The notes: generated by a model from the sequence alone, not told the origin. Shown: positions 1 through 56,154, numbered from the stretch's first letter. The stretch is DNA of 56,154 nucleotides from Bacilli bacterium (GCA_045612885.1 JAZKZZ010000005.1:1-56154), one strand, 5' to 3'. Numbers and translations: made by a program.

Positions 1-1
1 T

Positions 2-316
2 CTTATTTTAATGGCATTTGGAATCACTTATACTTTAGGTATGTCTGCGATTATAAATGAGAATATTAAGAAAACAAAAAAAGATATCATTGGTGATAAA
101 ATGGATATTAAAGAGTTTGATGAATTAGTTAAATCAGGCCAAATAGATAAAATTGCAAAAGAATTGAGAATTGAAGGAAAAGAAGAATATAAGGATTATG
201 TGATGTATGATGATAATTCTTTAATTCCTCCGGCTCAATATCCAGGATATGAAGATCATCACTACTATGATGGTTCTATGGAAAGATATCAAACAAAAAA
301 TCATAAAAAAAGATAA
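2..316 (+). CDS. hypothetical protein, probable C-terminal fragment (frame open to window edge)
   Basis: The frame of ORF 11..316 stays open back to nt 2. There is no purine-rich RBS in the 10 nt before ATG-11 and no recognisable family motif. Confidence 0.35.
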   Translation, partial: LILMAFGITYTLGMSAIINENIKKTKKDIIGDKMDIKEFDELVKSGQIDKIAKELRIEGKEEYKDYVMYDDNSLIPPAQYPGYEDHHYYDGSMERYQTKNHKKR

Positions 317-344
317 TAAACTTTCGACATAAATATTCGAATGT

Positions 345-373
345 TTGAAAATGATTAGAGTAAATGATACTAT
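345..373 (+). promoter_or_regulatory. candidate sigma-A-type promoter (TTGAAA - 17 nt - TACTAT)
   Basis: Hexamers read at 345-350 and 368-373 with a 17-nt spacer. This argues that the downstream CDS starts at ATG-399 rather than TTG-345. Confidence 0.35.
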
Positions 374-398
374 TATATATAATAGGGAAGTGTTGAAG

Positions 399-848
399 AT
401 GAAGAATGAGTATAGTTTTTTGGATGATATGTCTAATGAAGAATTAGTTAAATTTCTTGAAGGCTTAAAAGAGTTGATTGATGAGGAAAAGAAGACAATA
501 GATCCTATAATATATAAGAAATACCCTAGATATGTAGAACTAAAGACTATGTTAAAAGTTGCTAAAGAAAGAGAAAACTTTTTAAGATATGTTAATCCTG
601 ATGCAAAAGCTGATTATTATTTAGGAATCATTGATTGGCCATATCGAGGAAGTAGAGAAGAAATAGAAGAGATTGAAGCAACGATTAAGAAAATAGAGGA
701 AGAATTAAAAGAGATAAATTTTCCTGTTAGTCAATTAAATAAATATGAAACATTTTATCGCTTTGTAAAAATATATACTTATGGAACTAGTCTGTTAGAT
801 GCTCGTTTGAATAAAAATGGGAATCAAAATGATAAAAATATAAGATAG
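399..848 (+). CDS. hypothetical charged/coiled-coil protein (paralogue of the next gene)
   Basis: ORF track 345..848. In-frame ATG at 399 is preceded by GGGAAG with 8-nt spacing. The C-terminal segment REEIEEIEATIKKIEEELKEINFP resembles PEEIQKLKKELNKVNEKIEKIEMP of the next ORF. Confidence 0.5.
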   Translation: MKNEYSFLDDMSNEELVKFLEGLKELIDEEKKTIDPIIYKKYPRYVELKTMLKVAKERENFLRYVNPDAKADYYLGIIDWPYRGSREEIEEIEATIKKIEEELKEINFPVSQLNKYETFYRFVKIYTYGTSLLDARLNKNGNQNDKNIR

Positions 849-863
849 AAGGAGGATTAAATT

Positions 864-1517
864 ATGAATAGGATATCGCTAGAAGAAGAATTAGCAGTAG
901 TAAAGAGATTCAGTAATGATGAGTTAAGAACTGTGTCTCAAAGTCTTCCTGAACTATTAGAATTTTACAAAAGAGAACTAAAAGAACAATTAGAAATAGA
1001 GAAAAGTAAAATAATATATGGAAAAAGAGACTTAAGTAGAAAAGATAATACACCTATAATCTTTCCTACGCTTAAACTTCCAGAACCCAAACCACTTACA
1101 CAAGATCAAATAGAGTACGATGAGTATTTATATAAATTTGATGGAGAAGTAGATATTGAAAAAATATACAAAGAATATTTTAAATATATGGATAAATATG
1201 CTTTGTTGATTGAAAAACGAGAAGATTTAAGTGAAAAATTAGCGCATGCAACTGAAAAAAATCCATATTATTATGACTATGCATATATTGGATATAGCAC
1301 TAAATCTACACCTGAGGAAATTCAAAAACTTAAAAAAGAACTTAACAAAGTAAATGAAAAAATAGAAAAAATTGAGATGCCTAAAATTATTGTGGATTTG
1401 TTTGAACGTTATTCTGTATATGTGTTAACTTGTAAATATAAAGAAATTTTAAAAGAAATGCAAGGAAGAGGAATTCCTCTTCCAAAAAAAGGTAATGGAA
1501 ATAAAAGGAATAGTTAA
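864..1517 (+). CDS. hypothetical charged/coiled-coil protein (paralogue of the previous gene)
   Basis: 217-aa ORF with strong RBS GAAGGAGG 7 nt upstream. No known motif. Architecture is shared with 399..848. Confidence 0.6.
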   Translation: MNRISLEEELAVVKRFSNDELRTVSQSLPELLEFYKRELKEQLEIEKSKIIYGKRDLSRKDNTPIIFPTLKLPEPKPLTQDQIEYDEYLYKFDGEVDIEKIYKEYFKYMDKYALLIEKREDLSEKLAHATEKNPYYYDYAYIGYSTKSTPEEIQKLKKELNKVNEKIEKIEMPKIIVDLFERYSVYVLTCKYKEILKEMQGRGIPLPKKGNGNKRNS

Positions 1518-1531
1518 ATGCTATTCTTTTT
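1507..1531 (+). terminator. weak intrinsic terminator
   Basis: GAATAG / CTATTC stem with a 7-nt loop followed by TTTTT. Overlaps the stop codon of the upstream ORF. Confidence 0.4.
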
Positions 1532-1601
1532 AATTTAATAAATTAATTGAATGAATTTAAGAATTAGTGTATGATTAAAAGGTACGAGGTGAAAAGAAAT
1601 A

Positions 1602-3728
1602 ATGAGTAAAAGAGTTTTTGAAAAAGACTTTCAAGGTAGAAAGTTAGTTGTAGAAACTGGTGAAATTGCAAAACAAGCTGATGGAGCTGTTTTAGTTAGA
1701 TATGGTGATACTGTTGTTTTATCAACGGCAGTTGCAGCAGATGAAGCTAAGGATACAGATTTTTTCCCTTTAACTGTTACGTTTGAGGAAAAGTTATATT
1801 CAGTTGGTAAGATTCCTGGTGGATTTTTAAGAAGAGAGGGGAAACCTAGTGAACATGCTACTTTAAGTGCTAGACTTATTGATAGACCAATTAGACCTAT
1901 GTTTGCTGATGGATTTAGAAATGAGGTTCAAGTAGTAAATACTGTTATGTCAGTAGATAAGAATAATACTCCTGAAATGACTGCTATGTTTGGATCAAGT
2001 TTAGCTTTATCTATTAGTGATATTCCTTTTGATGGACCAATAGCTGGAGTATATGTTGGTAGAGTAAATGGTAAATACGTTATAAACCCAACAGTAGAAG
2101 AAATGGCTAATAGTGATATTGAGTTAGCAGTTGCAGGTACTAAGACTGCTATTAATATGGTTGAAAGTGGAGCTAAAGAAGTTAGTGAAGATGCTATGCT
2201 TGGTGCTATTATGTTTGGACATGCTGCTATTAAAGAGTTGATAGCTTTCCAAGAAGAAATAGTTAAAGAAGTAGGAAAAGAAAAAAGACATATTGAATTA
2301 TATGAAATTGATAGTGCATTAAAGGCTGAAGTGGAAGCTAGTGCTAAAGATAGATTAATCAATGCTGTTAGAATTAAAGAAAAACTTGAAAGATATGGAG
2401 CTATTGATGCTATCAATGCTGAAGTAGAAGCGAGTTATGAAGAAAAAGCATATGAAAGCGAAGATGCTAAAAAGAAAGTAATTAAGCAAGTAAAAGAAGT
2501 TTTACATGATATTGTAAAGGATGAAGTAAGAAGATTAATAACTGAAGATAAAGTTAGACCAGATGGAAGAAAGATTACTGAAATCCGTCCACTTAATTCA
2601 CAAGTGGATTTATTACCACGTGTTCATGGTAGTGCCTTGTTTACTAGAGGTGAGACTCAAGTTATGTCTATTTGTACTTTAGGGTCATTAGGTGATGAAC
2701 AAATTTTAGATAACGTTACTGATGAAGAAACAAAAAGATTTATGCATCATTACAACTTCCCTCCATTCTCAGTTGGAGAAATTGGAAGAATGGGAAGCCC
2801 AGGAAGAAGAGAAATTGGACATGGAGCATTAGGTGAAAGAGCTTTAAGACAAGTTATTCCTAGTGAAGATATATTCCCTTATACTATAAGAGTTGTTAGT
2901 GAAGTATTAGAGAGTAACGGTAGTAGCTCACAAGCTTCAATTTGTGCTTCAACAATGGCGTTAATGGCTGCTGGAGTACCAATCAAATCGCCAGTTAGTG
3001 GTATTGCTATGGGATTGATTACTAGTGGACCACTTGATGGAAAACACCCATATACTATTTTAACTGATATTCAAGGTATGGAAGATCACTTAGGAGATAT
3101 GGACTTTAAAGTAGCAGGAACTAAAGATGGTATTACTGCTTTACAAATGGATATTAAAATAAAAGGAATTACTGAAGAAATATTAAAAGAAGCATTGGCA
3201 CAAGCTAAAGTTGCTAGAGCAGAAGTATTAGAAAATATGCTTGGAGCTATTAAAGAAGTTAGACCTGAATTAAGTAAATATGCACCTAAGTTTGTAAATA
3301 TGAATATTGATGTTGACAAGATTAAAGAAGTTATCGGTAAGGGTGGAGAAACAATTAACGATATTATTAGTAAGTGTGATCAAGTTAAGATTGATATTTC
3401 TCAAGACGGTTTAGTTACAATTTATCATATGGATATGGAAGCTATTAATAAAGCTAAAGCTATGATTGAAAGAATAGTAAGAGTAGCTAAAGTTGGAGAA
3501 ATTTATGATGCTAAAGTTGTTAGACTTGAAAACTATGGAGCCTTTGTAGAATTATTTGAAGGTTGTGATGCTCTAGTTCATGTTTCTAAGATTTCTCATG
3601 AAAGAGTTGAAAATCCTAGAGATGTTTTAAAAGCAGGGCAAGTAGTAAAAGTTGTAGTAACTGAAATTGATGAAAAAGGAAGAGTAAATGCTTCAATCAA
3701 AGATTTACTAAAAAAAGAAGATAAATAA
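1602..3728 (+). CDS. pnp: polyribonucleotide nucleotidyltransferase (PNPase)
   Basis: 708 aa. Two RNase-PH-like halves, a KH region ([11 protein letters not shown]) and a C-terminal S1 domain ([20 protein letters not shown]). RBS GAGGTGA. Confidence 0.97.
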
Positions 3729-3730
3729 GA

Positions 3731-3754
3731 AAAAGGCTTAGTGCCTTTTTTTTA
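3731..3754 (+). terminator. intrinsic terminator after pnp
   Basis: AAAAGGC ... GCCTTTT hairpin followed by a T-run. Confidence 0.8.
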
Positions 3755-3808
3755 TTTGAAATATTATACTTTCCATGTTAAAATCTAGTTTAGAAGAGGT
3801 GAAGATAT

Positions 3809-4120
3809 ATGGCAAGAAAATTAATGATTGGAATTAAAGAAAGTGCAAACAATGATCGAGGAGAAAGTAAATATAATCCTATAGCAATGATTGAAGAAAA
3901 TCCTAGTAAAATTAGTATTATGGATAAGAATTTATTTGCTTCAACTTGTTTAAAAATGCAACTTAAACTTTCTTTAAAATTAGTTGATGAGGATGAAGTA
4001 TATTGTGAAAATTTAAATCGTTTTTTAGTAGGAGAAGAAAGAATTCAAATTTTTGAAACTTTAAATGATTTTACCAAAGGATATCTTGAAATGAAACCTG
4101 GTATAAAAAGAAAGTACTAA
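3809..4120 (+). CDS. hypothetical protein
   Basis: 103-aa ORF with RBS GAGGTGA. No recognisable motif. Confidence 0.45.
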   Translation: MARKLMIGIKESANNDRGESKYNPIAMIEENPSKISIMDKNLFASTCLKMQLKLSLKLVDEDEVYCENLNRFLVGEERIQIFETLNDFTKGYLEMKPGIKRKY

Positions 4121-4123
4121 AGT

Positions 4124-4597
4124 ATGTTAGATTTTTATAATGATGTAGTCTTTGAAGTAAATCAAGAAGATATTCAAATATTTTTATCATCTTTACAACC
4201 AGTATCTGAGCAAGTTAAATTAGATACAATTTTAGATATTATCATTAATTGTGAGGGTGAAAATTGTTTCGATGTGATATTTGGACAGTTTGGTAATGAT
4301 GATTTGCAAGTTTTATTTAAACTAGAAGTTTCATCTGTATCATTTAAATTATATGAACATAGAAATGATGATAATTTTTTAGATGTATCATATAGTTGGA
4401 GAAAGTTTTTACTTAAAAAATATGGTAAGAAATATGCTGAATATTTTGCTTATAATTGGCAAGATATAGGAGAAGAATATTTAGAAACAGTTAATCTTAT
4501 GGAGAATTATTTACAAGAGGCTAAAAAGCAATATGAAGATGCAATAAAATCTTATGAAGAAGTACTTTGTGAGTTAGAAAATAATAAAACTAGATAA
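4124..4597 (+). CDS. hypothetical protein
   Basis: 157-aa ORF starting 3 nt after the previous stop (translational coupling). No recognisable motif. Confidence 0.5.
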   Translation: MLDFYNDVVFEVNQEDIQIFLSSLQPVSEQVKLDTILDIIINCEGENCFDVIFGQFGNDDLQVLFKLEVSSVSFKLYEHRNDDNFLDVSYSWRKFLLKKYGKKYAEYFAYNWQDIGEEYLETVNLMENYLQEAKKQYEDAIKSYEEVLCELENNKTR

Positions 4598-4646
4598 TAA
4601 GCCACCATTGGTTGTTTTTTATATATTTATAAAATAATATAAATAT

Positions 4647-4678
4647 TTGACAAGATTGCTAAGTTATGTTAGTATAAT
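4647..4678 (+). promoter_or_regulatory. candidate promoter of the rplU operon
   Basis: TTGACA at 4647-4652. Either TGtTAGTAT (extended -10, 17-nt spacer) or TATAAT at 4673-4678 (20-nt spacer). Confidence 0.5.
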
Positions 4679-4680
4679 TA

Positions 4681-4780
4681 GCGTTGTGCCTCTATTGAGG
4701 TCTACAACCGCACAAAAAAGGTTTTAAAAGCATAATGCTTACCTTAATGGCGAGTCTTAGTGCCAAAAGAAAATATTTAT
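4681..4780 (+). promoter_or_regulatory. structured 5' leader of rplU-prp-rpmA, candidate L21-type ribosomal-protein leader
   Basis: About 100 nt between promoter and RBS. Nested hairpins: GCGTTGT-GCCTC-TATT-GAGGT-ACAACCGC, then AAGGT..AAGCA-TAA-TGCTT..ACCTT. Firmicute rplU operons are known to carry an autoregulatory leader. Confidence 0.45.
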
Positions 4781-4794
4781 AGGAGGTGCATGTA

Positions 4795-5103
4795 ATGTAC
4801 GCAGTAATCGAAACTGGTGGAAAGCAAATTAAAGTTTCTAAAGGCGATTCAATCTTTGTTGAAAAATTAGATGTTAAAGAAGGAGAAACAGTTACATTTG
4901 ATAAGGTTTTACTTATCGGAGGAGAATCTAGTAAAGTTGGAGCTCCATATGTTGCTAACGCTTCAGTAACAGCTAAAGTTGAAAAGCAAGGTAAAGGAAA
5001 GAAAATAATTGTATTCAAGTATAAAAATAAAACTACTTACCGTAGAAAACAAGGACATCGTCAACCATATACAAGAGTAATCATTGAATCAATTAACGCA
5101 TAA
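4795..5103 (+). CDS. rplU: 50S ribosomal protein L21
   Basis: [15 protein letters not shown]-terminus. AGGAGG lies 8 nt upstream of ATG-4795, so the track start at 4786 is too early. Confidence 0.95.
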
Positions 5104-5105
5104 TT

Positions 5106-5417
5106 ATGATTAAAGTAACTATCGAGAAAAATAATACAAGATTTATTTCATTAGAGGTTAGTGGGCACTCTAACTATGATGAAAAGGGTAAAGATATTGT
5201 TTGTGCTGGTGTTAGTGCAGTTGTTGTGGGAGGACTTAACAGTTTAATCAACGAAGACAAGAATGCAATAATCTATGAGTGCAAAGAAGGATACTCTAGA
5301 GTTGATGTTAAAGATATCGATAATGATAATATCAATAAGATATTAGATGTAATAACTACTCAATTGTATACGATTGAAGAAAGTTATCCAAAGTTTATTA
5401 AAATAAAAGAGAAATAG
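5106..5417 (+). CDS. prp: ribosomal-processing cysteine protease Prp (YsxB family)
   Basis: Lies between rplU and rpmA. Has the GH...C signature ([21 protein letters not shown]). L27 downstream carries the cleavable N-extension. Confidence 0.9.
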
Positions 5418-5428
5418 GAGGTAGAGTT

Positions 5429-5713
5429 ATGATTTTAAAGTTAGATTTACAATTATTCGCTTCTAAAAAGGGAGCAGGTTCTACTAAAAATGGAAGAGAT
5501 TCTGAGTCTAAACGTTTAGGAGCAAAGAAATCAGATGGGGAAGCTATTAATGCTGGTTCTATTATCTATCGTCAAAGAGGAACTAAGATCCATCCTGGTA
5601 ATAATGTAGGACGTGGTGGAGATGACACTTTATTTGCTTTAATTAGTGGATATGTTAAATTCGAACGTCTTGGTAAAAATAAGAAACAAGTTTCTGTTTA
5701 TCCAACTAAGTAA
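5429..5713 (+). CDS. rpmA: 50S ribosomal protein L27 (with N-terminal propeptide)
   Basis: [25 protein letters not shown], a Firmicute-type pro-sequence ending in ..LFA|SKK. Confidence 0.97.
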
Positions 5714-5718
5714 TAACA

Positions 5719-5740
5719 GCCCTTTTTTAAGGGCTTTTTT
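5719..5740 (+). terminator. intrinsic terminator between rpmA and obg
   Basis: GCCCTT-TTTT-AAGGGC followed by TTTTTT. Confidence 0.75.
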
Positions 5741-5758
5741 CAAATAGGAGGTAAGTGT

Positions 5759-7033
5759 ATGTTTTTAGATAAAGTTAATTTATATATAAGAGCAGGAAAA
5801 GGTGGTAACGGAGCCATCGCTTTTCATCGTGAAAAATATATTGATAGAGGTGGACCAAGTGGTGGAGATGGAGGAAGAGGCGGAAGTATCTTCTTTGTTA
5901 GCCGATCTGGATTAACTACACTTATCGATTTTAAATTTATTCATAAAATTATTGGTCATGATGGTGAAAATGGGCAAATAGAAAATAGATATGGCAAAAG
6001 TGGCGAAGATATCTATGTCAATGTTCCTGTAGGCACTGTTGTTACTGATAGTAAAACTGGTAGAGTTTTAGCAGATTTTGATAAACCTAATTTAACTATT
6101 GAGATAGCTAAAGGTGGTAAAGGTGGTAAAGGTAATGCTAAATTTGCCAATAGTAGAAATCAAACTCCTAAAATTGCTGAAAATGGTGATGATGGAGAAG
6201 AATTTGATATTTGTATGGAGCTTAAATTATTAGCGGATGTAGGGCTTGTTGGGTTCCCATCAGTTGGAAAATCTAGTTTACTTAGTGTATTAACTAATGC
6301 TAAACCTGAAATTGCAGATTATCATTTTACAACTTTAAAACCTAATTTAGGTGTTGTATCTATTCTTAAAGGATATAATTTTGTTATTGCAGACCTTCCA
6401 GGTCTTATTAATGGGGCAAGTCAAGGCAAGGGATTAGGATTAGATTTTTTGCGTCATATTGAAAGATGTAGAGTTATTCTTCATGTCATTGATATGTCTG
6501 CTCATGATGGTAGAGATCCATATCAAGATTTCTTAGATATTAATGAAGAATTAAAGAATTATGGTATGAGATTACTTGAAAGGCCTATGATTATCGCTGC
6601 TAATATGATGGATGTAGATGGTAGTGAATTGTATCTAGATTATTTTAAGAGCAAATTAGGAAATAAAAAAATAGAAATATTTCCTGTTAGTGCAATGACT
6701 AGAATGGGATTAGAGCCTTTAGTAAAAAGATTATATGAGTTAGTTCAAACAACTCCTGAATTTCCTCTTTATGTGGAAGAAGCAAAGGAAGTTAGTTATG
6801 AATATGTTGATGAGAATAAGCTTGAAATTACTCGCCATGGTGATTTATATATTGTAGGTGGAGATAAAGTTGATCAATTATTGAAGAAAATTAACACATC
6901 TACTAGCGAAGGTGTAAATAAAGTTCTATCTATTTTAAATAAAATGGGACTTGAAAAAGAACTAATTGCTAAGGGTATAAGAGAAGGAAATACAGTTAGA
7001 ATTGGTGATGTAGAATTTGAATATTATGAATAA
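5759..7033 (+). CDS. obg: GTPase Obg/CgtA
   Basis: Gly-rich Obg fold (GGDGGRGGS), G1 motif GFPSVGKSS, and a C-terminal OCT-type domain ending in RIGDVEFEY. Confidence 0.97.
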   Translation: MFLDKVNLYIRAGKGGNGAIAFHREKYIDRGGPSGGDGGRGGSIFFVSRSGLTTLIDFKFIHKIIGHDGENGQIENRYGKSGEDIYVNVPVGTVVTDSKTGRVLADFDKPNLTIEIAKGGKGGKGNAKFANSRNQTPKIAENGDDGEEFDICMELKLLADVGLVGFPSVGKSSLLSVLTNAKPEIADYHFTTLKPNLGVVSILKGYNFVIADLPGLINGASQGKGLGLDFLRHIERCRVILHVIDMSAHDGRDPYQDFLDINEELKNYGMRLLERPMIIAANMMDVDGSELYLDYFKSKLGNKKIEIFPVSAMTRMGLEPLVKRLYELVQTTPEFPLYVEEAKEVSYEYVDENKLEITRHGDLYIVGGDKVDQLLKKINTSTSEGVNKVLSILNKMGLEKELIAKGIREGNTVRIGDVEFEYYE

Positions 7034-7074
7034 CATGTTTATTTGTTTCATATATTTTTCTAGGGGGAAATATA

Positions 7075-7338
7075 ATGAAATTTCACATAGTTCAAGTTGG
7101 GGAGAGCAAAGAAAAAATTGCTAAATTATATAATATTGAAGTGGAGGAAATAACTAAACTTAATCCAACGATTAATAATAGAGAATTGATTATCGGTGAA
7201 AAGATTAGAATAGGAAGCAATGATAAAACAGTAGATGATATTTCTGAAATATATGTAGCTAATCAAAAAGAGTATATTGAAGAAGAAAAATATATCTGTC
7301 CACATTGCAAAAATATAATAATAATTCCTCATAAATAA
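7075..7338 (+). CDS. small LysM-domain protein with C-terminal CxxC
   Basis: HIVQVGESKEKIAKLYNIEVEEITKLNP...GEKIRIG is a LysM pattern. C-terminal CPHCKN. Confidence 0.7.
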   Translation: MKFHIVQVGESKEKIAKLYNIEVEEITKLNPTINNRELIIGEKIRIGSNDKTVDDISEIYVANQKEYIEEEKYICPHCKNIIIIPHK

Positions 7339-7360
7339 GAGCCATAGGCTCTTTTTTTTT
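7338..7360 (+). terminator. intrinsic terminator
   Basis: AGAGCC-ATA-GGCTCT followed by a 9-T run. Confidence 0.8.
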
Positions 7361-7413
7361 CTTATTATTGCAATCTTTGTAATAAAATGATAAAGTAAAA
7401 CTGAGGTGAAATT

Positions 7414-7812
7414 ATGTCACAACAAATATTTGAATCTACCATGAATAATATATTCTTTTGGGTAATATGGTTTTTTGAGTTAGTAGGAGCTGCAGTAATT
7501 ATAATAGGAGCACTTGTATGTATGGTTAAATATATTCAAAGCTTAATTAAGCATAAGAAGTTGCCACTTAAAATATTACTTGCTAATCAACTAGCTTTAG
7601 GATTAGAATTTATGTTAGTAGCAGAAATATTAAAAACAGTTGTTACTGAAAATCATAGTTTAGATGAAATAGTAGTTTTAGGTATGGTTATATTGCTAAG
7701 AGCGGGTGTAAGTATGCTTCTTCATTGGGAATTAAAGATTGAAGAGAAGAAAGATGAAGTGGATCATAAAAGATCATCTAGGTTAGCTAGTAAAAATAAG
7801 GATAATGCATAG
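7414..7812 (+). CDS. small integral membrane protein (DUF1622-like)
   Basis: 132 aa with hydrophobic helices. The pattern LANQLALGLEFMLVAEILKTVV recalls DUF1622. RBS GAGGTGA. Confidence 0.55.
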   Translation: MSQQIFESTMNNIFFWVIWFFELVGAAVIIIGALVCMVKYIQSLIKHKKLPLKILLANQLALGLEFMLVAEILKTVVTENHSLDEIVVLGMVILLRAGVSMLLHWELKIEEKKDEVDHKRSSRLASKNKDNA

Positions 7813-7825
7813 GAGGAGTTATAGT

Positions 7826-8992
7826 ATGTATAAAGTTTATGTTGACAAACCATTATTTTCAAAGGATAAGTTTTGGAAAAATATTGCTAATAATGAGAAA
7901 TTTGAAGTTGTATCTTACAATGGATTTTCTGATTTAGTTGTTAAATTAAGTTTAGAAGATAATAATATCATCTACTTATTTGATTATTCTACAAGTAATG
8001 ATTGTTATGAAAAAATTAGAGTTTTAAAGGGAAAATTTGCTTCATGTGCTCTTAATGTTGTTACTAATGGTGTTAGATTAGAAGCTAAACATTTAAATAG
8101 ATTAGGGGTTAATGCTACATTAAAAGCTAATAGTAGTGCTGATATTAATGACTCTTTAAATAATTCTGTAAACTTAATTGATTCATATACAAGTGAAAAT
8201 TATGTTCATGTTGAAGATGGAGAAATTGAATATAAAGATGTAAGTGTTATTAGTGTTGTTGGTACAAGTGGAGGCGTAGGTAAGACTACTGTTGCTACTA
8301 ACTTAGCTGCTAGTTTTGCAGAGTTTGGTTTAAAAACTTGTTTAGTAGATTTTAGTTTACAATTTGGAGATGTAGGATTATTTACTAATATTAAACCTAA
8401 TTTTACTGTATATGATTTATTATTAAATAATAAAGATTTCACACCTAACTTAAATTTATTTATCGAACATGTAAATGCTAATTTATTTGTTCTTCCAGCT
8501 CCAGTATTACCTGAGCAAGCTGATTATATAAGTAGATCAATGGTATCTAAATTAATTCGTAATTTATCTACTGCTTTTGATGTTATTATTTTTGACACCC
8601 CTGCACTTGTTAATGATTTATGTTTAGAGTTATATAAACTATCTCAACAATTAGTATTAGTAACTACTAAAGATTTATCTTCATTAAAGAATGCAAAGTT
8701 AGCATATGATATTATGGATAAATTAGGTGTTAGTGATAAGGTTAAGTTAGTTCTTAATAAGTATGATTCACCTAAATTTGTAGTAGAAAATGAAGCGGTT
8801 AAAAAGATGCTTGGAATTGATGTTATAAGTGCTATTCCTCATACTAATACTGTGACTGCTAATTCTATTAATATGGGAGTTCCATTTATCTATGCATATC
8901 CTAAAGAACCAATTAGTGATGCTATAAGAGAATTAATGTCTAAAGTTAGATTTAACTGTATAGTAGGAGATTATAATATTGAAAAGAAATAA
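7826..8992 (+). CDS. MinD/ParA-superfamily ATPase with N-terminal receiver-like domain (TadZ/CpaE-like)
   Basis: P-loop VVGTSGGVGKTTVATNLA, then DFSLQFGD and FDTP motifs. About 150-aa N-terminal domain. AGGAGG precedes ATG-7826, so the track start at 7805 is unlikely. Confidence 0.7.
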   Translation: MYKVYVDKPLFSKDKFWKNIANNEKFEVVSYNGFSDLVVKLSLEDNNIIYLFDYSTSNDCYEKIRVLKGKFASCALNVVTNGVRLEAKHLNRLGVNATLKANSSADINDSLNNSVNLIDSYTSENYVHVEDGEIEYKDVSVISVVGTSGGVGKTTVATNLAASFAEFGLKTCLVDFSLQFGDVGLFTNIKPNFTVYDLLLNNKDFTPNLNLFIEHVNANLFVLPAPVLPEQADYISRSMVSKLIRNLSTAFDVIIFDTPALVNDLCLELYKLSQQLVLVTTKDLSSLKNAKLAYDIMDKLGVSDKVKLVLNKYDSPKFVVENEAVKKMLGIDVISAIPHTNTVTANSINMGVPFIYAYPKEPISDAIRELMSKVRFNCIVGDYNIEKK

Positions 8993-9066
8993 TCTTTCTA
9001 TTATTTCAATAACTACATTAATTATATTATTAATGATTAGTGTATTATATTATTTAGTTATTTTAT

Positions 9067-9095
9067 AAGATGGGTTAATACTCATCTTTTTATTT
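9067..9095 (+). terminator. possible intrinsic terminator
   Basis: AAGATG ... CATCTT stem with a 10-nt loop and a T-run. Confidence 0.35.
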
Positions 9096-9159
9096 TCTAT
9101 AAAATTGACTTTTTAATAGTTAAAGTAATATCATTAAGATGATATTAAGGAGAAGTATA

Positions 9160-10473
9160 ATGAAAAAGATTAAGCCTGTTACACTTATAATGCTAAGTTT
9201 TTTGGTTGCTATTTTAATAGGAACTCTTCTTTTTAAATTACCAATTTCTGTTAAAGATGGCAAATATTTAACTTTCATGGATTCATTCTTTTTATCTACC
9301 AGTGCTATATCTACTACAGGTTTGACAACATTTACTGATGTGTCATCTACTTTATCTGTATTTGGCAAATTTGTTTTAGCTATTTTAATTCAAATTGGAG
9401 GATTAGGATTTATTACTATTGCAACATTCTTCCTATTAGCAGTAGGTGCTAAATTAGGAATGGGAGATAGATATTTATTAAAAGAAGCACTTAATCAGAA
9501 TAAAGTTTCTGATGTTTTAAAATTATTAAAATCAATTATTATATTAACCATATCTATAGAACTAATTGGAGCCTTTTTTAACTTTTTTGTTTTCATTCAG
9601 GATTATGATTTTTTTAGTGCTGTAGGTATTAGTTTATTTCATTCAATATCAGCGTTTAATAATGCGGGATTTGATATTATAGGCCCTGATAGTTTAGTTA
9701 GATATAAAGATAATATCTTACTATCTATTAATACAATGGTTATTTCCTTACTTGGAGGAGTAGGATTCATTGTTATTAGAGATTTAATAAAAAATAAGTT
9801 TAATTTAAGAAAGTTGAAATTGCACTCTAAAATAGTACTAACAATGACAGCATCTATTCTTATAGCAGGAACATTGTTAGTTAAGTTATCTATGGGAAAT
9901 GATATTAGTTGGTTACAAGCTATATTTCATACAGTAAGTGCTGATACTGCAGGATTCTCTACATTTAATTGTGCAACATTAACTACTGCCAGTACTCTAA
10001 TATTATCAATTGTAATGGTTATTGGTGGATCACCTACATCAACAGGAGGAGGAATTAAAACTACTACTGTTTATACAATGATTAAATCGATGATAAGTTT
10101 TGCTAGAGGAAAACAGACTATTGTAGGTAATCGTAGAATTAGTGAAGAGAGCAAATTAAAAGCATTTACCTTATTTTTCTTTGTAATGACTTTTATTAGT
10201 ACATGTATGATAGCTATTTTGACTATTGAAGGTAACAATCCTAATATAAATATAGGTAATGTTTTATTTGAATCTTGTTCAGCATTTTCTACAGCTGGGT
10301 TATCAATGGGGGTAACTCAAAATATAAGTATTATTAGTCAATTAATTCTGTGCTTACTTATGTATGTAGGAAGAATAGGACCAATTACAATTATGGGAAT
10401 GTGGAACAATAATTGGAATAAACCAGGAATTAATAATGTTGAATATTTAGAAGAAAAGATATTAATTGGATAG
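9160..10473 (+). CDS. ktrB: Ktr/Trk-type K+ uptake membrane subunit
   Basis: About 437-aa polytopic protein with repeated pore-loop glycine motifs (TTGLTT, NNAGFD, DTAGFST, STAGLSMG). AAGGAG precedes ATG-9160. Confidence 0.85.
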   Translation: MKKIKPVTLIMLSFLVAILIGTLLFKLPISVKDGKYLTFMDSFFLSTSAISTTGLTTFTDVSSTLSVFGKFVLAILIQIGGLGFITIATFFLLAVGAKLGMGDRYLLKEALNQNKVSDVLKLLKSIIILTISIELIGAFFNFFVFIQDYDFFSAVGISLFHSISAFNNAGFDIIGPDSLVRYKDNILLSINTMVISLLGGVGFIVIRDLIKNKFNLRKLKLHSKIVLTMTASILIAGTLLVKLSMGNDISWLQAIFHTVSADTAGFSTFNCATLTTASTLILSIVMVIGGSPTSTGGGIKTTTVYTMIKSMISFARGKQTIVGNRRISEESKLKAFTLFFFVMTFISTCMIAILTIEGNNPNINIGNVLFESCSAFSTAGLSMGVTQNISIISQLILCLLMYVGRIGPITIMGMWNNNWNKPGINNVEYLEEKILIG

Positions 10474-10484
10474 GAGGATATACA

Positions 10485-11159
10485 ATGAAAAAAAGAAAGA
10501 CTGTAGCAGTTATAGGACTTGGAGTATTTGGAGTAGAATTAGTTAAACATTTAAAGGATTTAAAAGCAGATGTTGTTGCTATAGATAAGGATCCAAATAG
10601 AGTGCTACTAACAGGAGAATTAGCGGATAGATCATTTATCTGTGATTCAGGAAATATGAGTGCACTTGAAGAAATAGGAATTGACAAGGTTGATTATGCA
10701 ATTGTGGCGTTAAGTCAAGGTAATCCTAATTCTGCAGTTGCTACAATAACAACAACTTTAGCACTTAAAAAGCTGGGAATTAAAGAAATAGTAGTAAGAC
10801 TAGATGATGAAAGTTATAGGGAAGTATTAACTGAAATTGGTGCTACTTATTTGTTTTCACCTTTAAAAATGGCTAGTGAAAGATTAGCTAATGTTGTTTT
10901 AGGGGACAACTATGAAGATTATTTTAATATCAGTGATGATTATAGTGTAGTTCAAATAGAGGTTTCTGAAGATTTTAAAGAGACAAGTCTTATGGATTTA
11001 AATGCGCCAAGTAAGTATGGAGTAATAATTGTGTTAATGAAAAGAGACGGAAAAGTATTTATGCCTAAGAGTGATGATACAATTAGAGCTCATGATGAAG
11101 TGTTTGCGTTTGGCACAAAAGAAGATTCAGATAGATTTGCTAGGGATTTAGTAGAATAA
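10485..11159 (+). CDS. ktrA: Ktr/Trk-type K+ uptake peripheral RCK/NAD-binding subunit
   Basis: 224 aa. Rossmann motif VIGLGVFGVELV plus a C-terminal RCK_C-like half. Adjacent to ktrB. Confidence 0.85.
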   Translation: MKKRKTVAVIGLGVFGVELVKHLKDLKADVVAIDKDPNRVLLTGELADRSFICDSGNMSALEEIGIDKVDYAIVALSQGNPNSAVATITTTLALKKLGIKEIVVRLDDESYREVLTEIGATYLFSPLKMASERLANVVLGDNYEDYFNISDDYSVVQIEVSEDFKETSLMDLNAPSKYGVIIVLMKRDGKVFMPKSDDTIRAHDEVFAFGTKEDSDRFARDLVE

Positions 11160-11163
11160 AAAG

Positions 11164-11197
11164 AAAATGCATAGGTTTAATTCCTATGCATTTTTTA
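11164..11197. terminator. bidirectional intrinsic terminator between convergent genes
   Basis: AAAATGCATAGG-TTTAATT-CCTATGCATTTT, flanked by A-run and T-run. Confidence 0.8.
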
Positions 11198-11202
11198 TTT
11201 GA

Positions 11203-11799
11203 TTATTTAGTTGTAGCACCGTGTAATCTTTTTTTATTTTGTAGTTGAGTAATTCCAAGACCTAATAACAATAAGCCTACTACTAATAAGAAGATTACAA
11301 AGATCCATAAGATAACAATATCTTGGACAAATGGTTTAGCGAAACAATATGCTCCAAATGTTACCATTACTAGAGATAGAGCTAAATACCATACTGGATA
11401 TATTTCTTTGCTATCAGCTCTATAATAATATGCTCTAAATATCTCAACAGCACCTCTAGCCCATAAAGCAAGAGCAAATATTTGGCATGCACCACTAATA
11501 TTAATGATCTTAAATTGGCTAAATATACATCCAAGAGCAATTAGTGATAAAAGTGCAAATTCTACGATTGTTAAGACTTTTATAACTCTTTTTCCTGATC
11601 CTTTAATTTTCTTAAATAGATAAAAGGCTAAGTAACAAATTATTAATGCTGCGATAAGTAGGTTAAGTATTTGTTGCCCCCATGTTCTCCATGGACACTT
11701 TTCCCAAAAATTCCAAATAGGAGCAAGTAATATAGCAGCAAGTGTTACGATAGCACCTAGAATAATACATACTAAGTGGTTTTTTAATATTTTTTTCAT
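11203..11799 (-). CDS. hypothetical polytopic membrane protein
   Basis: 198 aa with about 6 hydrophobic segments. RBS AAGGAGG on the minus strand. No family recognised. Confidence 0.6.
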   Translation of the reverse strand: MKKILKNHLVCIILGAIVTLAAILLAPIWNFWEKCPWRTWGQQILNLLIAALIICYLAFYLFKKIKGSGKRVIKVLTIVEFALLSLIALGCIFSQFKIINISGACQIFALALWARGAVEIFRAYYYRADSKEIYPVWYLALSLVMVTFGAYCFAKPFVQDIVILWIFVIFLLVVGLLLLGLGITQLQNKKRLHGATTK

Positions 11800-11914
11800 T
11801 CAATAATCCTCCTTATAAGAGAATTTTATACTTAATTTGATTATAAATCAAATGATTGGTATGGAAAATATAAATGACCAACCTAATGGAATATGAATAT
11901 TTTAACTTTTGGTA

Positions 11915-11943
11915 TTGTTATAATTAATATAAGCGTGTATAAT
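11915..11943 (+). promoter_or_regulatory. candidate promoter of the ileS leader (TTGTTA - 17 nt - TATAAT)
   Basis: Hexamers read at 11915-11920 and 11938-11943. Confidence 0.5.
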
Positions 11944-11949
11944 ACTAGT

Positions 11950-12170
11950 GAAATCGATGATAAAGACACGAGAGTAGTAATGATGATATTAGAGATGTAT
12001 CTGTTTGGTGAAATGATACTTATATAGTTATTATTCTTATCACTTTGGAGAGATTTATTGAATATGAGTAAATAAATACGTTAGCTGCGTTAAAGCAATT
12101 AAGTGCATAGAGTAATCTATGAATTAGGATGGTACCGCGTATTTTACGTTCCTAGATGGAACGTTTTTTT
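11950..12170 (+). promoter_or_regulatory. T-box riboswitch leader (Ile specifier) with terminator/antiterminator
   Basis: Conserved T-box AGGATGGTACCGCG at 12126-12139. Distal-loop GGTGAAA at 12007-12013. Candidate specifier ATC followed by A at 12039-12042. Terminator ACGTTCC-TAGAT-GGAACGT plus T7 at 12146-12170. Directly upstream of ileS. Confidence 0.85.
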
Positions 12171-12193
12171 ATTTTAAAAAAGGGGGAAAAAAT

Positions 12194-14950
12194 ATGGAAA
12201 TTAAGCAAACATTACTTATGCCTAAAACTAGTTTTGAGATGAGGGGAAACTTACCTAGCAAAGAGCCTAAGTACAGAGAAAAATGGGAAAATGGAAAACT
12301 ATATCATAAAATGAATGAAAAGAATATGGGAAATAAGCCTTTTGTACTACATGATGGGCCACCATATGCTAATGGAGATATGCATATAGGGCACGCTTTA
12401 AATAAAGTATTAAAGGATTTTATCGTACGTTATAAATCAATGTGTGGTTATTATACTCCATTTACTCCTGGATGGGATACTCATGGATTACCAATTGAAA
12501 ATGCTGTAATTAAATTAGGTGTTAATCGTAAGACTACTCCTGTAGTAGAGTTTAGAAACAAGTGCGAAGAGTATGCAAATAAGCAAGTTAAAAGACAAAT
12601 GGAGCAACAAAAAACATTAGGATTATTAGCGGATTATGATGATCCATACCTAACTTTACATCATGAGTTTGAGGCTAGTGAAGTTGATATGTTTGCTACT
12701 TTAGCTTTAAAAGGATTAATTTATAGAGGATTAAAGCCTGTATATTGGTCTCCAACTAGCGAAAGTGCTTTAGCTGAGGCTGAAGTTGAATATTATGATA
12801 AGGAAGATACTTCAATTTATGTTAAATTTAGAGTAAGTGAAGGAAAAGGAATTTTAGATAATGATACATGTTTTGTTATTTGGACTACTACTCCTTGGAC
12901 TATTCCTGCTAATCTTGGTATTTGTTTAAATGAAAATTTAGAATATGGTTTATTTAATACAAATAGAGGTAAATTAGTATTCTTAACATCTTTAGAAGAA
13001 GAGTTAACTAAAGCTTTTGAATTAGAAAATGTTAAATTGGAAAGAACATTTAAAGGAAGAGAATTAGAAGGATTAAAAGCTAAACATCCTTTATTTGATA
13101 GAGAGAGCTTAGTGATTTTAGGGGATCACGTTACAAGTGATGCTGGTACTGGTTGTGTACATACTGCTCCAGGACTTGGTGCTGATGACTATTTTGTGGG
13201 TCAAAAGTATGGATTGGGAATTTTATCACCTGTAGATGATAGAGGCTGTATGACTAATGAAGCTGGAAGTGAACTAGAAGGACTATTCTATAGTGATGCT
13301 AATGAGAAGATTATTGAAAAATTAAATGAATTAGGAGTTTTATTAAAAGCTACTAAGTTTACTCACTCTTATCCTCACGATTGGAGAACTAAAAAACCTA
13401 TTATTTTTAGATCTACACCTCAATGGTTTGCTTCAATTGATAAAATTAGAGATGAATTGTTAGATGAAATTAAAAATGTTAAGTGGCATAATCCTTGGGG
13501 AGAAATAAGGATGACTAATATGATTAAAGATCGTGGTGATTGGTGTATTTCTAGACAAAGATTATGGGGATTACCAATACCTGTTATCTATAATGAAGAT
13601 GGAAGTCCAATTTTAGAAAAAGAAGTGTTTGAACATATTTCTAAACTATTTAGAGAAAAAGGTTCAACTTGTTGGTATGAATTAGATGTTAAAGACTTAT
13701 TACCAAAAGGATATACTAATGCGAATAGTCCAAATGGATTATTTGTAAAAGAAAAAGATACTTTGGATGTATGGTTTGATTCAGGATCATCACATACTGG
13801 AGTTTTAGTAGAAAGAGGACAAGATTATCCTTCAGATTTATATTTAGAAGGTAGTGACCAATATAGAGGTTGGTTTAACTCATCTCTTATATTAGGTGTC
13901 GCTAAGCATGGTAAGTCTCCATATAAAAATTTAGTATCTCATGGATTTATTGTAGATAGTAAGGGTATGAAGATGTCTAAATCATTAGGTAATGGTGTAG
14001 ATCCACTTAAAGTTATTAATAGTCAAGGTGCAGATATCTTAAGATTATGGGTTGCTAGCATTGATTATCAAGCTGATTGTAAAATCGGTGATGAAATCTT
14101 AAAACAAGTTAGTGAAACATATCGTAAGATTAGAAATACATGTAGATTCTTAGTAGGTAATTTAAGTAATGGCGATTATTGTAAATTTGATATAAACAAA
14201 GATAAAGTAGATAGTTATGAATTTGTAGATTTATGTATTTTAGAAAAGTTAAAAGATGTTACTAATAAATATCTAGACTGCTTTGACTCTTATGATTTCT
14301 CTGGTGCAGTAAGTGAAATGCTTAATTTTATGAGTGTAGATTTAAGTAGTTTCTATCTAGATTTAAGTAAGGATATCTTATATTGTGAAACTTATGAAAG
14401 TTTAAGAAGAAAACAAGTTCAAAATGTTTTATATAAAGTATTAGATACTGTAATTAGATTGTTAACTCCAGTTGTTCCTCATACAATGGATGAATTATAT
14501 GAAGCAATGGGTGGAAATAAATTATCTGCTCAATTACTATCAATGCCAAATAAAGAAGAAGTTAATACTAAATTATTAAATGAATATCAATTATTATTAG
14601 ATTTAAGAAGTGATGTATTAAAAGCAATTGAAGTAAAGAGGGCAGAAGGTTTAATTAAGTCTAGCCAAGAAGTTGCATTAGAATTAGAAGTGGTAGATCA
14701 AGATACTAAGAAAGTATTTGATAAATTATCTAATTTAGAACAAACTAGACTATTTATTGTAAGTAGTGTTAAAGAAGTGCCTTTAGATTTAGACAAACAA
14801 GAAGTAAGTAAAGTTAATGTTAGTGCAAGTAATGGATGCAAGTGTGAGAGATGTTGGAATAAGTTCGATGCAGAAGTAATGGAAGATAATTTATGTCCAA
14901 GATGTAAAGCTGCTATGGAATTTTATAAGGATAAAGTAAATGAAGAATAG
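12194..14950 (+). CDS. ileS: isoleucine--tRNA ligase
   Basis: 918 aa. HIGH motif (PYANGDMHIGH), KMSKS motif (GMKMSKSLGN) and a C-terminal Zn-finger (CERCWNK...CPRC). Confidence 0.98.
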   Translation: MEIKQTLLMPKTSFEMRGNLPSKEPKYREKWENGKLYHKMNEKNMGNKPFVLHDGPPYANGDMHIGHALNKVLKDFIVRYKSMCGYYTPFTPGWDTHGLPIENAVIKLGVNRKTTPVVEFRNKCEEYANKQVKRQMEQQKTLGLLADYDDPYLTLHHEFEASEVDMFATLALKGLIYRGLKPVYWSPTSESALAEAEVEYYDKEDTSIYVKFRVSEGKGILDNDTCFVIWTTTPWTIPANLGICLNENLEYGLFNTNRGKLVFLTSLEEELTKAFELENVKLERTFKGRELEGLKAKHPLFDRESLVILGDHVTSDAGTGCVHTAPGLGADDYFVGQKYGLGILSPVDDRGCMTNEAGSELEGLFYSDANEKIIEKLNELGVLLKATKFTHSYPHDWRTKKPIIFRSTPQWFASIDKIRDELLDEIKNVKWHNPWGEIRMTNMIKDRGDWCISRQRLWGLPIPVIYNEDGSPILEKEVFEHISKLFREKGSTCWYELDVKDLLPKGYTNANSPNGLFVKEKDTLDVWFDSGSSHTGVLVERGQDYPSDLYLEGSDQYRGWFNSSLILGVAKHGKSPYKNLVSHGFIVDSKGMKMSKSLGNGVDPLKVINSQGADILRLWVASIDYQADCKIGDEILKQVSETYRKIRNTCRFLVGNLSNGDYCKFDINKDKVDSYEFVDLCILEKLKDVTNKYLDCFDSYDFSGAVSEMLNFMSVDLSSFYLDLSKDILYCETYESLRRKQVQNVLYKVLDTVIRLLTPVVPHTMDELYEAMGGNKLSAQLLSMPNKEEVNTKLLNEYQLLLDLRSDVLKAIEVKRAEGLIKSSQEVALELEVVDQDTKKVFDKLSNLEQTRLFIVSSVKEVPLDLDKQEVSKVNVSASNGCKCERCWNKFDAEVMEDNLCPRCKAAMEFYKDKVNEE

Positions 14951-15431
14951 TAAGTGGTTTAAATATGCTCTTATTATTGTAGTAACTGGTTTATGTATTG
15001 CTTTAGATCAAGTAAGCAAAGTGATTGCTATAAACAAGTTAGTTGAGTATAAGAGTGTAACTGTAATTAATAATTTCTTTTATTGGACTTTATGCTATAA
15101 CACAGGTGGGGCTTGGAGTATATTTAGTAACAGCACTTGGTTATTAGTTATCTTTAGTTTAATTGCTCTAGGGTTTATAGTGTATACATTGATAAAAAGT
15201 AAGAGTACTATTTATAATATTGCAGCCTCTGTCTTTACTGGAGGATTAATTGGAAATTTAATTGATAGAGTAGTTAATTCTAAAGTTACAGACTTTTTAG
15301 ATTTTAAAATATTTGGATACGATTTTCCGGTATTCAATATTGCAGATATATGTATAGTGGTAAGCTCAATTGTTATTATGATACTTGTATTGAAGGAAGA
15401 GAAGAACAATGGAACAGAAGATAGTAAATAA
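14940..15431 (+). CDS. lspA: lipoprotein signal peptidase II
   Basis: 163-aa 4-TM protein with GGLIGNLIDR and FNIADI motifs. Overlaps the ileS stop. ileS-lspA-rluD synteny. Confidence 0.9.
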   Translation: MKNSKWFKYALIIVVTGLCIALDQVSKVIAINKLVEYKSVTVINNFFYWTLCYNTGGAWSIFSNSTWLLVIFSLIALGFIVYTLIKSKSTIYNIAASVFTGGLIGNLIDRVVNSKVTDFLDFKIFGYDFPVFNIADICIVVSSIVIMILVLKEEKNNGTEDSK

Positions 15432-16317
15432 AGAAGATGAAGGATTAAGATTAGATAAATTCTTATCTAAAGAATTTGATTCTTTATCTAGAGTATATCT
15501 TCAAAAACTTATTGAAGATAAAAAAATACTAGTTAATGAAAAAGTAGAAAAAGCTTCATATAAAGTTAAAGAAAATGACTGTATTGAGATTGAGGAAATA
15601 GAAATAGAAGTGTTAGAGTTAACTCCTCAAAATATACCTTTAAATATTGTCTATGAAGATAGTGATATTATTGTAATTAATAAGGAGCAAGGAATGATTG
15701 TACATCCAGCTCCTGGAGTATATAAAGATACTTTAGTCAATGCTTTGTTATATCATTGCAAAGATCTATCTAGTATAAATGGGGTTAAACGTCCTGGAAT
15801 AGTACATAGAATTGATAAAGACACTTCAGGTTTACTTGTTGTGGCTAAAAATGATTTAGCTCATGAAGAATTATCCAATCAATTAAAAGATAAAACTATG
15901 AATAGAGAATATATTGCTTTAGTTCATGGTGTTATTAGGGAAAATAGAGGAAATATTAATGCTCCAATTGGTAGAGATTTAAAGAGTAGAGTAAAGATGG
16001 CAATAGTAAAAGATGGTAAGTGTGCAGTTACTCATTTTGATGTAATTGAAAGATATAAAAATTATACTCTTATTCATTGTAAATTAGAGACAGGTAGAAC
16101 TCATCAAATAAGAGTTCATATGTCATATATTGGTTATCCAATAGCAGGTGATCCATTGTATTGTAATAAGCCCACATTAGAGGGAAAAGGGCAATATTTA
16201 CATGCTACTAAATTGACTTTAGTTCACCCTAAAACTAAAGAAATTATGGTTTTTGAAGCACCATTACCGGAATATTTTGAAAATATTATAGCGGATTTAA
16301 AAGAGAAAAATGACTGA
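15409..16317 (+). CDS. rluD: RluA/RluD-family 23S rRNA pseudouridine synthase
   Basis: N-terminal S4-like region (RLDKFLS) and catalytic motif HRIDKDTSGLLVVAK. Confidence 0.9.
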   Translation: MEQKIVNKEDEGLRLDKFLSKEFDSLSRVYLQKLIEDKKILVNEKVEKASYKVKENDCIEIEEIEIEVLELTPQNIPLNIVYEDSDIIVINKEQGMIVHPAPGVYKDTLVNALLYHCKDLSSINGVKRPGIVHRIDKDTSGLLVVAKNDLAHEELSNQLKDKTMNREYIALVHGVIRENRGNINAPIGRDLKSRVKMAIVKDGKCAVTHFDVIERYKNYTLIHCKLETGRTHQIRVHMSYIGYPIAGDPLYCNKPTLEGKGQYLHATKLTLVHPKTKEIMVFEAPLPEYFENIIADLKEKND

Positions 16318-16337
16318 TTGAGTTCAGTCGTTTTTTA
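16312..16337 (+). terminator. intrinsic terminator
   Basis: GACTGA-TTGAGT-TCAGTC followed by GTTTTTT. Confidence 0.7.
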
Positions 16338-16433
16338 TTTAAAAATTCATTTAATAACAAAATATTGTTATTTGTTTTTACATATATTGACATAAATTAC
16401 CATCTAAATATAAGATTATAATAGGTGATTGAA

Positions 16434-17060
16434 ATGAAAAAATTTGTAATATTCTTATTAATATGTCTATTAATTGGAGTAGGTGTATATTTGCAACTTA
16501 CTCAAAATATTTTCGTTTATCAGTTAACTTCAGACGGAACTATGATAGCAGTGGAATTGGATATGGGGGATTTAGCAGAAATTAGTAATACATATCATGA
16601 AAATTATGCAATTTCAAAGGGAATAGATATGAAAAATCTTAATCTTAAAGATGGACTTTCCTTTTTCTTTGACGCAAACTCTCAATATTTAAAAGATTCG
16701 TTAAAAGGCAAAGTATGTGAGGATTTATTTTATATAGGTTCATGTTTTACTGAATCATTTATAATTTTAGGACCAGCATTATTCTTTGCTTTCTTAGATA
16801 TGTTTATAAAGAAAATCAATATTTTTACTATCTTAAAAGCACTTTTTGGAGTAGTTATGTTAATAGGAGTAGGTTTTATGATATATTCAAGAATTGTACT
16901 TCCAGAATATATTGATTCAATTATAGAAAGTGGCGACAAAATGGGTATGAATGTTCAAGTTGATTATAAATTTACTTTGTCCGCATATTTAGTAATTGCA
17001 ACTACATTATTATCATCACTATTATTAATTATTCCTGTAAAAAAGGCTAAAGCTAAGTAA
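16434..17060 (+). CDS. hypothetical membrane protein
   Basis: N-terminal TM segment plus 3-4 C-terminal TM segments. ATG-16434 (MKKFVIFLL) is preferred over GTG-16425. Confidence 0.55.
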   Translation: MKKFVIFLLICLLIGVGVYLQLTQNIFVYQLTSDGTMIAVELDMGDLAEISNTYHENYAISKGIDMKNLNLKDGLSFFFDANSQYLKDSLKGKVCEDLFYIGSCFTESFIILGPALFFAFLDMFIKKINIFTILKALFGVVMLIGVGFMIYSRIVLPEYIDSIIESGDKMGMNVQVDYKFTLSAYLVIATTLLSSLLLIIPVKKAKAK

Positions 17061-17080
17061 TAAATTATTAAATCAATAAA

Positions 17081-17107
17081 AAAATGGATGACTAGTTCAT
17101 CCATTTT
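17081..17107. terminator. bidirectional terminator between convergent genes
   Basis: AAAATGGATGA-CTAG-TCATCCATTTT. Overlaps the plsY stop codon. Confidence 0.7.
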
Positions 17108-17730
17108 ATTTTATTTTCTGTGCCTAAAGTTAATCGCTTTATATTAGTTCTATGTTTGAATACTACAAATATTGCTAATCCAAATATAAGAATAGAGTAG
17201 TATATATTGAATGTTACATTTAGAAAAGGAGATATTTTAAATATAGGTATAAAAGATAATATTCCTGAGATAAAAAATGCTGTTATTGAACTAAATGATA
17301 CATATTTTGTTGCTTTTAATATTATTGCATAGATTAGTAGTGTTATTAGATATATGTAAATGTTAGTTACAAGCAAGATACCAAATGTACATGCTACAGC
17401 CTTACCACCTTTAAATTTTGCAAATATAGGATAGCAATGTCCAATTACGATAGATGCACTTGATAAATAAATTGCTAATAAAGTCAAATCATTATTAAAA
17501 TGTTTCATATAAAAAGTAATCAGTAATAATGCTATAGCAGCTTTAACTTGATCTAGTACCATGACTGCAAATCCTGCACCTTTACCTAACACTCTTCCAG
17601 TGTTCGAACCACCTAAATTTTTACTCCCATAGTTTCTTACGTCTTTTTTGAAAAACACTTTTCCAATGATTAAAGAGAACGGTATAGATCCTATTAAATA
17701 GCTAAATAATAGACATAAAATGATATGCAT
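17092..17730 (-). CDS. plsY: glycerol-3-phosphate acyltransferase PlsY
   Basis: 212-aa polytopic protein. N-terminus LIGSIPFSLIIGK...GSKNLGGSNTGR fits PlsY. It neighbours parE-parC, as in Bacillus (as I recall). Confidence 0.88.
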   Translation of the reverse strand: MHIILCLLFSYLIGSIPFSLIIGKVFFKKDVRNYGSKNLGGSNTGRVLGKGAGFAVMVLDQVKAAIALLLITFYMKHFNNDLTLLAIYLSSASIVIGHCYPIFAKFKGGKAVACTFGILLVTNIYIYLITLLIYAIILKATKYVSFSSITAFFISGILSFIPIFKISPFLNVTFNIYYSILIFGLAIFVVFKHRTNIKRLTLGTENKIKWMN

Positions 17731-17828
17731 ACATCCACCTCGAAATTAATTATATCTTAATATATTTTATTTTCAAAGTTATTTTAGTATAATAAAAAAA
17801 GTTGGTAATGAGGGGAGTTTTTGGCATT

Positions 17829-19772
17829 ATGGCAAATAAAGGTTATGATGAGAGTAGTATACAGATCTTAGAAGGTTTAGAAGCTGTTAGAAAAAGACCT
17901 GGTATGTATATTGGTTCAACTGATCATAGAGGATTGCACCATCTTATTTGGGAGATTGTAGATAATGCAATAGATGAATCAATGGCAGGTTATGGTAATA
18001 AGATTACTGTAACTATTTATAAAGATAATTCAGTATCAGTTTTAGATGAAGGTAGAGGAGTTCCTACAGGAAAGCACTCTTCAGGTAAAAGTACACCGGA
18101 GGTTGTTTATACTATTCTTCATGCTGGTGGTAAGTTTGGTCAAGAAGGTGGATACAAGACTAGTAGTGGACTTCATGGAGTTGGTGCTAGTGTTGTTAAT
18201 GCTTTAAGTAAATTTATGGATGTAACTATTTATAGAGATGGTAAGATTCATCATATTCGATTTGAAGATGGAGGAAAGTTAGTTACTCCTTTAGAAATAT
18301 TAGGTAATACATATAGACATGGTACATTAGTACATTTTTTACCTGATAATAAGATTTTCTCTACAAGTGAATTCAACTTCAATACAATAAGTGAAAGATT
18401 GCAAGAGAAAGCCTTCTTATTAAAAGGATTAGAAATGGATTTAATTGATTTAAGAAACGATAGACAAGAAGCATATCATTATGAAAATGGTATGGTTGCT
18501 TTTGTAGAGTTTTTAAATGAAACTAAGTCTACTACTAATGCTCCTGTATATTTTGATGAAAAAAGTGAAGATGGAATTAGTACTGATGTGGCGTTCCAAT
18601 ATTGTGATGCTTATGATGAAACTATTTTGTCTTTTGTTAATAATGTTAGAACTCAAGATGGTGGTACTCATGAGACTGGTTTTAGAAGTGGATTTACAAA
18701 AGCTGTTAATGATTATGCTAGAAAGACAGGATTATTAAAAGATAAAGATAAGAATTTAGATGGTAATGATATAAGAGAAGGATTAACTGCTGTTATTTCT
18801 GTCAAAGTACCTGAAAAATTATTACAATTTGAAGGACAAACCAAGTCTAAATTGGGTACTAGTGAAGCTAAAAGTGCAGTTGAAAATATGGTATATGATA
18901 GATTAACTATCTATTTAGAAGAAAATAAAGAAATTGCCCAAAATTTAGTTAAAAAAGCACTTAAAGCTTATCAAGTAAGAGAAGCTGCTAGAAAAGCTAG
19001 AGATGAAGCTAGAGGACTAAAAAAGGCTAAGGTTGAAAGAATTATTAGTGGTAAGTTAACTCCTGCTCAAGGAAAAGATAAACTTAAAAATGAATTATTC
19101 CTAGTAGAGGGAGACTCTGCAGGAGGTAGTGCTAAGCAAGGAAGAGATAGAAAGTTCCAAGCAATATTACCTTTAAGAGGAAAAGTTATTAATAGTGAAA
19201 AGACTAAATTAGCTGATTTGATGAAAAATGAAGAAATTTCTACGATTATCTATACAATGGGTGCTGGAGTAGGACAAGATTTTAATATTAAAGATGCTAA
19301 TTATGGCAAATTAATTATCATGACCGATGCTGATACTGATGGAGCACATATTCAAGTGCTAATTTTAACTTTCATATACAGATTTATGAGACCATTAATT
19401 GAAAATCACCGTGTGTTTATTGCATGTCCACCTTTGTATAAAGTTAGTAAACAAACTAGTAAGGGCGAGAAGTTTAAATATGTATGGGATGATGAAGATT
19501 TAGAAACTGCTAAAAAGGAAATAGCAGGGGATGGTAAATGTGAAATCCAAAGATATAAAGGACTTGGAGAAATGAATTATACTCAATTATGGGAGACTAC
19601 CATGAATCCTCTTACTAGAACTTTAATTGAAGTTACAATTGATGATGCAATCGCTGCTGAAAGAAGAGTTAGTGTGTTAATGGGAGATAATGCAGAAGTT
19701 AGAAGAAAATGGATTGAAGACAATGTTAAATTCACTTTAGAAGATAACTTTAAAGTTGGAGGTGAGTTTTAA
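17829..19772 (+). CDS. parE: DNA topoisomerase IV subunit B
   Basis: GHKL ATPase and Toprim motifs (LEGLEAVRKRPGMYIG, EGDSAGG, DADTDGAHI). plsY-parE-parC synteny. ATG-17829 follows GAGGGGA. Confidence 0.85.
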   Translation: MANKGYDESSIQILEGLEAVRKRPGMYIGSTDHRGLHHLIWEIVDNAIDESMAGYGNKITVTIYKDNSVSVLDEGRGVPTGKHSSGKSTPEVVYTILHAGGKFGQEGGYKTSSGLHGVGASVVNALSKFMDVTIYRDGKIHHIRFEDGGKLVTPLEILGNTYRHGTLVHFLPDNKIFSTSEFNFNTISERLQEKAFLLKGLEMDLIDLRNDRQEAYHYENGMVAFVEFLNETKSTTNAPVYFDEKSEDGISTDVAFQYCDAYDETILSFVNNVRTQDGGTHETGFRSGFTKAVNDYARKTGLLKDKDKNLDGNDIREGLTAVISVKVPEKLLQFEGQTKSKLGTSEAKSAVENMVYDRLTIYLEENKEIAQNLVKKALKAYQVREAARKARDEARGLKKAKVERIISGKLTPAQGKDKLKNELFLVEGDSAGGSAKQGRDRKFQAILPLRGKVINSEKTKLADLMKNEEISTIIYTMGAGVGQDFNIKDANYGKLIIMTDADTDGAHIQVLILTFIYRFMRPLIENHRVFIACPPLYKVSKQTSKGEKFKYVWDDEDLETAKKEIAGDGKCEIQRYKGLGEMNYTQLWETTMNPLTRTLIEVTIDDAIAAERRVSVLMGDNAEVRRKWIEDNVKFTLEDNFKVGGEF

Positions 19773-22333
19773 TGGAAGAAAATATAACTTTATCACCATT
19801 AGAAGATATTTTTGGTGATAGATTTGGAAGATATTCAAAATATATTATTCAAGAAAGAGCTCTACCTGATGTAAGAGATGGATTAAAACCAGTTCAAAGA
19901 AGAATATTAGTTGCTATGAATGGTGAAAGAAATACATATGATAAACCACATAGAAAGAGTGCTAAAACTGTTGGTGTGGTTATTGGTAACTATCACCCTC
20001 ATGGAGATACTAGTGTATATGATGCAATGGTTAGAATGTCACAATGGTGGAAATCAAATGAAACTTTAATTGATATGCATGGTAATAATGGATCTTTGGA
20101 TAATGACCCTGCTGCTGCAATGCGTTATACAGAAGCTAGACTTAGTCAAATTGCTGGTGAATTATTAAAAGATTTAGATAAAGAGACAGTAGCTACTGCT
20201 CCTAACTTTGATGATACAATTATGGAACCTACAGTATTGCCAGCTAGATTCCCTAATTTACTTGTAAATGGAGCAAAGGGTATTGCTGCTGGTTATGCTA
20301 CAGAAATTCCTCCACATAATTTAGGAGAAGTTATTGATGCGATTATCTATAGAATTAAAAATAAAACATGTACTTTAGATGAAATTTTAGAGATTATAAA
20401 AGGACCTGATTTTCCTACTGGTGGTATAATCCAAGGAAAAGAAGGTATTAGAAATGCCTATGAAACTGGTAAAGGTAAATGTGTTATAAGAAGTAAAACC
20501 GAGATTGTAGAACACAAGAATATGAATCAAATTATCATAACTGAGATTCCTTTTGAAGTTGTTAAAAGTGACTTGGTAAAAAGTATTGATCAAATTTCTT
20601 TTGATAAGAAGATTGATGGAATTATTGAAGTAAGAGATGAAAGTGATAAAGAAGGATTAAGAATAGCTATAGATTTAAAAAAAGATGTTGATCCTAATTT
20701 AATACTTAATTATTTATTAAAACAAACAGAGTTACAAATTAATTACAACTTTAATATGGTTGTTATTAGTAATAAAAGACCAGTTCAAATGCCATTACTT
20801 GGTATATTAGATGCATATATTGCTCACCAAGTAGATGTAGATACAAAACGAACTATATTTGAATTAAATAAAGCTAAAGCTAGACTTCACATTTTAGAAG
20901 GATTAATTATTGCTATTAATAATTTAGATGAGGTTATATCTCTTATTAGAAATAGTAAAGATAAGAGTCATTGTAAAGAAAATCTAATTAATAGATTTAA
21001 AATTAGTGAAAAACAAGCAGAAGCGATTGTTACTATGCAACTTTATAGATTGTCGTCTACTGATATTACTCTCCTTAAAGATGAAACTAAATCATTAGAA
21101 GAATTATGTATTGAATTAAACGCATTACTTGAAGATGATAAAAAGATGAGAAAATTAATCATTAATGAATTAAGTGATGTTAAAAAGAAATATGCAAGTG
21201 ATAGAAAGTCACCAGTAGAGGATGAAGTAGATGATCTAGTTATTGATAAAATGGCTATGGTTAGTAAAGAAGAGGTGATGATTAGTGTATCTAGAAAAGG
21301 ATATGCTAAGCGTTCATCTATTAAGTCATATAGTGCTAGTGAAGAGGGAACATTACCAGCATTAAAGAGTAATGATTCACATGTTTGCGTTGGTAAGTGT
21401 ATGACAACTGATACTTTACTAGTATTTACTAGTAAGGGAAATTATTTATACATTCCTGTGTTTGAATTAACAGAGAATAGGTGGAAGGATGAAGGGGTTC
21501 ATTTAAATAGCATTGTTACTATTAATGGAGATGAATCCATTGTTAAAGTTATTTGTGTTAGAAACTTTAAAAAAGAAGTTAATATTGTATTAGTTAGTAG
21601 ATTAGGAATTATTAAGAAGACTAGTTTAGAAGAATTTGTAGTTCAAAGATATACTAAGCCTATAAAGTGTATGCGTTTAATGAGCGATGATAGTGTAGTA
21701 GGTGTAGGATATAGTGATGGAGAAAGCGAGATCGTAGTATTAAGTGAGCAAGGTAATGCTTTACGTTATAGTGAATCTGGTATTTCTCTAGTAGGAATTA
21801 AATCTGGTGGAGTTAAGGCTGTAAGTAGCGTTGAAAAAACTGGAGAAATAATCGGTATGGTTGTACTTCATAATGAATGTACTAAGTTAGCATATTTAGT
21901 TACTGACAAGGGTGGAAGTAAAGTTATTAACCCTAGAAATATTAATTTAACTTTAAGAACTAATAAGGCTACTCCTGTATTTAAGTGTTTTAAATCAGAT
22001 CCTCATTTAGCGATAGGATTTGAATTTGTAAATGATAGAAAAGTAGGATTAGCAATGCTAAATAGTGGAGATATTATTGACATAGATATTAGCGAAAGAG
22101 GACAACCTTTTGATAAGAACATGAAGAATAATTTAGAGTTAAAGGGTAAAGATAGAATAATCTTTACTACTAACTTAGAGATGGATTTTATTGATGAATT
22201 TACTAAAACTTTCCAAAATACGACAAATTTCATAGAAGAAAAAGAAGATAATAAACATATAGATAAAGAAGTTAAAAAAGAAGAAAATTACGAAAAAATA
22301 TCTATATTAGATTTACTTGGAGAGGATTTTTAG
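19772..22333 (+). CDS. parC: DNA topoisomerase IV subunit A
   Basis: Type IIA A-subunit (ERALPDVRDGLKPVQRR, catalytic AAMRYTE). No GyrA-box (QRRGGKG) visible in the C-terminal domain. Confidence 0.85.
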   Translation: MEENITLSPLEDIFGDRFGRYSKYIIQERALPDVRDGLKPVQRRILVAMNGERNTYDKPHRKSAKTVGVVIGNYHPHGDTSVYDAMVRMSQWWKSNETLIDMHGNNGSLDNDPAAAMRYTEARLSQIAGELLKDLDKETVATAPNFDDTIMEPTVLPARFPNLLVNGAKGIAAGYATEIPPHNLGEVIDAIIYRIKNKTCTLDEILEIIKGPDFPTGGIIQGKEGIRNAYETGKGKCVIRSKTEIVEHKNMNQIIITEIPFEVVKSDLVKSIDQISFDKKIDGIIEVRDESDKEGLRIAIDLKKDVDPNLILNYLLKQTELQINYNFNMVVISNKRPVQMPLLGILDAYIAHQVDVDTKRTIFELNKAKARLHILEGLIIAINNLDEVISLIRNSKDKSHCKENLINRFKISEKQAEAIVTMQLYRLSSTDITLLKDETKSLEELCIELNALLEDDKKMRKLIINELSDVKKKYASDRKSPVEDEVDDLVIDKMAMVSKEEVMISVSRKGYAKRSSIKSYSASEEGTLPALKSNDSHVCVGKCMTTDTLLVFTSKGNYLYIPVFELTENRWKDEGVHLNSIVTINGDESIVKVICVRNFKKEVNIVLVSRLGIIKKTSLEEFVVQRYTKPIKCMRLMSDDSVVGVGYSDGESEIVVLSEQGNALRYSESGISLVGIKSGGVKAVSSVEKTGEIIGMVVLHNECTKLAYLVTDKGGSKVINPRNINLTLRTNKATPVFKCFKSDPHLAIGFEFVNDRKVGLAMLNSGDIIDIDISERGQPFDKNMKNNLELKGKDRIIFTTNLEMDFIDEFTKTFQNTTNFIEEKEDNKHIDKEVKKEENYEKISILDLLGEDF

Positions 22334-23194
22334 GTGGATAGTATGTCAATAATAATTATGGTTGATAGTTGTGCCAATATAACAAAGCAGATGATAAAAA
22401 GGTGGGGCATTAGTCTATTGCCATATAGTCTCCAGTTTAGCAATGGTGATTGCTATAAGGACGTTATTGATATAAAAAATAATGAGCAATTAATAGATTT
22501 AATAGATACTTATAAAACTCTTCCTACAATAGATAAAGTATCAAAGGAAGATATTGAAGCATGTTTTAGAAAGATTATAGAGAGTGGAGATGACATACTT
22601 TATGTTGGTGTTAGTTCAAAACTCTCTAGTGCTTATAATGAAGTAGTTGAAGTTTCTAAAAAGTTTAATCCAAATACGATCCAAATCATTGATAGTTTGA
22701 ATGCAGGATGTGGTCAAATGTTACTTGCTATGTATGCAAAAGATTATGTAGATAAAGGATATGGATTAAAACAAACAGCTAAATATTTAAATGAGATTAA
22801 ACACAATATTAAATCGTTTTATACTGTTAGGAATCTTTCTTATCTATATAAGCAAAAACGATATGAATATCTAGTAGATGATTATATAGAATTTAATAAG
22901 CGTGTTCCTATAGCGCAAATTGATAATGGAAAAATAGTGTTGACCTCTAGTGGTTATAAAAATGATGTCGCTAATCAAATAATTAATGATACCATTATTG
23001 ATTATAGTAACCATATTGATACTTCACATATGATTATTTCCTATTCAGGAGATAAGAGTAAAGCATTGAAATTAAAGCAAAGATCTAACAAATTGTTTTC
23101 TGGCATTAATGTTAGTTTGATCGAAAATAGTAGTGCAGTATATATGAATACTGGTAATGATAGTTTAAGTGTTGCTTTTTTAGTGAATAAATAA
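22334..23194 (+). CDS. DegV-family fatty-acid-binding protein
   Basis: About 285 aa. N-terminus IIIMVDSCANI and overall DegV-like layout. The start could be GTG-22334 or ATG-22343. Confidence 0.7.
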   Translation: MDSMSIIIMVDSCANITKQMIKRWGISLLPYSLQFSNGDCYKDVIDIKNNEQLIDLIDTYKTLPTIDKVSKEDIEACFRKIIESGDDILYVGVSSKLSSAYNEVVEVSKKFNPNTIQIIDSLNAGCGQMLLAMYAKDYVDKGYGLKQTAKYLNEIKHNIKSFYTVRNLSYLYKQKRYEYLVDDYIEFNKRVPIAQIDNGKIVLTSSGYKNDVANQIINDTIIDYSNHIDTSHMIISYSGDKSKALKLKQRSNKLFSGINVSLIENSSAVYMNTGNDSLSVAFLVNK

Positions 23195-23211
23195 AAATAA
23201 GAATAGAAAAT

Positions 23212-23239
23212 ACTCTAATCATTTGATTAGAGTTTTTTA
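23212..23239 (+). terminator. intrinsic terminator
   Basis: CTCTAATC-ATTT-GATTAGAG followed by TTTTTT. Confidence 0.8.
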
Positions 23240-23270
23240 TTTAGTATAATCTTATCGAGGTGGATTTATT

Positions 23271-25877
23271 ATGTATAATAAAACTGTAAAAGATATAGCA
23301 AAAGAATTAGATACTGATTTAGAATCAGGATTAAGTGAGAAAAGGGTAAAAGAGAATCAAGATAAATATGGGCCTAACGCTTTAAAAGAGGGAAAGAAGA
23401 CTAGTTTATTAGTAAAGTTTTTATTAGAGTTTAAAGATGTTTTGATTATTATTCTTATTGCCGCTGCTCTAATTTCAATTATTGTAGATCCTAGTGAATG
23501 GATTGATAGTCTAATTATTTTTGTTGTAGTAATTATTAATGCTGTTTTAGGAGTAGTCCAAGAAAATAAAGCAGAAAAGTCATTAGAAGCATTAAAGAAG
23601 ATGTCCTCCCCTAATTGTAAAGTTATTAGAGATGGGAAGATGACTATTATAAGTAGTGAAGAGATTACAGTAGGAGATTTATTATTCTTAGAAGCAGGAG
23701 ATATTATTCCTTGTGATTGTAGAATTATAGAGAGTAATAATTTAACTGTAGATGAAGCAAGTTTGACAGGTGAGAGCTTGCCAGTAGAAAAAAACAATTT
23801 AGTTATTAATGAAGATAATGTTGCAATAGGAGATAGACATAATATGTTATTTTCTTCTTGTTATATTAATAATGGTAATGCTAAATGTATTGCTACTAGA
23901 ATCGGAATGGAAACAGAGATTGGACATATAGCTTCAATTTTAGATAGTAATGAAAGTAGAGAAACACCATTACAAGCAAAATTAACTCAAGTAGGTAAAA
24001 CTATAGGAATGATTTGTATTGCTGTATGTGTGATTGTATTTGCACTTGAATACATAAGTGGTGTTGGTAGTAACTTATTTAAAGCATTTGATGGAGATGT
24101 AGCGTTAGAATCATTTAAGAGTGCAATCGCTTTAGCTGTTGCTGCTATACCAGAGGGCTTAGCTACTGTTGTTACTGTGGTGCTTGCTCTAGGAGTAGAA
24201 AAAATGGCTAAAAGAAACGCTATTGTAAAGAAATTACCTGCAGTAGAAACTTTAGGATCTACTCAAATTATTTGTAGTGATAAAACAGGAACTTTAACTC
24301 AAAATAAAATGACTGTTACAAAAGTATATGTAGATGAAATAAAAAATCCTGATAATAGTAATGATAAGGAAAAGCAAATGTTACAATATTTTGCTTTGTG
24401 TTGTAGTGCTAAAATCCAAGGAGATAAAAGAATCGGTGATCCAACAGAACTTGCATTATTAGATGTAAATAATTTATATGGATTAAAATTAGATGATTAT
24501 AAACTTGTTAGTGAACTACCATTTGATAGTGATAGAAAGTTAATGAGTGTGGTAGTAAGTAAGGGGAATGAACTTCTTATGATTACTAAAGGTGCTTTTG
24601 ACGTGATGATAGATAGAAGTAAAACTACTAAGTCACAAGTAGAAACATTTAATAAAGTTAATGAAGATTTATCAAGTCAAGCATTAAGAGTTCTTGCTGT
24701 TGGTATTAAAAAAGTAAGTAAACAAGAAATTTCGTTTGAAGATGAAAAAGATTTAACTATAGTAGGATTTGTAGGAATGATAGATCCTAGTAGAGAAGAA
24801 GTAAAAGACGCTATTAAAATAGCTACAAAAGCTGGAATCAGAACAATTATGATTACAGGTGATCATAAGATTACTGCAAGTGCTATTGCTACAGATTTAG
24901 GAATTAAAAGGGAAAATGACAAGGTTATTACTTCATTAGAATTAAATGAATTAAGTGATGAATATCTAAATGAGCATATTGAGGAGTACAGTGTTTATGC
25001 TAGAGTTGCTCCAAGTGATAAAGTAAGAATTGTTAAGGCATGGCAAAATAAGAATAAAGTTGTTGCTATGACTGGAGATGGAGTAAATGATGCACCTGCT
25101 TTAAAACTTGCTGATATCGGATGTGCGATGGGAATTACAGGTACTGATGTAAGTAAAGAAGCAAGTGATATGATATTAATGGATGATAATTTTAACACCA
25201 TTGTAGAAGCTGTAAAAGAGGGTAGAGGTATCTACAATAATATTAAAAAATGTATTAAGTATTTATTATCTAGTAATATAGGTGAAGTTATGACTATTTT
25301 TGTATCTAGTTTAATTGCAGTTATTGCTTCAATTAATTTAGGTATACCACTTTTGCCAATTCATTTATTATGGATTAACTTAATTACAGATTCACTTCCA
25401 GCATTTGGACTTGGAATGGAAAAAGCAAGCGATGATATAATGAATGAGGCTCCTAGAGATAAAGATGAAGGTTTCTTTGCTAATAAGTTAGCTTTTCATA
25501 TTGCACTAGAAGGTGTATGTATTGGATTATTAACTTTAGCTAGTTATTTAATTGGCGATTTAGTATTTAAGAGCGTAAGTGTTGGTCAAACAATGGCTTT
25601 CTTGACACTATCATCATTACAATTATTCCATGCTTTTAATGTAAAGAGTGATAAGAGTATATTTAGAAAAGAAACATTTAATAACAAGATGTTAAATGTT
25701 GCCTTTATTATTGGTATGTCATTACAATTTATGGTTATTTATACTCCTGGAGTAAATGATGTATTTAAATTAGAGGCATTATCAAGTATTCCATTACTTA
25801 TTTCTATGGCTCTTGCTTTATCTATAGTAGTAATTATGGAAGTGTATAAATTGCTAAGTAGAAGGGTAAAAAAATAA
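23271..25877 (+). CDS. P-type (type IIA-like) Ca2+-transporting ATPase
   Basis: 868 aa. TGES, phosphorylation site CSDKTGTLTQN, TGDGVNDAPALK, and a cation-ATPase N-terminal domain. Confidence 0.9.
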   Translation: MYNKTVKDIAKELDTDLESGLSEKRVKENQDKYGPNALKEGKKTSLLVKFLLEFKDVLIIILIAAALISIIVDPSEWIDSLIIFVVVIINAVLGVVQENKAEKSLEALKKMSSPNCKVIRDGKMTIISSEEITVGDLLFLEAGDIIPCDCRIIESNNLTVDEASLTGESLPVEKNNLVINEDNVAIGDRHNMLFSSCYINNGNAKCIATRIGMETEIGHIASILDSNESRETPLQAKLTQVGKTIGMICIAVCVIVFALEYISGVGSNLFKAFDGDVALESFKSAIALAVAAIPEGLATVVTVVLALGVEKMAKRNAIVKKLPAVETLGSTQIICSDKTGTLTQNKMTVTKVYVDEIKNPDNSNDKEKQMLQYFALCCSAKIQGDKRIGDPTELALLDVNNLYGLKLDDYKLVSELPFDSDRKLMSVVVSKGNELLMITKGAFDVMIDRSKTTKSQVETFNKVNEDLSSQALRVLAVGIKKVSKQEISFEDEKDLTIVGFVGMIDPSREEVKDAIKIATKAGIRTIMITGDHKITASAIATDLGIKRENDKVITSLELNELSDEYLNEHIEEYSVYARVAPSDKVRIVKAWQNKNKVVAMTGDGVNDAPALKLADIGCAMGITGTDVSKEASDMILMDDNFNTIVEAVKEGRGIYNNIKKCIKYLLSSNIGEVMTIFVSSLIAVIASINLGIPLLPIHLLWINLITDSLPAFGLGMEKASDDIMNEAPRDKDEGFFANKLAFHIALEGVCIGLLTLASYLIGDLVFKSVSVGQTMAFLTLSSLQLFHAFNVKSDKSIFRKETFNNKMLNVAFIIGMSLQFMVIYTPGVNDVFKLEALSSIPLLISMALALSIVVIMEVYKLLSRRVKK

Positions 25878-26410
25878 TGCTAGTTACAATTAGACATGGA
25901 GAAACAAACTTTAATGTCAAGCGTTTATATAGTGGGGTAAATGATTTACCTTTGCTTACTGAAAATGCTAAATTAGAAGCTTTTAAAAAAGGAGAATTAC
26001 TAAAGCAATACAATTTTGATGTTGCTTATATTTCTCCATTAACAAGAGCATTTGAAACATATAATGAACTTAATAAATCTCTTAATATTCCATATATTAA
26101 AGATCAGAATTTAGTAGAAAGAGACTTTAAAGCATATGAGGGAAAAGTGTATGAGGCTATTGATTATTCAATTATTTGGAATGTAGAGTTATCTAAAAGT
26201 ATTGATATTGAAACAATTGATGATTTAACTATAAGAGTTGAAAAAGTATTGAATAGGATTAAAGAAGAATCTCCAAATAAAAATGTCTTGATAGTAGCAC
26301 ATTCAGGTGTTTGTAGAGTTATTAGATATATTTTGGAAGGTAAAAAAGAAAATGATTTAAGAAATTATAAGATGGAAAATCTACATATTGACGTTTATAA
26401 GGAGTGGTAA
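25877..26410 (+). CDS. histidine phosphatase (phosphoglycerate-mutase-like) family protein
   Basis: RHGET motif at the N-terminus (VTIRHGETNFN) and a distal AHSG motif. The start overlaps the ATPase stop (TAATG). Confidence 0.8.
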   Translation: MLVTIRHGETNFNVKRLYSGVNDLPLLTENAKLEAFKKGELLKQYNFDVAYISPLTRAFETYNELNKSLNIPYIKDQNLVERDFKAYEGKVYEAIDYSIIWNVELSKSIDIETIDDLTIRVEKVLNRIKEESPNKNVLIVAHSGVCRVIRYILEGKKENDLRNYKMENLHIDVYKEW

Positions 26411-26411
26411 A

Positions 26412-27770
26412 ATGATTAATAAACTAAGAGAGTTCTATAAAAACGGGGCTACTTTAGATTACGATTTTAGAATTCAATCTCTAGAAAAATTAGAAAGCAG
26501 TATATTAGCACATTATAATGAATTAATAGAAGCTTTTAAAAAAGATTATAACAAGTGTGAATTTGATGTTATTAATACAGAGATTGGCTTGGTTTTAAAT
26601 GAAATAAGATATTTTAAGAGCAACTTATATAAATTGATGAATATAAAAAAGGTTAGAACAGGATTAATTAATATGCCAAGTAAAGGGTATATAATTAGTG
26701 AACCATATGGAGTAGTGTTTATAGCAAGTCCATGGAATTATCCTTTTCAATTATCAATGGTGCCACTTATAGGCGCAATTAGCGCAGGTAATGTAGTATT
26801 TTTAAAGCCTAGTGATCAAACTCCATCTGTAAAGAAAGTAATTAAGAATATTTTGAGCGTTTTTCCTAGTGAGTATATTTATGTGACTGGCGAGAGTAAA
26901 AAGGAAAGAGATTCTTTATTTGATTTGGAATATGATTATGTCTTCTATACTGGAAGTAATAAATTAGCGATTGAACTTATGAGTAAGCAAGCTAAATATT
27001 TAACACCAATGACTTTAGAACTTGGAGGAAAGTCGCCTTGTATAGTCGATGAAGATTCTAATGTTGATGTGGCTGCTAAAAGAATTGTCTGGGGTAAGTT
27101 TTTAAACGCTGGTCAAACATGTGTTGCTCCTGATTATATTTTAGTTCATTCTTCTATTAAAGAAGAGTTTATTGATAAGGTGAAGGAATATACTAAGAAA
27201 TTTTATTATCAAGATGATCAATTGGTAGATAATTTTGTTCATATAATTAATGAAAAACATGTTAAAAGATTATTAGATTTAACTAAAAAAGAAAAGATTA
27301 TTTTTGGTGGTAAAATTAAAAATAATACTTTAGAGCCTACAATCTTAGATGATATTACATTTGATAGTAAGATTATGGAAGAAGAAATATTTGGACCTAT
27401 TATGCCAATTATTACTTACTATAATTTAGGAGAAGCTTTAACTAATATAGAAAAGAAAGCTAAGCCTTTAGCATTTTATTATTTTACTACTAATAAAAAG
27501 AAAGCTAAGTATGTAATGAATAAGATGAGTTATGGTGGAGGATGTGTTAATGATGTAATAATGCATCTAAGCGAAGAAGGACTTCCTTTTGGTGGAGTTG
27601 GTAAAAGTGGTATGAATTCTTATCATGGTAAGAAAAGTTATGAAACATTCTCACATTACAAGAGTATCTTAGTAAAAAATTCCAAGTTTGAGTTAAATGT
27701 TAAATATCCTAAATATAATGAAGATAAACTTAGTTTTGTTAAGTGGTTCTTTAAAATAAAACATAAATAA
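26412..27770 (+). CDS. NAD(P)-dependent aldehyde dehydrogenase (class-3-like)
   Basis: ELGGKSP, catalytic GQTCVAPDY and EEIFGP motifs. AAGGAG precedes ATG-26412. Confidence 0.9.
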   Translation: MINKLREFYKNGATLDYDFRIQSLEKLESSILAHYNELIEAFKKDYNKCEFDVINTEIGLVLNEIRYFKSNLYKLMNIKKVRTGLINMPSKGYIISEPYGVVFIASPWNYPFQLSMVPLIGAISAGNVVFLKPSDQTPSVKKVIKNILSVFPSEYIYVTGESKKERDSLFDLEYDYVFYTGSNKLAIELMSKQAKYLTPMTLELGGKSPCIVDEDSNVDVAAKRIVWGKFLNAGQTCVAPDYILVHSSIKEEFIDKVKEYTKKFYYQDDQLVDNFVHIINEKHVKRLLDLTKKEKIIFGGKIKNNTLEPTILDDITFDSKIMEEEIFGPIMPIITYYNLGEALTNIEKKAKPLAFYYFTTNKKKAKYVMNKMSYGGGCVNDVIMHLSEEGLPFGGVGKSGMNSYHGKKSYETFSHYKSILVKNSKFELNVKYPKYNEDKLSFVKWFFKIKHK

Positions 27771-27774
27771 AAAT

Positions 27775-27794
27775 AGGGACCTAATGGTCCCTTT
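27775..27794 (+). terminator. possible terminator (poor T-run)
   Basis: AGGGACC-TAAT-GGTCCCT followed by TTTAAAA. Confidence 0.45.
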
Positions 27795-27934
27795 AAAACA
27801 TTTCAAAATACCCTTTGAAAGTACAGACACAAGTTATCCGTACATTCATAGTATTTACATTATTTTTAATATTATCCTAAAATATAAATTAATTTTAAAA
27901 AATGAATTATAATAATAAAAATGGAGGTAAGAGA

Positions 27935-28723
27935 ATGAAAATTGCAGTTATTACAGGTGCTAGTAGTGGCATGGGAAAAGAGTTTTTAAAGAGAGTAGAT
28001 GAATATAATTTAGATGAAATCTGGGCTATTGCTTTAGATATAGAAGGATTAGAAAAAGTAAAAGCAGAGGCTAAAACAAATGTTAGAATCTTTGCTCTTG
28101 ATTTAACAATCGAGGAAAGTTTTAAAAAATATCAAAATGCTTTGGAAGAATTAAAACCTGATGTTGAATATTTATTTAATTGTAGTGGCTATGGGAAGTT
28201 TGGTAGATATGATGATATAGATATTAAACAATCTGCTAATATGATTGATTTAAACTGTAAAGCATTGGTGGTTATGACTGAGTTAACTATTCCATATATG
28301 TCTAAGGGAAGTAAGATACTAGAAATAGCATCAGTAGCAGCATATCAACCTATTCCTTATATGGGAGTGTATGGGGCAAGTAAGGCATTTGTATTAAGTT
28401 ACTCAAGGGCTATAAGTGTAGAGTTAAAGAATAAAGGAATAAGTGTTACTTGCTTATGTCCTTTCTGGACTAAGACTAAATTTTTTGATAGAGCAAAAGA
28501 AACTAGGGCAAAAGTGGATGTAGTAACTAAGTATGTTGCTATGTATGAACCTGAATTTGTAGTAAATAAAGGACTAAAAGCTTTAAATAAGGGAAAACTT
28601 GTAGTGATACCCGGATTTATATCTAAAGCACAATGTTTCTTAGTAAGCATCTTACCTAAGAAATTAGTAATGAAGGTATGGTGCCATCAGCAAAAATTGA
28701 ATAAGAAATATAAAGGTAAATAA
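27935..28723 (+). CDS. short-chain dehydrogenase/reductase (SDR)
   Basis: TGASSGMG cofactor motif and YGASKAF (YxxxK). GGAGG precedes ATG-27935. Confidence 0.85.
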   Translation: MKIAVITGASSGMGKEFLKRVDEYNLDEIWAIALDIEGLEKVKAEAKTNVRIFALDLTIEESFKKYQNALEELKPDVEYLFNCSGYGKFGRYDDIDIKQSANMIDLNCKALVVMTELTIPYMSKGSKILEIASVAAYQPIPYMGVYGASKAFVLSYSRAISVELKNKGISVTCLCPFWTKTKFFDRAKETRAKVDVVTKYVAMYEPEFVVNKGLKALNKGKLVVIPGFISKAQCFLVSILPKKLVMKVWCHQQKLNKKYKGK

Positions 28724-28745
28724 TTTGGATATAAAAAAAAGTAGT

Positions 28746-28760
28746 CAAATCATTGATTTG
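28746..28760. promoter_or_regulatory. perfect 7-1-7 palindrome, candidate operator
   Basis: CAAATCA-T-TGATTTG about 50 nt upstream of the first rhodanese lipoprotein gene, immediately before TATATAAAA. Confidence 0.3.
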
Positions 28761-28812
28761 TATATAAAAATTTATCTAAAATAAGGGTAAGAAAGAAAGA
28801 GGGAAATTATAA

Positions 28813-29697
28813 ATGAAAAAAATTTTAGGACTTAGTACTCTTGCTTTAGCTGGAGTATTAGCATTCACAGGATGTTCTTGTAAAGACAAGGGAGAAGAAT
28901 TATCTCAATTACCTGCAGCAAGATTAGGAAACGCAGAAGGTTGTTATTCTAATGACTATGATAAGACATGTTCTTCAATCAATTCAAAAAATTTAAATGA
29001 ATACTTAGGTAGAAGTGATGTAGATTACATCGATGTAAGAAATTTCAGTGACTATGAATTTGAACATTTAGAAGGATTCAGAAACGTACAATTCTTTGCT
29101 GATATTTGGAATAAAGATGGCGTAGCTGGTGGAAAACAATTATTCAATAAGGATTATACTCCTAAATATAAAGATTCAGTAAAAATATTAGAATCTTACT
29201 TTCCTAAAGATAAGACACTATTCTTAATGTGTGCTTCTGGAGGAAGAGTAGTATGGTTAATGGATATTCTTGAATTAAATGGATGGGATATGACTAAGAT
29301 TTATAATGTTGGTGGTATGGGAGACTATACTGATGCAAAATATGATAGTTATAGAGTGAGCAAGTCTAATGCAGCTTTAACATTTAAAACAGCAACTATC
29401 ACTGAAGGAAATTATACTGCTACAGCACATATTGCTTTAGATAAAGATAATAAAATTACAAATATTTATGTAACAGGAAGTGAAATGACTCCTGGAGTTT
29501 CAGATAAGTGGAATCAAGATACTTGGTTAAAAGCTAAATATGAATATTGCCAAAAATTAGTTGGTAAAACTAAAGCTGATATCCAAGAAATGGTTAACGG
29601 CGATGAAGGAGCTAAAGGTGAAGATGTTGTAACAGGTGCTACAACAACTTCAAATAGAGTATTAGAGGCTGTTCTAGCAGCATTTGATGCTCAATAA
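28813..29697 (+). CDS. lipoprotein: rhodanese domain fused to a C-terminal FMN-binding (flavinylation-type) domain
   Basis: Signal peptide with lipobox LAFTG|C. Rhodanese pattern (VDYIDVRNFSDYEFEHLEGF) with CX4R loop CASGGR at 29230-29247. C-terminal FMN_bind-like domain ends in DVVTGATTTSNRVLEAV at 29632-29652. Confidence 0.7.
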   Translation: MKKILGLSTLALAGVLAFTGCSCKDKGEELSQLPAARLGNAEGCYSNDYDKTCSSINSKNLNEYLGRSDVDYIDVRNFSDYEFEHLEGFRNVQFFADIWNKDGVAGGKQLFNKDYTPKYKDSVKILESYFPKDKTLFLMCASGGRVVWLMDILELNGWDMTKIYNVGGMGDYTDAKYDSYRVSKSNAALTFKTATITEGNYTATAHIALDKDNKITNIYVTGSEMTPGVSDKWNQDTWLKAKYEYCQKLVGKTKADIQEMVNGDEGAKGEDVVTGATTTSNRVLEAVLAAFDAQ

Positions 29698-29726
29698 TTT
29701 ACAATAAGATCATAATTTAATAAAAT

Positions 29727-29750
29727 AGAAAGGGAAACCTTTCTTTTTAT
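29727..29750 (+). terminator. intrinsic terminator
   Basis: AGAAAGG-GAAA-CCTTTCT followed by a T-run. Confidence 0.7.
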
Positions 29751-29768
29751 TTTTTAAGGAGTGATTAG

Positions 29769-30428
29769 ATGAAAAAAGGACTAATTGTGTTATCAATGTT
29801 TATCTGTTTATTATCTGGGTGTAATAAGACAATAGAGGAGAAAGAAAGTAATCAGATAGTTATACCAACAAAAGCTAATTCTTTGGATAATTTTCCTAGT
29901 GAATCTACTATTAATACTATGAATTTAGATCAATACATGTTTAGGGAGGATGTTCAATATGTAGATTTAAGAAGCATGAAAATGATAGCTAATGAGGGAC
30001 ATGTAGCAGGTTTTGAATTCATACCATTTTATTCACTTATTGCATCTTTTACTGAGGGAACAACATTGTATCAAATGAAGGGACAATATAATGACAAAGG
30101 AGAATTTGTTTCGGGTGGTCAAGTTGGCGGATTTGTTGCGCAATACAAGGAATCAAAAAGAATAGTAGAAGCTTTATTTTCAAAAGATAAATATATATTT
30201 TTGATATCTCAAGGAGGTTCAGAGTCAAGTTATATGATAAATTTGTTGATACAACTTGGTTATGATGGAAATTTATTATATAATGTAGGTGGAGTTATGA
30301 ACAATGAAGGAATCCCAAGTTACTCAAGTATTAAAACTAATAAATATTTTGTTCAAGGACATGGTGATTTAAATATGAAAGTTAGTTATGATTTTATGAA
30401 TGAATTAACTCCAATAACAAATAATTAA
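29769..30428 (+). CDS. lipoprotein with catalytically degenerate rhodanese-homology domain
   Basis: Lipobox LLSG|C. Paralogous to the previous gene (IFLISQGGSESSYMINLLIQLGYDGNLLYNVGG versus LFLMCASGGRVVWLMDILELNGWDMTKIYNVGG), but Cys->Ser and Arg->Glu in the active-site loop. Confidence 0.65.
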   Translation: MKKGLIVLSMFICLLSGCNKTIEEKESNQIVIPTKANSLDNFPSESTINTMNLDQYMFREDVQYVDLRSMKMIANEGHVAGFEFIPFYSLIASFTEGTTLYQMKGQYNDKGEFVSGGQVGGFVAQYKESKRIVEALFSKDKYIFLISQGGSESSYMINLLIQLGYDGNLLYNVGGVMNNEGIPSYSSIKTNKYFVQGHGDLNMKVSYDFMNELTPITNN

Positions 30429-30445
30429 TATAAGGAGGAAAGTGT

Positions 30446-31309
30446 ATGAAAAAATTATATAAATTATTAGCAGGATTTTTAACTTGTGTTCTAGTTTTCG
30501 CTGGTGTTGCTTGTAAAAAAGGAGATGATGGTTCATCTACTGATTCAGGAGCTGGATGTGGAAGTGGAACAATGACTTTAGAGGAAATAAATAAGTATTT
30601 AAACGATAAAGATGAATTTGATATGTCAAATGCAGTTGCATTAATTCCATTTGCACATATAAATGGCCCTCAAAAAATATGGGACTTTTATGCTTTAATT
30701 AATTATGTTTATACTAACAGACCAGATGGTTATGTAAAATATCAAGTTACATATTTATCATGTACATGTAGAACTGCAGATGTTAACTATTGGCAAACTG
30801 CATATGTTGAAATTACAATACCTGAAAGTGGTAATGTTGAAGATGCTGTTTTGAAAACATTATCATTTGATAAAGATATTCAAGATTCTGATTTAGCTCC
30901 TGGAGACACTAATTACACAGCAGGTTTCTGGGGAGATTCAAGTCCAATTTTTGATGAAGCAACTCATACTGTAAAATTCACTACTTACGATAAAGTAGAA
31001 GTTCAAGAAGGCGATAAATATCGTGAACACACAAGTGATACAGAAACAGAAAAATATTATTTAAATAAAGAAGATGGAAAATTCTATTTCCCTAGTATGA
31101 AATATGATTTTATTCCTAAATTAATTGGAATGAACCAAGCTGAAATTCATAAATATGCTTCTGTTAAAGATTCTAATGGTGCTTTACTTACTGATGGAAT
31201 ATTTACTCAACGTGAATATGATCAATTCCACGGTTCTTCAGTTTCAACACATAATATTATAAGAATTTTAGATTCATTATTTAAATATCACGTAGATACA
31301 TATTTATAG
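30446..31309 (+). CDS. lipoprotein with divergent FMN-binding-like C-terminal module
   Basis: Lipobox AGVA|C. RBS AAGGAGG lies 18 nt after the previous stop. The C-terminus DQFHGSSVSTHNIIRILDSL aligns with DVVTGATTTSNRVLEAVLAA of the first lipoprotein. Confidence 0.55.
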   Translation: MKKLYKLLAGFLTCVLVFAGVACKKGDDGSSTDSGAGCGSGTMTLEEINKYLNDKDEFDMSNAVALIPFAHINGPQKIWDFYALINYVYTNRPDGYVKYQVTYLSCTCRTADVNYWQTAYVEITIPESGNVEDAVLKTLSFDKDIQDSDLAPGDTNYTAGFWGDSSPIFDEATHTVKFTTYDKVEVQEGDKYREHTSDTETEKYYLNKEDGKFYFPSMKYDFIPKLIGMNQAEIHKYASVKDSNGALLTDGIFTQREYDQFHGSSVSTHNIIRILDSLFKYHVDTYL

Positions 31310-31330
31310 GGTAAACTCATTCATAAAATC

Positions 31331-31360
31331 AAAAGATGTAACAAATGTTACATCTTTTTT
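31331..31360. terminator. strong bidirectional terminator between convergent genes
   Basis: AAAAGATGTAAC-AAAT-GTTACATCTTTT with a T-run. Confidence 0.85.
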
Positions 31361-32796
31361 ATTTCATATATCACTTCATAATCAAATATATTTTTGTGGT
31401 ATTTAGAATGATTTGTTTTCAAATATTCTTCAATATCATTTATTTCCTTTAACCCTCCATTATGTCTAGAATAACCAATGATAATGATTTTACCATCGTT
31501 GTTTAAGAGCGTATATGCTTTTTTTATTGCTTGTATTGTAGTATAGCTATTAGTAGACACTTTTTTATCACTACCTGGTAAGAATCCTAGATTAAATAAT
31601 ACTAAATCTATTTTTTCTTTTACATATTTATCTAAGTTAGAGTGACTATCATGAATAATTGATATATTGTTTAAATCTTTTAATCTTTCTTTACTTCTTT
31701 TTATTGCTAATTCTTGAATATCAAATGAATATATATGTTTAAATAAGTTAGATAAAAACAAAGTATCATAGCCATTACCTAAAGTAGCATCAATAGCAAT
31801 TTTATTATGATCTGCAAAATTACTTATTAATTTGTGAGAATACTCTACCGATTTAGATAGAGTTTGTTTTTCTAATGCTTTGCCTTGATAGGTATTTCTT
31901 TTTACCATTTCTTTATCTATATCGTTTAATAATTGAGTTTTATTAGTATTCCAATTAGGAGCAATTAATTCCTCTTTTAATGGATCTGAAGTTAATCTTT
32001 GAATTATTATTTCAGGACGTAATACTTCTAGTTGTTTTATAACTGTATCTATGTATTCATCTTTTGTTTGTAAAGGGAAAGGGTTTTGTAAATATTGATT
32101 ACCCCATAAAGATTCTTTTATGATGCTTAGCGAGTGTATCTTAATGCCTTGAATATCTAGTTTATTTAGTTCTTTACATGTGTTTATCATAGATTCTTGA
32201 GATTCATCCTTTAATCCATTAATAATATGAACAGTTACATTGATATCTTCTTTTCTTAATGCATTAACTCTATCGATAAATAGGTTATTATCATAGCCTC
32301 TATTGAATGATTTTGCTATTTCTTCATTGAATGTTTGTAGTCCTATTTCTACCCATAAATCTTTTCTTTTATTAATAGAAGATAAATACTCAATAATATT
32401 ATCATCTAAGCAATCAGCACGAGTGGCAATTGAGATCACTTCAATATCCTCTCTATTTATAAATGGCTCATAAATTTGTTTTAGTTTTTCTATGCTTCCA
32501 TACGTATTAGAAAAGGCTTGAAAATACGCTATAGATTTAGCTTTTGGCCATTTTAATTCCATGATTTTTTTGATTTTTTCAAACTGGATAGAAAGCGTAT
32601 CATTTACATCTCCACCATTTTCTCCAGCACCATAAACACTACAAAAAGCACATCCATTATAACCCTTTTTTCCATCTCTATTAGGACAAGAAAAACCAGC
32701 ATTTAAAGATACTTTAAAAACTTTACTATTATATTTATTTTTTAAATAGTAATCAAAAGTGTGATATCTCTTATTAGTGTTAGAATACTTAAACAT
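31348..32796 (-). CDS. fusion protein: TIGR01212-type radical SAM enzyme (YtqA-like) plus YtqB/MnmM-like SAM-dependent methyltransferase
   Basis: N-terminal CPNRDGKKGYNGCAFCS cluster motif and about 300-aa radical-SAM body. The C-terminal ~170 aa carry DATLGNGYDT, FDIQ and FNLGFLPGSDK, typical of the putative rRNA/tRNA methylase YtqB family. Confidence 0.8.
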   Translation of the reverse strand: MFKYSNTNKRYHTFDYYLKNKYNSKVFKVSLNAGFSCPNRDGKKGYNGCAFCSVYGAGENGGDVNDTLSIQFEKIKKIMELKWPKAKSIAYFQAFSNTYGSIEKLKQIYEPFINREDIEVISIATRADCLDDNIIEYLSSINKRKDLWVEIGLQTFNEEIAKSFNRGYDNNLFIDRVNALRKEDINVTVHIINGLKDESQESMINTCKELNKLDIQGIKIHSLSIIKESLWGNQYLQNPFPLQTKDEYIDTVIKQLEVLRPEIIIQRLTSDPLKEELIAPNWNTNKTQLLNDIDKEMVKRNTYQGKALEKQTLSKSVEYSHKLISNFADHNKIAIDATLGNGYDTLFLSNLFKHIYSFDIQELAIKRSKERLKDLNNISIIHDSHSNLDKYVKEKIDLVLFNLGFLPGSDKKVSTNSYTTIQAIKKAYTLLNNDGKIIIIGYSRHNGGLKEINDIEEYLKTNHSKYHKNIFDYEVIYEIKKM

Positions 32797-32858
32797 TTAT
32801 TTCACCTGTATTAAATAATATCACAATTTTTGTTATACTTAAATAGGTGATAGAAATT

Positions 32859-33395
32859 ATGAAATATTTAGTAATTAGTGATATACATGGAAGTAGTAAA
32901 TTTTTGAAATTAGCATTAGAAAATGTAGAAGATTATGACAAGATTATATTACTTGGAGATATTCTTTATCATGGTCCAAGAAATAAAATTCCAGATGGTC
33001 ATAATCCTATGGAAATAGTAGAAATATTAAATGGTTTGAAGGATAAGATTATAGCGGTAAAAGGTAATTGTGATGCTAAAATTGATCTTAAATTATTAGA
33101 CTTTAATATTGAGAATAAAATATGGTTAAATATAGATGATAAGTTAGTATTTCTTAGTCATGGAGATGAATATAATAAGGATATAATTCCATGTAAAAGA
33201 AGAAAGTATACTATATTACATGGACATACGCATATTAATCAAATTATTGAGGTTAATAATAAAGTGAAAGTCGTAAATATCGGATCTACATCTTTACCTA
33301 AAGATGGCCATCATAGCTATGGGGTTATAGAAAATGGAATAATAACAAGTTATGATTTAATAACTAATGATAAAATTATAGAAACAAGTTTGTAA
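32859..33395 (+). CDS. YfcE/MJ0936-family metallophosphoesterase
   Basis: LVISDIHGS, GDILYHGPRN, GNCD and HGHTH motifs. AGGTGA lies 8 nt before ATG-32859. Confidence 0.8.
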   Translation: MKYLVISDIHGSSKFLKLALENVEDYDKIILLGDILYHGPRNKIPDGHNPMEIVEILNGLKDKIIAVKGNCDAKIDLKLLDFNIENKIWLNIDDKLVFLSHGDEYNKDIIPCKRRKYTILHGHTHINQIIEVNNKVKVVNIGSTSLPKDGHHSYGVIENGIITSYDLITNDKIIETSL

Positions 33396-33401
33396 AATAG
33401 G

Positions 33402-33422
33402 GGAATCATTGATTCCTTTTTT
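33402..33422 (+). terminator. intrinsic terminator
   Basis: GGAATC-ATT-GATTCC followed by TTTTTT. Confidence 0.6.
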
Positions 33423-33529
33423 ACATATAACCATGAGATGATTAACTATAATAATAGATATTTAATTATAAGATTTGTATTTTAATACAAAAGAATGTAA
33501 AATAATAGAGTTGGAAGGAAGATTATATT

Positions 33530-34357
33530 ATGGGAAAACTAGTTATTAATAACTTAGAAGTAAGTGTAGAAGATAAGAAGATTCTTAAGGGAATTAATTT
33601 AAATATAAATGATGGTGAGATACACGCTCTTATTGGGCCTAATGGTCATGGTAAGTCTACATTATTAAACGTAATTATGGGACATCCTAAATATTGTGTT
33701 AATAGTGGTAGTATAACTTATAATGATGAAGATGTTTTAAGTATGAGTGTAGATAATAGAAGTAAGAAAGGAATATTTTTAGCCATGCAACATCCAATGG
33801 AAATAAGTGGAGTTAAAAATATTGATTTCTTAAAGGGTGCTATTAATGCAAGAAATGAAAAACCTATTAGTTTATATAAGTTTATTAAAGAAGTAGAGAA
33901 TGTTAGTAAAGAAGTAGGTTTTGACTCTAATTTGATATCTAGAAATCTAAATGAAGGATTTTCTGGAGGAGAAAAGAAAAGAAATGAAATTTTGCAAATG
34001 AGATTATTAAATCCATCCCTAGCTTTAATTGATGAGATCGATTCAGGTCTTGATGTAGATGGGTTAAATATGATTGCTAGTGCGATTAATAATAGTAATA
34101 ATGGTGAATTTAGTGCTTTAATTATTTCCCACTATTCTAAACTTTATACGCTTGTTAAACCTACACATGTCCATATTATTGTAGATGGAAAAATAGTTAC
34201 TAGTGGAGATTATAAACTTATTGAAAGAGTAGACAGAGAAGGATATTCTTGGATTGAAAGAGAATATGGTGTATCTATAACAAAAGAAGAAACTAAAAAA
34301 GTTGTAAGTTTAGGAACTTGTGCTGTAAAGGAAAGTATTGGACATGGAAATAATTAA
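33530..34357 (+). CDS. sufC: Fe-S cluster assembly ATPase SufC
   Basis: Walker A GPNGHGKST, signature FSGGEKKR and Walker B LALIDEIDSGLD. First gene of the suf cluster. Confidence 0.93.
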   Translation: MGKLVINNLEVSVEDKKILKGINLNINDGEIHALIGPNGHGKSTLLNVIMGHPKYCVNSGSITYNDEDVLSMSVDNRSKKGIFLAMQHPMEISGVKNIDFLKGAINARNEKPISLYKFIKEVENVSKEVGFDSNLISRNLNEGFSGGEKKRNEILQMRLLNPSLALIDEIDSGLDVDGLNMIASAINNSNNGEFSALIISHYSKLYTLVKPTHVHIIVDGKIVTSGDYKLIERVDREGYSWIEREYGVSITKEETKKVVSLGTCAVKESIGHGNN

Positions 34358-35093
34358 TATTGATAAGGATTGTAAGATAGTGTTAGATACACAAGCAAAT
34401 GAAGTTGAAATTAATATAAATAAGTGTAAGGTTATAATTAGTGATATTTCTTCTTCAAATAAGGTTATAAATGTTAATGAAGGAGAATTAGATTATTGCT
34501 ATATAAAAAAGAATGGTAACCTAAATAGGCATGTTATTAATGCAAGTGAAAGTGAAGTTAAAGTTAGAGTTATAGATTTGTATAGTAATAGTAGTGAAAA
34601 TAAATATCTTATTAATATGAATGATGAAAATAGTTATGTTGATTTAAGCATTGCTAGTATAAGTAAGAAAAACGTTAAAAAAGAATATAAGATTAACACT
34701 AACAACAACGTAAGAAATACAGGGGTTAAAATAGATTGCTTTGGAATAGTAGAAGATAATAGCAGTTTAAGTTATGATATTACTTCTTTTATTAAAAAAG
34801 GTGCTAAACAATCTAGAGTTAATCAAAATAGTAAAATCTTGTTATTTGATAAAGAAAGTATAGGAATTAATAATCCTGTACTTGAAATAGAAGAAAATGA
34901 TGTTAAAGCTAATCATGGTTCTAGTATAGGAATGATTGATGAAGAGACTTTATTCTATTTAACTAGTAGAGGCATTAAAGAGAGTGATGCTAGAAATCTT
35001 GTTAGCATAGGAAGAGTTAATTATCTTATTGAAGAAGTAAAAGATGAAAGAATAAAAGAAGAATTATTAAAAGAAGTTTTGGAAAGGGTGTGA
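34344..35093 (+). CDS. sufD: Fe-S cluster assembly protein SufD (short form)
   Basis: Position between sufC and sufS. C-terminal SufBD-type beta-helix and helical tail (ANHGSSIGMIDEETLFYLTSRGI). ATG-34344 follows AAGGAAAG. Confidence 0.7.
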   Translation: MEIINIDKDCKIVLDTQANEVEININKCKVIISDISSSNKVINVNEGELDYCYIKKNGNLNRHVINASESEVKVRVIDLYSNSSENKYLINMNDENSYVDLSIASISKKNVKKEYKINTNNNVRNTGVKIDCFGIVEDNSSLSYDITSFIKKGAKQSRVNQNSKILLFDKESIGINNPVLEIEENDVKANHGSSIGMIDEETLFYLTSRGIKESDARNLVSIGRVNYLIEEVKDERIKEELLKEVLERV

Positions 35094-35097
35094 GTTT

Positions 35098-36300
35098 ATG
35101 AAAGATTATCGTAAAGATTATCCGTTTTTTAAAAATAATCCAAATACGATATTTTTTGATAATGCTGCTACAGCCTTAAAACCAAAGTGTGTAATAGATG
35201 CAGTAACTTATTACTATGAACATTTGTCTTGTAATGCTCACAGAGGTGATTATAACTTATCATATTTAGTAGATAAGGAAATTGCAAGTGCTAGAAAAGA
35301 TGTGGCGGAATTTATAGGTGCTAATGATTATGAAGTTGCTTTTGTTAGTGGTACTACAGAAGGATTAAATATGATTGCAAGTGGGTATGTATCTAAAATT
35401 ATTAATGAAGGCGATGAAATTTTAATTAGTGAATTAGAACATGCTTCAAATGTGTTACCGTGGTTTAAAATTGCTAATGATAAGAAAGCTAAAGTTAAGT
35501 ATATTACTTTAGAAGATAATAAAATTACTCTTGATGCAATAAGGAAGTCTATAACAGATAAGACTAAGGTTATATCTTTAGCTTATATATCTAATGTTTT
35601 AGGATACAAGATACCTGCTAAAGAGATAGCTAAGTTAGCACATGAACACAATATAATTTTCATTTTAGATGGAGCTCAATCTACTCCTCATATTAGAGTG
35701 GATGTTAAGGATTTAGATTGTGATTTTTATGTATTTAGTGCTCATAAAATGGGTGGCCCTACAGGAATTGGAGCTTTATATGGAAAAGAAGAACTATTAG
35801 CAGAAACAGATGCTTATACCTTGGGTGGAGGAATGAATAAGAAGTTTAGTAAAGATACTCATTATGATGTATATAACTCTGTTAGAAAGTTTGAAGCAGG
35901 TACTCCAAATATTGAAGGAATATTTGGTTTTCATGCAATTGTAAAGTATATAAATCAAATTGGATTTGATTATATTGAAAAAAGAGAAAAAGAGTTAAGA
36001 CAAAGAGCGTTAAATGGATTAAGAAAGTTAGATAATATAGTAATTTATAATGATGATTTAGATGCTTATACTATTTCATTTAATGTTAAAGATGTATTTA
36101 GTCAAGATGCTGCTAGTTTATTTAGCAAATATGATATTTGTTTAAGAGCAGGTCAACATTGTGCTAAATTAATTGATGGAGTACTTGGAACTTATGCTTC
36201 ACTTAGATGTAGTTTCTATTTTTATAATAGTGAAGAAGAAGTAGATAAATTTGTTAAAGTTGCAGCAAAAGGAAGTGATTTTTTAGATGCCTACTTTTAA
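35098..36300 (+). CDS. sufS: cysteine desulfurase SufS
   Basis: PLP-lysine motif SAHKMGGPTG and catalytic-Cys loop RAGQHCA. About 400 aa, class V aminotransferase. Confidence 0.92.
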   Translation: MKDYRKDYPFFKNNPNTIFFDNAATALKPKCVIDAVTYYYEHLSCNAHRGDYNLSYLVDKEIASARKDVAEFIGANDYEVAFVSGTTEGLNMIASGYVSKIINEGDEILISELEHASNVLPWFKIANDKKAKVKYITLEDNKITLDAIRKSITDKTKVISLAYISNVLGYKIPAKEIAKLAHEHNIIFILDGAQSTPHIRVDVKDLDCDFYVFSAHKMGGPTGIGALYGKEELLAETDAYTLGGGMNKKFSKDTHYDVYNSVRKFEAGTPNIEGIFGFHAIVKYINQIGFDYIEKREKELRQRALNGLRKLDNIVIYNDDLDAYTISFNVKDVFSQDAASLFSKYDICLRAGQHCAKLIDGVLGTYASLRCSFYFYNSEEEVDKFVKVAAKGSDFLDAYF

Positions 36301-36721
36301 GGATAATCCCCTTCTTATAAGGGAAGTTATTATGGATCATTATGAATATCCAAGAAATAAAAAGTTAAAAAATGATTCTAGTTATAAGAGAGTTAATTTA
36401 GATTCTGAATCTTGTATTGATAATATAGATTTAGAAGTTAAAATTGAAAATGGAGTAATTAAAGATATATGTTTTGATGGAGTGGCATGTACGATATCTA
36501 CAGCTTCTGCATCAATTATGTCAGAATTATTAAAAGATAAAAGTGTAGAAGAGGCTAAGCATATTATAGATAATTATTTAGCAATGCTTCATGGAGAAGA
36601 ATATGATGAGGAATTGTTGGAGGAAGCTAATGCTTTTGTTAACACTGGTAAACAAGCTAATAGGATAAAGTGTGCTACTTTATCATGGAATGGGTTAAAA
36701 GATATATTAGATAAAGAATAA
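36287..36721 (+). CDS. sufU: SufU-type sulfur acceptor/scaffold
   Basis: 144 aa, IscU/NifU-like with three Cys (SESC.., GVACTIS.., IKCATL). Located between sufS and sufB. Confidence 0.85.
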
Positions 36722-36734
36722 GGGAGGTATCTTT

Positions 36735-38114
36735 ATGAAAGATGAATATCAATATGGTTTTAAAGATGAAGATGTTTCTCTTTTTAATAGTGGCAAAGGA
36801 TTAAACGAAGATGTTATTAAATTTATTTCTAAGAGTAAAAATGAACCCGAATGGATGTTAGAGTACAGATTGAAAGCATACAATTATTTTAAAGAACAAC
36901 CATTACCTAATTTTGGACCTGATTTGAGTGAAATTGATTTTAATGACTTTACATATTTTATTAAGCCAAGTGATAAAGTTAGTAATAATTGGGATGAAGT
37001 ACCTGAAAGTATTAAAAATACTTTTGATAAATTGGGTATAAAAGAAGCTGAACAAAAATATTTATCTGGCGTATCTACTCAATATGAGAGTGAAGTAGTA
37101 TATCACTCTATGTTAAAAGAAGTAGAAGAAAAGGGAATTATATTCTTAGACACAGATAGTGCATTAAGACAATACCCAGAAATATTTAAAAAATATTTTT
37201 CTACTGTAGTTCCTTATACTGATAATAAATTTGCAGCATTAAATAGTGCAGTATGGAGTGGAGGATCATTTATATATGTTCCTAAGAATACCCATCTAGA
37301 TAAGCCACTTCAATCATATTTTAGAATTAACTCTCAATCTATGGGGCAATTTGAAAGAACTTTAATTATTGTAGATGAGGGTAGTGATGTACATTATGTT
37401 GAAGGATGTAGCGCTCCAATTTATTCTAAAGATTCGCTTCATGCAGCGGTGGTAGAGATTGTAGTATTAAAGGATGCAAAATGTAGATATTCTACAATTC
37501 AAAATTGGTCTACTAATATTATCAATCTGGTTACTAAAAGAGCATTAGTAGAAGAAAATGGATTAATGGAATGGATTGATGGAAATATTGGTTCACATAT
37601 CAATATGAAATATCCTTGTTGTGTCTTGAAAGGAGATAGTGCAAAAGGAGCTTGTATTTCTATTGCAGTAGCAGGAAAAGAACAAATTCAAGATGCTGGT
37701 GCTAAAATGGTTCATATTGGAAAAAGAACTAGTTCTACTATTATTTCTAAATCCATTGGAAAACAAGGTGGAAATGTAGATTATAGAGGACTTGTTAAGA
37801 TTACTAAGAATGCTACAGGCAGTAGAAGCAAAGTAGAATGTGATACTTTATTAATAGATGATTTATCTAATAGTGATACTATTCCTACTAATATTGTTAT
37901 GAATAATAATTCAATTTTAGAGCATGAGGCTAGTGTTAGTAAGATAAGTGAAGATGAATTGTTCTATTTAATGTCTAGAGGATTAGATAAAGAAAAAGCT
38001 GCTCAAATGATAGTAATGGGATTTATTGAACCATTTGCCAAAGAATTACCTATGGAATATGCAGTAGAGCTAAATAACCTTATAAAACTCGAAATGGAGG
38101 GAAGTATTGGATGA
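36735..38114 (+). CDS. sufB: Fe-S cluster assembly scaffold SufB
   Basis: 459 aa with characteristic YGF N-terminus, [12 protein letters not shown], and [21 protein letters not shown]. Confidence 0.95.
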
Positions 38115-39280
38115 TGACCATTACTAATTTTGAATTATTACTTAATGATTTGTTTAATAATGAATTAATTGCAAGAATTATATTTTCTTCTCCATATAAA
38201 AAGGATAAGGAATCATTTTCTAAGGTTCAACTTAATCCATATCTTAATGATGGAGAAATGAAATATCAATATACTTATTTTTTTGAAAATAGAGTAGTGC
38301 ACTCTAATCTAGAAAAAGATGATGCAATTAATGAGACTAAAACATTAATTACTAGCATCTTTAAGCAAGCTTTAATTAGTTGTAAAGATAAAGAATATCA
38401 TCTTTTAAGTAATAAGAGTGGTAAAGTTACTATTATTGAAAGAAAGATTGAAAAGAGTAAAACTGATAAACTTACTCATAATAGGGAAAAACAATATATT
38501 ATTAAAGATAATACTGTAGTTCCTTTTTTAGTAGAACTTGGAGTAATGAATATAAATGGTAAGGTATTAAACGATAAGTATGATAAGTTTAAGCAAATTA
38601 ATAGATTTGTTGAATTTGTTGATGATATTGTAGAGGAGTTTAATCCTAATAAAACTATAGATATTATTGATTTTGGATGTGGTAAGTCTTATCTTACATT
38701 TGCTATTCATTATTATCTAACCGAAGTAAAAAAACTTAAAGTGAATATTGTAGGGTTAGATTTAAAGGAAAATGTTATTAGAGATTGTAATGAAATCGTT
38801 AATAAATATAAGATGAAGGGAATTAGATTTGAAGTAGGAGATATCAAAGATTACAAGGAAAGTAATGTTGATATGGTAGTTACTCTTCATGCTTGTGATA
38901 CCGCCACTGATTATGCTCTTTATAATGCAATTGAGTGGAATGCTAAAGTTATACTTTCTGTTCCTTGTTGTCAACATGAAGTTAATAATCAAATTAAAGC
39001 TAGTAATTTAACTGGATTAACTAATTATGGAATTATTAAAGAGAGAATATCAGCGCTTATTACAGATGTAAGTAGAGCAGAATTATTATCTATAAATGGA
39101 TATAAAACACAGATTTTAGAATTTATTGATATGGCTCATACTCCTAAAAATTTATTAATTAGAGCGGTAAAAAGAAATAATAATATAAATGTAAAAAAAC
39201 ATTTAAAAGAGCTAGAAGATTTAAAGAAAGAATTCAATTACGAATTAACTTTAGAAAAGTTGCTTAAAAATAAAAATTGA
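38111..39280 (+). CDS. class I SAM-dependent methyltransferase (unknown substrate)
   Basis: Motif [13 protein letters not shown], then VGLDL and LHACDTATD. The ATG overlaps the sufB stop (ATGA). Confidence 0.7.
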
Positions 39281-39301
39281 GGTTATTCCTCAATTTTTTT
39301 T
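39272..39301. terminator. bidirectional terminator between convergent genes
   Basis: ATTGAGG-TTATT-CCTCAAT, flanked by A-run and T-run. Confidence 0.8.
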
Positions 39302-40203
39302 GTATTCGCAAAGTGTACTTTAGCTACTTCATTTAATTTTTCAATACCATACTCATTTACTAACTCTTTAGCAAACACATCTACTTCTTTACCAGCACCT
39401 TTAGGTATATCTTTTCCTATTTCATCAGATAACTTATCCATTTTAGTTAAGAATGAGTATCTAGCAATAATAGATGCTACGGCTACAGCAGGATATTTAC
39501 TTTCTGCTTTAGTTTCAAATCTTATTTGTCCTTCGATGTAAGGAGAGAACTTTACATAATCATAATATCTTGCTTCACTTAAGAATTGATCTACTACAGT
39601 TAGAACAGCTCTTTTATTTAATTTATCTCTTAAGTTATGAATGACTTGATTATGTAGCATTGCTTTAATTTTAGCTTGATTATATCCTTGCTTAATTAAA
39701 GCATTATATTTTTTAGGATCTAAACTTACTTGTGAGTAAGGGATTTTTGCTAGAATTCTAGGTGCTATCTTTTTGATTTTATCATCAGTTAACTTTTTAG
39801 AATCATCTATTCCAATTTCCTCTAGAAAAGGCAAGTCACTTGCTTTAACATAGCTTGCACATACACATAATGGACCAAAGTAATCACCAGTACCAACTTC
39901 ATCACTACCAATATGTTCTTTATGATATTTCCAATCCGAAGTAGTATCCTTTTTAGTTTCCTTTTTTTGAGTTTCTTCAATATCGTCTAGCAAAGAGTTA
40001 TCCCATATACTAGCTTCATAACTGGCCTTTTCTCCTTGAAAGACAACTTTTTTAGATGTATAGATAGTGATTGTTACTTTTTCTAATTTAAATTGATTTA
40101 ATACATATTCATTATTATTTTCTACTATATTTTCATTATAAAAGGAAATCATTTTATTGATTGTGTCTTCATCTAATATTAAAGTGATTGTTTTATTTTC
40201 CAT
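39283..40203 (-). CDS. rnhC: ribonuclease HIII
   Basis: N-terminal DUF3378-like domain plus RNase HII/HIII core (GSDEVGTGDYFGPL). ATG-40203 lies 5 nt after AGGTGA, so the track GTG-40212 is unlikely. Confidence 0.88.
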   Translation of the reverse strand: MENKTITLILDEDTINKMISFYNENIVENNNEYVLNQFKLEKVTITIYTSKKVVFQGEKASYEASIWDNSLLDDIEETQKKETKKDTTSDWKYHKEHIGSDEVGTGDYFGPLCVCASYVKASDLPFLEEIGIDDSKKLTDDKIKKIAPRILAKIPYSQVSLDPKKYNALIKQGYNQAKIKAMLHNQVIHNLRDKLNKRAVLTVVDQFLSEARYYDYVKFSPYIEGQIRFETKAESKYPAVAVASIIARYSFLTKMDKLSDEIGKDIPKGAGKEVDVFAKELVNEYGIEKLNEVAKVHFANTKKIEE

Positions 40204-40357
40204 CGTATTCACCTATTTATATTTTAACACTATTAGCAAAAAAATGCTAAAAAATTTAAAAAAACACAAGGAAATTATAATATTTAGAAAAATTATGAAT
40301 TAGATAAAAATACTATGAATTACACATTATGTCACATATAATTTTGAAATTTTAGAA

Positions 40358-40366
40358 TGATATAAT
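40358..40366 (+). promoter_or_regulatory. extended -10 element (TGaTATAAT), candidate promoter of the membrane-protein/patatin pair
   Basis: TGATATAAT read at 40358-40366. No good -35. About 94 nt upstream of the start codon. Confidence 0.3.
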
Positions 40367-40459
40367 AAAAATTATTTTTTAACTATTTAATAATAAAAAA
40401 CTACATATGAGTTAAAAAAGCAAATATATATGTTATCATTAAAGTAGGAGATGAGGACA

Positions 40460-41755
40460 ATGGATATTATGTCAATTGCTATAATGTTACTTCCATTAGC
40501 AATAGTTTTGCTAATTTTTTCTTTAACTCCATTTTTTAAATCTAAAGTTCAAATATATATAGCGTTAGTAATGTTTGGATTGTCTGCGGCAATGTTTGTT
40601 TTGCCAAATGAATGGTTTATGGAAACAAAAATGCCAATTATTGATAATTCAATAGAAAATATAATTTTGGAAGTATTAAATAAAATAAAAATGTATAAAG
40701 TTGTTACAGAGTTTGATGTTACGATACAAGAAAAAATTTTAGGCATGGTTCCTGGAATTGTTAAAACGTGTTTTGTATATTTTTTCTTTGTTGTTGAAGT
40801 TGTATTAATAACTTTAATATGTTTTATTATTCATCTGATTAAAAAAGGCAGAAAACCTGCACGTGTTAGCATAGGGGTTATTGCTATTTTGGTTATTTCT
40901 TTTGTTATAGCATATACTCCAATTGATACATGTAAAACTTTATATAATACTTTTACTGAGGTTGCTGCCAATGGTGAATTATTAGAAAATTATCCTGAAC
41001 TTAGTGAGTATGAAAAGGAGATAAAATTATTAGAAGAAATATTTGAAAAATGTGAAATAGAATTTTTAAATGAGTATTCTATATTTCCTTCTCCAGATGA
41101 TGATTTTATAAAAGGAAATCATGCGCAATTAATATCAGAATTAAAGAGATTAGAATCATTAATGAAAAAAGTTGATTCTACAGGTATAGAAATAATTTAT
41201 GAAAATCCTAATTTTAGATTTAAACACACAACTGAAAATACATTTAATTTTGATAGGATTAAAGAACTTATTGATGATGTAAGTGAATCTAAAATATATA
41301 ATAATATGGCTTTATTATATACTAATGATATTCTAGTAGCTTTCGAAGATATAATAAGTGATGGTCAGAAAGATAGAATAAATCTTCAATTGAGTGAAAA
41401 GGAATTTAAAGAGCAATATGTTCAGATTCTAGAATTATTAAAGTTTGTTGCTGAACACGATTTAGCTAGGAAAGTAGAAGATTTAGTCTCATCAAAGATT
41501 ACTGATTTTATTACTAAAGGAATTAACTTGTTACAAGAGTTGGGTAAGGAAGGTAGAAATAAATTAACTACGTTTGGTGAGTATCCTATCATTGCGAAAA
41601 TAAAAGAATATAAAGGTTTTTCAATTGATTTAATTGCCGAAATATATGCATGTTTGCAATTGTATAATAGTATGGATTTATGGTTAAGTAGATATAGGGG
41701 GACAGAATTATATAAAGTTGCAGGAGAATTTTTAATATTAAAAGGAGTAATATAA
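40460..41755 (+). CDS. hypothetical protein: 4-TM N-terminal domain plus ~270-aa helical cytoplasmic domain
   Basis: Hydrophobic segments at about aa 7-28, 33-51, 107-130 and 139-158 (track numbering). The rest is charged and helical. No family recognised. The start could be ATG-40460 or ATG-40451. Confidence 0.6.
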   Translation: MDIMSIAIMLLPLAIVLLIFSLTPFFKSKVQIYIALVMFGLSAAMFVLPNEWFMETKMPIIDNSIENIILEVLNKIKMYKVVTEFDVTIQEKILGMVPGIVKTCFVYFFFVVEVVLITLICFIIHLIKKGRKPARVSIGVIAILVISFVIAYTPIDTCKTLYNTFTEVAANGELLENYPELSEYEKEIKLLEEIFEKCEIEFLNEYSIFPSPDDDFIKGNHAQLISELKRLESLMKKVDSTGIEIIYENPNFRFKHTTENTFNFDRIKELIDDVSESKIYNNMALLYTNDILVAFEDIISDGQKDRINLQLSEKEFKEQYVQILELLKFVAEHDLARKVEDLVSSKITDFITKGINLLQELGKEGRNKLTTFGEYPIIAKIKEYKGFSIDLIAEIYACLQLYNSMDLWLSRYRGTELYKVAGEFLILKGVI

Positions 41756-41756
41756 C

Positions 41757-42509
41757 ATGTGTAATGGTTTAGTATTAGGTGGCGGAGGTTCTAAAGGTGC
41801 TTATCAAATTGGAGTACTTAGAGCGTTAAATGAATTAGGATATAATTATAAAGTTGTTACAGGGACTTCGGTTGGAGCTTTAAATACATTACTATTAGCT
41901 TCACATAAACAAGCGTTGTTGGAAAAGATATGGACAAAGATTGAATTTGAATCAATTATTGGACATGAATACAAATGGAATAGTAAAGTTTTAGAAACAT
42001 TTATAAAAGGAATATTAAAAGGAGGATTACCACTTTCACCACTTGAAAATTTGATTCATGAACATGTAAATGTTAGTGAATTGAAAGCTTCAGATATTGA
42101 ATGTGGGATTGTTTTTACCTCTCCATTTAGAAAATATACTCCCATTATAATAAAACAAACTCAAGATGATAAAATATTAGATTATCTTATAACTAGTTGT
42201 AGTGCTTTTCCATTTCTAAAGAAAAGAACAATAGATGGAAAAAAATGTTATGATGGTTTCTATACTGATAATTTACCTGTAAAGTTAGCAAAAGAGTTAG
42301 GTGCTACTAAGGTTATAGCAATAGATGTATTAAAGGGATTTAGGCAAAAAGTAGATATTAGTGATATGAAATATTTATGCATTAAACCAACTAGAAAAAC
42401 TGGATTTTTTTTGAATTTTGATAATGATAATGTAAATGGTTTGATAGAATTAGGTTATAAAGATGTAATGGATAGAAAAGAGGAAATTCTAGAATTTATT
42501 AATAGTTAG
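41757..42509 (+). CDS. patatin-like phospholipase
   Basis: Oxyanion motif GGGGSKG, nucleophile elbow GTSVG (GxSxG) and catalytic Asp in YDGFYTDNLP. Starts 1 nt after the upstream stop. Confidence 0.88.
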   Translation: MCNGLVLGGGGSKGAYQIGVLRALNELGYNYKVVTGTSVGALNTLLLASHKQALLEKIWTKIEFESIIGHEYKWNSKVLETFIKGILKGGLPLSPLENLIHEHVNVSELKASDIECGIVFTSPFRKYTPIIIKQTQDDKILDYLITSCSAFPFLKKRTIDGKKCYDGFYTDNLPVKLAKELGATKVIAIDVLKGFRQKVDISDMKYLCIKPTRKTGFFLNFDNDNVNGLIELGYKDVMDRKEEILEFINS

Positions 42510-42571
42510 TGATTATGTATATAAGTTACTTAATGTATATGGAAAATACTAATGTAATATTTTGAAGAAAG

Positions 42572-42595
42572 CAGATGGAAATCATCTGTTTTTAT
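42572..42595 (+). terminator. intrinsic terminator
   Basis: CAGATG-GAAAT-CATCTG followed by TTTTT. Confidence 0.6.
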
Positions 42596-42672
42596 TTTAT
42601 ATAATGTTCTAATTTATGAATAATATAACCTCCTTATATTGCGTGTTCTTCCTAAAACTTAATATATATTTT

Positions 42673-42702
42673 TTGTTATTAGTAATTTAATTGTGTTATA
42701 CT
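42673..42702 (+). promoter_or_regulatory. candidate promoter of mutS2-uvrC (TTGTTA - 18 nt - TGtTATACT)
   Basis: Hexamers at 42673-42678 and 42697-42702 with an extended TG. This places the track GTG-42693 start inside the promoter. Confidence 0.5.
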
Positions 42703-42722
42703 CTAAAGGGAAGGATGATTAT

Positions 42723-45026
42723 ATGTTAGCAAGTGAAGTATTGGAGTTTGATTTGATCAAAGAAACATTGAGTGAAATATCTAAGATGGATATTAATAAA
42801 GAACGTTTTTTAGATATGGAAATGTCTATTGACAAAGATAATATCGAACTTATGTTAAGACAGGTTGATGAAGCTAGTCAGATTTTATATAGATATGGTA
42901 ACTTAGAATTAGTAGAACTGGGGGATATTTATAATAGTGTAGATAGAGCTAGTAAAAGATCTATTCTTTCTATAAAAGAGTTATTTAATATATTATCATC
43001 TTTTAAAATTATTTTAGACATTCAAAAATATAATATTCAAATATCTAAAGATGAGTTTCAGGAGTATTTTAACATTGTAAATAAATTAACATTTGTCGAT
43101 GTTTTATATAGAGAATTATATAAGTGTATAGGAAATGATTTGACCATTTTAGATAGTGCTAGTATTAAATTAAAGAAGATAAGAAGTGAGATTAATAATT
43201 GCGAGATTGATATTAGAAATAAGTTAGTTAAAATAATTGCTAATAATTCTAAAATATTAACTGATACTAATATCATTTATCGAAATGGTAAACAAGTATT
43301 AGCAGTTAATTCCTCATATAAGTATAGTTTGGGTGGAATAGTTGTAGATGAGTCAAATAGTGGGGCTACAAGTTATGTTGAACCTGAAGAAGTATATAAA
43401 TTAACTTGTAAGGTTAATCGTTTAAAAGATGAAGAAAATGAAGAAATAGAGAGAATCTTAACTTATCTTAGTCAATATGTAGCAACTTATAAAGAGGAAA
43501 TCGGAACTAATTTTAGTGCATTATTAGATATCGATTTTATATTTAGTAAAGCTAAATATGGAAACAGAATAAATGGTAAAAGAGCAATTATAAGTGATGA
43601 AGTAAAATTGGTTAGTGCTAGACATCCTTTGATTGATAAAGATAAGGTGGTTAGTAATACTTTCTCCTTATCTAATAAAGATAAGAAAATTATAGTTATC
43701 AGTGGACCTAATACTGGGGGAAAGAGTGTAGCGCTTAAAACCTTAGGATTACTTTCATATATGAATCAATGTGGCTTGCTTATTAGTGTAGATGGTGAAG
43801 CTAGATTACCTATATTTGACAATATTTATCTAGATTTGGGAGATAATCAATCAATCATATCTTCCTTATCTACCTTTTCTAGTCATATTTTGAATATTTC
43901 TAATATATTAAATAACGCTAATGAAAATAGTTTAGTATTATTAGATGAAGTTGGAGCAGGAACTGATCCTAAACAAGGAGAAGCTTTAGCTATGGCAATC
44001 ATAGAAGAGTTTCATTTACTTAACTCATATCTTATGATTACTACTCACTATGATAATTTAAAGAGTTATGCCCTTGATTCTAATTATATTAAAGTATGTG
44101 CTATGGAATTTAATAAAGAGACCCTTAAACCAACTTATAAATTAATTGAAAATAGCATAGGTAAATCTTATGGAATAGAAATTGCTAAGTCTTATGGAAT
44201 AAATCAAAGAGTTATTGATAACGCTATTTCATATAAAGAAAAATATTCAAATGTTAATGAAAGAGCACTAGAAAGATTAGAGAAAGAAACTAGTAAGTGC
44301 GAATTATTACAACTTGAACTTGAAAGAGTAAAAAATGATTTGAATAATCAGATAGAAATTAATAAAGAAAAAGAAAAGAATTTAAATGATTTAATTAAAG
44401 ATATAGAAAAGAATGCTAAAGAAGAAAAAGAGAGAATAATTGAAGATAGTGTTATTAAAATAGAAGAAATATTAAAAGAGATTAGAAGCAAAGACAATTT
44501 AAAGATGCATGAAGCCTTAAAAGCAAAAAAAGAACTTGAAGAATTGTTAGATAAAGAAGAGGAAGAAAGAAGTAATGCTGTTTTTGAAGTTGGTGATTAT
44601 GTTTTTGTTACTTCTTTATCAATGTATGGAACGATTGTTAAAAAGAATAAAGATGTATATAGTGTCAATTTAGGAAAGATGACAGTTAATGTTAAAAATA
44701 ATGAGCTTGAAAAGAAAACTAAATCTAAAGAGAAGAGCAAAGTAAGCATTGGTAGTAGAGTAAGTGTAGGAAGAATGAGTAATGAACTTAATTTAATTGG
44801 TAAAACTAGTAATGAAGCCTTATATGAATTAGAAAAGTTTATTGATAAAGCAAGAATGATTAATTTGAGTCCAATAAGAATTATTCATGGATTTGGAAAA
44901 GGTATATTAAGAAGTACAGTAGAAAACTATCTTAAAAAGTGTGATTTTGTAGAATCATATTCACTTGCAGGATATGGACAGGGTAGTGGTGGAGCTACAA
45001 TGGTTTATTTAAAGAAAAGAGGGTAA
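42723..45026 (+). CDS. mutS2: endonuclease MutS2
   Basis: MutS ATPase core (GPNTGGKSV, LLDEVGAGTDP), coiled-coil region and a C-terminal Smr domain (IRIIHGFGKGILR). Confidence 0.93.
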   Translation: MLASEVLEFDLIKETLSEISKMDINKERFLDMEMSIDKDNIELMLRQVDEASQILYRYGNLELVELGDIYNSVDRASKRSILSIKELFNILSSFKIILDIQKYNIQISKDEFQEYFNIVNKLTFVDVLYRELYKCIGNDLTILDSASIKLKKIRSEINNCEIDIRNKLVKIIANNSKILTDTNIIYRNGKQVLAVNSSYKYSLGGIVVDESNSGATSYVEPEEVYKLTCKVNRLKDEENEEIERILTYLSQYVATYKEEIGTNFSALLDIDFIFSKAKYGNRINGKRAIISDEVKLVSARHPLIDKDKVVSNTFSLSNKDKKIIVISGPNTGGKSVALKTLGLLSYMNQCGLLISVDGEARLPIFDNIYLDLGDNQSIISSLSTFSSHILNISNILNNANENSLVLLDEVGAGTDPKQGEALAMAIIEEFHLLNSYLMITTHYDNLKSYALDSNYIKVCAMEFNKETLKPTYKLIENSIGKSYGIEIAKSYGINQRVIDNAISYKEKYSNVNERALERLEKETSKCELLQLELERVKNDLNNQIEINKEKEKNLNDLIKDIEKNAKEEKERIIEDSVIKIEEILKEIRSKDNLKMHEALKAKKELEELLDKEEEERSNAVFEVGDYVFVTSLSMYGTIVKKNKDVYSVNLGKMTVNVKNNELEKKTKSKEKSKVSIGSRVSVGRMSNELNLIGKTSNEALYELEKFIDKARMINLSPIRIIHGFGKGILRSTVENYLKKCDFVESYSLAGYGQGSGGATMVYLKKRG

Positions 45027-45028
45027 CT

Positions 45029-46771
45029 ATGATTGAAGAAAAGTTAAATCTACTTGAAGATAAACCTGGTTGCTATTTAATGTATGATAAGGATAATAAC
45101 ATTATTTATGTTGGTAAGGCTAAGAGTCTAAAAAAAAGAGTTAGTCAATACTTTTTAAAAGAGCATACAGGTAAGACTAAGCTTATGGTTAGTAATGTTT
45201 TTACTTTTGATACTATTATTACTCATAGTGAAAAAGAAGCGTTGTTACTTGAAAATAATCTTATTAAGAAACATAATCCTAAGTATAATATTTTATTAAA
45301 AGATGATAAAAGATATCCGTATGTTAAATTAAATATAACAGGTTATCCATATTTAGAGATTGCAAGAAATATTAAAGACAAAAAGGCTATTTATTATGGC
45401 CCTTTTTCTGATTCTAGTGCAGCATATACCTCCATTAATTTATTAAATCAAATATATCCATTAAGAAAATGTAAAAATATACCTAAAAAAGAGTGTTTAT
45501 ATGCTCATTTAGGGATGTGTTTAGCTCCATGTATTAAAGATATAGATAAAGAAAGCAAGGATAGAATTATAAAAGATGTAGATGATTTTTATAATGGTGA
45601 TGCAAGTAAAGTAAAAAGAAAACTAGTAAGTAGAATGAATGAGTATTCTTCTAGATTAGAGTTTGAAAATGCTAAGGAGTGCAAGGAATTAATAGAGTAT
45701 TTAGATCATATTTTAATTAAACAGGATGTAGAACTAAAGAATAATTTAAATTGTGATTTTTTTGCTTTTTCTTTTAAAGAAGATTATGTTTCTATGGCTG
45801 TGTTTGTATATAGAAATGGAATTCTTATTCATAAAGATAAAAGAGTTATTGAAGGATTAGTAGATGATGAAAGTTATGAATCTATAATAGTAGAGTATTA
45901 TAATCATAATATTATACCAAAACATATTATTATTCCTACTTACTTGGATAGTAGTCTACTTGAAGAAACTTTAAATACACATGTTAGTTATGCTTATAAA
46001 GGAAGTAAAAAGAATATTTTAGAAATGGTAGCTATGAATGCTAAAAAGGCAATGGAAGAATATTTTTTAAAGGATTTAAATAATCAAAAATTATTAATAG
46101 AATTACAAGAAAAATTAGGTTTAGATGTATATCCTTACCGAATTGATTTATTTGATAATTCTCATCTTCAAGGAGAGAATGCAGTTGGAGTTAAAGTTTG
46201 CTTTGAAAATGCTAAAAGTAATAAGAAATTATATAGAAAATATCTAATTAATAATGATAATAAAAAAGATGATTTAGCTAGTATGAAGGAAGTTTTATAT
46301 CGAAGATTATTTAAGATTATTAGTGATGATGATTATAAACCTGAGTTGATTATTCTAGATGGGGGAATGAATCAAATTAATGCAGTTAAGGAAATTGTAA
46401 ATGACTTACATTTAGAAATTAATTTATGTGGTTTAGTTAAAGATAGTAAACATAATACTAGAGGATTAATGGATAGTAATGGAAACATTATCGAGATAGA
46501 GAAAAATAGTGAATTATTTTATCTTCTAGTTAGAATGCAAGATGAAGTTCATCGCTTTGCAATTACTAGTCATAGAAACAAAAGAAGTAAATCTCTTACT
46601 AGTTCAATCTTGGATTCAATTCAAGGGTTAGGTAAAAAAAGAAAAGAGGAGTTGCTTAGAGCATATTCTAGTATTAGTGAGATAGCTTGTGCATCAGTTG
46701 AAGAATTAAGTCAATATGTTCCTCTAAATGTAGCAAAAACAATAAAAGAAAAACTTAATAACCATAATTAA
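45029..46771 (+). CDS. uvrC: excinuclease ABC subunit C
   Basis: GIY-YIG N-terminus (GCYLMYDKDNNIIYVGKAKSLKKRVSQYF), UVR domain, and C-terminal endonuclease and HhH regions. Confidence 0.96.
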   Translation: MIEEKLNLLEDKPGCYLMYDKDNNIIYVGKAKSLKKRVSQYFLKEHTGKTKLMVSNVFTFDTIITHSEKEALLLENNLIKKHNPKYNILLKDDKRYPYVKLNITGYPYLEIARNIKDKKAIYYGPFSDSSAAYTSINLLNQIYPLRKCKNIPKKECLYAHLGMCLAPCIKDIDKESKDRIIKDVDDFYNGDASKVKRKLVSRMNEYSSRLEFENAKECKELIEYLDHILIKQDVELKNNLNCDFFAFSFKEDYVSMAVFVYRNGILIHKDKRVIEGLVDDESYESIIVEYYNHNIIPKHIIIPTYLDSSLLEETLNTHVSYAYKGSKKNILEMVAMNAKKAMEEYFLKDLNNQKLLIELQEKLGLDVYPYRIDLFDNSHLQGENAVGVKVCFENAKSNKKLYRKYLINNDNKKDDLASMKEVLYRRLFKIISDDDYKPELIILDGGMNQINAVKEIVNDLHLEINLCGLVKDSKHNTRGLMDSNGNIIEIEKNSELFYLLVRMQDEVHRFAITSHRNKRSKSLTSSILDSIQGLGKKRKEELLRAYSSISEIACASVEELSQYVPLNVAKTIKEKLNNHN

Positions 46772-46808
46772 ATTTATGCATATTATATACTAGCAGGGAG
46801 GTTAAGTA

Positions 46809-47015
46809 ATGGTGTCTATCTTAACTGCTAGAGAAAGACAAATCTTTAATTTATTAATCGAAAATAATACTACTAGTGATATAGCTTCTTTGCTACATAT
46901 TAGTGAAAAGACCGTTAGAAACCATATTTCTAATGTTATTCAAAAATTAGATGTAAATAGCAGATCACAAGCCATTATTGAACTAATAAAATTAAAGGAA
47001 ATAGCCCTTAAATAA
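46809..47015 (+). CDS. gerE: GerE-like LuxR-family HTH transcription regulator (stand-alone DNA-binding domain)
   Basis: 68 aa. LTARERQIFNLLIENNTTSDIASLLHISEKTVRNHISNVIQKL..SRSQAIIELI closely parallels B. subtilis GerE as I remember it. Lies downstream of uvrC, as in the Bacillus macro-synteny. Confidence 0.75.
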   Translation: MVSILTARERQIFNLLIENNTTSDIASLLHISEKTVRNHISNVIQKLDVNSRSQAIIELIKLKEIALK

Positions 47016-47026
47016 AAGGGCTTTTT
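47004..47026 (+). terminator. intrinsic terminator after gerE
   Basis: GCCCTT-AAATAA-AAGGGC followed by TTTTT. Overlaps the end of the CDS. Confidence 0.8.
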
Positions 47027-47051
47027 ATATGTGAAAAAGCAGGTTAGATAT

Positions 47052-47080
47052 TTGATTATGAATAAATAATGATGTATACT
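47052..47080 (+). promoter_or_regulatory. candidate promoter (TTGATT - 17 nt - TATACT)
   Basis: Hexamers at 47052-47057 and 47075-47080. Confidence 0.55.
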
Positions 47081-47110
47081 TAAATTAATTAGGTATAGGT
47101 GGTGTTTTAT

Positions 47111-48298
47111 ATGTTAAGTGATAGAAAAAAAAGAGCGTCAATTGAACTAGTAAAATTTAAAGGCGAAAATTTAGAATTATTAAGCGAAGAGTTAAGAAAT
47201 GATAAAGAAGTAGTATTAGCAGCAGTTAGCCAAGATGGCTATGCCCTAGAATATGCAAGTGATGAGTTAAAAAATGATAAAGAAGTGGTATTAGCAGCAG
47301 TTAGCAGTAATGGTGATGCCCTAAAATATGCAAGTGATGAGTTAAAAAATGACAAAGAAGTAGTACTAGCAGCAGTTAGCCAAAATGGGCTTGCTTTAAG
47401 ACATACAAGCGAAGAATTAAGAAATGATAAGAAAATAGTATTAGTAGCAGTAAGAAAAGAGCCTTCGGCCCTAAAATATGCAAGCGAAGAGTTAAGAAAT
47501 GATAAAAAAATAGTTTCAGTAGCAGTGCTTCGATATCCTCCTGTTCTAGAATATGCAAGCGATGAATTAAAAAATGATAAAAGATTTCTCCTTTCTCTAG
47601 CAAAAGAAAATTACAACGTGGTTTACTACATGCCCCGTGCACTTAGAGTAGACGACGAATTTATGATTGAATTAATAAAAATAGATCCTAGAGCATTTGA
47701 ATATGCAAGTGACAAGTTGAAGAAAGATAAGGAATTAGTATTAGCAATAGTTAAGCGAGGTGGCTATGCCCTAGAATATGCAAGTGATGAGTTAAAAGAT
47801 GATAGAGAAGTAGTACTAGCAGCAGTTAGCAGTAATGGTAATGTCCTAGGAATTTTAAGTGAAGAGTTAAGAAATGATAAAGAAATAGTATTAGCTGCAG
47901 TTAATCAAAACGGGTTTGCTTTAGAGCATGCAAGTGAAGAGTTAAGAAATGATAAAGAATTAGTATTAGCTGCAGTTAGCCAAGATGGCTGTGCCCTAGA
48001 ATGTGCAAGTGATGAGTTAAAAAATGACAAAGAAGTAGTATTAGCAGCAGTTAGCAGTAATGGTGCTGTCCTAAGAATTTTAAGTGAAGAGTTAAGAAAT
48101 GATAAAGAAATAGTATTAGCAGCAGTTAGGCAAGTTGGCTGGGCCCTAGAATATGCAAGTGAAGAGTTAAGAAATGATAAAGAAGTAGTACTTGCCGCAG
48201 TAAAAAACAATCGTGGTGCCCTATCTTATGTAGGCGAAGAGTTAAGAAATGATCCTCAATTTAAAGCCTTGGTGAACCAAGTTAACAACATACGTTAA
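47111..48298 (+). CDS. DUF4116-like repeat protein A (24-aa cap plus 14 full and 1 partial 25-aa repeats)
   Basis: AGGTGG lies 8 nt before ATG-47111. The protein is entirely SEELRNDKEVVLAAVSQDGYALEYA-type units. No signal peptide or TM segment. Confidence 0.8.
   Translation: MLSDRKKRASIELVKFKGENLELLSEELRNDKEVVLAAVSQDGYALEYASDELKNDKEVVLAAVSSNGDALKYASDELKNDKEVVLAAVSQNGLALRHTSEELRNDKKIVLVAVRKEPSALKYASEELRNDKKIVSVAVLRYPPVLEYASDELKNDKRFLLSLAKENYNVVYYMPRALRVDDEFMIELIKIDPRAFEYASDKLKKDKELVLAIVKRGGYALEYASDELKDDREVVLAAVSSNGNVLGILSEELRNDKEIVLAAVNQNGFALEHASEELRNDKELVLAAVSQDGCALECASDELKNDKEVVLAAVSSNGAVLRILSEELRNDKEIVLAAVRQVGWALEYASEELRNDKEVVLAAVKNNRGALSYVGEELRNDPQFKALVNQVNNIR
47183..48232 (+). repeat. 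14 tandem in-frame 75-bp coding repeats
   Basis: 25-codon periodicity read directly. Many units share long identical stretches (for example GAAGAGTTAAGAAATGATAAAGAA...). Confidence 0.9.
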
Positions 48299-48322
48299 AC
48301 TAAAGTAAATTAAATGAAAGAA

Positions 48323-48345
48323 GCCCTTGAATAAAAGGGCTTTTT
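48323..48345 (+). terminator. intrinsic terminator (near-copy of the gerE terminator)
   Basis: GCCCTT-GAATAA-AAGGGC followed by TTTTT. Confidence 0.8.
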
Positions 48346-48356
48346 ATATTATATAT

Positions 48357-48385
48357 TTGACTATGAGGATATAAGCATTTATACT
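48357..48385 (+). promoter_or_regulatory. candidate promoter (TTGACT - 17 nt - TATACT)
   Basis: Hexamers at 48357-48362 and 48380-48385. Confidence 0.55.
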
Positions 48386-48406
48386 AGATACAAGGTGGTG
48401 TTTTAA

Positions 48407-49192
48407 ATGCTAAATGAAAGTAAAAGAAAAGCTATGTTGGAATTAATTGAGTTTAATCCAATGAAATTAAGATACTTGGGTAAAGAATATAATAATGATA
48501 GAGAAATAGTATTAAGAGCAGTTAATAGTAATGGTAAAGCTTTAGCATTTGCAAGCGATAGATTAAAAGATGATAAAAAAGTTGTTATGGCTGCTGTAGA
48601 AAATGATGGTAATGCACTAATGTTTGCAAGTGATAGATTAAAGAAGGATAGTGAAATTGTATATATTGCAGTTAATGAGTCTGGATTTGCACTAGAACAT
48701 GCAAGTGAAGAGTTAAGAAATGATAAAGTAATAGTTTCTGCTGCAGTTAAAAGACATGGTAGTGCAATACAATTTGCAAGTGAAGAATTAAAATCAGATA
48801 TTAAAATAGTAAAAGATGCTTTATTGAACGATGGATGTGCTTTAATGTATTTAAATGATGAATTAAAAAGTAATAAAGAGATTGTTCTTTTAGCAGTTAA
48901 TCAAAACGGGTTTGCTTTAGAGCATGCAAGTGAAGAGTTAAGAAATGATAAGGAAGTAGTAATAGCAGCAGTTAAGCAAAGAATTCCTAAGAATATGATT
49001 ATTGCTAAAATGCGTAAAAGATTTGTATTGGACTATATTGGAGAAAAATTAAAGAATGATAAAGAATTTATATTAGAACTAGTAAAATTGGATCCATATG
49101 CTATAGAGTATGTTGATATTGCATTTAAAAATGATCCTGATGTAAAGAAAGCAATAAAAGACGCAAAGGAAAATAATAAAAAGAGAAGATAA
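48407..49192 (+). CDS. DUF4116-like repeat protein B (about 9 repeats)
   Basis: AAGGTGGTG RBS. 24-aa cap MLNESKRKAMLELIEFNPMKLRYL, then 25-aa units. One unit carries a 12-aa insertion. Confidence 0.8.
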   Translation: MLNESKRKAMLELIEFNPMKLRYLGKEYNNDREIVLRAVNSNGKALAFASDRLKDDKKVVMAAVENDGNALMFASDRLKKDSEIVYIAVNESGFALEHASEELRNDKVIVSAAVKRHGSAIQFASEELKSDIKIVKDALLNDGCALMYLNDELKSNKEIVLLAVNQNGFALEHASEELRNDKEVVIAAVKQRIPKNMIIAKMRKRFVLDYIGEKLKNDKEFILELVKLDPYAIEYVDIAFKNDPDVKKAIKDAKENNKKRR

Positions 49193-49208
49193 CCTCTTCT
49201 CTTTTTTT
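49182..49208 (+). terminator. intrinsic terminator
   Basis: AGAGAAGA-TAACC-TCTTCTCT followed by a T-run. Overlaps the stop codon. Confidence 0.75.
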
Positions 49209-49212
49209 ATGA

Positions 49213-49241
49213 TTGACAATATTTAATAGGTACTTTAAAAT
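49213..49241 (+). promoter_or_regulatory. candidate promoter (TTGACA - 17 nt - TAAAAT)
   Basis: Hexamers at 49213-49218 and 49236-49241. Confidence 0.55.
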
Positions 49242-49275
49242 TTAGTTAGCAACAGTTTTATTGGTGGTGATTAAA

Positions 49276-50268
49276 TTGCTAAGTTTACAAGACAAGAAGA
49301 TTGCTATTAGATTAACACAATTGAATACTCGTGCTTTAAGTTTATTAAATGAAGAATGTAAAAGAGATAAGGATATAGTTTTAGCTGCAATTAAAAAGAA
49401 TCCAAGTGCGCTAGAGTATGCAAGTGATGAATTGAAAAATAATAAAAAGTTTATATTAATTGCATTAACTTATACTAATATAAGTTTAAAGCATGTTAAT
49501 GATAAGTTAAAAGATGATAAAGAGATAGTTTATAAAGCTACAATGAACTCTCCTTTTAATTTGCAATATGCAAGTGAAGAGTTAAAAAATAATAAAGAGT
49601 TTATACTAGATATAATTGATAAAAATGTTATGCCTTTATCTTATGTAAGCGAAGAACTAAAAGATGATAGAGATGTTATTTTAAAAGCAATAGAAAAATT
49701 TCCTCCATCATTTGAATTCGCAAGTGAAAGATTAAGAAATGATAAAGAGATAGTGTATATCGCTGCTTTAAAATTTGCTGGATTATTGCGTAATGCAAGT
49801 AAAGAGTTAAAGAAAGATAGAGATTTTATGTTGTCTATAATAAAAGACTGTCCCTATGCTATGATATATGTAGATAAAAAATTAAAAGATGATGATAACT
49901 TTGTAATAGAAGCAATAAAATTAAATATCAAAGCTTCATTGTTTGCTCCACTTAGATTTTGGAATTATAAATGGTTTATATTATCTTTAATAGAAAATAA
50001 GTTGATTAGTACAAGAAAATTATCTATAGGAGATGATTTGAAAAATGATAGAGAGATTGCACTTAGAGCGCTTGAAGCAGGGTGGTTACCTCTTGTTTTA
50101 GAAGAATTTAGTGAAGAGGTTAGAAATGATAAGGAATTTATTTTAGAAGCTATTGAAATCAATAAAGGTATAGTGAATTATATTGGTGAAGAATTAAAGA
50201 AAGATTCTGATATAAATACTCTTATTGAAGAAAATAAAAACGATTTTAGAGTTTATATAAGAAAATAA
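49276..50268 (+). CDS. DUF4116-like repeat protein C (about 12 divergent repeats), probable TTG start
   Basis: GGTGGTG lies 6 nt before TTG-49276. That start gives a 24-aa cap (LLSLQDKKIAIRLTQLNTRALSLL) collinear with the caps of A and B. The track start TTG-49261 lies inside the RBS. Confidence 0.7.
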   Translation: MLSLQDKKIAIRLTQLNTRALSLLNEECKRDKDIVLAAIKKNPSALEYASDELKNNKKFILIALTYTNISLKHVNDKLKDDKEIVYKATMNSPFNLQYASEELKNNKEFILDIIDKNVMPLSYVSEELKDDRDVILKAIEKFPPSFEFASERLRNDKEIVYIAALKFAGLLRNASKELKKDRDFMLSIIKDCPYAMIYVDKKLKDDDNFVIEAIKLNIKASLFAPLRFWNYKWFILSLIENKLISTRKLSIGDDLKNDREIALRALEAGWLPLVLEEFSEEVRNDKEFILEAIEINKGIVNYIGEELKKDSDINTLIEENKNDFRVYIRK

Positions 50269-50299
50269 AAAAACTTGTGTGTAAAAGGCAGAATATAAT

Positions 50300-50328
50300 T
50301 TGACTTTAATATTTTTTTTATTTAGAAT
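50300..50328 (+). promoter_or_regulatory. candidate promoter (TTGACT - 17 nt - TAGAAT)
   Basis: Hexamers at 50300-50305 and 50323-50328. Confidence 0.5.
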
Positions 50329-50387
50329 TAACTAAAGAACTAATTTACATTTTTAGCAGTTTTTGTTCAATGAAGGAGGTTTTTTAA

Positions 50388-51236
50388 ATGACAACTAGAG
50401 AAGAAATATTATCATATTTAGAAAAAGGAGATAAATATAGTGTTATGGTTATGCTTGCGGCAAATAAAAAGGAATTTGAATCTGATAGAGAGATAATTTT
50501 ACAAGCAGTTATACTTGATTCTAATCTTTTAAGATATGCAAGTGAAAAGTTGAAAGATGATCCAGAAATAGTAATGGCAGCAGTTAATCAAGATGGACTT
50601 GCTTTAGAACATGCAAGCGCGAGGTTACAAGATGATCCAGAAATAGTAATGGCAGCAGTTAATCAATATGGACTTGCTTTAGAACATGCAAGCGCGAGGT
50701 TACAAGATGATCCAGAAATAGTAATGGCAGCAGTAAAAAATGGACCCGCCAGGACATTGCGTTTTGCAAGTGAAAGATTAAGAAATGATAAAGAAACAGT
50801 GCTTGCTGCAATTGATCACCGTCCTGGTGCACTTATGTATGCGTCCTCAGAATTAAAAGATGATAAAGAAGTAGTTACAAGAGCAGTATTAAAACAAGGA
50901 ACAACACTTGAATATGCAGGTCCAGGATTGAAAGACTATAAGGCAATAGTATTATTGGCAGTTAACCAAGATGGACTTGCTTTAGAACATGCAAGCGCGA
51001 GGTTACAAGATGATCCGGAAGTAGTACTAGCAGCAGTTAGGAATTCTGGTGCTGCGATAGAACATGCTTCTCCTCGTTTGCAAAGTCATATTGATGTAGT
51101 ATTGGCGTCTTTACGTTCATCCAAAGATGCATTTAAATATATGTCAAAAGAAGCAAGAGAAAAGTTAGGAGAAATAGTATCTATTGTAAATGAAAAATCA
51201 GATGATAAGAAAATTTCTAATTCAAATAATCGCTAA
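50388..51236 (+). CDS. DUF4116-like repeat protein D (about 9 repeats, DDPEIVMAAV subtype)
   Basis: RBS AAGGAGG. Units such as SARLQDDPEIVMAAVNQDGLALEHA. No signal peptide. Confidence 0.8.
   Translation: MTTREEILSYLEKGDKYSVMVMLAANKKEFESDREIILQAVILDSNLLRYASEKLKDDPEIVMAAVNQDGLALEHASARLQDDPEIVMAAVNQYGLALEHASARLQDDPEIVMAAVKNGPARTLRFASERLRNDKETVLAAIDHRPGALMYASSELKDDKEVVTRAVLKQGTTLEYAGPGLKDYKAIVLLAVNQDGLALEHASARLQDDPEVVLAAVRNSGAAIEHASPRLQSHIDVVLASLRSSKDAFKYMSKEAREKLGEIVSIVNEKSDDKKISNSNNR
50556..50734 (+). repeat. 2.4 copies of a 75-bp direct repeat with a single mismatch
   Basis: 50556-50630 and 50631-50705 differ only at CAAGATGG versus CAATATGG. The first 29 nt recur at 50706-50734, and a further partial copy lies at 50959-51016. 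Confidence 0.95.
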
Positions 51237-51237
51237 T

Positions 51238-51264
51238 AAAGGGAAGTTAGACTTCCTTTTTTTA
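51238..51264 (+). terminator. intrinsic terminator
   Basis: AAAGGGAAGT-TAG-ACTTCCTTT followed by a T-run. Confidence 0.8.
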
Positions 51265-51321
51265 TTTTTGGTATATTCAAGGAATATTGATAATAAACTT
51301 AAGTAGTAAGTGAGGGAAAAT

Positions 51322-52308
51322 ATGAAAAAGTTTAAGAAGAAATATTTCTTTTTGTTTTGTTTACCACTAATAATAGGAGGTAGTATTTTAAGCGTAGTTT
51401 TATTGAATAATAAAGTTAATGAAGGAATTAGTCAGGAATTTGTAATTGATATTTCAGATAAGAATTATCGTAAAGTGTATTTACTTGACGAAAATAAGTT
51501 TTTAATTCCTTTATCAGTAGATGTAAGTGGCAAAGATTATATTGTGGATGAAATATATACCGTGGTTAGTAATTTAAGGGATTTAGAGGTTGAAGGATTT
51601 ACTAGTGTTATTGCCAAAGATGTAAAGATTAATAGAATAGAGTTAGAGAATGGAATATTAAATATTGATTTTTCTAAAGAGTTTTTGACATATCAAAATG
51701 ATTTAGAGGAAAAGATCATTGAGTCGTTAACATGGAGTGTTTTAGATTTTAGTGAAGTTAATGGATTAACTATTAGTGTAGAGGGTGTTAAATTAGAAAA
51801 GATGCCTATTAATGGACTTAAGTTACCTAATGTTTTAGATAAAAGTATCGGAATTAATAAGTATCATGATATGATCAATGATTATAATGGTAGTGATAAT
51901 GTTGTTTTATTATATGAAAAGGTGATTGGAAATAATAGTTATTATGTTCCTGTAACAAGAAGAGTAGTAAAAGAAAATGAGGAAGTAATGACCATTATGA
52001 ATAATATTGATAATAAGATTGGTGTTTTATCTGGTCTTAAGCAAATAGAGGTTGTTAAAAATTTGAGTGATAGTATATTTAGTTATAGTGATAGTCAAGT
52101 AAGTGTTAATTTAGATGAAGATTTTTTGATTGAAGATAGTTTAATTGATAAAGAACTGTATGAAGTGATTATGGTAACACTACAATATAACGAAATAGAA
52201 AGTAAGGTTGGATTTGTAATAAATGAAGAAAGTGTGAGTGTATCTGGATATCAAAATATTGATGCTAGTGAAGTTAATAACATTATTTTTAATGAAGTAG
52301 AAGTTTAA
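51322..52308 (+). CDS. gerM: GerM-like protein (two GerMN-type domains, N-terminal membrane anchor)
   Basis: N-terminal hydrophobic anchor. Two ~110-aa modules with a GerMN-like pattern (..ENGILNIDFSKEF...EEKIIESLTWSVLDFSEVNGLTISVEG). ATG-51322 follows GAGGGAAAA. Confidence 0.6.
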   Translation: MKKFKKKYFFLFCLPLIIGGSILSVVLLNNKVNEGISQEFVIDISDKNYRKVYLLDENKFLIPLSVDVSGKDYIVDEIYTVVSNLRDLEVEGFTSVIAKDVKINRIELENGILNIDFSKEFLTYQNDLEEKIIESLTWSVLDFSEVNGLTISVEGVKLEKMPINGLKLPNVLDKSIGINKYHDMINDYNGSDNVVLLYEKVIGNNSYYVPVTRRVVKENEEVMTIMNNIDNKIGVLSGLKQIEVVKNLSDSIFSYSDSQVSVNLDEDFLIEDSLIDKELYEVIMVTLQYNEIESKVGFVINEESVSVSGYQNIDASEVNNIIFNEVEV

Positions 52309-52339
52309 GTAGGTTACTTTGTAATCTACTTTTCTTTTT
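52307..52339 (+). terminator. intrinsic terminator
   Basis: AAGTAGGTTA-CTTTG-TAATCTACTT (one G-T pair) followed by a T-rich tract. Confidence 0.6.
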
Positions 52340-52379
52340 AAAAAATATTGTTTGTGTTAGAATACTAGCGGTGATTATA

Positions 52380-53945
52380 ATGAATGAGTTACTAGAAAAG
52401 TATTATAAAAGCGATAATGAAAAAGAGAGAGTAGAATTAATAGATGAGATGCTTATTGACTATGAGCATTATTTAGAATTGGTTTTAAATAATATCCTTG
52501 AAGCAAAAGAATTAAGAAGCAATGCTTATTTATTAAATCTAATGAGTAGAAAAAAGAGAGTAAATGATTATTTAAAGACTAGATTTAATAGAAAGCATTT
52601 TAATGTTCTTATAAGTGATAGTGATCCTAAGTGTAGAAAAAATTTATATATATTTATGGGGAACTTTTTAAGTAGTGAATTTGTAATAGATTTAATTAAA
52701 GCACTTAGAAATGAAAGTGTAAACTATTGTATTTCTTCCCTTATTTTGGCATTGGGAAATTATAATATTAAGAATATTGATGAAGTTATAAATAGATATC
52801 TTGATTTATTAAATATCAAATTAGAACATAAAGAAATTGAAGAAGTTCATTATAATGAGATTGTTAAGAGTATAAATAAAGTTTTAAATAAAAATATAAA
52901 AGTTAGTAAACATACTTTTTTGGGTTTAAAGAGTGAAAAAAAGCTACTTTTAACATGTATGAAACCTTTAATAAATGCTTCTTTTAATGATATTAAGCAA
53001 GAGTTTAAGGATGCTAGTAAATTTTATGATGGAGTAGTTATAAGAACTAATGATTTAGATAGGGTTTATAAGATTAGAACTTTTTATGAAGCGCTAATAA
53101 TGCATGAAACTTGTACTAATTTAAGTTTTGATTTATTAATTAATAATATTAAAAGTTTCTTAGATAGTAATTTTCTTTTTGAAACTCATTTAGAAAAACA
53201 TGCTTTTAGTTATAGAATAGAGTATATTTCTAGCAAGAACAAAGCTTTGAAAGTGGATTTATATAATAGAATTAATGAGTTTATAAATAAATCTTACAAA
53301 GATAAATATTTTAATAATCCTTCTTCATATGAATTTGAGATTAGAGTTATTGATAATGAAAATAATAATTATGATGTTTTTTATAAGTTATATACTTATA
53401 ATGATAATAGATTTGAATATAGAAAAAGAGATCTACCTGCTTCGATAAATGGTGTTAGCGCTGCGATTATGTTAAAGGAAGTAAGTAAGTATTTAAAAGA
53501 GGGAAATAGTGTTTTAGATCCATTCTGTGGTACTGCTACTATGTTAATTGAAAGAAGTTATCTTTCTAATTGTAAATTGTATGGTGTTGATATTAATAAA
53601 GAGGCAATAGAGTATGCTACTACTAATAGCAAATTTGCTCACAAGAGTGTAAATTTGTACTGTAGCAATTGTCTTACTCATATTGGAAGTTATGATGAGA
53701 TTATTTCAAATATGCCTTATGGTAATAGGGTTGGAACTCACATTTCTAATGAATCGTTATATGCTGATTTTATAGATAAATTAACAGACTTATTAAATGA
53801 AAATGGTGTTGCTATTTTATTAACTAGTGAGATTAGTTTAACTAAAAGATTAGTTAAGGGAAGAGAAGATTTAAGATTAGTAGATGATATTTATACTGAA
53901 ACTGGAGGGTTAACACCACACTTATTTATAATTAAAAAAGTTTGA
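52380..53945 (+). CDS. THUMP/UPF0020-type SAM-dependent RNA methyltransferase with long N-terminal helical extension
   Basis: C-terminal half has LDPFCGTATMLIE (motif I) and SNMPYGNRVG (NPPY-like motif IV). The N-terminal ~190 aa are helical and unassigned. The start could be ATG-52380 or GTG-52371. Confidence 0.7.
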   Translation: MNELLEKYYKSDNEKERVELIDEMLIDYEHYLELVLNNILEAKELRSNAYLLNLMSRKKRVNDYLKTRFNRKHFNVLISDSDPKCRKNLYIFMGNFLSSEFVIDLIKALRNESVNYCISSLILALGNYNIKNIDEVINRYLDLLNIKLEHKEIEEVHYNEIVKSINKVLNKNIKVSKHTFLGLKSEKKLLLTCMKPLINASFNDIKQEFKDASKFYDGVVIRTNDLDRVYKIRTFYEALIMHETCTNLSFDLLINNIKSFLDSNFLFETHLEKHAFSYRIEYISSKNKALKVDLYNRINEFINKSYKDKYFNNPSSYEFEIRVIDNENNNYDVFYKLYTYNDNRFEYRKRDLPASINGVSAAIMLKEVSKYLKEGNSVLDPFCGTATMLIERSYLSNCKLYGVDINKEAIEYATTNSKFAHKSVNLYCSNCLTHIGSYDEIISNMPYGNRVGTHISNESLYADFIDKLTDLLNENGVAILLTSEISLTKRLVKGREDLRLVDDIYTETGGLTPHLFIIKKV

Positions 53946-54003
53946 AATTCTATTAATAGGATTTAGTTTTAGTATATAATTATTAGGTAAGGGAGAGATA
54001 TAG

Positions 54004-54879
54004 ATGGACGATTTATATGGATACCTATTAAAAGATGAGCAATTAAGGGGTATGTTTGAAAATTGGGGATATGAAGATAAAGTAATTGTTTCTAGGTGCA
54101 ATGACCTATTAACTAAGATTAAGAGTTATCTATATATCTTTGATTATCCTAGTGTAAAAGATGGTGCTAGTAAAGATAGTACTTTTAATGATGCGTGTTT
54201 GAATAACATCTTACAAATTAGAAAATTATTAACTCTTTTACCTAAAGCTCATGTCGAAGCATTACAAAGATTGGGTATTATAGTTATCGCTCCAACTGAA
54301 ATAAGAGTAAATCCATTTATTCCTTTTAATGATATTGTACTTAAAAATATGGAAAAAGTTTTTGCTGACATTCTAGGATTACAAAGTGAAGTTAAAGATG
54401 AAGTGAAAGCAAATTCAAGGTTTAAAGTAATAATTAGAGGAATTGATTTTAAACGTGATAGTGATTTAGAAAAAATTAAAGGTAGATTAGAACAGATGAC
54501 TGAAACTGGCAATGTTAATCTAATTAAAGATGTTTTAAGTTTGTTTAACTTTGTAGAAAGATTAGATTATCATCTTCAAAGATGCGAAGTTAATAACTTT
54601 AGAGATTTTACTAATGATAGGGCATGTATGGACGCTGTTTCTTATACAATAATTGAAGCTTTAAAATGTTTAACTAGAGCAAGTGAAGATACTAAAAAAT
54701 ATTATGAGGGGTTAGGAATAGATTTAGTTTCATTATCTAGGATACATGTAGCAATTGTTAAAAGAGGAATAAGTCCTTTTGAACATGTTAATGAAAACTA
54801 TTATGTAGAAGAGTTATGGAGTCAAATCAAGGTAGTTACAGATTCAACTTTTGCTCTTGCAGAAATTGCATTAAGGTAG
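54004..54879 (+). CDS. hypothetical protein with possible C-terminal HEPN-like motif
   Basis: 291-aa ORF with RBS GGGAGAG. The C-terminus reads ..MDAVSYTIIEALKCLT...RGISPFEH(VNENYYVEELW), i.e. Rx6H at 54763-54786. Confidence 0.55.
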   Translation: MDDLYGYLLKDEQLRGMFENWGYEDKVIVSRCNDLLTKIKSYLYIFDYPSVKDGASKDSTFNDACLNNILQIRKLLTLLPKAHVEALQRLGIIVIAPTEIRVNPFIPFNDIVLKNMEKVFADILGLQSEVKDEVKANSRFKVIIRGIDFKRDSDLEKIKGRLEQMTETGNVNLIKDVLSLFNFVERLDYHLQRCEVNNFRDFTNDRACMDAVSYTIIEALKCLTRASEDTKKYYEGLGIDLVSLSRIHVAIVKRGISPFEHVNENYYVEELWSQIKVVTDSTFALAEIALR

Positions 54880-54890
54880 GGTGAATATAT

Positions 54891-55646
54891 ATGAAAAAAT
54901 TTAAAATTTTATCAGCATTTGTAGTACTTGGTTGCTTAATTAGCGGTTGTGGATGTAATAAGGCTAATGAAGAAACATATTCTAAGGCTGTCTCAACTTA
55001 TACTAACAGTGATGCTATATCTTTTTCAAGATTAGAGATTGTTTCTACAAAAGGGCAAGACACTGAATTAAGAAAGATGATTAATGCAAAGTTTATTTTC
55101 AATTCCGATAATAATGTTAGTAAAATGCAATATTCTAGAAGCGATAAGGAAACAGGCCAAATTGGAAGTGCTACTCAACCAAAGACTACAACTTATTACT
55201 ATAGTTCTAATGATGGGCATGTTTATACATATATTAAACCTGATGAAACTCAATTTGAGAGATATAAGGAAGCTGTGGCATCTTATGAGGATAAGTTTAA
55301 TGTAAACACATGCGAAGATAATGATAAGGATTGTGCTTTGTTAACAAGAACTAATATTGCGCCAATATTTAATTTAAATGAAGTAAGTGATTTTAATATT
55401 ACTGGTGATGGTGTAGCAACATTTAAAGCAGTTTGTCCTAGTTTTGAGCATTGTTCTAGTAATAGTGAAGTTTTAGAGTATAGAGTTGAGTTAAATAATG
55501 ATGGTAATATTGGAATAGTAGAGTATCAAATAGTAAATGGAGACACTACATATTCTATTAAGTATGTATTTGATGGATATGGAAGTAATAATGTTAAAAT
55601 TACTTTCCCAGAAGATTTAAAAAATTATCCATTGCTTAAAAAATAA
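54891..55646 (+). CDS. lipoprotein of unknown function
   Basis: Signal peptide with lipobox LISG|C. Ser/Thr/Asn-rich mature part. No family recognised. Confidence 0.7.
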   Translation: MKKFKILSAFVVLGCLISGCGCNKANEETYSKAVSTYTNSDAISFSRLEIVSTKGQDTELRKMINAKFIFNSDNNVSKMQYSRSDKETGQIGSATQPKTTTYYYSSNDGHVYTYIKPDETQFERYKEAVASYEDKFNVNTCEDNDKDCALLTRTNIAPIFNLNEVSDFNITGDGVATFKAVCPSFEHCSSNSEVLEYRVELNNDGNIGIVEYQIVNGDTTYSIKYVFDGYGSNNVKITFPEDLKNYPLLKK

Positions 55647-55698
55647 TATTAAAATGACTTGCAGTTATAAGGATTCTCCCTTATAATAATAGTCGTGT

Positions 55699-55775
55699 GT
55701 CGACGTAGCTCAGTTGGATAGAGCAACGGCCTTCTAAGCCGTAGGTCATGGGTTCGAATCCCTTCGTCGACACCA
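55699..55775 (+). tRNA. tRNA-Arg (anticodon TCT), CCA encoded
   Basis: Hand-folded cloverleaf. Acceptor GTCGACG/CGTCGAC, D-arm GCTC..GAGC, anticodon stem ACGGC/GCCGT with loop CTTCTAA, T-arm ATGGG-TTCGAAT-CCCTT (one U-U mismatch), discriminator A plus CCA. 77 nt. Confidence 0.92.
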
Positions 55776-55803
55776 TTTTGTTTATAAAAAACATGGAGGA
55801 CAT

Positions 55804-56154
55804 ATGGAATTTGTATTTGATGAAAAAATTATAGATTGCATAGATGAAGATATTTTGCTTGATGAATTTCAAAAAATGTATAATCAAAAGAAATATGTTC
55901 AATGTGTTTTATATATAGAAAAAAAGCTTTCTGCTTTTTCTAGTAAATTTTATGATGTAATGATTATTTACTTATATTCACTTATTAAGTCTAATAATAA
56001 AGATAAGGCATTGAAATTAGTTAAAGAAGAATTAAATATGCCATACATTCCTGCATTATATGAAGATAGATTTAAAGAGATTTATAATGAATTATCATAT
56101 AAAGAAAGAGAATCAAAGGAATTTGTTTTATCTAGAGATAAAATTACAGAAATT
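55804..56154 (+). CDS. hypothetical protein, N-terminal fragment (runs off the window)
   Basis: GGAGGA lies 4 nt before ATG-55804. The frame is open for 117 codons to the window end. It is absent from the ORF track because no stop is reached. Confidence 0.5.
   Translation, partial: MEFVFDEKIIDCIDEDILLDEFQKMYNQKKYVQCVLYIEKKLSAFSSKFYDVMIIYLYSLIKSNNKDKALKLVKEELNMPYIPALYEDRFKEIYNELSYKERESKEFVLSRDKITEI

Follow-up and report, generated by a model that had tools for sequence, protein, structure and literature searches.

We report a conserved set of three surface-lipoprotein genes from a small gut-dwelling Bacilli bacterium (GCA_045612885.1) that brings together an active-type rhodanese, an inactive rhodanese paralogue and a predicted flavinylated domain with its own invariant Cys-x-Cys motif. 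The genes (g1, g2 and g3) follow each other on the plus strand of the window, by which we mean the whole 56,154-nucleotide stretch that was analysed, precisely where an initial annotation had placed three consecutive lipobox proteins. The gene set recurs at more than 80 loci, and with this recurrence the co-occurrence that the annotation proposed to look for is well beyond chance. A full-text literature search returned no description of a rhodanese/flavinylation system, in agreement with the annotation, to which no characterised system of this kind was known, and the main text of the eLife 2021 survey contains no rhodanese. The module is conserved, apparently undescribed and kin to known ApbE-flavinylated extracytosolic redox systems. 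We tentatively propose, at slightly less than an even chance, that it acts as an extracytoplasmic flavin/dithiol/persulfide relay that would reduce sulfane sulfur to sulfide.

Results

Each of the three open reading frames begins with MKK, followed by a hydrophobic stretch and a lipobox cysteine (LAFTG-C21, LLSG-C18 and FAGVA-C23 in g1, g2 and g3, respectively), and each is preceded at a short distance by a Shine-Dalgarno-like GGAG/GAGG. The triad is flanked by an SDR gene on one side and a radical-SAM/methylase gene on the other (Table 1). The hairpin between g1 and g2 may separate the transcription of these two genes.

Table 1. Coordinates of the triad and its predicted features in the window
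Feature	Position	Strand	Basis
g1, lipoprotein, active-type rhodanese fused to C-terminal FMN_bind, 294 aa	28813..29697	+	ORF; Pfam; homologues; AF2/Foldseek
g1 lipobox LAFTG-C21	28858..28875	+	sequence; M-K-K and lipobox Cys kept across homologues
g1 Cys44...Cys53 pair, N-terminal to rhodanese domain	28942..28971	+	invariant in 25 homologues
g1 rhodanese domain, residues 61-165	28993..29307	+	Pfam PF00581; PDB profile matches
g1 catalytic loop C140-A-S-G-G-R145 (CX4R)	29230..29247	+	sequence; conservation
g1 FMN_bind domain, residues 204-291	29422..29685	+	Pfam PF04205; genome scan; PDB profiles
g1 flavinylation motif D271-V-V-T-G-A-T277 (Thr277, predicted FMN-phosphoester site)	29623..29643	+	[S/T]GA[S/T] match; conservation
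Hairpin and T-run in g1-g2 gap, possible partial terminator	29727..29744	.	consensus scan
g2, lipoprotein, catalytically inactive rhodanese paralogue, 219 aa	29769..30428	+	BLASTP to g1; orthologues
g2 degenerate active loop I-S-Q-G-G-S-E (Cys to Ser, Arg to Glu)	30204..30224	+	sequence; orthologues
g3, lipoprotein of the g3-core family, expanded FMN_bind-related domain with Cys-x-Cys, 287 aa	30446..31309	+	homologues; hhalign; AF2
g3 C106-T-C108, then invariant R109	30761..30769	+	alignment of 55 homologues
g3 flavinylation-type motif D259-Q-F-H-G-S-S265 (family consensus D-x-F-T-G-A-S)	31220..31240	+	conservation; alignment to g1
Bidirectional terminator-like hairpin, 12-bp stem, ending triad and convergent radical-SAM gene	31331..31358	.	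consensus scan

The initial annotation described the first gene as a rhodanese with an intact CX4R loop joined to a C-terminal FMN_bind domain bearing an ApbE motif, and suggested an HMM scan as a check. Both domains of g1 scored above their Pfam cut-offs (PF00581, 27.1 bits against 22.2; PF04205, 38.2 bits against 22), and the loop and motif proved conserved: among 25 g1 homologues C140, G143, R145 and D271 are invariant, while the motif ends in S or T throughout. Homologous rhodanese-FMN_bind fusion proteins number about 25. More widely, CxxGxR is carried by 82 active-class ORFs, and 66 of the active-class rhodanese ORFs have the Cys44/Cys53 pair that is missing from the inactive class; this pair may form a structural disulfide or a redox relay. 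An AF2 model of g1 (pLDDT 82) matched rhodaneses in Foldseek (3mzz, 3foj, 1orb, 4jgt and 5wqj, as well as Npsr, 3nt6/3nta), and profile searches of the PDB matched its rhodanese part to 3foj, 8w14 and the CoADR-rhodanese 6pfz and its FMN_bind part to 3o6u and 8p2b. The ApbE target motif has been defined as [S/T]GA[S/T] (PMC8238504), and g1 fits the longer form Dxx[S/T]GA[S/T]. Family score, motif, lipobox and the presence of ApbE in the genome predict that g1 is an FMN_bind-type ApbE substrate; family score and CX4R loop likewise predict an active-type rhodanese with sulfurtransferase activity.

The second gene had been read as a rhodanese paralogue, which BLASTP against the rhodanese part of g1 supports (E 5e-20, 29% identity over 203 residues), with the refinement that its active site is dead. 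The protein has no Pfam match, and an HMM built from the rhodaneses of g1 homologues matches g2 orthologues of related loci at about 1e-24. The 51 ORFs of the inactive class share the loop [IM][SA][TQ][AG]G[VS]E, in which Ser or Ala stands for the catalytic Cys and Glu for Arg, and in mature g2 the lipid-modified C18 is the only cysteine. Orthologues of g2 occur at every triad locus and adjoin ApbE in Erysipelotrichaceae and Treponema. Judged from these substitutions, g2 is an inactive rhodanese-homology domain, a partner rather than a second enzyme.

The third protein has no Pfam or NCBIfam match, FMN_bind being undetected in it at E ≤ 1. The divergent FMN_bind-like C-terminus ascribed to it earlier was recovered by profile-profile comparison: hhalign aligned the C-terminal part of g3 with the FMN_bind domain of g1 over 72 columns (probability 95%, E 3.7e-8), setting G263-S-S265 onto G275-A-T277 of g1. 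We found 308 homologues of g3, and the g3-core family is small: its members in a set of 1.84 billion representative proteins form only 122 clusters when grouped at 50% identity. Cys106-x-Cys108 is invariant in 55 aligned homologues, and CxC occurs in 86 of 86 g3-core ORFs of the genome loci. Besides these two cysteines the family has two invariant histidines (His71 and His282); S265 is invariant as well, and conservation reaches at least 90% at G263 and D259. The flavinylation motif pattern fits 79 of the 86 ORFs. In the window g3 reads HGSS, deviating from the canonical [ST]GA[ST], and the family shows TGSS (32), SGSS (21), TGAT (9) and others. FMN_bind matches at E ≤ 0.1 were obtained for 23 of 55 family members, some of them via fused N-terminal domains, and two distant g3-like proteins, P0223 and P0227, scored 21.8 and 22.3 bits with the FMN_bind model, whose cut-off is 22. 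The AF2 model of g3 (pLDDT 78, pTM 0.76) retrieved nothing from the PDB with E below 0.8 in Foldseek, hence no FMN_bind fold match. Given the remote homology of its C-terminal half, g3 is best termed an expanded FMN_bind-related domain.

Across approximately 80 genomes, g3-core invariably has an active rhodanese as its neighbour or fusion partner. The hosts are uncultured Bacilli, Erysipelotrichaceae (including Holdemania and Dielma), rumen Treponema and Clostridia, and the locus titles name faecal, rumen and digester MAGs as sources; cultured gut and rumen anaerobes with the module are Holdemania filiformis DSM 12042, Dielma fastidiosa, Proteiniclasticum ruminis and Treponema sp. HNW. Domain arrangements vary, with g3-core fused to rhodanese at 16 loci and to FMN_bind at 27, and ApbE together with the dead rhodanese adjoins it at 37 of the approximately 80 loci. 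The rhodanese-FMN_bind fusion of g1 is one lineage-specific arrangement of these domains, and g3, not this fusion, is the evolutionarily constant core of the module. The loci of Holdemania and Dielma contain a dedicated ApbE and no canonical FMN_bind domain, therefore implying g3-core itself as the ApbE substrate. At one locus (L012) the order is apbE, rhodanese-rhodanese-FMN_bind, g2, g3, rnfCDGEAB, eetA, eetB; Rnf is adjacent at few loci only (L012, L041, L070, G005 and G031). Ndh2 and DmkAB aside, no key membrane or enzyme gene of the ten described flavinylation types is conserved in the cluster across the 80 loci, and neighbours in Clostridia are heterogeneous. Membrane-anchored MsrA-rhodanese fusions adjoin g3-core-rhodanese genes at 7 loci, one locus (L093) fuses g3-core to a thioredoxin-like CxxC domain, and another (L094) has a thioredoxin/rhodanese/g3-paralogue operon. 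FMN_bind-FAD_binding_2 reductases are encoded near the module at L089 and L074, and a siderophore-type ABC importer lies 5' of the fusion gene at L045.

Within the order to which the Bacilli bacterium belongs the module is patchy, being present in 14 of 151 genomes and missing from same-genus genomes. ApbE is found in all 14 of the g3-positive genomes (108 of 151 overall) and RnfD in 12-13 of the 14; two same-genus genomes without g3 have neither ApbE nor RnfD. The absence of ApbE from the window, remarked upon earlier, is accurate, and a genome search located a single ApbE lipoprotein (PF02424, 82.6 bits) on contig C2. It is encoded directly 3' of rnfCDGEAB and is followed by a NusG_II (EetA-like) gene and a PF07456 (EetB) gene, so that rnfCDGEAB-apbE-eetA-eetB form one run on a different contig from the triad. 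Genes for EetB, the subunit responsible for FAD export, co-localise with apbE (PMC9973259). In a whole-genome scan, g1 and RnfG were the sole Pfam FMN_bind proteins. Sulfide assimilation is possible because a CysK-like gene is present. The genome contains neither DsbD/CcdA (PF02683) nor MsrA. On contig C34 a thioredoxin-like lipoprotein adjoins a rhodanese-like lipoprotein, with no DsbD/CcdA in the genome for its reduction.

Discussion

We propose that ApbE would attach FMN to Thr277 of g1 and Ser265 of g3, and that g1 and g2 would pair in the way that the active and the inactive domain of a tandem rhodanese do. Polysulfide, organic persulfides or thiosulfate could then donate sulfane sulfur to Cys140, which would carry it as a persulfide. 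Electrons would come from the membrane, the likeliest source in a quinone-poor, small-genome fermenter being the outward-facing flavin of RnfG, and might pass from the FMN of g1 to an FMN/Cys-x-Cys centre of g3, which would reduce the rhodanese persulfide and free sulfide; the relay assumes that Cys106 and Cys108 lie near the flavin site of g3. Both the electron donor and the direction of flow are what we infer. Such a system might act as an electron sink, supply a sulfur auxotroph with sulfide, or do both. The dithiol-relay role of g3-core is supported by the thioredoxin-like fusion and the thioredoxin/rhodanese/g3-paralogue operon. Persulfide reduction has a precedent in thiol reductants that free H2S from rhodanese-type persulfides; the model and profile of g1 match the persulfide reductase Npsr and the CoADR-rhodanese.

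Several observations weigh against the relay. The motif of g3 is non-canonical, and neither Pfam nor Foldseek matches the protein to FMN_bind. Membrane electron-transfer genes are missing from the conserved module, whose distribution is patchy and whose Clostridia neighbours differ; a hairpin lies between g1 and g2 and may uncouple their transcription, and in the genome of the window the triad is unlinked to rnf/apbE. Sequence does not reveal which way electrons flow, and reducing thiosulfate would be a thermodynamically demanding step for a flavin. Finally, the MsrA-rhodanese fusions and thioredoxin partners hint at a broader role in thiol repair, and the terminal substrate may lie beyond sulfane sulfur.

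This last point leads to a general extracytoplasmic thiol reductase or repair system, an alternative that we judge unlikely. Here, flavinylated g3 would be the outside-cell equivalent of thioredoxin reductase or DsbD/CcdA; its clients would be thioredoxin-like lipoproteins, MsrA and oxidised surface cysteines, with Cys140 relaying a thiol or sulfenate instead of carrying sulfane sulfur. The MsrA-rhodanese neighbours at 7 loci, the L093 fusion, the L094 operon and the C34 lipoprotein pair in a genome without DsbD/CcdA are all consistent with this role, and a bioinformatic study has put forward a hybrid system of flavin, thioredoxin and CXC proteins (DUF3570, DUF4266; PMC8238504). However, the MsrA and thioredoxin links concern a minority of loci or paralogues only, the genome of the window has no MsrA, and a strict CxxGxR with its Arg, together with a dead-domain partner, is a hallmark of sulfane-sulfur transfer rather than disulfide exchange.

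The same parts could in principle run in the oxidative direction, since sulfide-oxidising systems are generally known to combine a flavin, a redox-active Cys pair and a rhodanese. Sulfide would attack the Cys-x-Cys disulfide, the persulfide would pass to the rhodanese and electrons would leave via FMN to Rnf or another extracellular flavoprotein, so that the module would oxidise extracellular sulfide or thiols as do sulfide:quinone oxidoreductase, flavocytochrome c sulfide dehydrogenase with rhodanese, or an Erv/QSOX-type oxidase. The hosts inhabit the sulfide-rich gut or rumen (their loci stem from faecal, rumen and digester MAGs), and the FMN_bind-FAD_binding_2 reductases near L089 and L074 could accept electrons. 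We nonetheless find this quite improbable, as the hosts live by fermentation under strictly anaerobic conditions, neither a quinone nor an oxidase partner was found in the module, no acceptor is conserved across loci, and electron transfer from sulfide (about -270 mV) to Rnf/NAD+ is unfavourable.

Even less probable is a non-sulfur substrate, whereby the rhodanese/Cdc25-fold cysteine would act on an oxyanion or metalloid (arsenate, selenite, tellurite), or Cys-x-Cys, His71 and His282 of g3 would bind a metal, and the flavins would serve metal or metalloid reduction or uptake. The 6-residue CX4R loop is of the sulfurtransferase kind, not the 7-residue CX5R of phosphatases and arsenate reductases, and neither transporter nor metal genes accompany the module consistently; these features outweigh the two invariant Cys and two invariant His, the ability of rhodaneses to mobilise selenium, the ABC importer at L045 and the frequent link of flavinylated systems to iron reduction (PMC8238504). 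We give almost no credence to mere neighbourhood, with flavinylation-like motifs unused and g3 a structural surface protein: the distance from apbE, the missing Pfam match of g3 and the g1-g2 hairpin would allow it, against which stand four independent fusions (rhodanese-FMN_bind, FMN_bind-g3-core, g3-core-rhodanese and g3-core-thioredoxin), adjacency kept in Bacilli, Erysipelotrichaceae, Clostridia and Treponema, ApbE genes embedded in the module, and the invariance of CxC, Ser265 and Cys140.

ApbE-dependent flavinylation is a recently recognised third major extracellular electron route beside cytochromes and thioredoxins, and many of its associated systems have no assigned chemistry. If the persulfide relay holds, sulfur chemistry (persulfide, polysulfide or thiol) would join the flavinylation systems along with a new flavinylated domain that has its own Cys pair, and Rnf might be able to feed electrons to surface enzymes. 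A wider proposal, possible in our opinion yet doubtful, is that g3-core represents a new kind of ApbE substrate, an FMN_bind-derived domain that gained Cys-x-Cys, and would be the first covalently flavinylated extracytoplasmic dithiol reductase, a counterpart of thioredoxin reductase or DsbD. Together with active and dead rhodaneses and a dedicated ApbE it would constitute a self-contained class of flavin-cysteine relay, fed by Rnf or other outward-facing flavins and turning sulfane sulfur into sulfide or repairing surface thiols. This class would occur in Bacilli, Erysipelotrichaceae, Clostridia and Treponema of the gut and rumen, which are often without DsbD/CcdA. The cultured hosts allow direct tests of hydrogen sulfide production, sulfur acquisition by reduced-genome bacteria and envelope redox repair.

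Among known systems, the ApbE-flavinylated FMN_bind proteins RnfG, NqrC and Listeria PplA (Meheust et al. 2021, PMC8238504; Huang et al. 2024, PMC11334425) share with the triad an extracytoplasmic, lipid-anchored FMN_bind with Dxx[ST]GA[ST], a genome-encoded ApbE and the FAD exporter EetB, and relatives of the triad often have a dedicated ApbE in the module. None of the ten flavinylation system types described includes a rhodanese, whereas the triad pairs or fuses the flavin domain with a sulfurtransferase and an FMN_bind-derived domain bearing an invariant Cys-x-Cys; its conserved module has none of the described membrane partners (NapH-like, MsrQ-like, PepSY-like, DsbD, Nqr/Rnf-like). Transfer between covalent flavin and Cys pairs (CXC, CxxC) outside the cytoplasm has likewise been proposed for clusters of DsbD, DUF3570, thioredoxin-like and DUF4266 (CXC) proteins with ApbE in the cluster (PMC8238504). 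Unlike these, the triad has no DUF3570 or DUF4266, its genome has no DsbD, its CXC and flavinylation motif share one polypeptide, and its constant partner is a rhodanese.

The CoADR-rhodanese fusions (Npsr of Shewanella loihica, 3nt6/3nta; Archaeoglobus NoxA-3, 6pfz) also combine a flavin, a redox Cys and a rhodanese whose Cys bears a persulfide that is reduced by the flavin/thiol centre, and the g1 rhodanese matches theirs structurally and by profile. They are cytoplasmic enzymes of the pyridine-nucleotide-disulfide oxidoreductase fold, with non-covalent FAD and electrons from NAD(P)H, whereas the flavin of the triad is a predicted covalent FMN on an FMN_bind fold, extracellular and with no NAD(P)H site. 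Pfam finds no Pyr_redox domain in g1-g3, which rules out an Npsr-type CoADR-rhodanese and makes the resemblance functional only.

Wolinella succinogenes Sud, a periplasmic polysulfide-sulfur transferase, and E. coli PspE, likewise periplasmic, are exported single-domain rhodaneses that carry sulfane sulfur on one Cys. Sud hands the sulfur to a reductase, the molybdoenzyme Psr, and PspE is not known to have a redox partner of its own; unlike the active rhodanese of the triad, they have neither a flavinylated protein nor a dead rhodanese lipoprotein as fusion or pairing partner. In tandem sulfurtransferases (bovine rhodanese, 1orb; 3-mercaptopyruvate sulfurtransferase), inactive and active rhodanese domains also cooperate, and a dithiol reductant, thioredoxin, frees H2S from the persulfide. 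The triad differs in distributing these domains over separate lipoproteins, g2 and g1, and the proposed reductant is a flavin/Cys-x-Cys protein instead of thioredoxin. In function, the relay that we propose would be the outside-cell counterpart of two systems of the cytoplasm, the CoA-disulfide-reductase/rhodanese persulfide reductases and mercaptopyruvate sulfurtransferase with thioredoxin.

Gene organization and host genome

The initial annotation had described three consecutive lipoprotein genes between positions 28813 and 31309 of the window, and we recovered this arrangement: g1, g2 and g3 are plus-strand open reading frames (ORFs), each preceded by a Shine-Dalgarno-like sequence and each encoding an N-terminus in which MKK is followed by a hydrophobic stretch and a lipobox cysteine (LAFTG-C21, LLSG-C18 and FAGVA-C23, respectively). 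Only 17 nt separate the g2 stop from the g3 start. The window, with a G+C content of ~28%, belongs to a 0.95-Mb genome in 44 contigs (91% complete), and its closest public relatives are faecal metagenome-assembled genomes (MAGs) labelled 'Bacilli bacterium'.

The convergent gene beyond g3, which encodes a radical-SAM domain joined to one of rRNA-methylase type, keeps its place beside the triad in two related loci (L006 and L007) even with differing upstream genes. Downstream of the triad, at a distance of 2 kb, is a SUF iron-sulfur assembly operon (sufC, sufD, sufS, sufU and sufB, assigned by homology to genes annotated in L007); a functional tie between the two was rejected as unlikely, because the synteny is limited to close relatives (L007) and does not extend to the related loci L006, L011 and L012.

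Coordinates of the triad and of features in its own and related genomes (L, loci carrying the conserved g3 domain or related genes; G, genomes of the window's order, G000 being the window's own; C, contigs)
Feature	Location	Coordinates	Strand	Remarks
g1	window	28813-29697	+	ORF, 294 aa
g1 Cys44/Cys53 segment	window	28942-28971		
Weaker hairpin	window	29727-29744		with T-run; g1-g2 intergenic
g2	window	29769-30428	+	ORF, 219 aa
g3	window	30446-31309	+	ORF, 287 aa
g3 residues 43-85	window	30572-30700		
Hairpin	window	31331-31358		12-bp stem, T-runs on both strands; closes off the triad from the convergent gene
Radical-SAM/rRNA-methylase gene	window	31348-32796	-	convergent
SUF operon	window	33530-38114		
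rnfC-D-G-E-A-B, apbE directly after, then eetA-like and eetB-like genes	G000:C2	10406-17848		equals L005 4407-11849
Rhodanese-like lipoprotein, thioredoxin-like lipoprotein and multi-pass membrane protein	G000:C34	19579-21745		in this order; membrane protein contains CNCGCC
g3 domain fused to thioredoxin-like domain	L093 (G034:C3)	4135-5493		downstream, three unannotated ~520-540-aa proteins and ApbE
Thioredoxin/rhodanese-like/g3-paralogue operon	L094 (G016:C1)	3089-4891		g3 paralogue of 198 aa with one Cys only
MsrA-rhodanese fusion	L078	1614-2591	-	example of seven loci
NIR_SIR-type gene	L009	1-909		Solobacterium
NIR_SIR-type gene	L010	1-862		Solobacterium
Flavin reductase gene	L089	3425-5317	-	Oscillospiraceae
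ORF of the same size	L074	3412-5304	-	Christensenellaceae

An active and an inactive rhodanese

As had been proposed, g1 fuses a rhodanese domain with a CX4R loop (residues 61-165, 27.1 bits) to an FMN_bind domain (residues 204-291, 38.2 bits), both above Pfam's curated thresholds. The loop reads C140-A-S-G-G-R145 and the flavinylation motif D271-V-V-T-G-A-T277; across 25 homologues C140, G143, R145 and D271 are invariant, as are C44 and C53, and the final motif position is always Ser or Thr (25/25). Among the rhodaneses matched by an AF2 model of g1 (pLDDT 82) are the bovine enzyme, mercaptopyruvate sulfurtransferase and the persulfide reductase Npsr, and the family profile matches flavinylated CPE2226 (3o6u), a domain of a multi-FMN protein (8p2b) and CoADR-rhodanese (6pfz). 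An arsenate-reductase/phosphatase-type Cdc25 loop was dismissed, since such loops are CX5R and that of g1 is CX4R. The Cys44/Cys53 pair, which could form a structural disulfide or a further redox relay, occurs in 66 ORFs of the family's active (Cys-bearing) rhodanese class and is absent from the dead paralogues.

The dead class is represented in the window by g2, for which Pfam and NCBIfam scans returned nothing usable. Its earlier designation as a rhodanese paralogue stands as far as ancestry goes, since homology to the rhodanese part of g1 is clear (E 5e-20), but the catalytic residues have been replaced: the loop reads I-S-Q-G-G-S-E, with Cys changed to Ser and Arg to Glu, a substitution that g2 orthologues carry too. 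The only cysteine in mature g2 is the lipid-modified C18. Related loci contain 51 ORFs of this inactive class, with the loop consensus [IM][SA][TQ][AG]G[VS]E.

g3 carries a divergent FMN_bind-related domain

No match to g3 was found in Pfam and NCBIfam scans. Its family is small, with 308 matches at 90% clustering; among 1.84 billion representative proteins it forms no more than 122 clusters at 50% identity. The family's invariant residues include H71, C106-T-C108-R109, W116, W162-G-D-S165, S265-V-S267 and H282. Profile-to-profile comparison of the C-terminal third of g3 with the FMN_bind domain of g1 bore out the FMN_bind-like C-terminus suggested earlier (probability 95%, E 3.7e-8) and set G-S-S265 of g3 onto G-A-T277 of g1. 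Since full-length comparison of the two families gave only an N-terminal match, driven by signal peptide and lipobox, the relationship rests on this cut-domain comparison and on intermediate sequences: distant rhodanese-fused members score near the Pfam FMN_bind cut-off of 22 (P0223, 21.8 bits; P0227, 22.3 bits), and 23 of 55 aligned members match FMN_bind at E<=0.1. The family's consensus, D-x-F-T-G-A-S, conforms fully to the ApbE motif; g3 itself departs from the canonical form, with D-Q-F-H-G-S-S. The AF2 model of g3 (pLDDT 78, pTM 0.76) shows a beta-sheet followed by a helical C-terminus and had no significant match in the PDB by Foldseek (best E 0.84); a PDB sequence-profile search with the family returned only a chance antibody match. 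Taken together, the sequence, profile and model results lead us to class g3 as a predicted FMN_bind-related, expanded domain with a Cys-x-Cys centre and not as a plain FMN_bind member.

Beyond the signal peptides, residues 43-85 of g3 (TLEEINKYLN...HINGP...FYALI) resemble residues 56-98 at the start of the g1 rhodanese domain (NLNEYLGR...HLEGF...FFADI; BLASTP E 4e-4, also by hhalign), and this segment could derive from the N-terminus of a rhodanese or act as a docking element common to both proteins.

Flavin-attachment machinery

The initial annotation had made its reading depend on an ApbE-type flavin transferase in the genome, and the reading survives on this point because one is present on contig C2 (PF02424, 82.6 bits). 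This ApbE is a 471-aa lipoprotein with a large insertion in its ApbE domain; its gene directly follows rnfC-D-G-E-A-B and is itself followed by a NusG_II-type (EetA-like) and then a PF07456-type (EetB-like) gene. PF07456 corresponds to EetB, the subunit that binds substrate in the FAD exporter supplying ApbE and whose gene habitually co-localizes with apbE and eetA (PMC9973259). The rnf-apbE-eetA-eetB stretch is a complete flavin-delivery cassette attached to Rnf. The only FMN_bind proteins that Pfam detects in this genome are g1 and RnfG.

Distribution of the module

The order of the triad is kept in several metagenomic contigs, and in one of them (L012) the triad is flanked by apbE on one side and rnfCDGEAB-eetA-eetB on the other. 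Scanning one genome per species for the conserved domain of the g3 family (g3-core) yielded 80 loci, whose ORFs were all scored with purpose-built profiles. Hosts comprise uncultured Bacilli and, among Erysipelotrichaceae, Holdemania filiformis DSM 12042, H. massiliensis, Dielma fastidiosa, Solobacterium, Bulleidia and Erysipelothrix, as well as rumen and gut Treponema (including Treponema sp. HNW), Peptoniphilaceae, Proteiniclasticum ruminis, Alkalibaculum sporogenes, Christensenella and Oscillospiraceae. Almost every locus extending past the g3-core gene has an active-type rhodanese adjoining or fused to g3-core (exceptions: L059, L063 and L067), and in 16 loci, mainly of Clostridia, the two form a single polypeptide. 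A canonical FMN_bind domain (~75 bits) is fused to the g3-core N-terminus in 27 loci (Erysipelotrichaceae, Treponema); the window's lineage instead joins that domain to the rhodanese. An adjacent apbE gene is seen in 37 loci, mostly sharing an operon with a dead rhodanese of the g2 type. The Holdemania and Dielma loci have a dedicated ApbE and no canonical FMN_bind domain, which argues that g3-core itself is flavinylated. Cys-x-Cys is kept in 86/86 g3-core ORFs and the flavinylation pattern in 79/86, and module proteins consistently bear either a lipobox or a type-I signal peptide.

The module is unevenly spread across the window's order (14/151 genomes, 8/47 genera). ApbE occurs in all 14 carriers, as against 108/151 genomes overall, and RnfD in 12-13 of the 14; two non-carriers of the window's own genus lack g3, ApbE and RnfD together. 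In two genomes (G005 and G031) a few kilobases separate the module from rnf. Unbiased neighbour clustering of the 80 loci and Pfam neighbour scans (Clostridia, others) revealed no conserved membrane electron donor; the only recurring neighbours are ApbE, dead rhodanese, EetA/EetB, occasionally Rnf, and MsrA-rhodanese (7 loci).

Two Solobacterium contigs have a NIR_SIR-type (sulfite/nitrite reductase) gene ~6 kb upstream of a module composed of ApbE, dead rhodanese, FMN_bind-g3-core and rhodanese. In the Pfam-scanned Oscillospiraceae locus L089, an FMN_bind-FAD_binding_2 'flavin reductase' gene (fumarate-reductase-like, extracytosolic type) lies ~1.5 kb upstream of a g3-core-rhodanese fusion, and the Christensenellaceae locus L074 has an ORF of the same size at the matching place.

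Discussion

At the level of sequence, the following are established: which domains make up the proteins, that catalytic and attachment residues are conserved, that the proteins are targeted out of the cytoplasm, that the genome encodes ApbE and EetB, and that g3-core is coupled to active rhodanese. From these features we infer an extracytoplasmic relay that reduces sulfane sulfur. ApbE would load FMN onto Thr277 of g1 and Ser265 of g3, and g1 and g2 would pair in the manner of a tandem rhodanese, g1 as the active half and g2 as the inactive one. Sulfane sulfur would be borne as a persulfide on Cys140 of g1, which the predicted FMN/Cys106-x-Cys108 centre of g3 would reduce with release of sulfide, assuming that flavin and cysteines lie close together. 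The module itself encodes no electron source; Rnf, with its RnfG and RnfD flavins, would be the likely donor, since it is the only other outward-facing redox centre identified in the genome. Assimilation of the sulfide could be feasible in this host given a CysK-like gene, whose score of 213 bits falls short of the equivalog cut-off (351).

A different reading, which we hold to be unlikely, is that g3-core serves thiol repair, acting outside the cytoplasm as a dithiol reductase of general scope for which the rhodanese would be one of several clients or a thiol relay. It would account for paralogous modules in the same bacterial family, in which g3-core is fused to a thioredoxin-like CxxC domain (L093) or a g3 paralogue shares an operon with thioredoxin and rhodanese-like lipoproteins (L094). 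It also fits the membrane-anchored MsrA-rhodanese fusions (PF01625, 197 bits, with an active rhodanese domain, CRSGARS) that stand beside g3-core-rhodanese genes in Clostridia and one Erysipelotrichaceae MAG (L066, L076, L078, L082, L086, L088 and L089). The window's genome likewise encodes a pair of lipoproteins, one rhodanese-like (loop LMCGGGGYAG, retaining Cys but lacking Arg) and one thioredoxin-like (SGCLSC), and lacks any DsbD/CcdA (PF02683) that could reduce a thioredoxin outside the cell. That the module runs in the oxidative direction, oxidizing sulfide or thiols as in SQR with rhodanese, seems to us quite improbable. A metal or metalloid substrate is possible in view of the two Cys and two His among the g3 invariants, but genomic context lends it no support.

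For the proposed sulfane sulfur-reducing relay, a full-text literature search returned nothing relevant joining flavinylation or ApbE with rhodanese, persulfide, polysulfide or thiosulfate. The 2021 survey of gene clusters associated with flavinylation leaves rhodanese unmentioned in its main text and, in the part of its supplement consulted, shows it only as an unrelated neighbour (PMC8238504); the 2024 structural follow-up mentions none (PMC11334425). The nearest described idea is the hybrid cluster of DsbD, DUF3570, thioredoxin-like and DUF4266(CXC) proteins (PMC8238504), although its proteins differ from those of the module. Cytoplasmic analogues of the relay are mercaptopyruvate sulfurtransferase with thioredoxin and the FAD/Cys/rhodanese persulfide reductases (Npsr, CoADR-rhodanese). 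Judged by its predicted proteins, the module belongs among the known ApbE-flavinylated extracytosolic redox systems, and what is new in it is the type of predicted flavinylated domain and its putative coupling to sulfurtransferase chemistry.
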